NCBI RefSeq assembly: GCF_006345805.1
Contig: NC_043014.1
Coordinates: 34,410,001-34,474,000 of the forward strand
Source: Octopus sinensis
Lineage: Eukaryota
Reading direction: 5' to 3'
DNA: 64,000 bases
In this document: piece by piece, positions 1 to 64,000 of the stretch
How positions within the stretch are numbered: position 1 is the first letter of the stretch
Layout: each line of letters starts with the position of its first letter
Program-made: the position numbers and the translations under genes
Notes under the pieces: model-generated
The model's input: only the letters and a program-made list of their open reading frames with translations
Told to the model about the DNA's origin: nothing
Databases searched by the model: none

Positions 1-554
1 ACAAAATTTCCTGTAACTGTCTTGGACTTAGGGTTGTCAGCAATGAAGTCCATGTGATTCCTCCTTACTTCTCTCCACACAGCCTTAGCATTAACTCTGC
101 CACCTACATTGAGGTCCAGAAAATAATTGTTAAGCCCTGGATAAATAGTGTATGCAATGGAAGGCCATATATGTTTCAGTAAGACTCTGCACTATCACTC
201 GTGGCTCTAGTAACACAGGAATGGATGGCTGAAAACTTTCAGGATTACATAACCCCAACATTTGGCCTCCTAATTCTCCAGATCTCAATCCATTGGATTG
301 TTACATTTGGAACGTTGTTGAGAGAGAGGTCAATGAACACGCCCATAACACCAAAGATTTTTTGAAAGCTGCCATAGTCAGAGTAATGTCCAAAATGAAC
401 CAGGACCACTCGATTCGAGAATGTAGATGATTAAGATCTCATATAGAAGCAGTTGTTGAAGCTGAAGGTGGCTTTATTGAATAACATTGTAGAAAAGGTT
501 TATTTTTATCCTTATGGCATTTTTTGATAAAGTTGTTATATATGTTTTTGCACC

Positions 555-557
<3 letters not shown>
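1..557 (+). mobile_element. Tc1/mariner DD37D (maT/mori-like) transposon, degenerate 3' part with right terminus
   Basis: Manual translation across a stop and a 1-nt frameshift gives ...YMFQ*DSALSLVALVTQEWMAENFQDYITP(NI)WPPNSPDLNPLDCYIWNVVEREVN...IEAVVEAEGGFIE*. There are 37 residues between the 2nd and 3rd catalytic D. The element ends ...TTTTTGCACCCTG followed by a TA that runs into a (TA)n tract. Confidence 0.8.
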
Positions 558-600
<43 letters not shown>

Positions 601-878
601 ACAAGAAAATTGAAATTGGGAAGTTAATAATTGTTTACTATTAACAGCAAATTAATCATCTTACAGCTAGCTGTTTCATTTAATACTTAGTAAATATTGA
701 ATTTATATTTATATGACCTGAACATAATATCTTCAGAGGGAAAGAAAATATATATACACCCTTGGATGTTTTATGTGTGTTTATGGATTCCATTATAGCA
801 GATTGAATGATGCGGTTTATGATTTGTATTGTTATATGTTCAGGTGAGGGGTTTGCAGGTTGAAACCATCCCACCACT

Positions 879-918
<40 letters not shown>

Positions 919-924
919 CATACA

Positions 925-1250
925 TACACACACACCACATGCTTCTGTGTTCAAGTTCTACTACTGTGGCACTTTGGGAAGGTGTCTTCTTCTATAGCCC
1001 CAGGTTGATCAAAGTCTTGTGAGTGAATTTGGTATATGGAAACTGAAAGAAGCCTGCTGTGTGTGTGTGTATTTCCTTGTTTTGACATTTTGTGATATTT
1101 GTAATTTTTGGCCAAAGGGAAATATTACCTTACTTGGAAACAGGTGAAAGGTGGTGACATGAAGGCATTTTGAAAATCTGCCTCAAATAAAAAACAAAAA
1201 CAAAAAAAAAAACTCTGATTGACCTATGCAACCATGGAAAAGTGGATTTT
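925..1250 (+). mobile_element. SINE family B (CACCTTGGGCAAG/GGAAACTGAAAGAAG core), partial; other copies approx 7060-7425, 8300-8455(-), 8490-8860, 10940-11360, 21380-21745, 31845-32015(-), 34640-34730(-), 36880-37040(-), 53680-54050
   Basis: The block GCATGGCTGTGTGGTAAGAAG...GGTTCAGTCCCACTGTGTGGCACCTTGGG...CAAAGCCTTGTGAGTGGATTTGG...GAAACTGAAAGAA recurs throughout the window, with tRNA-like A/B-box remnants and an internal (TG)n run. Boundaries are approximate. Confidence 0.75.
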
Positions 1251-1341
1251 AAATAATGGTGTGTATGTATGTATATCTATTTTTATGTGTGTGTACATCT
1301 ATCTATCTATCAATCATCTATCTATCATCTATCTATCTATC

Positions 1342-1391
<50 letters not shown>

Positions 1392-1394
<3 letters not shown>

Positions 1395-1538
1395 CGTTAG
1401 GAAGGGCATCCAGCCGTAGAAACACTGCCAGATTTGACTGGGCCTGATGAAGCCTTCTGGCTTCACAGACCCCAGTAGAACCATCCAACCCATGCTAGCA
1501 TGGAAAACGGACGCTAAATGATGATGATGATGATGATG
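1392..1538 (+). mobile_element. RTE LINE 3' tail fragment with (GAT)n tail
   Basis: Nearly identical to 29807-29937, the 3' end of the RT-encoding element, and ends in (GAT)n. Inserted in a (TA)n tract. Confidence 0.85.
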
Positions 1539-2527
1539 ATATATATATATACATACACACATACACACATACGCACATGCTCACACACTACATGTACGTG
1601 TATCTGCTCATACACCATTAACCAAAAATATTGTTCAAAAGCAGAGTGAAATACAAGTTAGTCTCTAGAGACTATAAAAGTGGGTTAGTTCGTTCGTTAG
1701 TTAAGCAACTGAAGTTGCCAACAGAATTGGAGCTGGAGGCAAAGGGTGTGTGTGTATAGTGGGGTGTGGCTGTTAAATGTTCGCGTCAATGGGCAGTGTG
1801 ATTAGAAGAGGAAATCAACCAGTCTAGGAAAGATTAGTAGGGTGACGATGCCATGTTAGAGGAAACTGTTTATGTAGGTAGCCAGTATAGTACATTTAAA
1901 ATACAAAACTCACTGGTGATATTACAAGAGTTCACTGCAGTTTTTATTTGTTTATCTATTATTATGGCAGAGAAGTATTTAGTTGAAATGTAGAGGGAAA
2001 AGGTCAACATTAGATTTCTTTTTCACCCCTCATCATAGACGAAAATTCTATTAACAGCAGCAGACTGAACCATAAAACTGGGTTTATTGATTAGTGTATG
2101 TGTGTGAGTTTTTAAAAGATTTTATTACATATATATATATATATATATATATAAATGCATGCATGCACACACATATGAGCACACACATACGCACAGTTTG
2201 TGTATATTTTTATTCCATGATTTGGTCAGTTGAGTGTAGTGAATTAGGTCAGTTATCAGAATTGAAGGTATCTCTTGGTGGGAGTATTTCTCTTTATTGA
2301 ATCTTGATTTTTTTTTTCTTTTAGTTTTGCTTTTATTATTTGGCATCTATTTTTAGCCAAATTGCAATCTGTTTTGTTGCACATAAGCAGGTGCTTTAGT
2401 AATGCACACCTGCACATATCTGCTTGCACCTTTCAAACTGATCGATCCTTGCTTGTTGTGAAGCTTTCTGGCAAAAAGGCATTAAGTAGATATTTGACAT
2501 CAAATTGAAGGTCTTCACATGTCTGTC

Positions 2528-2578
2528 TCACCTTGCTCGCCTCTATTTCACCTTGCTCGCCTCTATTTCACCTTGCTC
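2528..2578. repeat. 20-bp tandem repeat TCACCTTGCTCGCCTCTATT x ~2.5
   Basis: Read directly: two perfect units plus a partial third. Confidence 0.9.
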
Positions 2579-3304
2579 TCAAGTCTTACAGATAGCTCCA
2601 TTAGAGAGTTTATTATTGTAAACCTCAGGCCTATGTAATTTACTGTGATTAAGTTTAGCTTGAGTAGTTGGCATAATAGCAGAACAGCACACACATGGAC
2701 TACGCGCACACACACGTGCATGTGCATACACACACACACGCACACAACTTTCTGCTACTCTATAAAGTACACTTTGAAACTTGATGTGGCTGAGCTATGC
2801 ACATATTTTAGAGGTTTTGTCTGAATTTTCTGAGATGAGGAATTACCATTACCCAACATTATGCACTTTAGGCACGGGTCTTTTACCATAGTCACGGGCT
2901 GACAAATACCTTGTAAGTGGATTTGATAACTGAATGAAGGCCGTTGTGTATGTGTGTGTGATTGTTTATATTTGTGTTTCTTTAAAAATCACTGAGCTAC
3001 CAGCAGTGGGGATGTGATCATTTCGTGTCAACAAAATTGTCCTCTGGGTTTATGGTATTGAAGATATGTGGAATAAGGTTTTCTTGCTTGAAAACCAGGT
3101 AAGCATTAGTGACAGGAACAGCATCCAATAGTAAAATAATGTCCCAGTTATATATTTGTCTACTAACCTATGCAAGAATGAAAATGGATGAGCATTCTCA
3201 TCTTGATTGTTAGTCAAGATAGCATTTTGGGCTATTGTATACCTTGGCCTTCTTCAGATGCTTGCTGTATTTACTAATATTCTTTGAATTTTAAACACTC
3301 TTTA

Positions 3305-3514
3305 TGAACCCTTTCGTTACCAACCCGGCTGAAACCGGCTCTGGCTCTGAGTACAAATGTCTTTTCATAAGTTTTGAATTAAAATCTTCCACAATTTATG
3401 TTCCTAACACTAGCTGAATGATAACTAAGTTATTTTACTAAATTCTTTGTTATATTTGAAATTAATTGAAAGAAACATGGTATCTCAACAGAAATATGGT
3501 AACAAAAGGGTTAA
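3305..3514. mobile_element. TTAA-flanked MITE family 1 (TIR CCCTTT(C/T)GTTACCA), piggyBac-type
   Basis: TGAA-CCCTTTCGTTACCA ... TGGTAACAAAAGGG-TTAA. Homologous to 20911-21360 and 26494-30103 in the opposite orientation. Confidence 0.8.
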
Positions 3515-4381
3515 AACCACCTGGAATTTATATATGGTTCAGTTGAAATACCCAAAATGTTACTGAATATGCTAGACACCTGAAGAAAACCAGAGTGTAT
3601 AATGGCCAAAATGTTGTGACTATAACAACCATGATAAGGCCCTTAGTTGAAATATACCAAGTGTATAACAGCATAATTGTTGTTCAGATCTTTTGCTCCC
3701 TTTGTCTTGTAATCTTTCAGATTGTAAGAAGGTTGGTGCAGGAATATTCTGTGATTAAGATACTTGCAATGCAAATACATGGTTTAAGTTCAACTCCTCT
3801 GCATGACACTTTGAAAAAAAGTATCTTTTGTCATAGCTTCAGCTCAATCAAAGCCATGTGAATAAAATGATTGATGATGGAGACTGTGGAAGCATATCAG
3901 AGAGATTGTTCTTGTTCTTTAGTGGTGAACATTGTCCATTACGTAGTTTAACACCACCATCACACCCTTGGGTATCTTTAGTAGAGTCTGCTCTGTCGCA
4001 AGCTTTTCAGCTAGTTCTTCTTACATGTCTAAATTCTTGTCCTTGTGACTATTTGCCGGTTAACTTAGCCAGAGCCCCAGTTCAGTACTAGTAATGTGAT
4101 TATTTACTCATCATCATCATTGTTTAATGTCCACTTTCCATACTGACATGGGTTGGACGGGTTGATATGGAGCTGGCTAGCAGGGAGTTGTTCAGACTCC
4201 AACTGCCTGTTGTGGCATAGTTTCTCTGGCTGGATGCCCGTCTTAATGCCAACCGCTTAAGTGTGCTGGATGTGTTTATGCAGCACTGGCACCTGAATGG
4301 ACAAACCTGTATGTGTGGAAGACAGTAATTTTACTTAGCTTGATGTGTCTTATCAAGAACAGCAAATCACCACATCTCACT

Positions 4382-4896
4382 AGTCGGATCTTTTCCTTTT
4401 GAACGGCAGACAATTTCTAGTTAACTAAACACTTTAAAACTTCGTATACTGGTAGAATGTGTCAAAATAAAACATTTTTTTCTCTTGGCTTTCTTGAGAA
4501 AACTGTAATTTTTTTGTTTAACGTAGTTTAATTTTTTGAATTTTAACCAATCCTATGCTCTCTTTTGAACTAAAATCATTTGCTGCATCTAAAACTGAGA
4601 CAACATCCTGTAACTAACCCTAAACCTCCCTCCCTAACCCTAAATTTTTTTTTTTAATTAATTGTTAAATTAATTTAATTGTTACGCGTGTAAAAAAACT
4701 AAAGCAATGGAATTAAATTAATTTAACAATTAAGAAAAAATTTTAGGGTTGGGGGAGGTTTAGGGTTAGTTACAGGATGTTGTCAAGAGAAAATGATGTT
4801 TTATAAACACATTCTACCAGTATACGAAGTTTAAAAGTGTTTAGTTAGCTAGAAATTGTGTTGACATCTGCTGTTCAAAAGGAAAAGATCCCACTG
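4382..4896. mobile_element. Foldback-type non-autonomous element with outer (~115 bp) and inner (~85 bp) inverted arms
   Basis: GGATCTTTTCCTTTTGAAC...TATACTGGTAGAATGTG (4385-4500) is inverted at 4783-4895. GACAACATCCTGTAACTAACCCTAAACCTCCC...TTAATTTAATT (4598-4683) is inverted at about 4705-4785. Confidence 0.75.
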
Positions 4897-4959
4897 GTCT
4901 AATAAAACTGGAAACTGATAAACTAATAATGGTTTCAAGTTTTGGTACAAGGCCAGCAA

Positions 4960-5505
4960 GTTTGAAGATGGAGTAGGTTGATTTTATCGAACCCAGTGTT
5001 TAACTGGTACTTACTTCATCGACCCCCGAAAGGATGAAAGGCAATCTTGGAGGAATTTGCATGCAGAATGTAAAGAGAGATGAAATGCCGCTAAGCATTT
5101 TCCCCAGCATGCTAATGATTCTTATTTCTTTATTGCCCACAAGGGGCTAAACATAGAGGGGACAAACAAGGACAGACAAAGAGATCAAGTTGATTGCATC
5201 CCCGAAAGGATGAAAGGCAAAGTCGACCTCGGCGGAATTTGAACTCAGAACATAGCGGCAGATGAAATACCTATCTCTTTACTACCCACAAGGGGCTAAA
5301 CACAGAGGGGACAAACAAGGACAGACAAACAGATTAAGTCGATTGCATTGACCCCAGTGCGTAACTGGTACTTAATTTATCGACCCCGAAAGGATGAAAT
5401 GCAAAGTCGACCTCGGCGGAATTTGAACTCAGAACGTAGCGGCAGATGAAATACTGCTAAGCATTTTGCCCCGTGTGCTAACGTTTCTGCCAGCTCACCA
5501 CCATA
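4960..5505 (-). mobile_element. Cluster of SINE family A copies (GAGCTGGCAGAAACGTTAGC...GTCGAC...CTTTCATCCTTTCGGGGTCGAT...AAAGAAATA); other copies approx 12390-12600, 19660-19835, 26205-26390, 37520-37725(-), 44510-44725(-), 46855-47245 (tandem), 48240-48470
   Basis: A ~235-bp consensus repeated more than 10 times on both strands, with a tRNA-like 5' part (GAGTTCAAATTCC B-box-like) and an A-rich 3' end. Confidence 0.85.
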
Positions 5506-6181
5506 ATTGATAAAATGAAAATTTAAAAAAATACTTGTTTCAACAATTATATCTAGTTAAGTACAGAGATGAAGTATTATAAATATATCTGTGTCAGTAG
5601 AGGAGATTGCTATAGCTATGTCAGTAAATACCCTCCCACACAAGCTGCTATTCTTGTGTATAGCCGGGTGGTCGGTGGTCATCTGTAGTTTTGTGGTGTA
5701 AAATAGTTTCATTACTTGTAGCTTGATAAAAACTAGCCAGTCAGGTCAACTGGTTATCTACTTGTTAGACAGGGCAAAAAGCCAGATTGATTTTGTTTTG
5801 ACTGGGGAAAACAAGGAAGGTAAAACAGTAAATACAAAGACAATCCCTTGTGTGGAATAATAATTCTCAGCATAGATTTACCTGATTTCATGTTTCAAAC
5901 AATGAAGCAAAGAGCTAACCAGTAGAGGAGTTGCTAAAAAGTGCTTCGGTGAAAGCTTATATATGCAACAAAAGGCATATAGTTGATTAAACCAAAAGTA
6001 CGTACTTCAGTGGAAATAATTATTCTAAAACAAATATTAATATTACTCACCAAAGACTTCATTAAAGAAATTCATTATAAATTTATTTCGATTAGCTTAA
6101 AGACCCCCAGAATAGAATAAGTCACATATATCCTTGAGGCAATAGCTATTATTTTCTCTTTAAACCATTGAATGTAAATTA

Positions 6182-6445
6182 TCATCATCATCATTGTTTA
6201 ATGTCCGCTTTCCATGCTAGCATGGGTTGGATGATTTGACTGAGGTCTGGCGAACCAATCTGATCTGGCAGAGTTTCTACAGCTGGATGCCCTTCCTAAC
6301 GCCAACCACTCTGAGAGTAGTGGGTGCTTTTATGTGCCACCAGCACCTCGGCCAGTTAGGTGGTACTCGCAACGGCCACGCTCAAATGGTGCTTTTTATG
6401 TGCCACCTGCACAGGAGCCAGTCCAGCGGCACTGGCAACGACCTC
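6182..6445 (-). mobile_element. RTE LINE 3' UTR fragment; similar fragments approx 4108-4400(-), 13466-13755(-), 24150-24425(+), 31388-31830(-), 39180-39266(+), 40160-40400(+), 50692-50885(-)
   Basis: (CAT)n-CGTCCG-CCATGCTAGCATGGGTTGGAC...GGATGCCCTTCCTAACGCCAACCAC matches the reverse complement of the 3' UTR of the RTE at 26558-29937. Confidence 0.8.
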
Positions 6446-8253
6446 GATAAAAAAAAGAATTAGTTTACAGTGATCGGAAATGTTGACTTAAGTTGATTAA
6501 ATATACGTTTCAATGAAGCCCGTAGTTAGTAATGTCTAATATTGGTTTTGGGAAATTTGACAATATTCAAATCTGATAATGTTTGTTGTCTGATAGTAAT
6601 ATTAACAAGGCTATTTTTTATCATGTATATTGGGTGATTGGGTGTCTGAAATACTGTATGTAGCAGTGGGCATTTTAATCTTTTTAATGCTTGCTTATTT
6701 CATTCTTGTGACATACAGCAAATTGTCTGCCAAATGTTTGAAAGACACCATATCTAAAAATACACGAATACCTCCTCCAGTTGCATTTTAAATATTTTCC
6801 TTTTAAAATTTCATTTGTACTCAGTGATTAATCAAGTATTTTTCTAATTGGGATTTAGCTATTTTCATTAATGTTTTCTTATCACAAAACTTTTTAAGTT
6901 ACACACACACACACCTGCATTAGCATTTATTTTGCAGATTCAGTTAGTTTTCTCCAGTTGTAACTATAACATGAATAACTGCAATCCTCTATCCTCTGCT
7001 GTTGGTCATTTGAAGCTGGTCTGCATTTATTTGAAGAGAGCAAATATTTGAACAACAACAGGTACAGGCATACCTGTGTAGTAAGAAGCTTGTTTCCCAA
7101 CCATGTGGTTCCTGCTGCATGGCACCTTGGGCAAATGTCTGCTATAGCTTCAGGCCTTGTGGGTGGATTTGGTGGACAGAAACTGAAAGCAGCTGTTCAT
7201 GTATGTGTGTGTGTTTGTCCTCCTTCATTGCTTGACAACCTGTGTTGGTGAGTATGTTTCCATAAATTAGCAGTTTGGCAAAAGAGATTGATAGAATAAG
7301 TACCAGGTTTTAAAAAAAATATTTAAGAAATTAACTAAATACTAGGGCCCCATTCACTCAACTAAAATTCTTCAAAACAGTGCCTCAGTATGGCCGCAGT
7401 CTAATGAGTGAAACAAGTAAAAGAACTGTTATTAGCATGAGGTATGTTCCTCAATCAATTACATGTCAGTTGTCTACCAGATTAATTCTGCCGATCTCCA
7501 AATGTTGAATTAGAATTAACAGCAACAGGGATGATTAAACTTTTGAGATTTGGTGGAATCTAAGTTGAGGGTTAATAGTTTTTTACTGGTCAACATGTCT
7601 AGGGGTCTGCCTTAAGAATGTTACATGAATGAAGTAATTCTCAAATTATTTGAACTTTGAATTACAAAAATTGCATCAGTAATTATTTTCTTCAAAATGT
7701 GTCTCATTTTCGATAAATGTTGTTGCTGTTTGACCTCACGAAAACAAATAATAAGGTTTTATAAGAATAACCACGTTATCTTATGTATCGCAGCAAAATT
7801 CTGAAACAGAAGTTTGAGCTGAGTTTAACCATTTTGATATCCCCATCTCAGAGCAGACCTGTAATCAAAGCATTCTAACCATGACCACCCTGGCCAATGT
7901 GGTTTTTTTTCTTTACTTTGAAATGTTAGAATCTGGCTTGAAGAACATTTGCTGTTTCTAGAAAGTTGAGTGGCTACACAGTCTCCCCCATTGCTTCACT
8001 AGATGTTTGTCTATATTATCTTTTATCCTTTATAATCATTAGACTGCGGTCATGCTAGGTCACTGCCTTGAAGAATTTTTAGTCAAATTGAATTGACCCC
8101 ACTACTTAATTTTCTTAAAGCTGATACTTATTCTATTGGTCTCTTTTGCTGAACTACTAAGTTATGGGACATAAACTCACTAATACCAGTTGTCAAGCGG
8201 TGTAGGATGCACGCACGCACGCACGCACACACGCACGCACGCACACATGCACG

Positions 8254-8284
<31 letters not shown>

Positions 8285-8973
8285 ACACACACACACGCAC
8301 ACACGTCTCTTTCAGTTTCTGTCTACCAAATCCATTCACATGGCTTTGGTTAGCCTGAGGCTGTAGTAAAAGACCCTTGCTCAAGGTCCTACACAGTGGG
8401 ACTGAACCCACAACCATGTGGTTGGGAAGCAAATATTTTACCACACAGCCATGCCTGTCCCTTGTAGAAATTATTAAAAAACCTCTCTCAGGCATGGCTG
8501 TGTGGTTAAGAAGCTCACTTTGCAATCATGTGGTTTTGGGTTCAGTCTCATTGCATTGCACCTTGGGCAAGTGTATTCTACTCTAGTGCTTGGCTGACCA
8601 ATGCTTTGTGAGTGAATTTGGTTGATGGAAACTGTGTGGAAGCCTTCCATATATGTGAGATAGTGTTCGTACTTGTCCCTCCCAGTCAGTTTTTGACAGC
8701 TGGTGTTGGTTTCTTTACATCATTGCAACTTAGCAGTTTCGCAAAAGAAGTCAATAGTATAAGTACCAGATTTAAAAAGATAAGGACTGGGATTTGTTCG
8801 ACTAAAACCCTTCAAGGCAGTGCTCCAGCATGGCCACAGTCTAATGATTGAAATAATAGATACAAGATTGATATCTATGAAGCTTGCTGGACAGGCTTCA
8901 AACTTCCATTTGCAATGTCTCCCATGGTTGAACATTGTGGTTTTTTTGTCTGTTTTACACTACTAATATTATT

Positions 8974-9623
8974 ATATACTAGCAGTATTGCCCGGTGTTG
9001 CTCGGGTTTGTTTCGACCCTTTAGAATTGGAATTTTTGAAAAGTAAAAATTTTGCATTATGTAGCTTGTTATTCTCTTTAAGTGAACATTTTTCTGGTTG
9101 AAATACACCGAAAAATGGCGACACAGCAGTCAAAACATCGTAAAAAATAGGGATTTTCATAGAAAAAAAAGCACCTTTTTGATGTAAATAATTTTTGATG
9201 TTAACATGGTCCGATTTGAATTTTTTCTTCTATGGAAGGAAGAGCAAGCCCTTCTTCTATCATACTCTCAATTTTGGTCAACTTGCGCCGCAGGGTCTTG
9301 GAGGAGATAGTGTTAGTTGAAGGCTACCAAACCTATTTCTTTACTACCCACAAGGGGCCAAACACAGAGAGGACAAACAAAGACAGACACACGGATTAAG
9401 TCGATTATATCGACCCCAGTGCATAACTGGTACTTAATTTATCGACCCCGAAAGGATGAAGGGCAAAGTCGACCTTGACAGAATTTGAACTCAGAACGTA
9501 ACGGCAGACGAAATACAGCAAAGCATTTCGCCTGGTGTGCTAACGTTTCTGCCAGATCGCTGCCTTTTGCAGGCTACCAAATCTGCCATACACAGACAAC
9601 TTCAGCTTTATATATATAGAGAT
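8974..9623. mobile_element. Helentron/DINE-1-like (HINE) non-autonomous element interrupted by a SINE
   Basis: Begins ATATACTAGCAGTATTGCCCGGTGTTGCTCGGG (TACTAG plus a short GC hairpin) and ends ACAGACAACTTCAGCTTTATATATATAGAGAT. This end architecture matches my recollection of DINE-1/HINE-type elements. No Rep/helicase coding sequence is present. Confidence 0.6.
9332..9570 (-). mobile_element. SINE family A with 11-bp TSD (AGGCTACCAAA)
   Basis: AGGCTACCAAA at 9321-9331 and 9571-9581 flanks a full reverse-strand SINE. Confidence 0.9.
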
Positions 9624-11094
9624 TTAATTATAGATTTAAAAAAAATTTATTTGTGAATTTAACAACAAACTGAATTAAACCAGGTTGAAAAAGCAATGAA
9701 AGCTTTGGAAGAAAAGATATAAATAATGAGTGGAAATCGAACTGGTGATTGTGTTAGATAATAAGGCATTAAGACAACATGACTCTCCCCAGACACAACA
9801 AAATAAACTAACCTCTTATTATTGTAAAAGCTTCATGTTAACTCTGAAGCTATTTTCAGCAGTATCAGCAATTATCTGTTGATTGGGGGGAAAATTTCTC
9901 CCCAAAACATTGAGTCAATAGCCACTTAGCTGCAGTGTCACAATTCTGTACTTCCCTAACTGGAAGTCTGGGTGAGTGGAAGGTTGGTGTAATACTTCTG
10001 AGATAACAAGCAATAATTGGGGACAAATCTCTTGAAATTAGGTCCATTGTGAAAGGTTCAACTTGTCTAGGATAAAATGTTTATGAGAAAAATGCTAAGG
10101 GAATTATTTAGACTTTAATAATCATTTATGTAATCACTGTGCTCTTGTCAGCTATCAGATCATTTATTTTGTCTGGTGCCAAAACTTTTTTTCCTTTTTG
10201 TTAAATAAATTCTATATCCTTGAGGAAGTTGTAACAGTTATAAAAGCTAAGTAGATCAAACATCTGTCTTTAGTAGGTAGGTAGGAGTGGGCAAACTTGA
10301 AATTTACATGTGGTTATTTTTTTTTTTTAAATATCTTCCCTTTCAAAGTCGTTATGAATTATGAAATAAATGTCACAGAAAGTAAAAATGTTTTAAGAAA
10401 TTGAACTCCAACGGAATAGGAAAACCATTTGTGAATATCGAAACCTGGAATTTTGCCAATTGTTAAAGAAAATTATTTCATAATTAGTCAAAATGTGTGT
10501 GTGTGTGTGTGTAAAAGTGAATGCTTTAGTTTATGTATTTCTCAATGTTTTTAATACTGATATTTTGCTGTGTTATTGCTGCTATTTTCTAAGAAATATT
10601 GTTGGCATTCTGTGAAAAAAATTTTGACTAATTTCAAAGAAATCTTTTCAAATAATTGTACTCCTTCTCCTCCTCGTCTGTCTGTTGACTGGATCGGCTG
10701 GTTCTATGAGATGCACTGAGCTCTAACACACACACACACACACCCTATTCCTTTGTTGCAGTGATGTTATACAGAATTTCACCATAATGTAGGATTCTGT
10801 AGTGCAAATCTTCCATGAATAAGGAAGTTAATGAGAAATGCATTTTACGCTATGGAATTTCATATTATGGTAAGATTTTCAGGAGCATGAGGCTTCCTCA
10901 GCATAGAGGATGCATATATGTATATATGCACACGTGTGTGTGTGTGTATGTGGCAAGAAGTTTGCTTCACAATCACATGATTGTGGGTTCAGTCCCACTG
11001 TGTGGCACCTTGAGTGAGTGTCTTCTGGTACAGTCTCAGGTTGACCAAAGCTTTGTGTGTGGATTTGGTAGATGGAAACTAAAAGAAACTCTTC

Positions 11095-11141
<47 letters not shown>

Positions 11142-11366
11142 CTTAACATTGTGTGAAATGATTGTCACTGTCATACTTGCTGTGTCACACATTTCCGATA
11201 TTCTGTGAGATTTCTGGCCATGGGAAAATATTACCTTGTTTGGCAACAGTTGAGAGTTGGTAACAGGAAGGACACCTGAATGTGGAAAATCCGTTTCGAT
11301 AACCTTGGTCCAACTCATGCAAGCATAGAAAGGTGGACATTAAAATATTGATAATTATGATGTGTG

Positions 11367-11400
<34 letters not shown>

Positions 11401-12637
11401 CGCGCGCGCGTGTGTGTGTGATACAATTCAAAATAAATTAGTTGATGTCATACGATTCAAAGTAAATTAGTTGAAGTACTGGGTTGTAAGGGGTTGTAGA
11501 ATACTTGGTTGTAGGGTCTGAGTAGTTAAGTACCCTAATTCTAGGGGTTTGTATAGTAAAGTACTAGATTGGAAGGTTGAAAACTTTCATCTGTGACCCA
11601 ATTAGATGAATTCCGTGACATTTTTGTTGTACACTATTTTAATACCTACCTTATCTGTGTTGACATGGATTAAATGGATTGATTGCTCTGTATCAAATAT
11701 CCCATTGTCTTTTAACTAATTAAGCAACTGTCTTGTTATTCTCTCCTAACCTCTTCAATTATTATCTCATTGTGATTTTTCCTTCATCTTATCTAACAAT
11801 TTTTTTTTTTTGAATGCTTATTGGGACAATTTTACAAACTAGTGATTTCAATATGATTGCAGTGTGTTAAACACTAGGACGATTTGAGTTTAGAATTTAG
11901 GAGTAACACAAATATTGAAAGAAAAAAAACATATCTAAAGAAACTGGGTATCGTTGGAAAATAGGAGGGAAAATCTTTGTAAAATAAAATAATTTAAGGA
12001 GTAGAGGTGAGTACTTCATGTTTGAGGCAGGACTCTTCAGTTGTTTCTGAGAAATCTTTGGAAGTGCTCAGTGTGTCCTTTCTCTGAAGAAAACATTGTC
12101 AAGAGAAGTGATCTACATCTTTTTAAGAGAACTGTTAAAGAAAGGATCCGTTTCTATGAAGATGAGCACTGAAAAAAATGATCCAGAGAGGAAGAAACCC
12201 TGTCTAAATCCTCATAAATCACCTCTTCTCGCAGCATACTTATGTTACTAATTAAATGTTATTTAGACACTCTACTATTACCACCAACTCCACTGCTTTG
12301 TATTTAATATCTAACCTTTGCTTAACACCATTAATATATTTCCTGAGTTATTTTTTAATGCCAGCCTCTCTCCTTGTCTCAGTATATATTTTAGGGCTGC
12401 AGGATTTGGCAGAATTGTTAGCACCCAGACAAAATGCTAAGCAGCATTTCTTTTGGCTTTTCATTCTGAGTTCAGATTCTACTGCGGTTGACTTTGCCTT
12501 TCATCCTTTCAGGGTTAATAAAATAGGTACCAGTTAAGTAATGGGGTCGATGTGATCAACTAGCCCCCCCCCCCCCCCCCGCCAAATTTCAGATCCTGTG
12601 TCTATAGTAGAAAGAACATATATATATATATATATAT

Positions 12638-13315
12638 GGGTTGGACAAAATAATGGAAACACCTTACAATTTCAAACAAATTTATTTTAATATGAGGTAG
12701 GACCACCTATGGCAGTAATTACAGCTTAAATTCTATGAGATACAGATTTGTACAAGGTTTGAATTGTTTCCAAAGGAGTTTTTGTCTATTCTTCAGCTAA
12801 AACAGTCTCCAGTTCTTGTAGTGATGATGGTGGAGGATAAAAATTCCTTACTTGTTTTTCTAAAATGCACCATAAATGTTCAATAATATTGAGATCTGGG
12901 GACTGTGGAGGCTAGATAAGATGTTCACCTTCACTAAAATGTTCCTCGTACCATTCAGTAACAGTTTTAGCTGTGTGAATTGGTGCATTATCATCCTGAA
13001 AGATTGCGTTTCCCTCTGGAAACAGTTCCGTAGCCATAGGATGAATTTGATCTGATAAAATGCTTAAATAGTCTTGACTATTAATTCTGCTATGAAAGGA
13101 AACTATTGGGCCAGTGGATTTCCAAGATATAGCCCCCCTTCCCCCTTCATCACAGATCCTCTTCTATGTTTCACAGTTGGAAGAAGACAGTCTGGGTCAA
13201 ATGCTTCTTTTGGCTGTCTCTGCATGTATAGTTGGCCGGTAGTTGGAAATAAGGTAAAGGATGACTCAGCCAAGAAAATAACATTGTTTCACTGCTCTAG
13301 ATACTGATGACCTGA
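12638..13315 (-). mobile_element. Tc1-like transposase relic with DD36E spacing and right TIR
   Basis: Minus-strand translation reads NVIFLAESSFTLFPTTG...DCLLPTVKH...FQDDNAPIHTAKTVTEWYEEHFSEGEHLI*PPQSPDLNIIEHLW...AVITAIGGPTSY*, with several stops. The terminus GGGTTGGACAAAATAATGGAAACACC lies next to a (TA)n tract. Confidence 0.85.
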
Positions 13316-14269
13316 GTGATAAACTGGATAGCAGACAAATCATTTGTTGTGTACAAGAACAAAGACTGTTGGTACAGATCTGTGATATGTATGGAGGATA
13401 GCAGATAGGTAAAGAAGTGTCTAGATATCCAAGTGGAAGGAAACTGTGCAAGAAGATCATCATCTTCGTTTAGCGTCCACTAAACGGTTCAACTGGGGTC
13501 TGGGAAGCCAGAAGGCTGCACCAGGCCCAGTCTGATCTGGCAATTTTTCTACGGCTGGATGCCCTTCCTAACGCCAACCACACCGTGAGTGTAGTGGGTG
13601 CTTTTTACGTGCCACCAGCACAGGTGCCAGACGAGGCTGGCAAACGGCCACGATCGGATGGTGCTTTTTACGTGCCACCAGCACGAGGCCAGTCGGGGCG
13701 GCGCTGGCAATGGCCACGTTCGGATGGTTCTCTTATGTACCACCAGCACTGGTCTAGGAAAATATTTGCAGAGGTGGTAAAAGCTTTTCTCGGGATGTTG
13801 AACCTCACAAAAGAACATGACAAATAGTGCGATGCTGTGTTGAAAAGGACCAAGCATGGAAGGGGGACATAAAAAAAATGATTATGACGGCAAAGACTGC
13901 ATTATCTTCTGCCATATATGTTAGGGTAGGTGTAGGTTCAGGGGCAGTTTGGCTGTTATTTCTAGCAAGTCAAAGGGTCGTGTTGAGGTTCCCTTGTTGG
14001 CTTGTTTAGCATCCTGTTAGCAAGGTTCATAGTTTCATTTATAATTTTAGACAGCCCTACATAAACATATGTAAATGAAGTTGGTCTAGAAGCTAGTTTA
14101 AAATTGACCTACATTTGAACTGACACTCTGAACTATATGCATATTTTATCTTTGTAATAGGTTTGCTAACCTTTTCCACTTGCCAAACTGAAATATTTTT
14201 AATACTTTTGTTCTTATCTTTTTTTTTTTTATTGTTTTACTTCTTCCAGTTTCACTGTGTGTGTGAGTG

Positions 14270-14303
<34 letters not shown>

Positions 14304-15106
14304 AACACATTACATATAGTAAAAGATAGTCACAAACACACCTACAGATTCATACCCACATAAGCACCTAATGATTTTCCTATTTTCAAATGATTGTGCT
14401 ACTTCAAGTTTGGGAAATCTGGCTAATATTGGCATCTAGCAGTTTCTAGGCCATTTTGGTCTCGAATGACAGTTCTTATTAATGCCTAGTCATTGACTTA
14501 GCAAATTATCTGATTATTTTACTCTAAACTAATCCTCTCTCTCTCTCTCTCTCTCTAATTTTCATCTCTCGTATTAAGCTAGTAAACTGGAGATTTTCAT
14601 TCAGAATTTTCTCTCTCTTAACCAAATCATTTGATTTATAAAAATATCCTCTTATGAATTAATACATTTTTCAGTTCCGTCGCCCACATCTTTTGATTGA
14701 GGCTTTCTCCATTAGACACTTGACTACATAGACTAGAATTAAAACATGTTCATTGTTTTCCAGTTCAGCTATTAGTGTTAGTCTATTTTTATAGATTTGT
14801 TAGTACTCAAATAATGAATGCTTTTATTAAGTAGATAGTTGTCTACAAATAAGTTACTGATGCATTCAGTTTTCTTTGTTTCAGTGTTGTACTGTACTAT
14901 AAAACATATTCATAGGTTTGTTGCCGACACTGTATGTAATAAATGGATAGATGTAAACACCTTGTCTGTATATGCTGTATCTTCATGAAGGGAAAAAGAG
15001 GGATCAGCCAAACTAGATTCAGTCTAGTTTTTGGATTACATCAGTAACTGAGTCCCTTCTTTAGCTGTACATGGAACAATGGGCTATCATTGCACTGTTA
15101 CAGAAT

Positions 15107-16362
15107 CATCATCATCATCATCGTTTAACGTCCGTTTTCCGCGCTAGCACGGGTTGGACGGTTCGACCGGGGTCTGGGAAGCCAGGGGCTGCACCAGGCT
15201 CCGTCTGATCTGGCAGAGTTTCTACAGCCTGATGCCCTTCCTAACGCCAACCACTCCACGAGTGTAGTGGGTGCTTTTTACGTGCCACCTGCACAGGTGC
15301 CAGAGGGGTCCGGCATCGGCCATGATCGGTTGGTACTTTTAACATGTCACCGGCACGGAAGCCAGCCAAGGCGGCGCTGGCATCGGCCACGTTCGGATGG
15401 TGCTTTTTATGTGCCACCAGCACAGAAGCCAGTCGAGGCGGCGCTGGCAACGGCCACGTTCGGATGGTGCTTTTTATGTGCCACCGGCAGGAGTATCACA
15501 ACTATTTCCATTGATATTTATTTCGATGTTCATGTACTTGACTCAACAGGTCTCCTCAAGCACAGCGGGATGTTCTGGAATCCAAGGTATTTTGAATGGG
15601 CAGGGGCTATGCGGTACTGGTGCAGGAAGCAGCCAGGGTCTTTGCAGTCACAGCATATCTCCAGAGATCTCGGTCCTTCGCCATTGCCTCAGTGAGGCCC
15701 AACGCTCTGAGGTCATGCTTGACTACCTCATCCCATGTCTTCCTGGGTCTACCTCTCCCCCTGATACCTTCAACTGTTTGGGTGTGGCACTTCTTCACAC
15801 ATCTCTCCTCATCCATCCGCAGTACATGACCATACCATTGCAAGCGTCGCTCTTGCACACCACATCTGATGCTTCTTATGTCCAGCATTTCTCTCAGGGT
15901 GATTACCCTCTGTCGTGCGCACACACTGACATTACACATCCAGCGGATCATGCTAGCTTCATTCTTTTCAAGTCTACGCATGTCCTCTGCAGTCACAGTC
16001 CATGTTTCACTACCGTGAAGCATGGCAGTTCGCACACATGCGTCATACAATCTACCTTTCACTTTGAGTGAGAGACCCTTTGTCGCCAGTAGGGGTAGGA
16101 GCTTTCTGAACTTTGCCCAGGCTATTCGTATTCTAGTGGTGACACTCTCTGAGCATCCACCTCCACTACTAACTTGGTCACCCAGGTAGCGGAAACTATC
16201 AACTACTTCTAGTTTCTCCCCCTGGAGTGTGATGGAATCTGTTTTCTGAGTATCTGTGGTGTCTATTGTCCCTGTGCATCTGCCGCACATGAAAGCTATC
16301 TTATCAGTTAATTTCCCTTTGATGTTGCTGCACCTCTTATGCGTACATAGCTTACACTCCAT
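15107..16362 (-). mobile_element. 5'-truncated RTE LINE (RT C-terminus, 3' UTR, (GAT)n tail)
   Basis: ORF 15607-16362(-) contains VDSFRYLGD, LYDACVRTAMLHGSETW, LQWYGHV and RGRGRPRKTW. It is homologous to 28600-29330 and is followed by the 3' UTR repeats and tail. Confidence 0.92.
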
Positions 16363-16958
16363 AGCTTAAATGCTTAAATAAATAAGACAGACCAATTTGC
16401 ATATACAATATATTATTAGCAACTACTTCTATTACTCTTTTTTCAGCCCTTAAGATAATGTATATGAAGAGGAAGTATTTACGTCTGTCTGTACACAGTT
16501 GTGTTGGCTAAAAATATATACATATTGAAAGGCAAGTTACTGCAGTATTCATCCAGAGATAACATCTCTTAGTACATACTGTATTTAAAAAACACAATAT
16601 ATATTGGAAGGAGGTGAAAATTGTTCTAGCAGTGACTTGTGAGAACACCACCAGATGCATTTTAGCCTAGTTAGGCCTTATCAGTGGTGTGTATTCACAG
16701 CCAGCTATATGCATAAATGAGATTTGCTGTCTCCTATATATATATATAATATATATATATATATATTGGGAACAATAAACAAAACATTCACTGGTATTGT
16801 GAATAGCTGCCAGGCTAAAAAAAAAATGCGTTATGTGCAATAGCAGTATTAAATTAAAATAGGTATTTATTTATCTTATTTAATATAAATACATAATTCA
16901 AAGACAAGTTACTGTGGTATTCCTTTCAGTAATGTATTTATGTTATATATAGATGGCT

Positions 16959-17297
16959 GTGAAGGCGCATGGCTCAGTGGTTAGGGCATCGAGCTTACGA
17001 TCATGAGGTTGTGAGTTCGAATCCCAGACCGGGCTGCGTGTTGTGCTCTTGAGCAAGAAACTTTATTTCACGCATTGCTCCAGTTCACTCAGCTGTAGAA
17101 ATGAGTCGTGAGGTCACAGGTGCCAAGCTGTATCTGCTGTTGTCTTTCCCTTGGATAACACAGGTGGCGTGGAGAGGAGAGGCCGGTATGCATGGGCGAC
17201 TGCTGGTCTTCCATAAACAACCTTGCCCGGACTTGTGCCTGGGAGGGTAACTTTCTAGGTGCAATCCCACGGTCAGTCATGACCAAAGGGGGTCTCA
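16959..17297 (+). mobile_element. tRNA-derived SINE family C with 12-bp TSD (ATATAGATGGCT); second copy ~51207-51540, partial ~46050-46330 and ~36440-36730
   Basis: A box TGGCTCAGTGG and B box GTTCGAATCC. TSD at 16947-16958 and 17298-17309. Confidence 0.9.
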
Positions 17298-18112
17298 ATA
17301 TAGATGGCTATTTTAATTTGATTCCTATTACTATTACAGATTTCTATACATGTATTTTATAGTAGAGTATGGCTTTAGAACAAAACACCGTGTACCAGTT
17401 ATTAATAAGTTGCACTAACTGCAACAGTTATGTTCTACAGTTTGTTCTCAGTTTACATAGTAGGTTGTTCTGCGAATCACCTTGCAAACTGAAATTGTTT
17501 AGGTCGAGGTAGTTGCATAATTATTAATTATAAATAGTAAAATTAACACATTTATTCAAATGGAGATACTATATATGAATATTGTGTGTGTGTGTGTAAG
17601 AGTACTGTTGTAATATTGGTTTTTGTCATCTGTCCAAAATAGTAAAACTTCTTCCATTATTTCCATAAAGTTGCTACATTTGTATAATGTGTGTTTTAAG
17701 ATTATTGAAGGGTCAGTGATTATATTAGCTATGCTATTTTTGAGTCCTTTCCATTTTGAAGTTAATTTCTGTGGAAATCAACTTCTTGACATTTGAAAAA
17801 AAATCTCTTAACAAAATATATAAAAAATATATTTCAGAAATGTACTTGACTGGCAGGTGATTTGATCTGAGACCATGTTTTAAAGCTAAATCAGTTACAG
17901 CATTGAAGACCTATTAGCCATTCAAAAACACACAAGACTGTTCACTTTGTTTAAACATTTATTATTTGTCAAAATTTTCATACTAACTGATCATCATCAA
18001 GATCTCTTAACTGATGCTGGTTGCCACTCTAGATGCTTTCTTAGTCAACTATCACCCTTGTCTCTGTTCTGTCATGTGTAACAGGTTTACTGTGTTGTGA
18101 CCTGTCCAGTTC

Positions 18113-18338
18113 TTAACCCTTTAGCATTCAGATTATTCTGTCAAATATAATATTTATTCATCCATATTGTTTTAAGCTAATCATGCATTATTTCGTAGCT
18201 TTAAGATTTCGATGATGTTATCACCTGTTTTAGATTGATATTATAGGTTGGTGTGAGATACCAAATCTGGGCAGTTTTAACAGAAAACAGGGAGATTATT
18301 TGGGCCAGATATGGCCAGTTTAAACACTAAAGGGTTAA
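18113..18338. mobile_element. TTAA-flanked MITE family 2 (TIR CCCTTTAGCATT); other copies 20451-20800, 20553-20761, ~31090-31280 (partial), 62554-62783
   Basis: TTAA-CCCTTTAGCATT ... AACACTAAAGGG-TTAA, with a shared ~225-bp internal consensus. Confidence 0.85.
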
Positions 18339-18867
18339 TGTCAAACTAGGATTTTCTCTGTCTGCCTCTCTTTCACCCTCCCTCAACTGTGCCTGGAAGA
18401 ATGGCTTTGGACAGGGAGTTGTGGCAGGATACATGACCGCATCAGGCAAGCCTTCATCTGTTTACCTACAGAAGCTTAAAATGTATAATTCTATCGCAAG
18501 TGTTAATTTAGGGTGTGAACTAACTCACTATTGAAGAAGTGAAATGGAAGGAAAGTAAAAAAATTTAATAGCATAAAATTAAATGGTGTTTCTGTATAGG
18601 TGGAGTTTAACCCCCCAGCCCCAAATTACATTGCTAAAGCAAAATTATACAAAGTAGCATGCCAACTGAGGATAACTGTGTACATGCAATTTGGTCCACT
18701 TTAGTGGTAGTGAGTTTATAAACAGTATCTTTGTGTGCACTGTTAAAGAGGGTATTTAGTCACTCGGGAAATCCAAATGCAAGATTGAAATTAGTCCAGC
18801 TCATCCCTCTTTTTCTGTTTGCAAAGAAGTGTCTAAGGACACAGTGTTTACGTCTTTATACATTCAA

Positions 18868-19275
18868 TGTCTTATGAAGAAAGGCTGAAGACGCTTGACC
18901 ATTATTCTCTAGAAAAATGATGACTCCGTGGTGATCTCATTCTTGCTCACAGTATCATAAGCGGAAAGTGTAACCCCTCGAAAGAGCTGTTCTTCATTCC
19001 TGCTCCGGAGCGTCGGCTGCGGGGTCACTCCGAAAAGCTCTATCTGTGACGATTTCATCTCAATCGAAGGAGAGGGGCTTTCTCCGTCTGGGTTGCGGAT
19101 CCGTGGAATAAGCTGCCGGACGAGATAGTGAAGATGCCGACGACCGCTCGGTTCAAAGTCTCTCTTGACCAGAAATGGCTTGAACTCTTTGCATGAACAC
19201 CCCTGTGCATAACTCCATGTCCCCCTACATGGCCTTGCTTTTTGCTTTTTGAACCAAAAAATTAACTTAACTAAA
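18868..19275 (+). mobile_element. CR1-type LINE 3' end with (AACTT/AACT)n tail
   Basis: Translates as SYEERLKTL...LEK..RGDLI...RLRGHSEKL...RRGAFSVWVADPWNKLPDEIV...FKVSLD. Highly similar to 43375-43815. Confidence 0.85.
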
Positions 19276-19310
19276 ATTTAAATTCTGTAGTTTTGTATAG
19301 CATTAGTTGT

Positions 19311-19605
19311 TTGTTCCTTCTCGAGCCATGTCTGGCTCATAAGGACCGGTTTCCTGGTTTCTTGGTGTATAGGTTCCCCACCTGGACGGGATGCTGGTCC
19401 ATCGCAGGTGAGTTGCAAGATGCAGGAGGAAAGAGTGAGAGAAAGTTGTGGCGAAAGAGTCAGCAGAAGTTTCACCATTACCTTCTGCCGGAGCCGCGTG
19501 GAGCTTAGGTGTTTCGCTCATAAACACACACATCATCCGGTCTGAGATTCGAACCCTCGACCGCGAGTCTGCTGCTCAAACCACTAGGCCATGTGTCTCC
19601 ACACA
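19311..19605 (-). mobile_element. tRNA-derived SINE (fourth family) with 14-bp TSD ATAGCATTAGTTGT
   Basis: The minus-strand head has TGGCCTAGTGG and GTTCGAATC boxes. TSD at 19297-19310 and 19606-19619. Confidence 0.88.
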
Positions 19606-19840
19606 ATAGCATTAGTTGTCTATCTATCCACTAGGCAGGCAGGCAAGAAAACCTTTATAAGACATTACGTTCTGAGTTCAAATTCTGCCAAGGTCGACTT
19701 TGCCTTTCATCCTTTCGGGGTTGATTAAATAAGTACCAGTTAATCACTGGGGTTGATGTAATCAACTTAATCCCCTTGTCTGTCCTTGTTTGTCCCCTCT
19801 ATGTTTAGCCCCCTGTGAGCAATAAAGAAATAAATATAAT

Positions 19841-20040
19841 TCTTAGCAATCAGTCCTATGACTTAGAAAATAATTGTCTTTTACCCTAATCTATTAGATC
19901 TATGATCAAAGGCATTCCAGTTATATATCTCCTATTTCTCCCCACCCAGGTAGTGTGCTCTGAACTTCATTGTCTAACATGTCCTTTTTAAAGAGAGTGT
20001 ATGGTTTGAGGGAATTACAGGTCAAGCTACCACACAGAAA
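19841..20040. repeat. ~200-bp repeat inverted at ~21000-21205
   Basis: TTCTTAGCAATCAGTCCTATGACTTAGAAAATAATTGTC...GGAATTACAGGTCAAGC is the reverse complement of the insert inside the MITE at 20911-21360. Confidence 0.85.
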
Positions 20041-20910
20041 CATGTTTCTGGTTGCAGGTTTAGCTGGATGGGGATGCTTGTCTCCCCTTTGTAAACATAT
20101 GGACACAGGAAATGTGTCGAGGCCGACAGGAAGCGTTGATGCTTCCTAGGGTTAAATAGCGGTGGTGTGATTCACTTTATGGGACTGTCACGTTAAGTTG
20201 ACAGTATACAACTGTCCTATCGTTCCACCACTGCTTATATCTCTCTGAGATATTTAGAAATTTAATATTTCTATAAATACATTTTGATTATTTCACTAAA
20301 ATTCTCTAACTTATTTGTAACCATATTTCTAATGAAATACACTGTGTTACTATAAATTTGAAATCATCAAAAATTTGGAGAGATTTAAGTAAAATAAGTA
20401 ATATTCACTATTTTAAGATTATTGAAAATTTTAATTTAAAGATGAACATTTTAATCCTTTAGCATTTAAACTGGCCATATACATCCTACAATATCATTCT
20501 AAAAATAAACTATCACATCATTGAAATCTTGAAGGTATGAAATAATGTATGATTAATCCTTTAACATTCAGATTATTTTATTGAATGATGCTTATTTATT
20601 CACCTTAATCATGCATTCTTGTAGCTTTGAGATTTCAATGATATGATGGTTTATTTTTAGAATGACATTATAGGGTAGGTGTGAGAGGCCACTCTGGTTG
20701 CTTTGAACATAAAACAGAATATTTGGGCTGGATGTGACCAGTTTAAATGTTAAAGGGTTAATTCAAAACAATTTGAATAAATAAACATTACATTTGCCAG
20801 AGGAGGTTTCTGAGATAGGAGTATGAAAAAGATTAAACTCAACTCATAAATTCCAGTTTCAGAATTTTACTACAATGCATAGCATAACTGGTGGGTATTC
20901 TTATAAAACA

Positions 20911-21360
20911 TTAACCCTTTTGTTACCATATTTCTGTTGAGATGTTCTGTGTTTCTTTCAATTAATTTTAAATATAGCACACACACACATACAATGATCC
21001 CAGTAGAGAGCTTCTGTGTAATTGCTTGACCTGTAATTCCCTCAAACCATATACTCTCTTTAAAAGGGACATGTTAGACAATGAAGTTCAGAGTATACTA
21101 CCTGGGTGGGGAGAAATAGGAGATATATAACTGGAATGCCCTTGATCTACTAGATTAGGGCAAAAGACAATTATTTTCTAAGTCATAGGACTGATTGCTA
21201 AGAAACTAGTAAAATAACTTAGTTATCGTTAAGCTAGTGTTAGGAACATAAATTGTGACTAAGGTTTGGTGGAAGATTTTAATTCAGAACATTTGAAAAC
21301 AAGACATTTGTACTGCAGAGCCAGAGGCAGTTTCAGTCAAGTTGGTATCAAAAGGGTTAA
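20911..21360. mobile_element. TTAA MITE family 1 carrying a ~220-bp insertion
   Basis: TTAA-CCCTTTTGTTACCA ... TGGTATCAAAAGGG-TTAA. The consensus is interrupted after AAATATAGC. Confidence 0.85.
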
Positions 21361-22672
21361 CAATTATTTGTTTTAGTAATAGGTGCAGGTGTGGCTGTGT
21401 GGTAAGAAATTTGCTTCCTAACCACATGGTTCTTGGTTTAGTCCCACTGTGTGGCACCTTGGGGAGGTGTATTCTACTGTAGCCTCAGGCTAATCAAAGC
21501 CTTGTGAGTAGATTGGTAGGCAGAAACTAAAAGAAACCCAATATATATGTGTGTATGTGTTTGTCTCCCACCACTGCTTGACAACTGGTGTTGGTGTGTT
21601 TATATCCCTGTAACTTAGTGGTTCGGCAAAAGAGACTGATAAGTACCAGGCTTTACAAAAAATGATAAATACTGGGGTCGATAAATTCCATTAAAATTCT
21701 TGGTGTCCCAGCATGGCTAATGACTGAAACAACTGAAAGACAAGATAAATTAGCTGTTTTGATGTAGTTTGGTTAATAATTACACTAATAGACACTATTA
21801 AAGGCGGAACCAAACCTTTGTCTTTAACTACAAGAAGTTAGTTTTATCATTTGGTTGTTCTTCACAGCCTTTAGGTTTTTATTATTGTCAAAGAATGGAT
21901 GATGTTTATTTTTGTATAAAGACTGCCAATAGCTCTGCCTTGTTTTCTAATTTCTGTCAATTATATCAGGATGGATGTCTGGTAGGGCTTGTAAAGGTCA
22001 TGATTGCTGTCTCTATCTCTGAATCTGTAATAGTAAAAAGTAGAAAAAAAGATGGGCCTTGTTATTAAAATGAGGTTATTTTAAGTTCACATTTGAAAGT
22101 CAGCTTAATGATTATTTTTGATGTTAGGAGCATAAACTGTCCTGAATTAATGTTACGTTTGTCTATGAAAGGTTATAATGATGCTAGGAGTCCCCCACCC
22201 CACCCCGTTTTCCTTTTTAGGAAGAACCCTTTCATATAGCGTGCTTGTTTCTGATTAGCTTTCAAGTTTTTAAAACATTTACAAATCTTCTAGTAAATAG
22301 AATATTGTTTGACAAAGCTTTTGTCATCTCTAAATTCCTACGTTTCTTTGATTTGATAATTTGTATTAACCGACAAATGGCTGCTAAATTATGGTGTTTT
22401 ACATATTCAAACAAGATGAGACACTTTTTGCATCTGTATGCTTGATTGTTAAGAGATTCTACTTATCCTTTACAATTAAGTAAGCAGTAAGAAGAGTATC
22501 CAGATGGGACAAGGATAAAAAAACAAAAACAAAAAAAAAACATTTGCTTTATAGACATGTCCATATTTGCAAACTTTAACTGTGTACAATGCATTTCCAA
22601 TCTTTTGAAATAAACCTCTGATGTTGTATTTTCCTTTTGTCTAATTTCTGTATTTTTTAAATTTTTCCTCAG

Positions 22673-22781
22673 AAATTAAAGAAAGCTGAAGATTTATCAG
22701 TTATTGATAACCGGCTAACTACATTAGAAGCACGGAAACCAGAAAATCGCAACAAAAATCGATATAGAGATGTAAATCCAT
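22673..22781 (+). CDS. PTPN1: PTPN1/PTPN2-like tyrosine phosphatase, internal exon A (109 nt, phase 0-1): KLKKAEDLSVIDNRLTTLEARKPENRNKNRYRDVNP(Y)
   Basis: Polypyrimidine tract and CAG acceptor at 22670-22672; donor GTGAGT at 22782. Contains the pTyr-recognition motif KNRYRDV. Not in the ORF track. Confidence 0.95.
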
Positions 22782-23156
22782 GTGAGTCTTAAAACATTAC
22801 AGTATGAAATTATTGAATGGTTTTCTTTAGCTGTATTTTTACAAATCATTAGCAGTCAAAGTAACCAGCAAAAAAGGACAGAGACTGTGTAAAGATAATG
22901 TTGTTGTTTGGACAGGTGCAGCACACTCACTCTCCACTTGACAAATCACACAAGAGATTAATCTATTTCTCTTATAGTAGTGAAAAAAATGATGAAACTA
23001 TCAACTTATAATATCATTAGTATTGTAAACACTAAAAAGTTAAAACTTTGAAAAACTACATTACTCTGTGCGAGTCATCATCATTGCTTAACGTCCATCC
23101 TCCAGCATGGAACGCTGGCATGAGTTGGATGGTAGTTGGATGGTATGACAGGATAT

Positions 23157-23392
23157 TTTAAGGTGGCTAGCTGGCAGAAACGTTAGCACGCTGGGCGAAA
23201 TACTTAGTGGTATTTCGTCTCCCGTTATGTTGTGAGTTCAAATTCCGCCGAGGTCGACTTTGCCTTTCATCCTTTCGGGGTCGATAAATTAAGTACCAGT
23301 TACACACTGGGGTCGATGTAATCGACTTAATACCTATTTCTGTCCTTGTTTGTCCCCTCTGTGTTTAGCCCCTTGTGGGTAATAAAGAAATA
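23157..23392 (+). mobile_element. SINE family A with 15-bp TSD GGTATGACAGGATAT, inserted into an older RTE tail fragment
   Basis: TSD at 23142-23156 and 23393-23407. Confidence 0.9.
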
Positions 23393-25107
23393 GGTATGAC
23401 AGGATATGAAGAGCCAGAGGACTTCATTGAGTTCTGCTTTGGTGTGGTTTCTATGGCTGGATGCCTTTCCTAAGGCCACATTACTATTGCCACCCCCACT
23501 CATCATCACAGATATAGACCATTTTCTGCAGCAAATTCAAAACAGCAAAATTTCACAAATAAAACAACCAAATAAAAAAACCCTTTATTTATTTATTTTT
23601 TTTACATCCATTGCTCCATTTTGGTCACCCCTTTATTGCCCCATTTTTCTTCAATGACCCCCCCCCCCCACACACACACCGCAATCTTTCCACCACTCCC
23701 AGAAGAGTGGTACCGCCCACTTTGGGAACCACTGTTTTAGAATCTAACAACCTTAGTCTTAGTCCTTCCCGCTCTCCAAGGAACATCAGGAACTGAAGCT
23801 AACAATAGTTATGTAATTATTTTGAATCCAGGGTTGTTGAGTTAGTATGCAAAACTTTTTGCCTCTGACTCCAACTCCAACCCTTTCAATTTGTAATCAG
23901 ATTAATCATCTTTTTCTTATATGGATTGTAAGATATAAAGTATAAAAATGCTATAAAAGAATGTTAAGAACATGATTGTTTACCATTTGGAAAATATAAA
24001 GTACATCAGAGTGAAAGCTAAAAGACTTAATGAGGAAGTAATTTGACAAATGGCTATTTTAAAAGAAATAAACTCAGATATGTAGCCTTTCCTTTTCGAA
24101 ATTAAAGCATTGTTTGAATATAAAGTTTAAATGAATGTAACAAGAAGATTGCATCTGAAGTGAAATCCTGCAATTCCCATGTACCCCAGAGCTTGTAGTC
24201 CTGCTGCACACTGGATGGTGACCTCAATGGTGCAGTTGATACCACATAAAGGCATCCAGTCCATGCTGTAAAATGGTTGGTCTTTGGAAGAGCATCCAGC
24301 CATAAAAAACATGTCAAAGCAGACATTGGAGCTCAATGCAGACCTTGGACACATTAGTCCCTATCAAACTATCCAACCCATGCCAGCATGGAACATGGAT
24401 GTTAATTGACGAGATGATGATGATTGAAAATTTTATCCCTACGTAATTTATTAAAGAAATATTGTATTTTGTAGTTATTGAAAGTTTAAAAAAAACAAAT
24501 TTCTAATATTGTTTTCTGAGAAACAGAATTCTTAGTGTTTATTACTCCTGTGTTTCTGCCATGAGGTTTATTTTCTCTTTTATTCTTCCTGTGATTCTAC
24601 TGCCCCTCTTATGTGCTCATGGTTTGCACTGGGTCAGCATAGTTATGTTGATGTGCATGTACTCTCTATATCAATACCTCATCATAACTAATCACAAATG
24701 CTAAAACATCCTGCTGTATTGCAAAATGGTTAGCAATTGAGTGGGTGGGCATCTAGCTGTCAAAAAACTATGCCAAAAGAAAATCACTTACACAACTACT
24801 GCATTCTATATAAATACATTTATATGGACACTGTCTCTGCTGTATAAATACCCTAGTCTAAATAAGTACATTAACACCTCTAACACCATTGATATTATGA
24901 AAGCTTACAGGTTAAATTGAAATCTAAATTGCTAGAACTTCCTGTGAAAAAGGAAATAGTTTGTATCATTTGACACGACTGATTTCACATCTATTAATGT
25001 TTCATTCTGATATTACTTCCTCTTTGCAGACCACCAGGGCAGTAAACAAATAACAACACAATTCTTTCAAGTCCTAGCTTTATCATAAGCATAATATCTA
25101 TCTTCTA

Positions 25108-25412
25108 TTGTGTCTGGGGAGAGTCATTTTCTTTTTGTACCTTATAATTTAACACACTCACCAGTAAAATTTCCACTTATTTCTTATTTTTATTTTCCTA
25201 AAATTTTCGTTGCGTCTTGCAACCTTTTCAATAGTCAAGACTATTGAAAATTTTAGGAAAATTAAAATAAGAAATATGTGGAAATTTTACCGGTGAGTGT
25301 GTTACATTATAAGGCACAAAAAGAAAATGACTCTCCCCAGACACAACAGAATATGCTTCAACACACGAACTCATATAAAGAATCTTGCAAGCCAAATCCA
25401 AAAACGAAATAT
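25108..25412. mobile_element. Palindromic (long-TIR) element TTGTGTCTGGGGAGAGTCAT..., homologous to 55280-55597; remnant ~9760-9810
   Basis: 25108-25346 folds on itself with ~110-bp arms. It is followed by a 65-bp tail that is also present (inverted) at 55280-55341. Confidence 0.8.
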
Positions 25413-26040
25413 CTATCTTGCTATTTAGGAATGTATTTTGTGCAGTATGTTTAATAAGAGACAATCTGACATCTTAATTGACAAAATTTTGTCCATTGCC
25501 AAATATTTACAGAATTTAATTATCTGATATTTTATGTTTGTTTTTCCTGAATTGAAAAAAAAAAATAATTAAAAAAAGAACTCTTTAATTTCCCTCTATT
25601 TGGATGTTTCCCGCCTGTATCAGTTGTATTCAGTTTCCTCTGTTTGTTGTATTGTTTTCTGCATTAGTTTAAATAAGGACATTTTTTTAGAATCTAACAA
25701 CCTTAGCCTTGGTCTCTCCCACTCTCCATAGAACATCAGGTAACTGAAGCTAACAATAGTTATGTAATTATTGGTTAGCACATTTGAAACCAGGGTTGTT
25801 GAGTTAGTACACAAAACTTTTTGACTCTGACTCCAACCCACCAATTTATGGTGCCTCCAACTCTGATTACAACTCTTCAATTTGTAATCAGTATTAATCA
25901 TCTATTTCTTATATGGATTGAAAGCACATACCATACAAGGCTAAAGTGAATTATTGGGTTACATTTAGCACCCTAACCTGTTAAAGTTTAGTTTTAAAGA
26001 TTATAGCAAAGATGTGGCTTTTTAATATTATTTATAATTT

Positions 26041-26173
26041 ATTTAATTTGTCAAAATATTTTCGTCACTTTGAAACTGTGACCTGTTCACTGACAAAATT
26101 CCGTGCTGCACGGAATTTTGTCAGTGAACAGGTCGCGGTCTCGAAGCAACGAAAATATTTTGACAAATTAAAT
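26041..26173. repeat. Near-perfect 133-bp palindrome (66-bp arms, 1-nt loop at 26107)
   Basis: ...ACTGACAAAATTCCGTGC-T-GCACGGAATTTTGTCAGT..., with 6 arm mismatches. Confidence 0.92.
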
Positions 26174-26493
26174 TTAAATGTTATAATTTGTTCTTATTTA
26201 TTTAAGGCGGATCTGGTAGAATTGTTAGCATGCCAGGCAAAATGCTTAGCAGCATATTATCTGTTTTTGGTTGACTTTGCCTTACATTCTTTTGGGGTTG
26301 AAAAAATAAACACCAGTTGAGCACTGGGGCCAATGTAATCAATTTGTCACTTCCGCGAAACTGCTGGCCTTGTGCCAAAATTTGAAACAAATATTATTTA
26401 TTAAAGAAGTTATAAACAATTGAGCATAAGAGAAAACTATCAAAGAAACAAAAAAAAAAAAAAGACTTTTGTAAATCTTATAAAATAAAGTCT

Positions 26494-29400
26494 TTAACCC
26501 TTTCATTACTGTATTTCTGTTGAGATGCTCTGTATTTCTATCAATTACTTAAAATATGAGGTAATCAGAGTATGTGACAGAATACTTAAGATTAGATTAG
26601 TGCTTCATCATAGTTTAGCAACCATTATATCAGCCTATGCTCCTCAGTCGGGGCTACCCGATGGACAGAAAGACCGATTCTATGACACTCTACTGCAGAC
26701 TACCTCGTTGACGAACGACAGAGACCTTATCTTTGTGGCTGGTGACTTCAATGGTCACGTTGGACGACATGCTGGGGGCTTCCATAGCGTACATGGAGGC
26801 TATGGCTATGGCTCCCGCAACGAGGAGGGAACCAGGCTGCTGGAGTTCTGCGATGCAAATAATCTTATGATTTGCAACACTAACTTCAGGAAACCTACCA
26901 GCCACCTAGTCACTTACCAATCGGGCCAACATACCAGCCAAATTGACTACATCCTTACAAGGCAAAGGGAGAGATGGCTGCTTATAAATGCCAAAACCTT
27001 CCCAGGTGAAGAATGTACCCCACAACATAGACTGGTAGTTAGTGACTTTAGGATCAGGACTAGGAGGACAACCAGAAGACGACAAATATGGAGAAGAAGG
27101 ATCTGGAAACTTAAAGATCCTGCAAATGGACAGAGATTTAGGGACATATTACTTGAAGCCTCTGACGAAGTAGAAGGGGATAGAGCATCACAGGGGGTAG
27201 AAGACAGCTGGACGTTTCTAAGGGACAACCTGCTGAGAGCCACTGACCAGATCTGTGGCTGGTGCAAAGTCCCCTCTCGACCTAGAATAACGTGGTGGTG
27301 GAACAATATTGTAGACAGGGCTATTAGAGAAAAGAGACAGGCTTGGAAGGTCTGGAAAAATGGGGGTAGCAGGGGATTGTATCAGACTGCCAAAAGAGAA
27401 GCTAGGAGACAGGTTTATTTAGCCAGAGGGGAAGCAGATAAGAAAAAATTGCCAATGTTCTGCGCCGTGAGGACCAAAGACTGGAGGTGTTTCGTGTTGC
27501 AAGACAGTGTGTGAGAGAGAATCGTGATGTGGTAGGAGAGAAGTGTGTTCGCATGGAAGATGGTTCACTTGCGCTAAATGAGGATGCAAAGAGAGAGGTT
27601 TGGAGATCCCACTATGAAAAGTTGCTGAATGAAGAAAATGAATGGGATAAAGAGAGTCTGCCGAATGTTGACCCAACAGAGGGACCAGCTATCCGAGTTG
27701 ATAGTTCCGTGGTAGCTAAGGCAATTAGAAGCATGAAGACAGGGAAAGCCCCAGGCCCATCAGGAATCACTGCAGAGATGCTCAAAATGTCTGGTAGTGT
27801 CGGCTATAGCCTAGTCACCCGTATAGTTAATCAGGTGATACACAAAGGGGTCATACCCAATGACTGGTGTAGCAGTATAATAGTCAACTGCTACAAAGGT
27901 AAAGGTGATGCCCTAGATACAAATAACTACAGAGGTATCAAGCTGTTGGACCAGGTGATGAAGGTTACGGAGAGGGTCATAGCCCAACTAATTAGAGAGA
28001 GAGTAGTTTAGATGAGATGCAGTTTGGGTTTGTGCCAGGGAAAAGTACTACTGATGCTATATTCCTGGTAAGGCAGCTGCAGGAGAAATACCTAGCCAAA
28101 GATAAGCCCCTGTACCTGGCTTTTGTTGACATGGAGAAAGCCTTCGACAGGGTCCCCCGATCCCTTATCTGGTGGGCAATGAGGAAACTAGGGATAGATG
28201 AATGGGTAGTGAGAGCTGTGCGGGCCATGTACAGGGACGCCGCTAGTAGGGTGAGGGTTGGAAATGTGTACAGTGAAGAATTCCGGGTAGAGGTAGGAGT
28301 CCACCAAGGCTCAGTACTCAGCCCCCTCCTATTTATCATAGTCCTCCAGGCAATAACGGAGGAATTCAAGACAGGATGCCCTTGGGAGCTCCTCTATGCT
28401 GATGACCTTGCTCTAATTGCTGAGTCGCTATCAGAACTGGAGGAGAAGTTTCAGGTGTGGAAACAAGGATTAGAATCGAAGGGCCTCAGAGTCAATCTAG
28501 CTAAAACCAAAGTCGTAATCAGTAGGAAGGTAGACAAATCACAAACACCTTCAGGTAGATGGCCCTGCTCGATCTGTAGAAAAGGTGTAGGTAGAAACTC
28601 TATAAGATGCACCAAGTGTAAGCTATGGACACATAAGAGATGCAGCAATGTCAAAGGAAGGCTAACTAGGAAGATGGTTTTTGTATGTGGCAGATGCTCA
28701 GGAACAATAAACACTGAAAATGCTCTGAGACCAACTTCCGTCACTTTCCAGGGAGAAAAACTAGAAATAGTTGATAGTTTCCGTTACCTAGGTGACCAAG
28801 TCAGCAGCGGGGGCGGGTGTGCTGAAAGTGTAACTGCTAGAGTAGAGAATAGCTTGGGCAAAGTTCAGAGAGCTCTTATCTCTACTGGTGACAAAAGGCC
28901 TCTCGCACAGAGTGAAAGGCAGACTGTATGATGCGTGTGTACGAACAGCCATGCTACATGGCAGTGAAACATGGGCCGTGACTGCTGAGGATATGCGTAA
29001 GCTCGCTAGAAATGAAGCCAGTATGCTCCGATGTGTGTAATGCCAGTACTCACACTCGGCAGAGTGTAAGTACCTTGAGAGAAAAGCTGGACGTAAGAAG
29101 CATCAGTTGTGGTGTGCAAGAGAGACGTTTGCGCTGGTATGGTCATGTGGCGAGAATGGATGAAGATAGTTGTGTGAAAAAGCCCACACCCTAGCGGTTG
29201 AGGGAACCTGTGGAAGAGGCAGACCCAGGAAAACCTGGGACGGGTGGTGAAGCACGACCTTCAAACTTTAGGTCTCACTGAGGAAATGACTAGAGACCGA
29301 GACCTCTGGAAGTGTGCTGTGCGCGAGAAGACCCGGCAGGACAAGTGAGTCCATAACCCGTGGCCTTCTACATGGGATGGAGCCAGCCTACGTATGCATA

Positions 29401-30103
29401 CCTTCCCTTCTTGGGACACAAAACTCTACTTGTGAAGACGTGATGAGGCAAGTGAGGATCAGAATCGAAATCGATCAATGGAAATTGCGGATGTGCTACC
29501 AGTGCCGGTGGCATGTCAAAACTCTGCTTGTGAAGACCCGTTGAGGCAAGTGACGATCAGAATCGAAATCGATCAATGGAAATTGCAGATGTGTTACCAG
29601 TGCCGGTGGCATGTAAGAGAACTTTCCGTTTCGCGACCGTTGCCAGCACCGCCCCGTTTCGTGTCCGTTGCCAGCCTCGCCTGGCCCTCGTGCCGGTGGC
29701 ACATAAAAAGCACCATCCGTTCGTGGCCGTTTGCCAGCTCTGTCTGGCACCAGTGCGGGTGGCACGTAAAAAGCACCCACTACACTCACGGAGTGGTTGG
29801 CGTTAGGAAGGGCATCCAGCCGTAGAAACACTGCCAGATTTGACTGGGCCTGATGAAGCCTTCTGGCTTCACAGACCCCAGTAGAACCGTCCAACCCATG
29901 CTAGCATGGAAAACGGACGCTAAATGATGATGATGATAACAAAGAATTTAGTAAATTAAATTTATCTATCATTCTGCTAGTGTTAGGAACATAAACTGTG
30001 ACTAAGGTTTGGTGGAAGATTTTAATTCAAAACTTATGAAAACAAGGCATTTGTACTACAGAGCCAGAGCCGGTTTCAGCTGGATTGGTATCAAAAGGGT
30101 TAA
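26494..30103. mobile_element. TTAA MITE family 1 split by the RTE LINE (halves 26494-26557 and 29938-30103)
   Basis: Joining ...AAAATAT to AACAAAGAATTTAG... restores the consensus seen in the uninterrupted copy at 3305-3514. TTAA is present at both ends. Confidence 0.88.
26558..29937 (+). mobile_element. RTE-clade LINE, 5'-truncated and frameshifted (partial AP endonuclease, RT, PHD finger, repeat-containing 3' UTR, (GAT)n tail)
   Basis: APE motifs IISAYAPQ, VAGDFNGHVG and SQIDYIL. RT motifs QFGFVPGKSTTDAIF, FVDMEKAFD, GVHQGSVLSPLLF and LLYADD. The ORF is broken into at least four pieces (26525-27514, 27487-28011, 28017-28931, later fragments). Confidence 0.95.
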
Positions 30104-32633
30104 AGAAATAAATTACAAGAATACTATAAAAGAACATCTGGAACATAGCCTACCATTCATAAAATATGGTGTACATCAAAGTTAAAACTATAAGACAGAA
30201 CAGCTTAGCAATTTAACAAATGGCTACTTTAAAAGAAATGAACTCAATTAGATATGTAACCTCTCCTTTTCAGAATTAAAATAAATATAAAATTTAAGTG
30301 AATTTAACAGGAAAGATTAGATTAAATGAAATAGAAATTATATTGTAAAAGATTGAAAAGTTTATCTGTATGAAATTTATTAAGGAGGCATTTTGTATTT
30401 TGTATCTATTGAGTAGAGAAGAAAATAGATTTTCTAACATTTTTTTTTCTCCTGAGAACCAGGATTGCTTCCACCAGATTTTGCCTTATTAAAAGGCCTT
30501 AAATTTGATTTGATTGTTTTCATTGCATAAAATGAAATAGCATCTGTGAAATTATAAATAGCAATGTAATGCATTAGAATTTCCACTTTGTTGGAGTTGA
30601 CTCTGACTCCAGCAGTCCAATAATTGCTTGACTCTGACTCTCTGATGCTGATTACACAGCCTTGTTTGAAACTGCTTCCCCAGCTCCATTATCACATCAT
30701 ACAGTATATGACAGCTGCAGTTGTACAGGCATGAATATCTGGATATAAATAATGTGTTGTATAGGATATGGATAGTGCAGTTGTACTGGATTTGGGTGGT
30801 GAATTGTGTTTGATTTGATTGCTGCAGTTATTCAGCACAAGGCTGCTGCAGTTGCACTTGACATGATTTTTGCTGCTGTTGTTGTTCTTCATCAACTCAT
30901 AATTACTATCTTTAAAACCTTTAACTACCACAATTCTATAATTATTGAATATTTTGTAATCTTAGCCACGAACCGCCTATGTATTTATGTGTATATGTGT
31001 GTGTATATATCTATATCTGTCTGTCTATCTCTTTCTCTATCTATCTATCATATATATATATATATATATATATATGTATCCGTTTAGTGTTCTGATTTAT
31101 TTATACACATTGCTTTGAATTAATCACATATTATTTTGTAGCTTCAAGATTTCAATAATGTATTTCTCTATGTTGAGAATGACATTGTAGGGTAGGTATG
31201 AGAGGTTGGATCTGGACAGTTTTAACATAAAACAGGTAGAATATTTGAGGTAGATATGGCTGGATTAAATGCTAAAGGGATATATATATGTTTGTATATA
31301 TATATATATGTGTGTGTGTATATATGTGTGTGTGTACGTATGTGTGTATGTATATATGTGTATATATATATGTATGTATATGTGTGTATCATCATCTTCA
31401 TCGTTTAATGTCCGTTTTCCATGCTATCGTGGATTAGATGGTTCGACGGGAGTCTGGGAAGTCTGATCTGGCAGTGTTTCTACAGCTGGATGCCCTTCCT
31501 AACGCCAACCACTCCATGAGTGTAGTGGGTGTTTTTTATGTGCCACGAGCACATGGGGCCAGAGGAGGGTGGTAATGGCCACGATCAGTTGGTGCTTTTT
31601 ACGTGCCACCGGCACGGAAGCCAGTCAAGGCGGCGCTGGCATCAACCATGTTCGGATGGTGCTTTCTACGTGCCACCGGCACGGGTATCACAACTACAAT
31701 TTCCATTTGATATTTATTTTGATGTTGATGTACTTGACTCAGTAGGTCTCCTCAAGCACAGCAGGTCACCCTACGATCCAAGCTACGTTGAATGGGCTGG
31801 GGCTGGTTATGTGAAGCTGGTGTAGGATATGCCGTGATACATACATACATACATGAGAAGCTTCCTTCAGTTTCTGTGTACGAAATCCACTCATAATACT
31901 TTGGTCAACCCAAAGCTCAAGTAGAAGACACTTGCTCAAGGTGCCATGCAGTGGGATTGAACCTAGAACCATGTGGTTGGGAAGCAAGCTTCTTTATGAC
32001 ACAGCCACGCCTGCCCCTACTTATTTTAGTCATTTGAGTTTTGACATACTCGAGCATTGCCTTTAAGGATCTAGTGGATTATATTGGCCCCAGTTCTTAT
32101 TTTAAGTCTGGTATTTATCATTTTGCAGTTACTGAAATACTAAGGAACATAAGCAATACTGCTCTGTTTATAGGGGTGCCAACATAGACAGATACCAAGA
32201 TTCACACACACGCACACACACACACACACTCTCTCTCTCTCAACACACACACGTGCACACACACACACACACACTCTCTCTCTCTCTCTCTCAACACACA
32301 CGTGCACATACACACACACACACTCATGACTTCCACACACTTTCAGGTTACCAAAATTTACAAGGCAAGACAGTTGCTCAAGGTGCAATGGGACCGATCC
32401 TGAAACAGTGATTATGAAAACTCAATCACACAACCACGTCTGTATAATGATATTGAAAAAGAAGGAAGTCCTGTTTCTTTATCAAATTATTGTAATGGGA
32501 GAATTTATAGGAAGCATAGTGGGGTGTGTAAACTATATTCAGCAAAACAGGTACGGTCAATCAGCAAGTTAGCCTTAATTTGTTCCAGTAAGATGAACAT
32601 CCTGGTTTGAGATTCATTATTCCTCTGGATATA

Positions 32634-33140
32634 TAATAATAATAATAATAATAATAATGAAATTATTGTATACAGTACTCAGGTGCACCACAACTTGTCA
32701 AAAAGTGCATATAAAGCATATGCAGTAATGTACAAATGTCTGGGAAATGAACAGTGTATGAGTCAGATACATGCTTGCATGTGTATGGAGGGGAGAAAAT
32801 CAGGTGTAGTGTTGGCGAATCTCAGGAAGCACAGAAGTTTTGAAGGATGCAGTGCTCCGACAACTAACAACTGATGCCGGCAGTTTGTTCCATACTTCAG
32901 CAACTCTTAGCGTGAAAAAATGTTTCCGAAAGTCATTGGAGCAGTGCTGTTTTCTGACTTTGTAAACATGTCCACGAGTGTTAGACAGGTGGAGTTTGAA
33001 AAGGTGCTCAGAGTTATTGTTAGTAAGATGGTTAATAATTTTATGGGTGTCTGCCAAATCAGCTGCCAGACATCTGTGTTTCAGTGTATCCATGCCCAGG
33101 GAAGTAAGGCGTTCAGAATATGGCAAATGCCTGATGGATG
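32634..33140 (-). mobile_element. CR1/L2-type LINE 3' end with (ATT)n tail
   Basis: ORF 32800-33126(-) reads YSERLTSLGMDTLKHR...DLADTHKII...NTRGHVYK...HFFTLRVAEVWNKLP. The (ATA)n run at 32634-32660 is the tail. Confidence 0.85.
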
Positions 33141-34075
33141 GTATGATTAGGTTATTCTGTTTTGCTTCAGTGATCTACTAGAATCTAGTTTAATGATATT
33201 TAACCTTGTTTGATCCACAACACAAGCTTTGCATTGCACCCTTAACATAAGTGAAAATGTAGCAATGTATGTTTTATAGCCCCTTACTTCTGACCCCCAG
33301 AATATTTCATTAGAAAAATTGTCAAGAATGGGTTCTATTGAAATGCATTGCATTTATTTCAAATAAATTTTTTAAATAATGAAGAACTTAGCAGAAGAAC
33401 TTTACCATTATTAATCTGGTGTTTGGAACAGAAATTAACAGAAAATTTTGATGGAAGGTTTCCATTTAGATAATTTTAAAAATGTGAATTTTCTATCAGA
33501 AGCAGGGATGGTCTCAGGTGAGTTAAGGAAAAGTGGGGTGATAATGATGTAGCCAAAAGGGGACAATGGATGTAAAAGCAAGCAAAATGATGGGTTAGTT
33601 AGGTTAAGTTTTATTTGTGAAATACTGCTGTTTTGAATTTGTTGCAGAAAATGGTTTGTTCGAGGAGGTGATGGGGAAGCAGGAGGGGGCAGGAATACAA
33701 GGAATGTAGCCTAGGTGCCAAAGGGGTGGTAGCTTGAAAAAGTTTGGGAACCACTGAACTAGATTAAAAATGAAAAATTTGGGGTTTAACCCCTCCAAGT
33801 TCTTGATTACTATCAAAATTAATTGAAACATAGGCTTTGTTTTTGAATAGAAATGTGGCCATGAAAGTGTTGAGCAGAAATGGAAATGCAGTAATACATG
33901 ATGTCAGGGTATATGTGTCCATAAATCCTGACATCAGAGCTCTGGAATATTTCATTAGGAAAATAATAGAGAAAGGCTTGAATTAATAGAACAGGTTCTT
34001 TTTACAAGTTTCTTTTGTTTCTGCTTATTTTTTTTTATTAATAATATATCTGTATTTTTTGTTTTTCTTTTTTAG

Positions 34076-34182
34076 ATGATCACAGTCGTATAATATTAGA
34101 TGTCAATAATGGTTGTGGAGATTATATTAATGCAAATCTCATCGAAATTAGCAAGGCAAACCGGAGATATATCCTCACACAG
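34076..34182 (+). CDS. PTPN1: PTPN1/2-like exon B (107 nt, phase 1-0): (Y)DHSRIILDVNNGCGDYINANLIEISKANRRYILTQ
   Basis: Poly-T and TAG acceptor; DYINA and YILTQ motifs. The donor is CAG|GCAAGA (non-canonical GC). Confidence 0.93.
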
Positions 34183-37100
34183 GCAAGAATATTTCTTTAG
34201 ACTGCTTAGCCTTTTGTTTTTCCAGTCTCTTGTAATTTTCTCTCAGTATTAATTCAAAATCTTTGAAAGCTGTTGAAATTGTATTCCATCTGTGTGTGTT
34301 TGTTTTCAAGCTTTAATCAAAGCAGGAAGGCTAATGGCCATCACCTTTTTGCAAGTATTCAGAGACTGTTGTTTGGATGGATAAGCAATGATTGATGGCT
34401 TGCTGCAGTAGAAAGTTGGGTAGCAGCACACGGTATTATCAAGTTAGCCTCAAACCATAGAACTGATCTGAATGCTTGCAACAAAGTGGAATCTGCAAGA
34501 TGCACCAAAGGTGGTACTCTTAAATTGGATGGTGGATTAGAGCTACCCTTGAAGAACAGGTTCAGTTCAACAGTCTTCTGCTCATTTTTCATCTCCCGAT
34601 TTCACTCAGAAGGCTTTGGTTGATTCAAGATTGTGGTACAAAACACTTGCCCAAAATTCTACACAGTGGGATTGAATCCAGAACCATGTGATTGCAAAGC
34701 AAACATCTTAATATCATGACCATGCCTATACCTTCAGGTTTTGTCAATAGTACTGGACTACAAACTGAAGGACTGAAGGGTTTGTAGTTCATATCCTGAT
34801 ATTGCCTTCTATCCATGAAAGAAGAAAATTCTAACTTATTAACTCTGAATGGTAAAACTGGGAAGTTGCAGTTCATTGATAAAAGTGGAAAGAACACTGT
34901 GGTGGTGAGTTCATGTCCTTCCAAGGGACACAGTAATTACAAGATCCTGATATCCAGTGTAAGAAATCAACAGTATCCTCAGAAGTTCAATTTCTTTATA
35001 GTACTTCCAGTGGGATAAAGTTTACAAATATTAAATATTACAATCATATCTTCTTTTTGGCCCTATGGTCATCCAGTCATTCTGTTGTCTAGAATAAATG
35101 TTTGTCTTCTAACTCAACATAAGAAGTTAAATTGTGCTCCAGTGAACAGCCCTGATGGACACTAATTGGACTCCAATGAGGAGCCCCAAATGTCTAGCAA
35201 GACTATTTATTGTTCATTAAACAATTTTGTTTTCTAAGGTATAAACATACTCATCATGTTTGTAGACTTCTCAGCTTGGAAAGAGTGATGCAATTTGATG
35301 CCTAGATGTAAATTTGCAATAGTGAATCAGTTAAGGACATCCAAAGACTATGTACTGATGTTAAAGTGTCTTGCTAGGCCTGCGAACCATGTATTAAAAA
35401 AAGCACTAAATTTTCATTACATCATAGTGAAGGTTAATTTAACTAAAAATATTTGAGTGATGGGATTACTGTAGCCCTGTATGCATGAGGGGGTTGCTGT
35501 AGCACCATATGAGTGACAGGATTGCTGTGACACTGCATAAGCAATGGGGTTGCTACAGTGCTGCATGAGTGATGGGGTCACTGCAGCGCGACACAAGGAA
35601 GTCAATTTCATTGACCTTATTTACTCAGTTGCTACTTGTTTTATCAACCCTGAAAAGATGAGAGGTGAAGTTAATCATGGCAGCATTTGAACTCAAATGT
35701 AATGAATTAGAAGAAATACTACTAAGCATTTTGTCTAAAAAGCTAACAATTCTGCCAGCTCACACCTCTAATAATAATATAATGATAATGATTTCTAACA
35801 TAGGCATGAGGTTTCACATTCTAGGGAAAGTTTATATAGTTGATTAAATCATCGTCTCCAGAACTAGATTGGAACTTATTTTATTGACCCCAGAAGGATG
35901 AGAGTCAACCCCATTGTGCACTTAAACTTGGAATGTAAAAGGAGTGTGAATAAATGTTGCAAAACATTTTGTACAGCTGTCTATTGATTTTTGCAATTCA
36001 ACAGTAAAAAAAAAAAAGCATTTTGTCCTGCAGTCTACTGACACTGCCATCATACAGTGAAAAACATTAAAATTTTTTCCTCTAATTTTTTTCTTTTTTT
36101 TTTTATTTTTCTCACCCAAAATAATTGTACTTGTGAAAAGCCTTTGTTTTTAATATTCTTGGCTCAACAAAGACATTTTAAATCATCAACTAGCCACAGT
36201 TAGCTAATTTGTGAAAACATTAATTCTAACAAGGTTACTATTGTTTACTGTTGACTTTCATCTTGTACAATAGCCTCATTAATGAATATCACTGCACTTA
36301 AGGGAGAAGGAGAAACAAAAGAGGAAAACAATAGTAAAAAAAAATTTATATAATCATCATCATCATTATTTTTATGTCTTTTTTTGTCCATGTGGTTTTT
36401 TGAGGCAGTATTCTACAGCCTGATACTGCATGGCTTATTAGTTACAGCATTCGCAGTACTTGACCTATGATCAGAAGGTTGTGAGTTGGTTTCCTAGAGG
36501 TGTGTTGTATCCTTCAGCAATGCACTTTATTTCACATTGCTCCAATCCGCTCAGCTGGTAAAAACGAGTAGTATTGATATTTCAAAGGGCCTGCCTTGTC
36601 ACATTCTGTGTCATGCTGAATCTTCCTGAGAACTACTTGGAGTGCTCAACCACTTGCTCATTAATTTCTTGAGCAGACTGTTTCATTGATTGGATCAGCA
36701 GGAACTCTCATCATTGTAACCAATGCAAATATCCTTCCTGCTAATCTTTCCTTCTTCTCAAGCACTGTACTTTAACCCGTGTTTTTGCTTGTAAAACTGC
36801 TGAGCTACTGGACTTATTTGTTTATGCAGGACATAAACATTACTACTTCCCAAGCAACACTGGTGCAAAGACACGCACGCACGCGCACACACACACACAC
36901 ACACAATGACTGGCTTCAGTTCAGTTTGTGCTTATCAGATTTCATTTACAAGTTGTTGGTCAACCTATGCTTATAGAAGGCATTTATCCAAAGGGCTGTG
37001 CAGTAGGATCAAAACCATATATATGTAGCAGGAAGCAACCTTCTTAATCATATAGGCATTTTTACACAGATGCACACCTGCATACACACACAGGTACAAT

Positions 37101-37884
37101 ATATATTATATGTTATATATATATTGAGAAATATACTTTGTAACTATGTACACACACACACACATATAACCATTGCATCCAATAATGCATTGCACAAATA
37201 ATGTTAGATATAATATTGTATTTGAGATGTTACATGCACACACACACAATATTTTAATCACTTAGTCCTTTCCAGATTATCATTCTTTTTTGCCAGATGG
37301 ACCACTGCCAGCCCATTCAATCGGAATACCTGCCCTTATCCATTGCAAACAGTAACTCTTGTCTTCGGGAATCTGAGAGGTCCACCTTTTAGGCAGTCTG
37401 CAACATAATCTAGGGTTTGGGAAGTCTTGGCAGAATGTCAGCACTGTGCAGTTATTGGGTGGCCCTCTTATTACCTGGCCAGATACTTGGCAGATGAAAA
37501 TATAATAATAATAAGCCTTTCTTATTGGCACAAGGCCTGAAATTTTGTGGGAGGGTACTAGTTGATTACATCGATCCCAGTGTTTCACTGGTACTTTAAT
37601 TTATCGACCCCGAAAGGATGAAAGGCAAAGTCGACCTTGGCAGAATTTGAACTTAGAACGTAAAGACAGAGATGTAATATTACTAAGCATGTTGCCTAGC
37701 ATGCTAACAATTCTGCCAGCTTGCTGCCTAATAATAATAATAATAATAATAACAATAACAACAACAACAATAATCCATTCTACTATAGGCACAAGGCCTG
37801 AAATTTTTGGGGTTGATATAATCAACTAGAATCCTCCCCAAAAAGTTGATTATATCAACCCCAGTGTTCCACTGTACTTAATTT

Positions 37885-38260
37885 ATGGTGGGTGTGGAAG
37901 TGATCCCATGTTTTTTGGCAAGAAACTGATGAGGGGAGCTCTGTGATGGTACATTGTCATTGTGAAGAATCCAATTCTTCATGCTCCACAGATCCAGACA
38001 CTTTTCACCAAATGCTTCAAAACATTGTTGAATGTCCTCTGACGATTCTCATGCACAAGCTGATGAATTTTTTCCACATTTCCAGGAGTGTTGCTCATGG
38101 AATGTCTTCCGCTTTTGAAGCACCTGTACCCCTTGAAACATTTTGTATGACCCCTTGTTGCTGTAAGTTTGCTGAAGCATGCTCAATGTCTCTGTAGCAG
38201 ACTTCCCAAGTTTAATAAAAAAAATTACACGTTGGTTCTTTGTTCCAACTTCTTGTCCAT
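37885..38260 (-). mobile_element. Degenerate mariner-type transposase fragment
   Basis: Minus-strand fragments read ...DLWSMKNWILHNDNVPSQ...FLAKKHGIT..., resembling mariner WILHHDNAPSH...FLAK. Heavily disrupted. Confidence 0.55.
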
Positions 38261-38552
38261 GATAGTATTATGTAAAATAGATTTATGTTGAATAATGATG
38301 AAACAATTCTAAATGAAATATTAAAAATGATTTACTAACTCCATTCTCATACCCACTATTTTATGAGTTATAACAGTTATGTCAAATATTGCAAAAGTGT
38401 GAGAAGATCCCTTCACTCTGATGAGACAGGAATGGTTAATGATCTATTTGAATTAGGAACTCAACGCAAAAGACTTATAAGGTTATATGAAACATCCATA
38501 ATAAAAAGATTAAAGTTGGACACATATTTTTAATGTAATGTACACACACACA

Positions 38553-38583
<31 letters not shown>

Positions 38584-38699
38584 CCACACACTCTGTCTCT
38601 ACCCACTCCCCCTCTTTTGAATTAAAGTCATTCTGGCAATACTGAAGCAGTTTTTGTTGAAGATATTATTTTCTTAATATTTTGTGTCTTTTTGTTCAG

Positions 38700-38798
38700 G
38701 GTCCTTTGGAAAACACAGTTGGCCAGTTTTGGCAAATGGTCTGGGAACAGAACACTATGGGTATTGTTATGCTCAATAGAATTATGGAAAAAGGAACT
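38700..38798 (+). CDS. PTPN1: PTPN1/2-like exon C (99 nt, phase 0-0): [33 protein letters not shown]
   Basis: TTCAG acceptor and GTAAGT donor; GP/FWxMVWEQ/IVMLN motifs. Same length as I recall for human PTPN1 exon 4. Confidence 0.96.
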
Positions 38799-39805
38799 GT
38801 AAGTGTTGCATTTGAAAATGTATCTTGATTTCTGTGTAAGATCTATTTCTAGAGTCTCTTTTGAAAGTCTGTATATTGTGCATTACATGGATTAAAAAAA
38901 CAATTCTGTATGGTTCAAAGAACCTCATTGCTTACCAAAATTTTCTACATAAATGCAAAGGCATTGAAGTGTATGTAGCGTTCCTTTATGTCCTGTTTCT
39001 TAGTGGTTCAACAAATAGAGATTGACAAAATGAATATCAGACTGATATAAGTATAGAGGGACGATGTCAGTATGATCGACTAAAATCCTTAAAGACAGTA
39101 TCCCATTATAACTGCAGTCAATGGACTGAAATCAATAAAAGAATGCAAATAAGACTTCTGTTACATTTTCATTGGGCCTTGTGCAGCCTTCCGGCCTCCC
39201 AGACACCAGTTGAACCGTCCAACCCATGCTAGCATGGAAAGCGGACGCTAAATGATGATGATGATGAAGTAAGCTTCTCCTCAATCTGTATAAATAGCTT
39301 TTTAAAACCTGAAGACTGGTGATATACAGATCTAAGTTTCAATGACCAGATGTCCAGTTGAGAAAGTGATGTGGAATAATTAAGTAGACAAATTATCTCT
39401 TAAGAATTTTATTATTTCTATTAAATCTTCCATTTTAATTCCAGAAGTTACCATCTGTAAATTAGCAAGATCACTTTCTGTGAAACTTGAGATTATCTTT
39501 TTCCTCTCTCATACTGTAAGTGGAATGCTCAAAAGAAAGAAATGAGTAAAACTTCTTGCGATAAGTCTAGAATCCTATGCCGGAGGAGATTTGTTTCTCA
39601 TTGACTTAGCATTACAGAAACTAGAGTTGAGTGTTAGTGATCTTGGTGGCCTGGAAAGAAATGTTAGTTTTTACTAATTAGTAAATCAACATCATCATCA
39701 TTGCTATCCTCATCATCATAGATTTTCCTAATAAGTAAATCAACATCATTATCGCTATCCTTATCATTTCATTTAATACATTTCGTTTCCTTTTTCATGT
39801 TGAAG

Positions 39806-39955
39806 GTCAAATGTCATCAATACTGGCCACCAGGTTCCAAACATGGCTATGACGAAGACTTGACATTTTCTGATTCTGGTTTCAAAGTGGTTCTGTTAAA
39901 AGAAGAGGAAAATGAACATTATATTGTCCGATCTTTAAGATTGTGGAACCTTAAT
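39806..39955 (+). CDS. PTPN1: PTPN1/2-like exon D (150 nt, phase 0-0): VKCHQYWPPGSKHGYDEDLTFSDSGFKVVLLKEEENEHYIVRSLRLWNLN
   Basis: AAG acceptor at 39803-39805 and GTAAGT donor at 39956; KCxxYWP motif. Lies inside ORF 39797-40135. Confidence 0.93.
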
Positions 39956-40499
39956 GTAAGTACACTCCTTGATATCAATAATAATAATAATAATAATGGG
40001 TTGTTGTTGATTGAAATCATTATTTTTTTTTTTTTTTACAAAGTACCTTGTATTTTCTTGTATAAATTATTGCTAGAATATATTGTGTGTCTCACTATCT
40101 TTTTGCAAGCAATGACAAATGACCAAGACCTTTAGCGATTTTCTGTGCTTGAGAATACACATCAAGTTAACTGAAATCGTAGTTGCCACCAGTGCCGGTG
40201 ACACATGAAAGGCACTCATGACAAGTAAAAGGCACCCACTACACTCTGTGGAGTGGTTAGCATTCGGAAGGATTCAAGCTGTAAAAACTATGCCAAAAGA
40301 GACAATTGGTGCCTGGTGCAGCTCTCAGGCTTGCCAGCTTCTGTCTAATCATCCAACCCATGCCAGCTTGGAAAACAGGTGATAAATGATGGCATGCTGG
40401 CATGGATGGCTGAGTCTCTTAGCATCTGACCACTCCTTGTGATCCTTAATCATCCAGTACACACAGCATCAGAGGACCTGTCCACATTGTAGTTGTGAT

Positions 40500-40783
40500 T
40501 TTTTCGCCAGCCTCGTCTGGCACCTGTGTCGGTGGCACATAAAAAACACCATCCGAGCGTGGCCGTCTGCCAGCCTCGTCTGGCACCTGTGTCGGTGGCA
40601 CATAAAATCACCCACTACACTCTCGGAGTGGTTGGCGTTAGGAAGGGCATCCAGCTGTAGAAACACTGCCAGATCTGACTGGCCTGGTGCAGCCTTCGGG
40701 CTTGCCAGACCCCAGTTGAACCGTCCAACCCATGCTAGCATGGAAAGCGGACGTTAAACGATGATGATGATGATGATGATGAT
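40500..40783 (+). mobile_element. RTE 3' UTR fragment, subfamily shared with 54816-55200(-)
   Basis: GCCAGCCTCGTCTGGCACCTGTGTCGGTGGCACATAAAA tandem units plus a (GAT)n tail. Confidence 0.88.
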
Positions 40784-41655
40784 TTTTATTATGGCTGGGT
40801 ATCCTTCCCATCATCAACCACTTTACAGCTCGGGCTGAGTGCATTTTATTGACAGTGACACAAGTGAAGCCGTCTGAAACAGTTCTGAGATGCTTCTTCT
40901 ACCTTTGTCAGTTCTTATTTGCAGTTACTATCTTCCAAGATGGGTCACCTGTGATCACTCAGCAGTGTCCATGTATCATTAGTTTGTTTGTTTCTTTTGT
41001 CTGGCATGATTTTCACAGTTGGTTGCTTTTCCAATCACAAACCATTTCACAGCATCAATTGGATGGACTCACTATGCCACTAGCACAAGAAACACTGTCT
41101 TCCAGGACTAAAGTGTTTCCTTTACATTATCATTTAAGTTGTCAATATGAACCCTTGTTAGAAGCATAATGGCAAACTGATAGAAAGTTGTCTCTTTTGT
41201 GGGAGAGGGTCAGAGACAAAGTGGTGGAGTCCTTAGCATAGCAGGCTGCTGCTGGTCCCATTGTGTTAGGGAGAAGGTGGGACGTTTTAGATCTCAAGTA
41301 GAATTTATGTTGGTATTTGAACTTAGTAATGCCAGCTATTAGGGAAGCTGGTAGGAGTGTGATGGTCAGAGCCAATGTTGTCAAGATGGTTGGAATATAT
41401 TAGCCTGTTCCTGTAGACATGTAATGCTATCTGGCTGGTTTCATGTGCACACACAGCAGCATAGTAAAAGAAAAGAAATTCAAGGTTTTACTTTTAAATC
41501 TTGACCTCCTTGTTGCTGTTTGATCCTGTGCCTGAGTTCCTGAGCCATTTGAGCCCGGTTATGACAGGGATTAGCAGCAAGGCTGTATATGATAGAATTT
41601 CTACATTGTCATTTGGCTATAAAGTTTGCAAACTTTATATGTACTTACCAATGCT

Positions 41656-42460
41656 TTATTGCCAATGTTCCACCATGTTGCACCTGTCAGGCCAGCATGT
41701 GGAATTCTACTTAATGCACAGGTGGCGTTTGCACTCAGAACGGGGAACTGAAAACTTAACAGCTTTCACAGGATAGTATTTGTTATCCACATTGGGGTTT
41801 TCCCTTTTGAATTTATTGTCCTTGTATGAGCAAACATCACACAAATGATTAGTGGTGCAGTTCAACGTTTCAATTTGGAGTCAAGCATGTGCTTCATTTT
41901 TCTCTGGACTCCTGGTAGGCTACACTATTTCTGTACTTATTTGCCAGATCCAGGGCAATTCTCATCCAGAAATTTTCGGGTCTACTACTTAGCATTTTCT
42001 GGATAGTGTCTGGAATGTTTTGGGGCTCATAATTTGAGACACCAAATAGGCTTGTTCCAATAGTACCTGCACTGTCTTTGCTGGCATTCAATTTTGTAGT
42101 GGTATGCCCTCTTTTTGCTCCATTCGATTCATTTACTGAGTCATTTTCGCTGCCACCGCCTTCATGGCCTACGCAGTGTCTGTTATCATCAGAAGCAGAT
42201 TGCAAGTCCCTGCCAGGGTAATCTGCATCATTTTTGGCATCTAATTCACTGGATTCATCCAATGTATTCAGCACTTGACTGGCTTCTGGCTCTTGTGTTT
42301 TGATCCTGTTGGTCCAGGTTAATTTTCACACACTAGAACTCGTTTCATTGTGAAATTTCTCTCTATTTCTACAAGAACATGCTAGCAAAACAAGATATAT
42401 TGTCTTACTTTCGAATGTAACAGACGTTCTAATTGGTCAATCAAAACACACTCTTAATCA
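41656..42460 (-). mobile_element. Putative internally deleted piggyBac-like transposase relic (acidic N-terminus joined to C-terminal helix and Cys-rich domain)
   Basis: ORF 41894-42274(-) starts acidic (TQEPEASQVLNTLDESSELDAKNDADY) and ends FWMRIALDLANKY. After a frameshift, 41859-41656 reads CTTNHLCDVCSYK...SECKRHLCIK*NSTCW, resembling a piggyBac CxxC...CxxHLC Cys-rich domain. No DDD core or termini were identified. Confidence 0.5.
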
Positions 42461-43374
42461 AACGCATACTGCACTCTGACCTCGTGCCACTTCACCAGTG
42501 CTATGGCATGTGTGCACCTAGTGTTGCCCTTGCTATACTGGCGTTACAAGCTCTGAGAGCCAACCATTCATGAGTAGGGGAGCATAAGACAGAATGGTGT
42601 GGTTTCAAGGTGATGTAACTGCTACTACAGTCAGATTTACCTGTCTCATTGATCTGTCAGATTATTGCAGTGGAGAACTATGGATTTTGCTACGTGCAAA
42701 GGTGAGAATGGGTGACTGATATTTCAGTTGCATACGGATTGCTTCTCTGCTGTTAGACTATTACAAATTTACATCTATACTACTACTAGCATTACTATTA
42801 CTACTGGTACAAACCATTTTTTGCCTATGGACCCCTTTGATTCTCATTTTACTCAGATGGACCCTTGAAGCCATTTGATGTTTAAAAATATTATTACCCT
42901 TTCATAATAGAATATTATTATATAAAAAAATTAAGTATTTTGTGTATTTTAGAACTATAAGCAATTTATTGCACATAATTTATAACAACAAAATCTTATT
43001 TGGACCCTGGTTTAGAATCCTTGATGTAGATTAATGGTTTGGAGCTAATATGTAATAGTAAATGGATTATTATTCGTAAAGTGTTGAATGTGATATGTGT
43101 TTATGTTCTGAGTTCAAATCCTGCCATCCATTTAGCCGTTTATACTTCTGAGGTTGATAAAATTTATTACTGGAATTCATATAACTGACTATATCTAACA
43201 ACTAGTGGTCCTGTGAATAAGTAAAAGAAGAGAAATTTCATTCTTTATAGTTGTTTTCAACCGAAAATGTGGTAAAATATGTTGAAGGCATTCAATGGTA
43301 GGAAACTCTCAAGAAAGCTGAACAGAGAAGAAACCTTGCTCAGGCAAGTGTTTTGGGGGCCCAGTGGCATCTTG

Positions 43375-43815
43375 GGTGTCCTTCAAGCATTTGTCTTATG
43401 AAGAAAGGCTGAATACGCTTGACCTTTATTCCCTCGAAAAACGCTGCCGCCGTGGTGACCTCATTCGTGCTCACAACATCATAAGCGGAAAGTGTAACCT
43501 CTCGAAAGAGCTGTTCTTCACTCCTGCTCCAGAGTGTCGGCTGCGGGGTCACTCCGAAAAGCTCTATCTGCAATGATTTCATCTCATTCGAAGGAGAGGG
43601 GTTTTCTCCGTCCGGGTTGCGGATCCGTGGAATAAGCTGCCGGACGAGATAGTGAAGATGCCGACGACTGCTCGGTTCAAAGTCTCTCTTGACCAGAAAT
43701 GGCCTGAACTCTTTGTATGAACACCCTCCCTGTACATAACTCCATGTCCTCCTACATGGCCTTGCCTTTTGCTTTTTGAGCCAAAAAATTAACTTAACTG
43801 ACTAACTTAACTTAC
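43375..43815 (+). mobile_element. CR1-type LINE 3' end (second copy of 18868-19275 family)
   Basis: ORF 43364-43576 reads FKHLSYEERLNTLDLYSLEKRCRRGDLIRAHNII..., followed by a (AACTT)n tail. Confidence 0.88.
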
Positions 43816-44809
43816 TTTAGCCACTTGAATATTGGAGACTTGTACATTTAAACTGTTTGGAGATTTCATCTAGTTGTAATTCCTCTCCATTGACTCGGCT
43901 TTCACACATTGGTTGTCATGGTAGCGGTGAAACGTCAATGCTATCACTGTGACTTACTCATAGTTACTTCCCTTAGCATTAAAATGCAAAAATATTGCTT
44001 TCAGCCAGCATGGAGGTAGTTTTCCTTCCTCCTTGACCAGATCCAACTGGAACACCCTGCTGCTGTCTCTGATATTGCTTTTAGGGTTTTGGTCCTGTTC
44101 TTTTTAGGGACTGAGAATTGTTTCATTAGATCGCAAGCAGATTTGCCCACTAAACCTCTGGCCCTGACCACAATGGCAGGAACCTCCCTTTACTGCACAT
44201 GAACTGAAATATATAAATAAAAATAATGCTAACATTTTAAACAGTGTACTCCTGTTTTTAGAACTCTTTGGCACTGTGAAAGTTAATCTGAAGATCTTTC
44301 AGTTTCTGATCATCCTAACCAATGTCAGACTACTTGGAGGAGAGGTGTTGTATTTAAAAAGTGAATATGGTTCTATGCATGCTTAAGTCACTATAATCAG
44401 TTTCCACATGAGTCTTCTTGAAACCACAAACAACGAACCTTTCAAAAGTGATTGTTGTTGTGGCAGTGATTAGAGTATCTGGTGTTTCTGCAGCAATGGA
44501 ATATTGATTTCAGATTTTGGCACAAGGTCAGCGAGTTCAGAGAAGGGGTTAAAGTTGATTACATAGACCCCAGTGCTGGACTGGTACTGGACTGGACTGG
44601 TACCCCCAAAAGGAATGAAAGCAAAGTCGACCTCAACAGAATTTGAACTCAGAACATAAAGACAGATGAAATGCTGCTAAGCATTTTGCCTGGCGTACTA
44701 ACGATTCTGCCAGCTCGCTGTCTTCAGAGTAGTGCCCCAGAACTGAAAGAAGTTAAAAAAAAAATAAAGATAAAAGGTATATTTAATAATTCTCTATTTT
44801 GTTTTTCAG

Positions 44810-45019
44810 ATAGATGAGTCTCGCAATGTGTTGCATTTCCAGTATACCACTTGGCCAGATTTCGGAGTTCCATCTTCACCACATACTTTCTTAAATTTCT
44901 TGATGGCTGTTCGAGAGTCTGGATATCTAAATAATAATGTAGGTCCTTGTATAGTTCATTGCAGTGCCGGAATTGGTCGATCGGGAACATTTTGTTTAGT
45001 TGACTCAGCACTTGTTATT
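44810..45019 (+). CDS. PTPN1: PTPN1/2-like exon E (210 nt, phase 0-0), WPD loop and catalytic P-loop: [70 protein letters not shown]
   Basis: TTTCAG acceptor and GTAAGT donor. WPDFGVP and [10 protein letters not shown] are intact. Same length as I recall for human PTPN1 exon 6. Confidence 0.97.
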
Positions 45020-45162
45020 GTAAGTTTACCCGTCATTCTATTCTTGCACCATTTTTACCATTCTGTACTGAACATTGAAATTCTTTGTATTTGTTCCCTT
45101 AGAAATATTGTTTATGAAGGGATGAGGGATGATATCATTTGAGAAAATACAATCAACAACTT

Positions 45163-45765
45163 CATCATCATCATCATCATCATCATTTAGCGTCCGTTTT
45201 CCATGCTAGCATGGGTTGGACGGTTCTACTGGGGTCTGTGAAGCCAGAAGGCTTCATCAGGCCCAGTCAAATCTGGCAGTGTTTCTACGGCTGGATGCCC
45301 TTCCTAACGCCAACCACTCCGTGAGTGTAGTGGGTGCTTTTTACGTGCCACCCGCACTGGTGCCAGACAGAGCTGGCAAACGGCCACGAACGGATGGTGC
45401 TTTTTATGTGCCACCGGCACGAGGGCCAGGCGAGGCTGGCAACGGACACGAAACGGGGCGGTGCTGGCAACGGTCGCGAAACGGAAAGTTCTCTTACATG
45501 CCACCGGCACTGGTAACACATCTGCAATTTCCATTGATCGATTTCGATTCTGATCCTCACTTGCCTCAATGGGTCTTCACAAGCAGAGTTTCGACATGCC
45601 ACCGGCACTGGTAGCACATCCGCAATTTCCATTGATCGATTTCGATTCTGATCCTCACTTGCCTCAACACGTCTTCACAAGTAGAGTTTTGTGTCCCAAG
45701 AAGGGAAGGTATGCATATGTAGGCTGGCTCCATCCCATGTAGAAGGCCACGGGTTGTGGACTCAC
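45163..45765 (-). mobile_element. RTE 3' UTR copy, ~99% identical inverted partner of 29345-29937
   Basis: About 6 mismatches counted by eye over ~590 bp. The pseudo-ORFs 29496-29894(-) and 45216-45614(+) are almost identical. Confidence 0.93.
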
Positions 45766-45812
45766 AAAATCTGGCAAACAAAATCTGTGAAAAGATGTCT
45801 GATATATATATA

Positions 45813-46041
45813 CAGAGTTGGCCAAAAGTCACCTGACAGTAAATCAGAATTCCATAAATACTATCTGTAATTCTGTATTGGCTTGAATGGAAAGTGTGTC
45901 ACTCAAGGACTTTAGTTTGAACAATTTTCATGATGTTTCATATTTAGGTGATTTTATTAAATTCATTCAGTTGTTAAACATAAATAAATATTGGAATTAA
46001 ATGGTTTTGATTTACTGTCAGTTGACCTTTGGGCAACCCTG
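45813..46041. mobile_element. Tc1/mariner-type MITE, ~35-bp TIR, TA TSD
   Basis: TA-CAGAGTTGGCCAAAAGTCACCTGACAGTAAATCA ... TGATTTACTGTCAGTTGACCTTTGGGCAACCCTG-TA. Confidence 0.85.
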
Positions 46042-47354
46042 TATTTAGGTAAAAGCATATGGCTTAGTAGTTAGGGTGTTGCACTCACGATTGCGAGGGT
46101 GTGGTTTCAATTCCTAGACCAGGCCTGTGTTGTGTTCTTGAGCAAAACATTTCATTTCACATAGCTCTGCATCTGACATGTGGTACATCATGCATCTGTG
46201 CATGTAGTGTCAATTTGATGGAAGGGAATGAGCTTATATGACCACAAACATTTGATCACTATAAACAAATCACTGTGGTTGTTCAGCAAGAGATTGCAGA
46301 ACCCTCATATATTGTCTAATGACAGGAGACTCCATGATATATACCCAACTTCTACTACATCTCCCAGTTTAAGAAAATCTATTAAACAATGGGTCTTGCA
46401 CCTTCTGCTTAACTTCAAAGAAAAGTGGGTGGAGAGAAAATGGCATTAGATTTCCACCCCTAAATAAGTTGATTATAATGTGCTAGAATGAAAAACTGAA
46501 AAATATTTTCCTAGTTTTTTTCTATTTAAAATATGATTGAAAATAGTGTTAGCACAATGAACAAAAAAGTTCTTACAGTTGCAATGGGACTGGTTGTACT
46601 ATAACTCTCATCCCTAAAATTGCTGGCTTTGTGCTAAAATTTGAAACCATTATTATCAGGACTGATAATGATTACTCTGTAATAAAGCGCCTGGGAGATT
46701 TCCTTCAGTTCAACATTATTGTCTCTTCCTCACAAACAAACAGAGCCAGGGTGTGAAAAGTAAGATTCCCATAATACTGATAGTTAGTTGCTGGTCTAAA
46801 CCATCACTAAGTTTCTCAGATGCTGGATTGTACCCAGTAATATACTGGGATCAAAGCCGCGAGCTGGCAGAAGCATTAGCACGACGGGCGATGTGCTTAG
46901 CGGTATTTCGTCTGCCGTTATGTTCTAAGTTCAAATTCTGCAGAGGTCGACTTTACCTTTCATCCTTCCGGGGTCGATTAAATAAGTACCAGTTACGCAC
47001 TGGGTCGATATAATCGACTTAATCCGTTTGTCTGTCCTTGTTTGTCCTCTCTGTGTTTAGCCCCTTGTGGGTAGTAAAGAAATAGTTATGTTCTAAGTTC
47101 AAATTCTGCCGAGGTCGACTTTGCCTTTCATCCTTCCGGGGTCGATGAAATAAGTACCAGTTATGCACCGGGGTCGATGTAATCGACTTAATGTCCTTGT
47201 TTGTCCCCTCTATGTTTAGCCCCCCGTGGGCAATAAAGAAGTAAACATACTGGGGTCATTTGAATTGCCCATACTTACATCTCCTCCCTCATATGTTCAA
47301 ATATAATTTTCAGATGTTTATTTCCTTGTTCTTTTATATTTTTCCTACATCTAG

Positions 47355-47537
47355 GTTGAGAAAGACTGGAATATGGATGTGATTGATGTTGAAAGTATGT
47401 TGCAAGATATGCGTTATTACCGCATGGGACTAGTCCAAACACCTGACCAACTACGCTTCTCTTTCTTGTCTATCATTGACGGTGGCAAACAAATCTTAAG
47501 CAATCCTCCCCCCATCAAGGAAGATGAAATAGACACG
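47355..47537 (+). CDS. PTPN1: PTPN1/2-like exon F (183 nt, phase 0-0), Q-loop: VEKDWNMDVIDVESMLQDMRYYRMGLVQTPDQLRFSFLSIIDGGKQILSNPPPIKEDEIDT
   Basis: CTAG acceptor and GTAAGT donor at 47538; RMGLVQTPDQLRF motif. Confidence 0.96.
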
Positions 47538-48889
47538 GTAAGTTTGCTATATGCTTATTTGACCACACTCTCCCTTGTTTTAAATATATATAAATTATAT
47601 ACGTACACACCATCATCATGTGTGAGTGTGTCAGTTTGGTTGTGTGTATGTATGTGTGTCTGTCTCTATGTATGTATATGATGATCATGCATTTGTATCT
47701 CTGTTTCTTGCTTTTGTGTGTTCGTTTTTGCTGCCTGAACAAACATTCAGATGTGGAGAAATTTGGAGTAGAAGTAGTTTGAATTATCTGCTTTGAATGG
47801 GTAAACGATGGGCTACAAATATAACAGGAAATTTTTTAATTAAAGTAGAGCCCTTGTAATCTTGAAAATTTAACGACGGATTTGTGATTTGCGTAATAAC
47901 TAGTTTAGTCCTTTCTTACTAATCCCGTTAAAATTCTCATTTTTTATCAAGGGGCATAATTCAGGGAGTCTACAATTGGTGTCGAGAAGGTTATCTCCCC
48001 TGAACTGTTACTGATAAAGTTCTGGTGGTTAAGATAAAAAACTTGTGCAAATTGTGGTGGAGAAATGTTATGGGAATAAATGCAGAAAAGTTTTTTATTT
48101 GGCTATAATGGATCTGATGTTGAAACTGTTTGGATTAAAACAAAAATTTCTGTCGCAATTGTGTGCGTGCGTGCGTTCACACATGTCCACATCTATTGCT
48201 TGAGTGTGAGAATGACTTTTTGAATTGGCTACTCTTTTAAGGTGGTGAGCTGGCAGAAACGTTAGCATGCCGGGCGCAATACTTAGCGGTATTTCATCTG
48301 CCATTACGTTCTGAGTTCAAATTCCGCCGAGGTCAACTTTGCCTTTCATCCTTTCGGGGTCGATTAAATAAGTACCAGTTAAGCACTGGGGTCGATATAA
48401 TCGACTTAATCCGTTTGTCTGTCCTTGTTTGTCCCCTCTATATTTAGCCCCTTGTGGGCAATAAAGAAATATGCATAAGCTTTCTGTAGCATTTGCAATT
48501 GTCTGTGGGTAATTTAAGAGCACATCTATAAAATTGACATTATGTCCATGGTTACAGTTAAGCTGCGTTCCAAGACTTCAAAGGTTTAAATTTTTGTATA
48601 GCATTAAGGGTGATTTAATCACTACCTTAACCACCAACTTATAAATCAAATGAAATTAACAAGACACTGTAAGTTCTCTCTTGCTGCGTTTGAACCTCAC
48701 ACCACTATTTTTGTCTGATCATTGCCTGTAGACACAAAACTATGAGTAATAAAATATAAAGTAGATTGAGCTAATGTACACAAAAAGTTACTCTATTTTA
48801 GGTATTGTGTTCTTTTAAGTTGTCTTTGAAGTAAATTTGTAAGTAGAACCCCCCCCCCCACTCTCTCTCAGGTATTTGTGTGTGTATGC

Positions 48890-49140
48890 GTGTTGAACTG
48901 GGGTAAGAGAAATCACATTGTAGTGCATGAAAGAAAGAAAATTGTGGTGATATGGACATGTAATGCTTGCAGATGAGGGAGTGTCAATCATTTGATGTGG
49001 ATGAAATATGTGAAAGAGAGAGACTTGAAGATGTAAAACAAAGTCATAAAGGTAGACTTTGAGATTTGTAGAGTGGAAGACAAAGGACTGAGATGATTGG
49101 TGATATGTAGGGCTCAAGAAGACCTGCCCATCACAGCAAA
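48890..49140 (+). mobile_element. Highly diverged RTE RT 3' end
   Basis: GGTGATATGGACATGTAATGC...GATGAG corresponds to the WYGHVMRMDE block of the RTEs above. Confidence 0.5.
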
Positions 49141-51547
49141 ATTGATGTCCAAAAATCATGTGTATGCACACAACTGGATCCTTCACCCAATTTGACTTTA
49201 TCAAACCCTTTATTTTCTCATCTTCCTATCACTTACCCCTCCACCACTCTTCCAACTACTACTTTATTCTGTACTATAATAAAAGAACTACATATATCAC
49301 CCCTTTCTATGCACCTAGTTATCTTGCATTTTTTCTTGAATAAACTTCCTTTTGATATTCAGCCTTCATTTTTTTACTTCATTCCTCCTCACTTTCCATT
49401 AATTACTCTTTTTGTGCTATGCCTTGCGTTATCTCTCCCTTCCCTTGAACCACTTCTTATCAAATCCCATATTTCATTATTTACAGTCTCATCTACCATC
49501 AACTCCCTCCTACCTTTGTTTACCACTCACCAGATTCACACCCACATACCTCTGACCATTTCCACACTTTTGCCATCTTTAAATCATCTCTCTACCTCTC
49601 ATCCTTCCCCTATTTACTGTTTCGTTTTGCTACTCATCACTCTTTCTCTACTGTCAGTTATTGCCTCCTCACCTCTGAGCCACTTCTATTGACATCTGTC
49701 CCTCGTTCCTATCTTCCTCCTAACTCATTTTTACCATTGACCCCTTCTCCCATCTCTCACTCTTGCAACCTTTACTTACCATCATTCTTCCATCTCTCTC
49801 CCTCTCTCCTCCATCTCTCTCCCCCCTTCTTTTCCTCTTCTCATAACTTGAAGTTAAGCTCTGATACCTTGTTGCCACCATCTTTATATTTCTTTCTAGC
49901 TAACTCCACCTTAGTTACTCCTACCCACCCTTATATAATGAGGGGTAGCCATGTATCTCCTGTACAACAACAAACATGTGCTTGTCCCTTCTATCATACT
50001 TTAATGTCTCGACACTTAGCATAAAACTATCTTCCCCTCTATTGTACTCCCACTCAGTCAAGTGGGCTTTTTAGTCTTGTGAATTTACACGGCAACCTCA
50101 TTAGTGCTGGTGCTATGGAAACATTACCCTGTAGTCTCTTCAAAATGGGCGTCAGGAAGGGTATTCAGCTGTAGGAAGCAGACATTGGAGCTTGATGCCG
50201 TCCTCTTACTTGTCAGATCCTGTAGAACCATGCAACCTGATCCAGCATGGAAGACAGATGTTAAATATGATGATTAAGTTTGAAAATGCTTCATTTCATT
50301 GTAGATGTTTGTGTGTGTATCTTGTTTCATTGAGAAGGATGTATACAGTAGGATGTATATTGTTTGACATTGTTATAATGTGGAGTATTGAGACAAGGAA
50401 AGGAATATATTGTTACAAGTAAAGAACCTTCTCACGATTGAATAATTTACATTATATCAATTTCTCCCTTCCTAGTGTTTCCTTTTTTTCTCTTTCTTTC
50501 TTTATTTTCTCTCACTTTCTCTCTTTTCTTTTTCTTGTTTCCTGGAGGTAACCCCCACCTCAAAAAAAACACCCACCCACTCACTTAGGCCCTGTACTAA
50601 TAGCTATATCTGACTCAAATGTCTGACCCAAACTTTGGCAGCTATCTCCTCACTTTACTTCACACTTACCACTTCATTAGGACTGCTAATTCATCATCAT
50701 CATCATCATCGTTTAACGTCCGTTCTCCATGCTAGCATGGGTTGGACGGTTCGACCGGGGATCTGGGAAGCCAGAAGGCTGCACCAGGCTCCGGTCTTAT
50801 CTGGCAACGTTTCTACAGCTGGATGCCCTTCCTAACGCCAACCACTCCGTGAGTGTAGTGGGTGCTTTTTACGCGCCACCTGCACTGATAAATATAAAGT
50901 TCAATGAAATGAAACTAATAGCAGCCAACCACTTTTGATCACACTTTATTACACTACCTTCTTTCTGTTTCTGATCATACCAATTCAGTTCATTCCTTGT
51001 CTCTGTTTGATACAGTTTTAACTCTTTCAAGCTGGGCTAACCCACCTCCACTAGCGTTAATCTTGTTTGAAAGTATTCTGTTTTTAGGACTGGCCTGGGA
51101 GACTGGAATTGGTTTTGCACTTCTGTTTGTCCATCTTCATCTTTCTCTCTCATACACACGCACACATGTAGTACTGCCTGCCGATTTACCTATTATATAT
51201 ATAATGTGAAGGCGCATGGCTCAGTGGTTAGAGCATCGAGCTTACGATCGTGAGGTTGTGAGCTCGAATCCCGGACCGGGCTGCATGTTGTGTTCTTGAG
51301 CAAAGCACTTCATTTCACGTTGCTCCAGTTCACTCAGCTGTAGAAATGAGTTGCGACATCACAGGTGCCAAGCTGTATCGACCTTTGTCTTTCCCTTGGA
51401 TAACACTGGTGGCGTGGAGAGGGGAGGCTGGTATGCATGGGCGACTGCTGGTCTTCCATAAACAACCTTGCCCGGACTTGTGTCTAGGAGGGTAACTTTC
51501 TAGGTGCAATCCCATGGTCATTCGTGACCGAAGGGGGTCAAGTCAAG

Positions 51548-51614
<67 letters not shown>

Positions 51615-52105
51615 TCTGTATCATTCTAACTCCCCGTTTTTCTCTCTCTCATATAGCATGAGATAGCTATTGTAGATTTATTTGTTCATCCGTCTCTCTT
51701 CCCGCCTGCTTTCAACTCATCCAAACACACTCTCATTCTCTCTTATGCTTGCTTCGATTTGTGAATAAATCAATCATATTGTGATAGAGATAAAAGGGGA
51801 AATTAATGATTGAATAAATGCGTAATTTTATTATTATTATTGTTATTATTATTTGTAATGCCTTAGAAACAGAAGTGCAACATCGATGACCCTTTTTAGA
51901 GCCTAAAAGACTGATGGTGGGGAGGGAGGGATTTATTGTCATGTTGGGGCATACTCCATTTATAGGTACCCAAGGGTCACACAATGGTGTTAAACTAGAT
52001 GGTGTATTACATCTATTATGTAATAAATTGGTTAACAATTTTGCTAATTATTTATTACATTTGTGTAAAAAAAAACAAAAAACCAAAGTTTCTTTCCAAG
52101 ATTGC

Positions 52106-52123
52106 TGCATGTCTGTCTGCATG
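52106..52123 (+). promoter_or_regulatory. Two TGCATG (RBFOX-type) splicing elements ~240 nt upstream of the candidate microexon
   Basis: TGCATG at 52106-52111 and 52118-52123, in a stretch where I recognised no transposons. Confidence 0.45.
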
Positions 52124-52361
52124 GTTTGTTTCATTTGTCTTGAAACTTTCATGAAATTACTTCACTGTCTGAGAATAATGTTATTTCCCAAAAGAAAAGC
52201 TTCTTTGTATGTATTTATTATTCAGCTTTCCTCTAACTGAAAGAATTACATGTGCCTCACCCGAAATAGTTGTTTGTTGTCAGTGTTTTTTTTTTTTTTT
52301 CTTTTCTTCTTCTGTGTATGTGTTTTTTTGTTTTTTGCTATGCTATTGCATATTTTTGCAG

Positions 52362-52388
52362 CATACTAAAAGATTGTTCTTCAAAAGG
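52362..52388 (+). CDS. PTPN1: Candidate 27-nt in-frame microexon of the PTPN1/2-like gene: HTKRLFFKR
   Basis: About 76 nt of AG-free, U-rich sequence with TGC at 52336, 52341 and 52347, then a TTTTGCAG acceptor. The donor is AGG|GTAAGT. Phase 0-0 matches exon F and there is no stop codon. Confidence 0.65.
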
Positions 52389-52878
52389 GTAAGTTCTGTA
52401 TTTTCTTTGACGCCCAGTTTGTTCTCTAAGCTGGCCTTTATTTGGCACAGGTTCACATTTGCTAGAGAGCAGAATGTTTCTCTTTCGTTTACTGGCACAA
52501 GTTCATGGCAATATCCATTCTGTTTGTAATCGTTAAGTAGCCGACTTAATTAATACTTTGGTGTTGCACCAATCTATTATCTTTTTAAGCTCAATGCTTG
52601 AGATTCAGCTTCACTCAGGTTATTCAAGAGACATTGCTTGAGCCAACCAGCCGTTAACCTGCAGTGGTTCCTACTAAACATGTTTCATTTCAACCATCAT
52701 TCATCAACTGTCTGTGCTCCTGCAAATACACACACACACACACGTAAATATTGAACAATGAGAATGAGTGCTCAACATCACACTGGTGGATAAAGATTCG
52801 TTATTTGTGTATGTTCCATATGATAAGCTTGATAATTGTTAAGGTATTCCTTAACATGAAACTAATGGTAACCTTAAT

Positions 52879-53219
52879 ACGCAAATATAGTATATATATA
52901 AATTAGAAGAAAAACACCTTTTATCAATTCAAAATGAAAAATTAAATTAAATTACACCATCTAGAAAATTACATATAATAGAAATATTAAATATAAGATA
53001 AAAAATAATATACCGATAATTAAGTAATGTGCAAAATAATAAATAAAACGTATATATTTATTATTTTGCACATTACTTAATCATCGGTATATTTTTTATC
53101 TTATATTTAATATTTCTATTATATATAATTTTCTAGATGGTGTAATTTAATTAAATTTTTCATTTTGAGTTAATAAAAGGTGAGTTTTTTCTAATTTATA
53201 TATATATTATATTTTGTGA
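52879..53219. repeat. AT-rich near-perfect palindrome (~165-bp arms, ~9-nt loop 53046-53054)
   Basis: ...TACACCATCTAGAAAATTA...GTGCAAAATAATAAATA [loop] TATTTATTATTTTGCAC...TAATTTTCTAGATGGTGTA... Confidence 0.92.
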
Positions 53220-54439
53220 AATTTGATTTAATATTTCTAAATTGAATTTTTCCCTGTAAGTTTGGAATAATATTCCCTCAATTTATTATTATTATATATA
53301 TATATATATATATAGTGCTATAAATATCTATGAATATCTATAAATATCTTGTTTCCTCAGACTAGCAAGGGCTGTCTAAATGATTGCTTAACTTGCTAGA
53401 GATAGTCAAATCTCTTTGGGATCATACCTTTAAAAAAAATGGGTAAAGTGATATTGGATAATAGTCCTAGATACTGTGTGTGTGTGTGTAACTGGATATT
53501 CATAGCTTGAGTATATTTGATCATAGGTCTTTTTGACCGTGGCTGACCTGGGTCTATGCAATAACAACTAGAATACACTGTAGTAAACCATTACCTTATG
53601 TCAATGTAGCTTATATAGTTGTGTCATTACAGCTTCTTCAGCTGTAAAGCATGAGAAAATGCTAAAAGATTTTAAAATATATGTGTAGGCATGGCTGTGT
53701 AGTTAAGAAGCTCACTTTACAACCACATAGTGTTGGGTTCAGTCCCACTACATGGATCCTTGGGCATACATCTTCTACTGTAGCCAAAGGATGACCGATG
53801 CCTTGTGAGTGAATTTGGTAGACAGAAACTCTGTTGAAGCACATCACATATATTTGTTTGTGTTTGTTCCCCACCATCACTTGACAACTGATGTGAATAT
53901 GTTTTCATCCCCATAACTTAGTAGGTCAGTCTAAGAAACTGATAGAATAAGCACCAGATTTTAAAATAAGTACTGGGGTCAATTTGTTTGACTCAACCTC
54001 TCTAGGCAGTGCTCCAGCATGGCCGTAGTCCAATAACTGAAACAAGTAAAATATAAGCGGTACATATTGCAGTGAATTTATTCTTCATAATTTTGGCAGG
54101 TGCCTTGTAAATATTGGGAACAGAGCACAAATAGTCAAAACAGTGATGAAAGTCAATGAAAAATCAACATTAACTTGGAGGAAATATTAATCTAAAGAAT
54201 ATGGAATGGAATAGCCATCTTTTTATGACTGTAAGATAACACTAAGCTAGAGTCTTATGTGGTCACTCAACCTGCTGGAAATAGCAGCCAGTTTCCCCTC
54301 AGACCACACTACTAAAGTAAAAAGGACTTGTTGGGTAAAATGTACCTGAAAAACATCAGGACGGTCATGACTGGAATGTCTTTGATAGTAGAAGTCTGTC
54401 TACTTGATCAGAGCAAGCCTGGGGTTAAATAATAACTGT

Positions 54440-54800
54440 TGAAGGTGCAAAATCACCTCCCTCCGACAAGTCCTCCTAATGAGACATCTGCGTTGGCTGG
54501 GTCATGCTCTCCGTCGTCAACCAGGAGAATTCATCTATGAAGCAATTGCCCCAGCTCCCCTTCTGGGTTGGTGAAAGCGATGTGGTGGACAACGAAAAAC
54601 TTGGCTGATGACAGCCAAGGCTGATCTGGAATCCAACCTAGGCCCCCATATCTATGGCATTTGCCGCTGGAATAAGGAGTGGTTGGAGATCACACGGTAG
54701 TTAGCCTCAAATCACCAGGTCTGGTCGGCATTTGTGAGAGATGCAGCATTGAGGATGAATGAAGCCAGCTCAACCCACCCCGGGTGAATGCTGTCTCAAG
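54440..54800 (+). mobile_element. 3' end of a second RTE-clade family
   Basis: Translates LLMRHLRWLGHALRRQPGEFIYEAI...GGQRKTW...KADLE..LGPHIYGICRWNKEW...WSAFVRDA...THPG*, the LRWLGH...RKTW pattern of RTE C-termini. Confidence 0.72.
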
Positions 54801-54815
54801 ACATTCTATATATAT

Positions 54816-55200
54816 ACATCATCATCATCATCATCATCATTTAGCGTCCGTTTTCCATGCTAGCATGGGTTGGACGGTTCAACTGGGGTCTGGGGAGCCC
54901 GAAGGCTGCACCAGGCCAGTCAGATCTGGCAGTGTTTCTACAGCTGGATGCCCTTCCTAACGCCAACCACTCCGAGAGTGTAGTGGGTGATTTTATGTGC
55001 CACCGACACAGGTGCCAGACGAGGCTGGCGAACGGCCACGCTCGGATGGTGTTTTTATGTGCCACCGACACAGGTGCCAGACGAGGCTGGCAGACGGCCA
55101 CGCTCGGATGGTGTTTTTATGTGCCACCGACACAGGTGCCAGATGAGGCTGGCGGACGGCCACGATCGTGGCCGTCCGCCAGGATGGTGTTTGTTCCGTG
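54816..55200 (-). mobile_element. RTE 3' UTR fragment with ~3.5 tandem 58-60-bp units
   Basis: (CAT)n head and repeated ATGTGCCACCGACACAGGTGCCAGACGAGGCTGG units. Inverted partner of 40500-40783. Confidence 0.88.
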
Positions 55201-55246
55201 CTTTGGGGACGGAACACACATATATGTATAGAATAAGTATATATAC

Positions 55247-55279
<33 letters not shown>

Positions 55280-55597
55280 CATATTTCGTTTTTGGATTTG
55301 GTTTGCAAGATTCTTTATGAGTTCGTGTGTTGAAGCATATTCTGTTGTGTCTGGGGAGAGTCATTCTCTTTCAGTGCCTTATTATTTAACACACTCACCG
55401 GTAAAATTTCCACTTATTTCTTATTTTTATTTTCTAAAATTTTCATTGCGTCTTGCAACCTTTTCAAGGCTATTGAAAAGGTTGCAAAACACAACGAAAA
55501 TTTTAGAAATAAAAATAAGAAATAAGTGGAAATTTTACCGGTGAGTGTGTTAAATAATAAGGCACTGAAAGAGAATGACTCTCCCCAGGCACAACAG
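55280..55597. mobile_element. Palindromic long-TIR element (arms ~126 bp, 5-nt loop GGCTA at 55468-55472) plus 65-bp tail
   Basis: 55342-55597 is self-complementary and is homologous to 25108-25412. Confidence 0.88.
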
Positions 55598-55683
55598 TAT
55601 ATATACATATATGTATATATACATATATATATGTATGTATATATATGTATATGTATATATATGTATGTATATATATGTATATG

Positions 55684-55720
<37 letters not shown>

Positions 55721-58392
55721 GTATATGTATATATATGTATATGTATATATACGTATATGTATATATATGTATATATACGTATATGTATATATATGTATAT
55801 GTATATATATGTATATGTATATATATGTATATATATGTATATGTATATATATGTATATGTATATATACGTATATGTATATATATGTATATATACGTATAT
55901 GTAATAATGTATATATACGTATATGTATATATATGTATATATACGTATATGTAATATACGTATATGTATATATACGTATATGTATATATACGTATATGTA
56001 TATATACATATATGTATATATACGTATATGTATATATACGTATATGTATATATACATATATGTATATATACGTATATGTATATATACGTATATGTATATA
56101 TACGTATATGTATATATACATATATGTATATATACGTATATGTATATATACGTATATGTATATATACATATATGTATATATACGTATATGTATATATACA
56201 TATATGTATATATACATATATGTATATATACATATATGTATATATACATATATGTATATATACATATATGTATATATACATATATGTATATATACATATA
56301 TGTATATATACATATATGTATATATACATATGTATATATATATATGTATATATGTATATAACATATGTATATATACATATATATATGTATATATACATAT
56401 ATATGTATATACATATATATATGTATATATACATTATATATGTATATATACATATATATATGTATATATACATATATATATGTATATATACGTATATATA
56501 TGTATATATACGTATATATATGTATATATACGTATATATATGTATATATACGTATATATATGTATATATACGTATATGAATATATACGTATATGTATATA
56601 TACGTATATGTATATATATGTATATATACATATATATATGTATATATACGTATATGTATATATACGTATATGTATATATACGTATATGTATATATACGTA
56701 TATGTATATATACGTATATGTATATATACGTATATGTATATATACGTATACGTATATATACATATATATACATATATATATGTATATATACATATATATA
56801 CATATATATATGTATATATATATATATGTATATGTATAATATAATGTATATATATGTATATGTACATATATATATGTATATATATGTATATGTACATATA
56901 TATATGTATATGTATATATATGTATATGTATATATACATATATATATGTATATATATGTATATGTATATATACATATATATATGTGTATATATATGTATA
57001 TGTATATATACATATATGTATGTATATATATATGTATATGTATATATACATATATGTATGTATATATATGTATATGTATATATACATATATGTATATATA
57101 TATATGTATATGTATATATATGTATATGTATATATATGTATATGTATATATACATATATGTATATATATATATGTATATGTATATATGTATATGTATATA
57201 TACATATATGTATATATACATATATTATATATATATTATAATGTATATATACATATATGTATATATATGTATGTATATATGTTATGTATATATATGTATA
57301 TGTATATATACATATATATATGTATATATACATATTATACATATATATATGTATATATACATATATATATGTATATATATGTATATGTATATATATACAT
57401 TATATATGTATATATAATATATTATGTATATATACATATATATATGTATATAATGTATATGTATATATACATATATATATGTATATATATGTATTATGTA
57501 TACTATACATTATATATTTATATATATATGTATATATACATATATATATGTATTATATATATGTATATATATCATATATATATGTATATATACATATATA
57601 TATGTATATATATGTATATTACATATATATTATATATATATATGTATATACATATATATATGTAGTATATGTATATGTATATATATATGTATATATATGT
57701 ATATGTATATATATGTATTGTATATATATGTATATATATGTATATTTATATATATTATATATGTATATGTATATATACATATATATATTATATGTATATA
57801 TACATATATATCTGTATATATATGTATATGTAATATACCTATATATATGTATCTATGTATATTTATCTATACATATATATATGTATATATATGTATATGT
57901 ATATATACATATTATATGTATATATATGTATATGTATATATACGTATACATATATATATGTATATATATGTATATGTATATATACGTTATATATATATAC
58001 ATAGGAACATATGTATATATATATATGTATATATACGTATATGTATATATGTATATATACGTATATGTATATATGTATATATACGTATATGTATATATGT
58101 ATATATACGTATATGTATATATGTATATATACGTATATGTATATATACGTATATGTATATATATATACGTATATATATATATATATATATAGAATATGCA
58201 TATATACTTATATATAGAATATGCATATATACTTATATATAGAATATGCATATATACTTATATATAGAATATGCATATATACTTATATATAGAATATGCA
58301 TATACTTTATATAGAATATGCATATATACTTATATATAGAATATGCATATATACATATATATAGAATATGTATATATATAATATGTATTTCT

Positions 58393-58420
<28 letters not shown>
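55598..58420. repeat. ~2.8-kb compound TA-rich satellite (TA/TATG/TACA/TACG, 16-18-bp higher-order units; terminal ~24-bp TATATATAGAATATGCATATATACT-type unit x ~7)
   Basis: Read directly. Source of the spurious Y/I/H/M ORFs. Confidence 0.97.
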
Positions 58421-58427
<7 letters not shown>

Positions 58428-58843
58428 GCATTTGTCTGCCAGTGGTCGTGCTTAAAGTCTCACTTAGTTGTGAGAAGTTTGTTTTGGGATGCATATCCCT
58501 CCTGAAAATTGTTTTAGTTTAACTGCTATTTTTGACTGGTATTTCTGACTGTTTTTGTGCCCGTGGATTACCATTTTGGCCAGGAGTACCGGGACGGCCA
58601 GGAAAATTACTGTTTTTTGTGTCTCACTTAATTGTGAGAAACCAAAATCGAAATTTTGTGCTGCGACGGAACACTGTGGATTACCTGTGTAGTGGAATTG
58701 TGTTGCCATTTGAACTGTCTTCCTTCATTCTGTTTCTTCTCTCCTCTGTCTTTCCATTCTTTTTTGTGTTTATTATTGACTTTAATTTGAATTTTTGAAC
58801 TTTTGTGTTGAACATTTTACATTTTATCTATTTATTTATTTTT

Positions 58844-59759
58844 AATATTCTCCCAAAGAGTCTGAGGAACTTGCACAAAGTAGATGTAGCGGTTTTTAAA
58901 TCAAAGCTGGACATCTTCCTGTTCAGAGTCCCAGATGAACCTACCTCACGGCAAGAGGTGCAAATGAGAGTAGCTATATCAAACTCCATTCTTCACCAAG
59001 TGCCACATATTAGAGGAGGTTCTTCGTAATAACAGTGTAGCACAAAACGGCGGTGCATCAGCATGGCTGCAGCTCTGAGCTGAAATAAAAAAATAAAAAA
59101 AATATGACAACAAAAAATACTGTTTTGGGTTTTGGAGCGGCAAATAGTAGCCCCCAAACAGCGGTTGCAAAATTTTTCTGAGAGAATGGTGGTGTTAAGA
59201 ACCTATTCTAAGGTTCTTGACACCATCACTGTGTTCTCACAGACAGACATTATAAAAGAGTTGGCAGAGCACCTGCCAATGATTAAGTTTATCCAAAGGG
59301 GTGTTAAATACACGAGTGTGTGTTGTTTGACACCCCTGCGGAGGCTCGAGATTTCGCGAGCAGGCCATTTACATATTTGGCATTGAAAGCTACACCAATG
59401 CCAGAACAGGGCGACATTGCATATTGCCAAAGATCCCAGTAACGCCATTGTGCTTCAGGACCAGTTACTGCAACTGCCTGGGTTTCAGGGGCCCACAGCT
59501 TTTTAATATTCTTCCAAAAAGCCTGAGGATCCAGCACAAAGTTGATGTAGGTGTTTTTAAATGAAAGCTGGACCTCTTCCCGTCGAGAGTCCCAGATGAA
59601 CCTACTTCATGGCAAGGGGTGCAAATGAGGGTAGCTACATCAAACTCCATATTTCTTCAAGTGCCACATATTGGTGGAGGCTCTCTGTAATAACAGTATA
59701 GCAAAAAAACAGTGTATCAGCATGGCTGCAGCTCTGAGCTGAAACTACCGGAAAAAAAA
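58844..59759 (+). mobile_element. Two tandem L2/CR1-type LINE 3' ends (58844-59101 and ~59130-59759), each with an A-rich tail
   Basis: Both translate to FNILPKSLR...VDV.VFK.KLD.F..RVPDEPTS.Q.VQMRVA.SNSI..QVPHI.GGS and share the 3' UTR CAGCATGGCTGCAGCTCTGAGCTGAAA. Confidence 0.8.
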
Positions 59760-59760
59760 A

Positions 59761-59824
59761 TATAACATGTATATATATAATATGTGTATATAATATATAT
59801 ATATATGTATATATATAATATGTG

Positions 59825-59877
<53 letters not shown>

Positions 59878-60812
59878 ATGTGTATATAATATATATATAT
59901 ATATATATAATGTGTATATATAATATGCATATATATATGTGTATATATATAATATGCATATATATATATATATGTGTATATAATGTGTATATATATTTGT
60001 GTATAATGTATTTGTGTGTTTATGTGCATATGTATATGTGTGTGTATATGTATATAAATAGATATGTGTGTGTGTGTGTATATATATATACACACATACA
60101 TATATGTATGTATATATGTATATATATATGTATTATGTATGTATATATGTATGTATATGTATATATATGTATGTATATGTATGTATATATATATATATGT
60201 ATGTATCATCATCATCATCATCATATATATGTATATATGTATGTATATATATATATGTATGTATGTATATATATATATATATATGTATGTATGTAATATA
60301 TATATATATGTATGTATGTATATATATATATGTATATATGTATATATATATGTATGTATGTATATATATATATGTGTATATATGTATATATATATGTATG
60401 TATGTATATATATATATGTATATATGTATATATATATGTATATATATGTATATATGTATATGTATGTATGTATATATATATGTATATATATGTATATATG
60501 TATATGTATGTATGTATATATATATATGTATATATGTATGTATATATGTATATATGTATATATATATGTATATATGTATGTATATATATATATATGTATA
60601 TATGTATGTATGTGTATGTATGTATGTATATATTATGTATGTATGTATTATATATATATATATATGTATGTGTATGTATGTATGTATATATATATGTATG
60701 TGTATGTATGTATGTATATATATATGTATGTGTATGTATGTATGTATATATATATGTATGTATGTATATATATATATATATATATATATTATGTTCATAT
60801 GTGTATTATATA

Positions 60813-60848
<36 letters not shown>

Positions 60849-60850
60849 AT
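59761..60850. repeat. ~1.1-kb TA/TATG compound microsatellite with an embedded (CAT)n run (~60205-60222)
   Basis: Read directly. Confidence 0.97.
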
Positions 60851-63800
60851 GTAGATATACTCAATATTCAATTTTTGGGGATTAATCGATATGCAGGTAT
60901 TCTATTTCAGATAATACAAAAATAACCTAATGAGTATATCTGAAAAGGGTGAAGGGGCTCACTTCATTATTTCATCTTTCATTTATTTAAAGCAATCGTT
61001 TAAAAACAATTGTTACTTATTGTAAATTTTTGAACTTGAACTTGGGCCATTCACAGTGAAAACACCACCTTGAGTGTGTGTTTGTTCACCTCACTATTGT
61101 TGTCGTTGTTATTATTATTATCATTATTATTATTATTATTATTATGTTAAGCATTTTCTGCAACCAGTTCAGTTAAAGTGACTTTGCTACCCTGCTGCAC
61201 ATTTTCTCACTTTCACTTTTGAAGAAAGAACCGTTTGGAAGTTTCGGGACAAAAATTGGTTTTGAACTTTGCAAAGCTTTCTTTCTGTTGATTGTTTTTT
61301 TTTTTGTCTTTCTTTCCTTTAGAACACACTTCCACATCTTCCATGATTGCTGTAGATTGTAGGTTCAAAATGCTTGATGCCCATGCCACTGCAAAATTTC
61401 AGCTTTGCTTGGCCAAAGACTGGAATTGTGAAAATTTTTTTTTTTTTGTTGTAGGTGTAGAAAAAACAACTGCAATAAAAGATGTCAAAGCAGTTGTAAT
61501 AGTAATAGTACACATCAGTGATAGCAACAGTAACCTAAGCACTACTGATTTTTGTTGTAATAATGTTGTGTATTAAAAATTTTTTTTCTACTCTCCATCA
61601 AATGCAACACATCATGTAATTCAATTTAATTTAATCTTTATGCACACACTTCTACACACTTACACATCAACGCCCCCATCACATACACATTAACTATGTA
61701 CTCACTTTTACACATCTCTATGCCATATACACTATATGCACTCACAGGATCACTGTGCTCCCACCATACACATGTTACTACATGCTGAAACTCTTTACTT
61801 TGTTCCTACCATATTAACACATTTCAATATTCTCCAGTTATCCTAGTACATTATCACTGCAAAATTTGGTCATACACTCACATACTACCCTTATACAGTT
61901 TACATTCGCACCATAGTATTCTATCGCTATACAAGTTATATTCTTGCTCTCATGTAAAATTTAGTCATACTAACAAATTACTACTATAAAGTTTAGTCCC
62001 GCACTTTGTGTGCAACCTAATATAGCATCCCAATAAAATATAGTCACATTCTTGTCTGCCACTCCTACAAAATATGCTGTTGTTGTTGTTAAGCAACAAG
62101 ACGGGTAAGGGTGATTAGGTGATGGTCTAGGGCTTAGGGGCGGGAGACCCCAGACCTTGGGAAAAAAAACTTTGGTCATCTTGTTGTAGTCGAGGGCCCT
62201 TCGTTGATGCCTGACACCACTGGGAGGTGGCCCTCGAAGTCACTGGAAATGGAGATCTCCAGGTCCAAATTCTTGGACGGCTAAAAAATATACTGCCATG
62301 CCATAGTCTGCTACCCCTATAAAATTTTGTCACTCTCCTTGTACATTGCCTCTATAAAATTTAGTTATACTCTAGTGTACTGTCTTGATAAAATATACTG
62401 TCATTCTTAAATGGTACCCTTATCACTATCCTGCATTACGTTATTATATTGTTACTAGTTAAGTACAATGATCAAGATAATTGAATGCCACCCCCTGCTC
62501 ACACACACACACACACACACATGATTTAGTAAAGGCAGCTGAGTGGCAAAAATTTAACCCTTTTGCATTCACATCATTTTGTCAAAAGCAATGCTTATTT
62601 ATTCACATTGTTTTGAATTAGTCATGCATTATCTTGTAACTTTGGGAGTTTGTATGAGGCGATTGTTAATGTTTAGAATGACATTGTAGGTTAGGTATGA
62701 GAGGCTTAGATCTGACCGGTTTGGATATAAAACTGGTAGAATATTTTTGCTGGATATGGCCAGTTTGAATGCTAAAGAGTTAAAGCTTTGTTTTAAGTTA
62801 AAATCATTTCAAGATCAACTTTGCTTTTCAATGTTCACTCTGAAGTTGGTGGGGTACATCTCAAGAACATAAATACTAGTCAGCCTTTCAGTGTTCTGTT
62901 GGGAAGGGGGAAATATATTCCAAGACAATAAATACTAATTATCTAATGGGAATGTTTCAATTAACTATGTCAAGTGCCTCAAAAATTGTTGCCTTGTGCA
63001 GCTAATTTTGGTCATTATTTCCTCGTAATATCACAAAATATTCTGAAGAAGTCGTTTTTTTTTGTTTTTTTTTTTTACTTTTTAATTAAAGTTATGAGAT
63101 TTTAGTAAAAAATTCAAGTCTACCTGCTTCAGTTACATTAATATGACCTTCTACTGTTGTGGTCATTCTTTCAAAAAGTTACTCTGGCATAAAGCGGAAG
63201 TTTGTTGATGTCATAATGTTTGTGACAAAAGTGAAGGCGAAGAATATGCTGTCTTCTAATAACAAATTTACTGAATCATGGGTGGGAGTGGCAAATATGT
63301 TTTAAATGAATGGACCCTTTGTCAGCATGTGATTGTAAGCTGGAAAATGCAGCTGGGAGAGGGAAGTCAAGGCAATTTTGGATCTGCAGAATTTTTTGAT
63401 TGACATAGGTGGCTGTCCTCCTTTTGGGATGCTTTGCCTCTTTCTTAAAAGAAATTGTCATTAGTGCTGCAAACTGGCAGAATTGTTACTACACTTGGCA
63501 AAATGCTTTGCAGGCTTTTTTTTTCTTTTTCTGAATTGTTACATTCTGAGTTCAAGGGATTAACTTAGTTCTTCATTCCTCTAGCATCAATAAAATAAAG
63601 TACCAGTGAAGTTTTGAGATTAATGTAACTGACTTGTCCTCTTGCCTTGTGGCTTTGTGCCTAAAGCAGAAACTATTATTATTATTCATAGTAGTAGTAG
63701 TATTAAGGTAGTGAACTGGCAGAATCATTAGAGCATCTGATGAAATGTTTAGCAGCATTTCTTTCAGCTCCTAATGTTCTGAGTTCAAATCTTGCACCAA

Positions 63801-64000
63801 AGTCAGTTTGACTCCTACTTTATTTTATCTTCCTGAAATTTATCTACACCTTCTAAAGACCTCAAGCATAAGAAATCTGTGAGTGAACATGACCTAGGCA
63901 TTCTTGTTGACAATGATTTTGTGATGGACAAAGCACATTTCTATAATTGTCAAAAAAAAAAAAAAAAAAAAAACAAACCAAAGGTATTTTAGGACAGTGG

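What the first reader, a model, noticed from the sequence alone, without database searches (positions are those of the whole stretch)
52284..52394. Candidate neural 27-nt microexon (HTKRLFFKR) inserted just after the PTP catalytic domain
Seen: TTTTGCAG|CATACTAAAAGATTGTTCTTCAAAAGG|GTAAGT. The exon is exactly 27 nt, phase 0-0, has no stop, and is in frame with exon F. It is preceded by ~76 nt without any AG, long U tracts, and three TGC triplets at about -26, -21 and -15. Established: UGC motifs just upstream of the 3' splice site, a long AG-exclusion zone and a strong donor are the signature of microexons activated by the SRRM3/4 eMIC domain, a neural program found across bilaterians. Inference: a neuron-specific isoform adds a basic 9-mer. 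KRLF fits a cyclin-docking RxL motif, and the basic cluster could act as part of an NLS. The insertion falls near the position of the allosteric alpha7 helix of PTP1B/TC-PTP. I know of no such exon in vertebrate PTPN1/2.
Basis: partly seen in the sequence, partly recalled or inferred. Interest (0 to 1): 0.78.

Follow-up and report, generated by a model that had tools for sequence, protein, structure and literature searches.

The report
Conserved cephalopod PTP1B-like microexon
The 27-base segment is a real, alternatively spliced mini-exon of an octopus PTP1B/TC-PTP-type phosphatase gene. It has been kept in octopuses, argonauts and cuttlefish and is already annotated in a sister octopus, but whether it is brain-specific could not be tested here.

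Summary
Window 52362-52388 is a 27-nt, phase 0-0 open segment, TTTTTGCAG|...|GTAAGT. It has a 76-nt AG-free, U-rich tract upstream and UGC at -26, -21, -15 and also -5.

It lies 4.8 kb into the 21.4-kb intron between exon 7 (ends 47537) and exon 8 (8.9 kb past the window) of a tail-anchored PTPN1/2-like gene.

It is a genuine cassette exon:
- O. bimaculoides RefSeq isoform X1 equals X2 plus HTKRFFFKR at exactly this junction.
- Cuttlefish RNA-seq assemblies contain transcripts with and without a 27-nt (PLKRFLFKR) or 30-nt (PIKKLTFKRR) cassette at the same junction.
- Argonauta keeps a 30-nt in-phase version with the same splice sites.
- Between the two Octopus species, a 232-nt block around the exon has only two mismatches, against about 85% identity in the surrounding intron.

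The neural and eMIC reading is plausible but unproven. The UGC/AG-exclusion signature is exceptional in octopods but absent in cuttlefish. An SRRM_C (eMIC) domain is encoded in the genome. No tissue data were reachable.

The RxL motif is not conserved and no classical NLS pattern is met. The conserved feature is (K/R)2-x3-K-R. AlphaFold puts the insert in a disordered linker just before the PxxP motif.

Verdict: a new member of a known kind, of moderate interest.

The parts
22673..22781 (+). Host gene exon 2 (KLKKAEDL...NRYRDVNP). Exon 1 lies about 37 kb upstream of the window.
34076..34182 (+). Host gene exon 3 (DHSRIIL...YILTQ), which has a GC donor.
38700..38798 (+). Host gene exon 4 ([17 protein letters not shown]...).
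39806..39955 (+). Host gene exon 5 (VKCHQYWP...).
44810..45019 (+). Host gene exon 6, carrying the WPD loop and the catalytic motif [11 protein letters not shown].
47355..47537 (+). It holds the end of the catalytic domain (QTPDQLRFS...KEDEIDT) and ends in phase 0 with a strong donor, ACG|GTAAGT.
52284..52361 (+). 3' splice-site region of the microexon. It comprises the 76-nt AG-exclusion zone, a long U tract (52286-52335), a UGC cluster (52336, 52341, 52347, 52357) and the acceptor AG (52360-52361). GCUAUUGC is shared with Argonauta.
52362..52388 (+). 27-nt cassette microexon encoding HTKRLFFKR, phase 0-0.
52389..52541 (+). 5' splice site GTAAGT plus a downstream intronic flank that is 100% identical to O. 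bimaculoides. The perfect run is 155 nt (52387-52541) and includes the last two exon bases.
52441..52459 (+). Candidate intronic splicing element TTTGGCACAGGTTCACATT. It is 16/19 identical, at the same offset from the donor, in the cuttlefish genome.

Best explanation
Window 52362-52388 is a genuine alternatively spliced 27-nt cassette microexon of an octopus PTPN1/PTPN2-type (PTP1B/TC-PTP-like), ER-tail-anchored tyrosine phosphatase gene.

Shown:
- It sits in the 21.4-kb intron 7 and is in phase with exon 7 and exon 8.
- Its orthologue is spliced into mRNA in some transcripts and skipped in others, in O. bimaculoides and in at least three cuttlefish-type (decapodiform) species.
- The exon, its length class (27 or 30 nt), its splice sites and a (K/R)(K/R)-x3-K-R core are kept across octopods and decapodiforms.

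Inferred:
- Inclusion needs help from flanking intronic elements. These are the U-tract plus UGC cluster in a long AG-free zone upstream, and an ultraconserved 150-nt flank downstream.
- In octopods the activator is most likely the eMIC domain of the Srrm234 orthologue, acting in neurons. I put this at about 0.5.

At the protein level the exon inserts nine basic/hydrophobic residues into a disordered, otherwise acidic linker. The linker lies between the end of the catalytic domain and the SH3-binding PPxPPKR motif. With the insert, the linker reaches PTP1B length.

The most likely effect (inferred, about 0.5) is to change partner binding at the adjacent PxxP motif, or to change electrostatic contact of the linker with the catalytic domain or the membrane. 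A cyclin-docking site or a nuclear import signal is less likely.
For: Gene model:
- Exons 2-7 in the window and exons 1, 8 and 9 outside it.
- The best solved-structure matches are PTP1B, E about 1e-99.
- The final exon (exon 9) encodes a hydrophobic tail-anchor-like C-terminus.

Transcript-level support:
- XP_014789897.1 (541 aa) equals XP_014789898.1 (532 aa) plus HTKRFFFKR at EIDT|NCEM.
- The O. bimaculoides genome has CATACTAAAAGATTCTTCTTCAAACGG with identical flanks.
- Logan RNA-seq contigs give Sepia esculenta-type PLKRFLFKR in 11+4+1 contigs, against skipping in 131+17 contigs. A third decapodiform has PIKKLTFKRR in 4 contigs against 3 skipping.
- Inclusion and skipping CDS differ by exactly 27 nt.
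- SRR19578102 is S. esculenta whole-larva RNA.

Genomic orthologues:
- Acanthosepion pharaonis ttacag|27 nt|gtgagt.
- Argonauta TTTTTGCAG|30 nt NKHKRHISKR|GTAAGT, in phase.
- 21 of 27 nt are identical between octopus and cuttlefish (my base-by-base count from the sequences shown).
- The block 52310-52541 has 2 mismatches in 232 nt versus O. bimaculoides, against about 84% overall.

Cis-signature rarity. Published eMIC-exon architecture: PMC8797185. SRRM_C hit of 32.6 bits against a 27-bit cut-off in G000.

Disorder of the insert: pLDDT below 50 for residues 310-318. Equal linker length to PTP1B.
Against: - No transcript of the window's own species could be examined. The O. vulgaris model CAI9737705 lacks the exon.
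- Tissue specificity is wholly untested.
- The cuttlefish 3' splice site has no UGC within 50 nt and only a 37-nt AG-free zone. An eMIC-type mechanism is therefore not supported for the whole clade.
- The hydrophobic core is not kept in Argonauta (HIS instead of FF or LF).
- AlphaFold confidence in the linker is low, and the alignment holds few sequences with the insert.
Confidence: 0.88

Rival explanations
1. The exon is real and alternative, but it is not a neuron-specific eMIC target. Inclusion would be set by other factors (stage-, muscle-, gonad- or broadly variable splicing), for example through the conserved downstream intronic element.
For: - The cuttlefish orthologue lacks the UGC and long-AGEZ signature yet is still alternatively included.
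- The strongest conservation lies downstream of the exon, a 155-nt perfect run. eMIC acts upstream.
- Inclusion isoforms are assembled from whole-larva RNA.
Against: - The octopod 3' splice site has 4 UGC in 26 nt plus a 76-107-nt AG-free zone. That combination is unique among 2445 intronic AGs and matches published eMIC targets.
- An eMIC-type domain is encoded in the genome.
- Whole larvae are brain-rich, so larval inclusion does not argue against neural use.
Confidence: 0.4
2. In the window's own species the segment is a relic or pseudo-exon. It would be used in O. bimaculoides and cuttlefish but no longer spliced here.
For: - The O. vulgaris gene model (P0124) has no insert.
- No transcript of this species could be retrieved.
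Against: - Both splice sites, the frame and 25 of 27 nt are intact.
- The two changes versus O. bimaculoides are one conservative L/F change and one synonymous change.
- The flanks are 100% identical over 52 nt upstream and 153 nt downstream, which implies ongoing constraint.
- A gene model without a 27-nt exon is the usual default of annotation pipelines.
Confidence: 0.04
3. The conserved 232-nt block is a non-coding element (an enhancer or a structured RNA), and the open 27 nt is coincidental.
For: Conservation extends far into the downstream intron.
Against: - mRNAs of four species contain exactly this segment between the same two exons.
- The length stays a multiple of three (27 or 30).
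- There is no Rfam match on the block.
Confidence: 0.02

Closest known systems
Neural microexons activated by the eMIC domain of SRRM3/SRRM4 (Srrm234 in invertebrates)
   Same: - Length of 27 nt or less and frame-preserving.
- Strong donor, and a strong donor on the upstream exon.
- Long AG-exclusion zone, U/pyrimidine tract and UGC motifs packed next to the 3' splice site. This is the architecture described for fly and mammalian eMIC exons in PMC8797185.
- Highly conserved intronic flanks.
- Location in a signalling protein next to an interaction motif.
   Different: - Neural inclusion and eMIC dependence are untested.
- The cuttlefish orthologue lacks the UGC signature.
- The exon is coleoid-specific. 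No counterpart was seen in 120 bilaterian PTPN1/2 homologues.
- The insert lies in a predicted disordered linker.
Human PTP1B (PTPN1) and TC-PTP (PTPN2): the alpha7 / proline-rich / C-terminal regulatory segment
   Same: - The host protein has the same architecture: catalytic domain, linker, PPxPPKR motif, long disordered region, basic coiled segment and hydrophobic tail anchor.
- The insert aligns to PTP1B residues 295-303, at the end of alpha7 and just before the Pro-rich motif.
- TC-PTP is auto-regulated by its intrinsically disordered tail (abstract of PMC8748766, seen). Regulation by a charged, disordered segment next to the catalytic domain therefore has a precedent; that the critical TC-PTP tail residues are basic is from memory, not read here.
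   Different: - Vertebrate PTPN1/2 isoform diversity is at the extreme C-terminus (TC45/TC48), not at this junction. This rests on my own knowledge.
- The cephalopod linker is Pro-rich and no alpha7 helix is predicted.
Other alternative splicing in the same linker of lophotrochozoan PTPN1/2 genes
   Same: - The same intron and the same phase.
- Patella caerulea isoforms differ by 8 aa at this junction.
- Lingula and Physella isoforms differ by the exon carrying the PxxP motif.
   Different: - Patella uses an alternative 5' splice site (+24 nt, VKTIAENT), not a cassette.
- There is no sequence similarity to the cephalopod KR-x3-KR exon.

Membership tests
Alternatively spliced cassette microexon | Length 3-27 nt (up to about 30 nt in looser definitions) with canonical AG/GT borders | tested here: met
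   27 nt, cag|...|gtaagt. Orthologues are 27 or 30 nt.
Alternatively spliced cassette microexon | Preserves the reading frame between the flanking exons | tested here: met
   Phase 0-0. Exon 7 ends and exon 8 starts in phase 0.
Alternatively spliced cassette microexon | Both inclusion and skipping are seen in mRNA | tested here: met
   Met in orthologues: O. bimaculoides X1/X2 and cuttlefish contigs with and without an exact 27-nt cassette. Not testable for the window's own species.
eMIC (SRRM3/4, Srrm234)-dependent neural microexon programme | Inclusion enriched in neural tissue | not testable with these tools
   No read-level or tissue-labelled data. Run accessions gave no tissue metadata except whole larvae.
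eMIC (SRRM3/4, Srrm234)-dependent neural microexon programme | Inclusion depends on an eMIC-domain protein | not testable with these tools
   This needs a minigene or knock-down experiment.
eMIC (SRRM3/4, Srrm234)-dependent neural microexon programme | [quoted passage not shown] | tested here: inconclusive
   Met in Octopus (UGC at -26, -21, -15, -5; AGEZ 76 and 67 nt). Partly met in Argonauta (UGC at -22, -5; AGEZ 107). Not met in Acanthosepion (nearest UGC at -54; AGEZ 37).
eMIC (SRRM3/4, Srrm234)-dependent neural microexon programme | The genome encodes an eMIC / SRRM_C domain | tested here: met
   PF15230 hit of 32.6 bits (cut-off 27) at G000:C11337:11167-11301, reading ...RRRPGSPSHLDKRRIT....
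PTPN1/PTPN2 (NT1) subfamily, for the host gene | Classical PTP domain with WPD loop, [10 protein letters not shown] and Q-loop, and closest to PTP1B/TC-PTP | tested here: met
   Motifs. PDB best hits are PTP1B, E about 1e-99. Homologues are named PTPN1/2.
PTPN1/PTPN2 (NT1) subfamily, for the host gene | Proline-rich SH3-binding motif after the catalytic domain and a C-terminal hydrophobic tail anchor | tested here: met
   PPMPPKR in exon 8 and ...LTPLYIGIVLALGGSLLLYRYY in exon 9. A long C-terminal helix is predicted.
Cyclin-docking RxL motif ([RK]-x-L-phi) | R/K-x-L kept in orthologues | tested here: not met
   KRLF in the window, but KRFF in O. bimaculoides and KRHI in Argonauta. Cuttlefish RFLF and KKLTF fit only after a register shift.
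Classical nuclear localisation signal | K-(K/R)-x-(K/R), or bipartite KR-x10-12 followed by a basic cluster | tested here: not met
   By inspection of the peptides printed (no pattern scan was run), none of the orthologous peptides with their flanks contains either pattern. The protein also keeps its tail anchor. Weak, non-classical NLS activity cannot be excluded.

The most novel reading that the evidence does not exclude
The microexon is a coleoid-cephalopod innovation that arose in the common ancestor of octopuses and cuttlefish or squids. It would act as a neuron-specific, eMIC-driven switch on the PTP1B/TC-PTP orthologue. Inclusion would convert the acidic linker into a basic-aromatic segment of PTP1B-like length. 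That segment would dock back on the catalytic domain (alpha7-like allostery or TC-PTP-like tail regulation) or retune SH3 binding at the adjoining PxxP motif. The result would be a brain-specific setting of tyrosine-phosphatase activity, with no counterpart in vertebrates.
Probability: 0.2. Interest if true: 0.65.

Novelty: new member of a known kind. Interest (0 to 1): 0.45.

Why it matters
PTP1B and TC-PTP are intensively studied regulators of insulin, leptin, JAK/STAT and synaptic signalling. Their control by the alpha7/linker/tail segment is a drug-design theme.

A 9-10-residue insert at exactly that place has been kept for the whole history of coleoid cephalopods and is switched on and off by splicing. 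It is a natural experiment on how that segment tunes the enzyme. It would also be a clean, testable example of lineage-specific microexon evolution in the large-brained invertebrates.

The exon is absent from at least one gene model (O. vulgaris). In Acanthosepion pharaonis it is partly included in a truncated model that starts at an invented mini-exon. These annotations can therefore be corrected.

Tried and rejected
- A 118-aa query across the junction, meant to catch octopus RNA-seq fragments, found only a genomic read-through contig of another octopus.
- Searches of the paper library for 12 run-accession strings (full accessions and prefixes) gave tissue information for one project only, S. 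esculenta whole larvae. The with/without pattern among runs (for example SRR21372857 versus SRR21372852/55/56/58-60, and SRR30931879/881 versus 882-884) could not be interpreted.
- The only paper in the library that mentions both 'microexons' and 'Octopus' includes O. bimaculoides tissues. It names no phosphatase, and its supplements are not held.
- Among the 15 papers listed by the two-of-five-term search (the ranking favours title and abstract hits), none contained 'microexon'.
- A homologous cassette was sought outside cephalopods. None of 120 homologues carries the motif. Isoform pairs of 10 other species differ elsewhere or by other mechanisms.
- Rfam found nothing on the conserved block. 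Its only hits are far below threshold, most on a TA microsatellite.
- YCAY (NOVA-type) clusters downstream were considered and rejected by eye only: three sites in 155 nt, about chance by a rough estimate. No tool call supports this.
- Shared 8-mers downstream are not above shuffled controls overall, apart from the position-matched GTTCACATT.
- The alpha7-like docking idea was tested with AlphaFold and got no support. The insert is predicted disordered.

Full report
**1. What is in the sequence**

Window 52362-52388 reads CATACTAAAAGATTGTTCTTCAAAAGG, which translates to HTKRLFFKR. It follows ...GCTATGCTATTGCATATTTTTGCAG and is followed by GTAAGT.

The nearest upstream AG is at 52282-52283, giving a 76-nt AG-free zone that is 70% T. 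TGC sits at -26, -21, -15 and also -5.

**2. The host gene**

The plus strand carries a classical PTP gene ([18 protein letters not shown] and QTPDQLRFS motifs). I placed six exons in the window:
- 22673-22781
- 34076-34182
- 38700-38798
- 39806-39955
- 44810-45019
- 47355-47537

The window is G000:C18:34410001-34474000 of a 2.72-Gb, 13,516-contig genome. From memory, those numbers fit Octopus sinensis.

Exon 1 (MSTSVERQFKEHDQNGLWNGVFK) lies 37 kb upstream. Exon 8 (NCEMPPMPPKRTTSLMP...) lies at extended coordinates 68908-69356. The last exon, with a basic coiled segment and a hydrophobic tail anchor, is at 72492-72702.

Exon 7 ends in phase 0 and exon 8 starts in phase 0. Intron 7 is 21,370 nt long, and the candidate sits 4.8 kb into it, in frame on both sides. 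The closest solved structures are PTP1B, E about 1e-99. Homologues are annotated PTPN1 or PTPN2.

**3. Is it more than chance?**

Intron 7 contains 535 in-phase, stop-free AG...GT segments of 9-51 nt. Six have a GTRAGT donor. Only this one also has at least 75% pyrimidines in the 60 nt upstream. Nothing else in 164 kb (both strands) passes.

Only 0.29% of 2445 intronic AGs have four or more TGC in the preceding 40 nt, and 2% have an AG-free zone of at least 76 nt. Only this AG has both. The eight constitutive acceptors of the gene have zero or one TGC.

The thresholds were chosen after seeing the candidate, so these numbers describe rarity. They are not a formal test. The surrounding 301 nt are single-copy in the genome.

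**4. Direct evidence that it is an exon**

A first protein search missed the octopus orthologues because they exceed the tool's length window. A second search with the full-length model found O. bimaculoides XP_014789898.1 (isoform X2, 532 aa). Its cluster also holds XP_014789897.1 (isoform X1, 541 aa).

X1 equals X2 plus HTKRFFFKR, inserted exactly between ...KENEIDT and NCEMPPMPPKR. The O. bimaculoides locus carries CATACTAAAAGATTCTTCTTCAAACGG at the orthologous place. It shows two substitutions, one L to F and one synonymous, and identical splice sites.

I infer that a 27-nt exon in a RefSeq model comes from transcript alignment, not from ab initio prediction.

**5. Conservation across coleoids**

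The next-best hits are RNA-seq assemblies (Logan) of decapodiforms. Their clusters contain length pairs of 478/487 aa and 481/491 aa. The longer forms carry an insert at the same junction:
- PLKRFLFKR
- PRKRFLFKR
- PIKKLTFKRR

Each lies between ...DDPL and NP(D/E)IPPVPPKR.

Inclusion and skipping transcripts of one species are identical apart from an exact 27-nt cassette. One inclusion run, SRR19578102, is Sepia esculenta whole-larva RNA.

Contig counts are as follows:

| Species group | Inclusion contigs | Skipping contigs |
|---|---|---|
| Sepia cluster | 11 + 4 + 1 | 131 + 17 |
| Third decapodiform | 4 | 3 |

Within single run series, some runs assemble only the inclusion form and others only the skipping form. 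This is what a regulated switch would give, but no metadata were available.

Genomic copies:
- Acanthosepion pharaonis...tatttttacag|CCTCTTAAAAGATTTCTCTTCAAACGG|gtgagt.
- Argonauta hians: a 30-nt in-phase version, TTTTTGCAG|AATAAACATAAAAGACATATCTCCAAGAGG|GTAAGT (NKHKRHISKR), not annotated.

Octopus and cuttlefish share 21 of 27 nt. That is my base-by-base count from the sequences shown. The constant protein feature is (K/R)(K/R)-x3-K-R. An aromatic or aliphatic middle is present in all but Argonauta.

From memory, octopods and decapodiforms separated roughly 250-300 million years ago.

**6. Flank conservation**

The window and O. bimaculoides are about 84% identical over the 1.3 kb around the exon. 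The stretch 52310-52541 (232 nt) has only two mismatches, both inside the exon. The perfect runs are 66 nt (flank plus the exon start) and 155 nt (downstream flank).

A 19-mer, TTTGGCACAGGTTCACATT (52441-52459), recurs 16/19 identical at the same distance from the donor in the cuttlefish genome. No Rfam family matches the block. Such intronic conservation is typical of regulated cassette exons.

**7. How it is probably regulated**

Published work on fly and mammalian eMIC-dependent exons describes three features. [quoted passage not shown] For the fly exons alone it also reports a strong upstream 5' splice site, unlike mammalian microexons.

Octopus has all of these. Argonauta has an AG-free zone of 107 nt and UGC at -22 and -5. 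The genome encodes an SRRM_C/eMIC-type domain above Pfam's cut-off, reading ...SPSHLDKRRIT....

The cuttlefish acceptor is different. It has no UGC within 50 nt and an AG-free zone of 37 nt. The eMIC reading is therefore plausible for octopods but not established for the clade.

Neural specificity itself could not be tested. I put neural, eMIC-driven inclusion in octopus at about 0.5.

**8. What it does to the protein**

With the insert, the octopus linker aligns without gaps to PTP1B 280-316. HTKRLFFKR falls on PTP1B 295-303 (SHEDLEPPP). That is the end of alpha7, just before the Pro-rich SH3-binding motif.

The cephalopod linker is proline-rich (SNPPPIKEDEIDT). AlphaFold2 on O. bimaculoides X1 with 100 homologues gives a confident catalytic domain up to about residue 300. 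Residues 310-318 have pLDDT below 50 and no helix. The caveat is that few rows of the alignment contain the insert.

The insert changes an acidic linker into a basic/hydrophobic one, four to five residues ahead of PPxPPKR. The most economical reading is modulation of partner binding, or of linker contacts with the catalytic domain or the membrane. TC-PTP is known to be auto-regulated by its disordered tail (abstract of PMC8748766, seen).

The RxL idea fails on conservation (L, F, H). By inspection, no orthologue matches a classical mono- or bipartite NLS, and the protein stays tail-anchored.

**9. Distribution outside cephalopods**

None of 120 bilaterian PTPN1/2 homologues shows the motif in this region. 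I examined isoform pairs of ten other species:
- Patella differs by 8 aa at the homologous junction, but through an alternative 5' splice site.
- Lingula and Physella skip the exon with the PxxP motif.
- Ostrea and Littorina differ elsewhere.

The linker is thus a recurrent site of splicing variation. The KR-x3-KR cassette, however, appears coleoid-specific. This is a weak test, because clusters show representatives only.

**10. Verdict**

The exon is real, conserved and alternatively used. It is already present in one RefSeq annotation, but the literature searched does not describe it.

The neural and eMIC interpretation is reasonable for octopods and remains to be tested. The specific peptide-function guesses (RxL, NLS, alpha7) are not supported. 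The finding is a new member of a known kind, of moderate interest.

Noticed in passing
window 34183-34188: Exon 3 of the phosphatase gene uses a GC donor (CAG|GCAAGA). The same GC is present in O. bimaculoides, whereas Argonauta has GT (CAG|GTAACA).
   Followed up: partly
window 55400-61000: Intron 7 holds a TA/TATG/TATAC-type microsatellite field of about 5.5 kb. GC falls to 0.13 at 56-58 kb, which produces long spurious 'YIYI' open frames on both strands.
   Followed up: no
window 48237-48408, 50696-50885, 54807-55105: Interspersed repeat copies that each match several places in the O. bimaculoides locus at 73-87% identity.
   Followed up: no
window 52441-52459 and 52494-52510: The intronic motif TTTGGCACAGGTTCACATT recurs at the same offset from the donor in cuttlefish (TTTGGTACTAGTTCACATT). 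A second similar copy, CTGGCACAAGTTCATGG, lies 50 nt further on. No known binding factor could be assigned.
   Followed up: partly
L034:10001-10082 (Acanthosepion pharaonis CAHIKZ030000724.1): The deposited model CAE1235654.1 (P0125, 177 aa) is a truncated gene. It starts at an invented 12-nt 'MPKK' piece 44 nt upstream of the real microexon (56 nt start to start) and joins it into the microexon. The phosphatase gene is split in that annotation.
   Followed up: partly
L054:18358-18423 (Patella caerulea): The 500- and 492-aa limpet isoforms differ by an alternative 5' splice site (+24 nt, VKTIAENT) of the exon homologous to exon 7. Lingula and Physella isoforms skip the exon with the PxxP motif. 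The linker intron is a recurrent site of splicing variation.
   Followed up: partly
G000:C18 extended coordinates 69120-69160 and 69230-69255 (exon 8, outside the window): The poly-threonine and poly-serine runs of the disordered region differ in length between the window's species, O. vulgaris and O. bimaculoides. These are coding microsatellites.
   Followed up: no
G000:C11337:11167-11301: An open frame ending ...RRRPGSPSHLDKRRITRYGP matches Pfam SRRM_C (the eMIC region) above the cut-off. It sits on a small unplaced contig, and the rest of the Srrm234 gene was not traced.
   Followed up: partly
window 53009-53091: A weak mir-2763-like match (28 bits against a gathering score of 50). It is most likely chance.
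   Followed up: no
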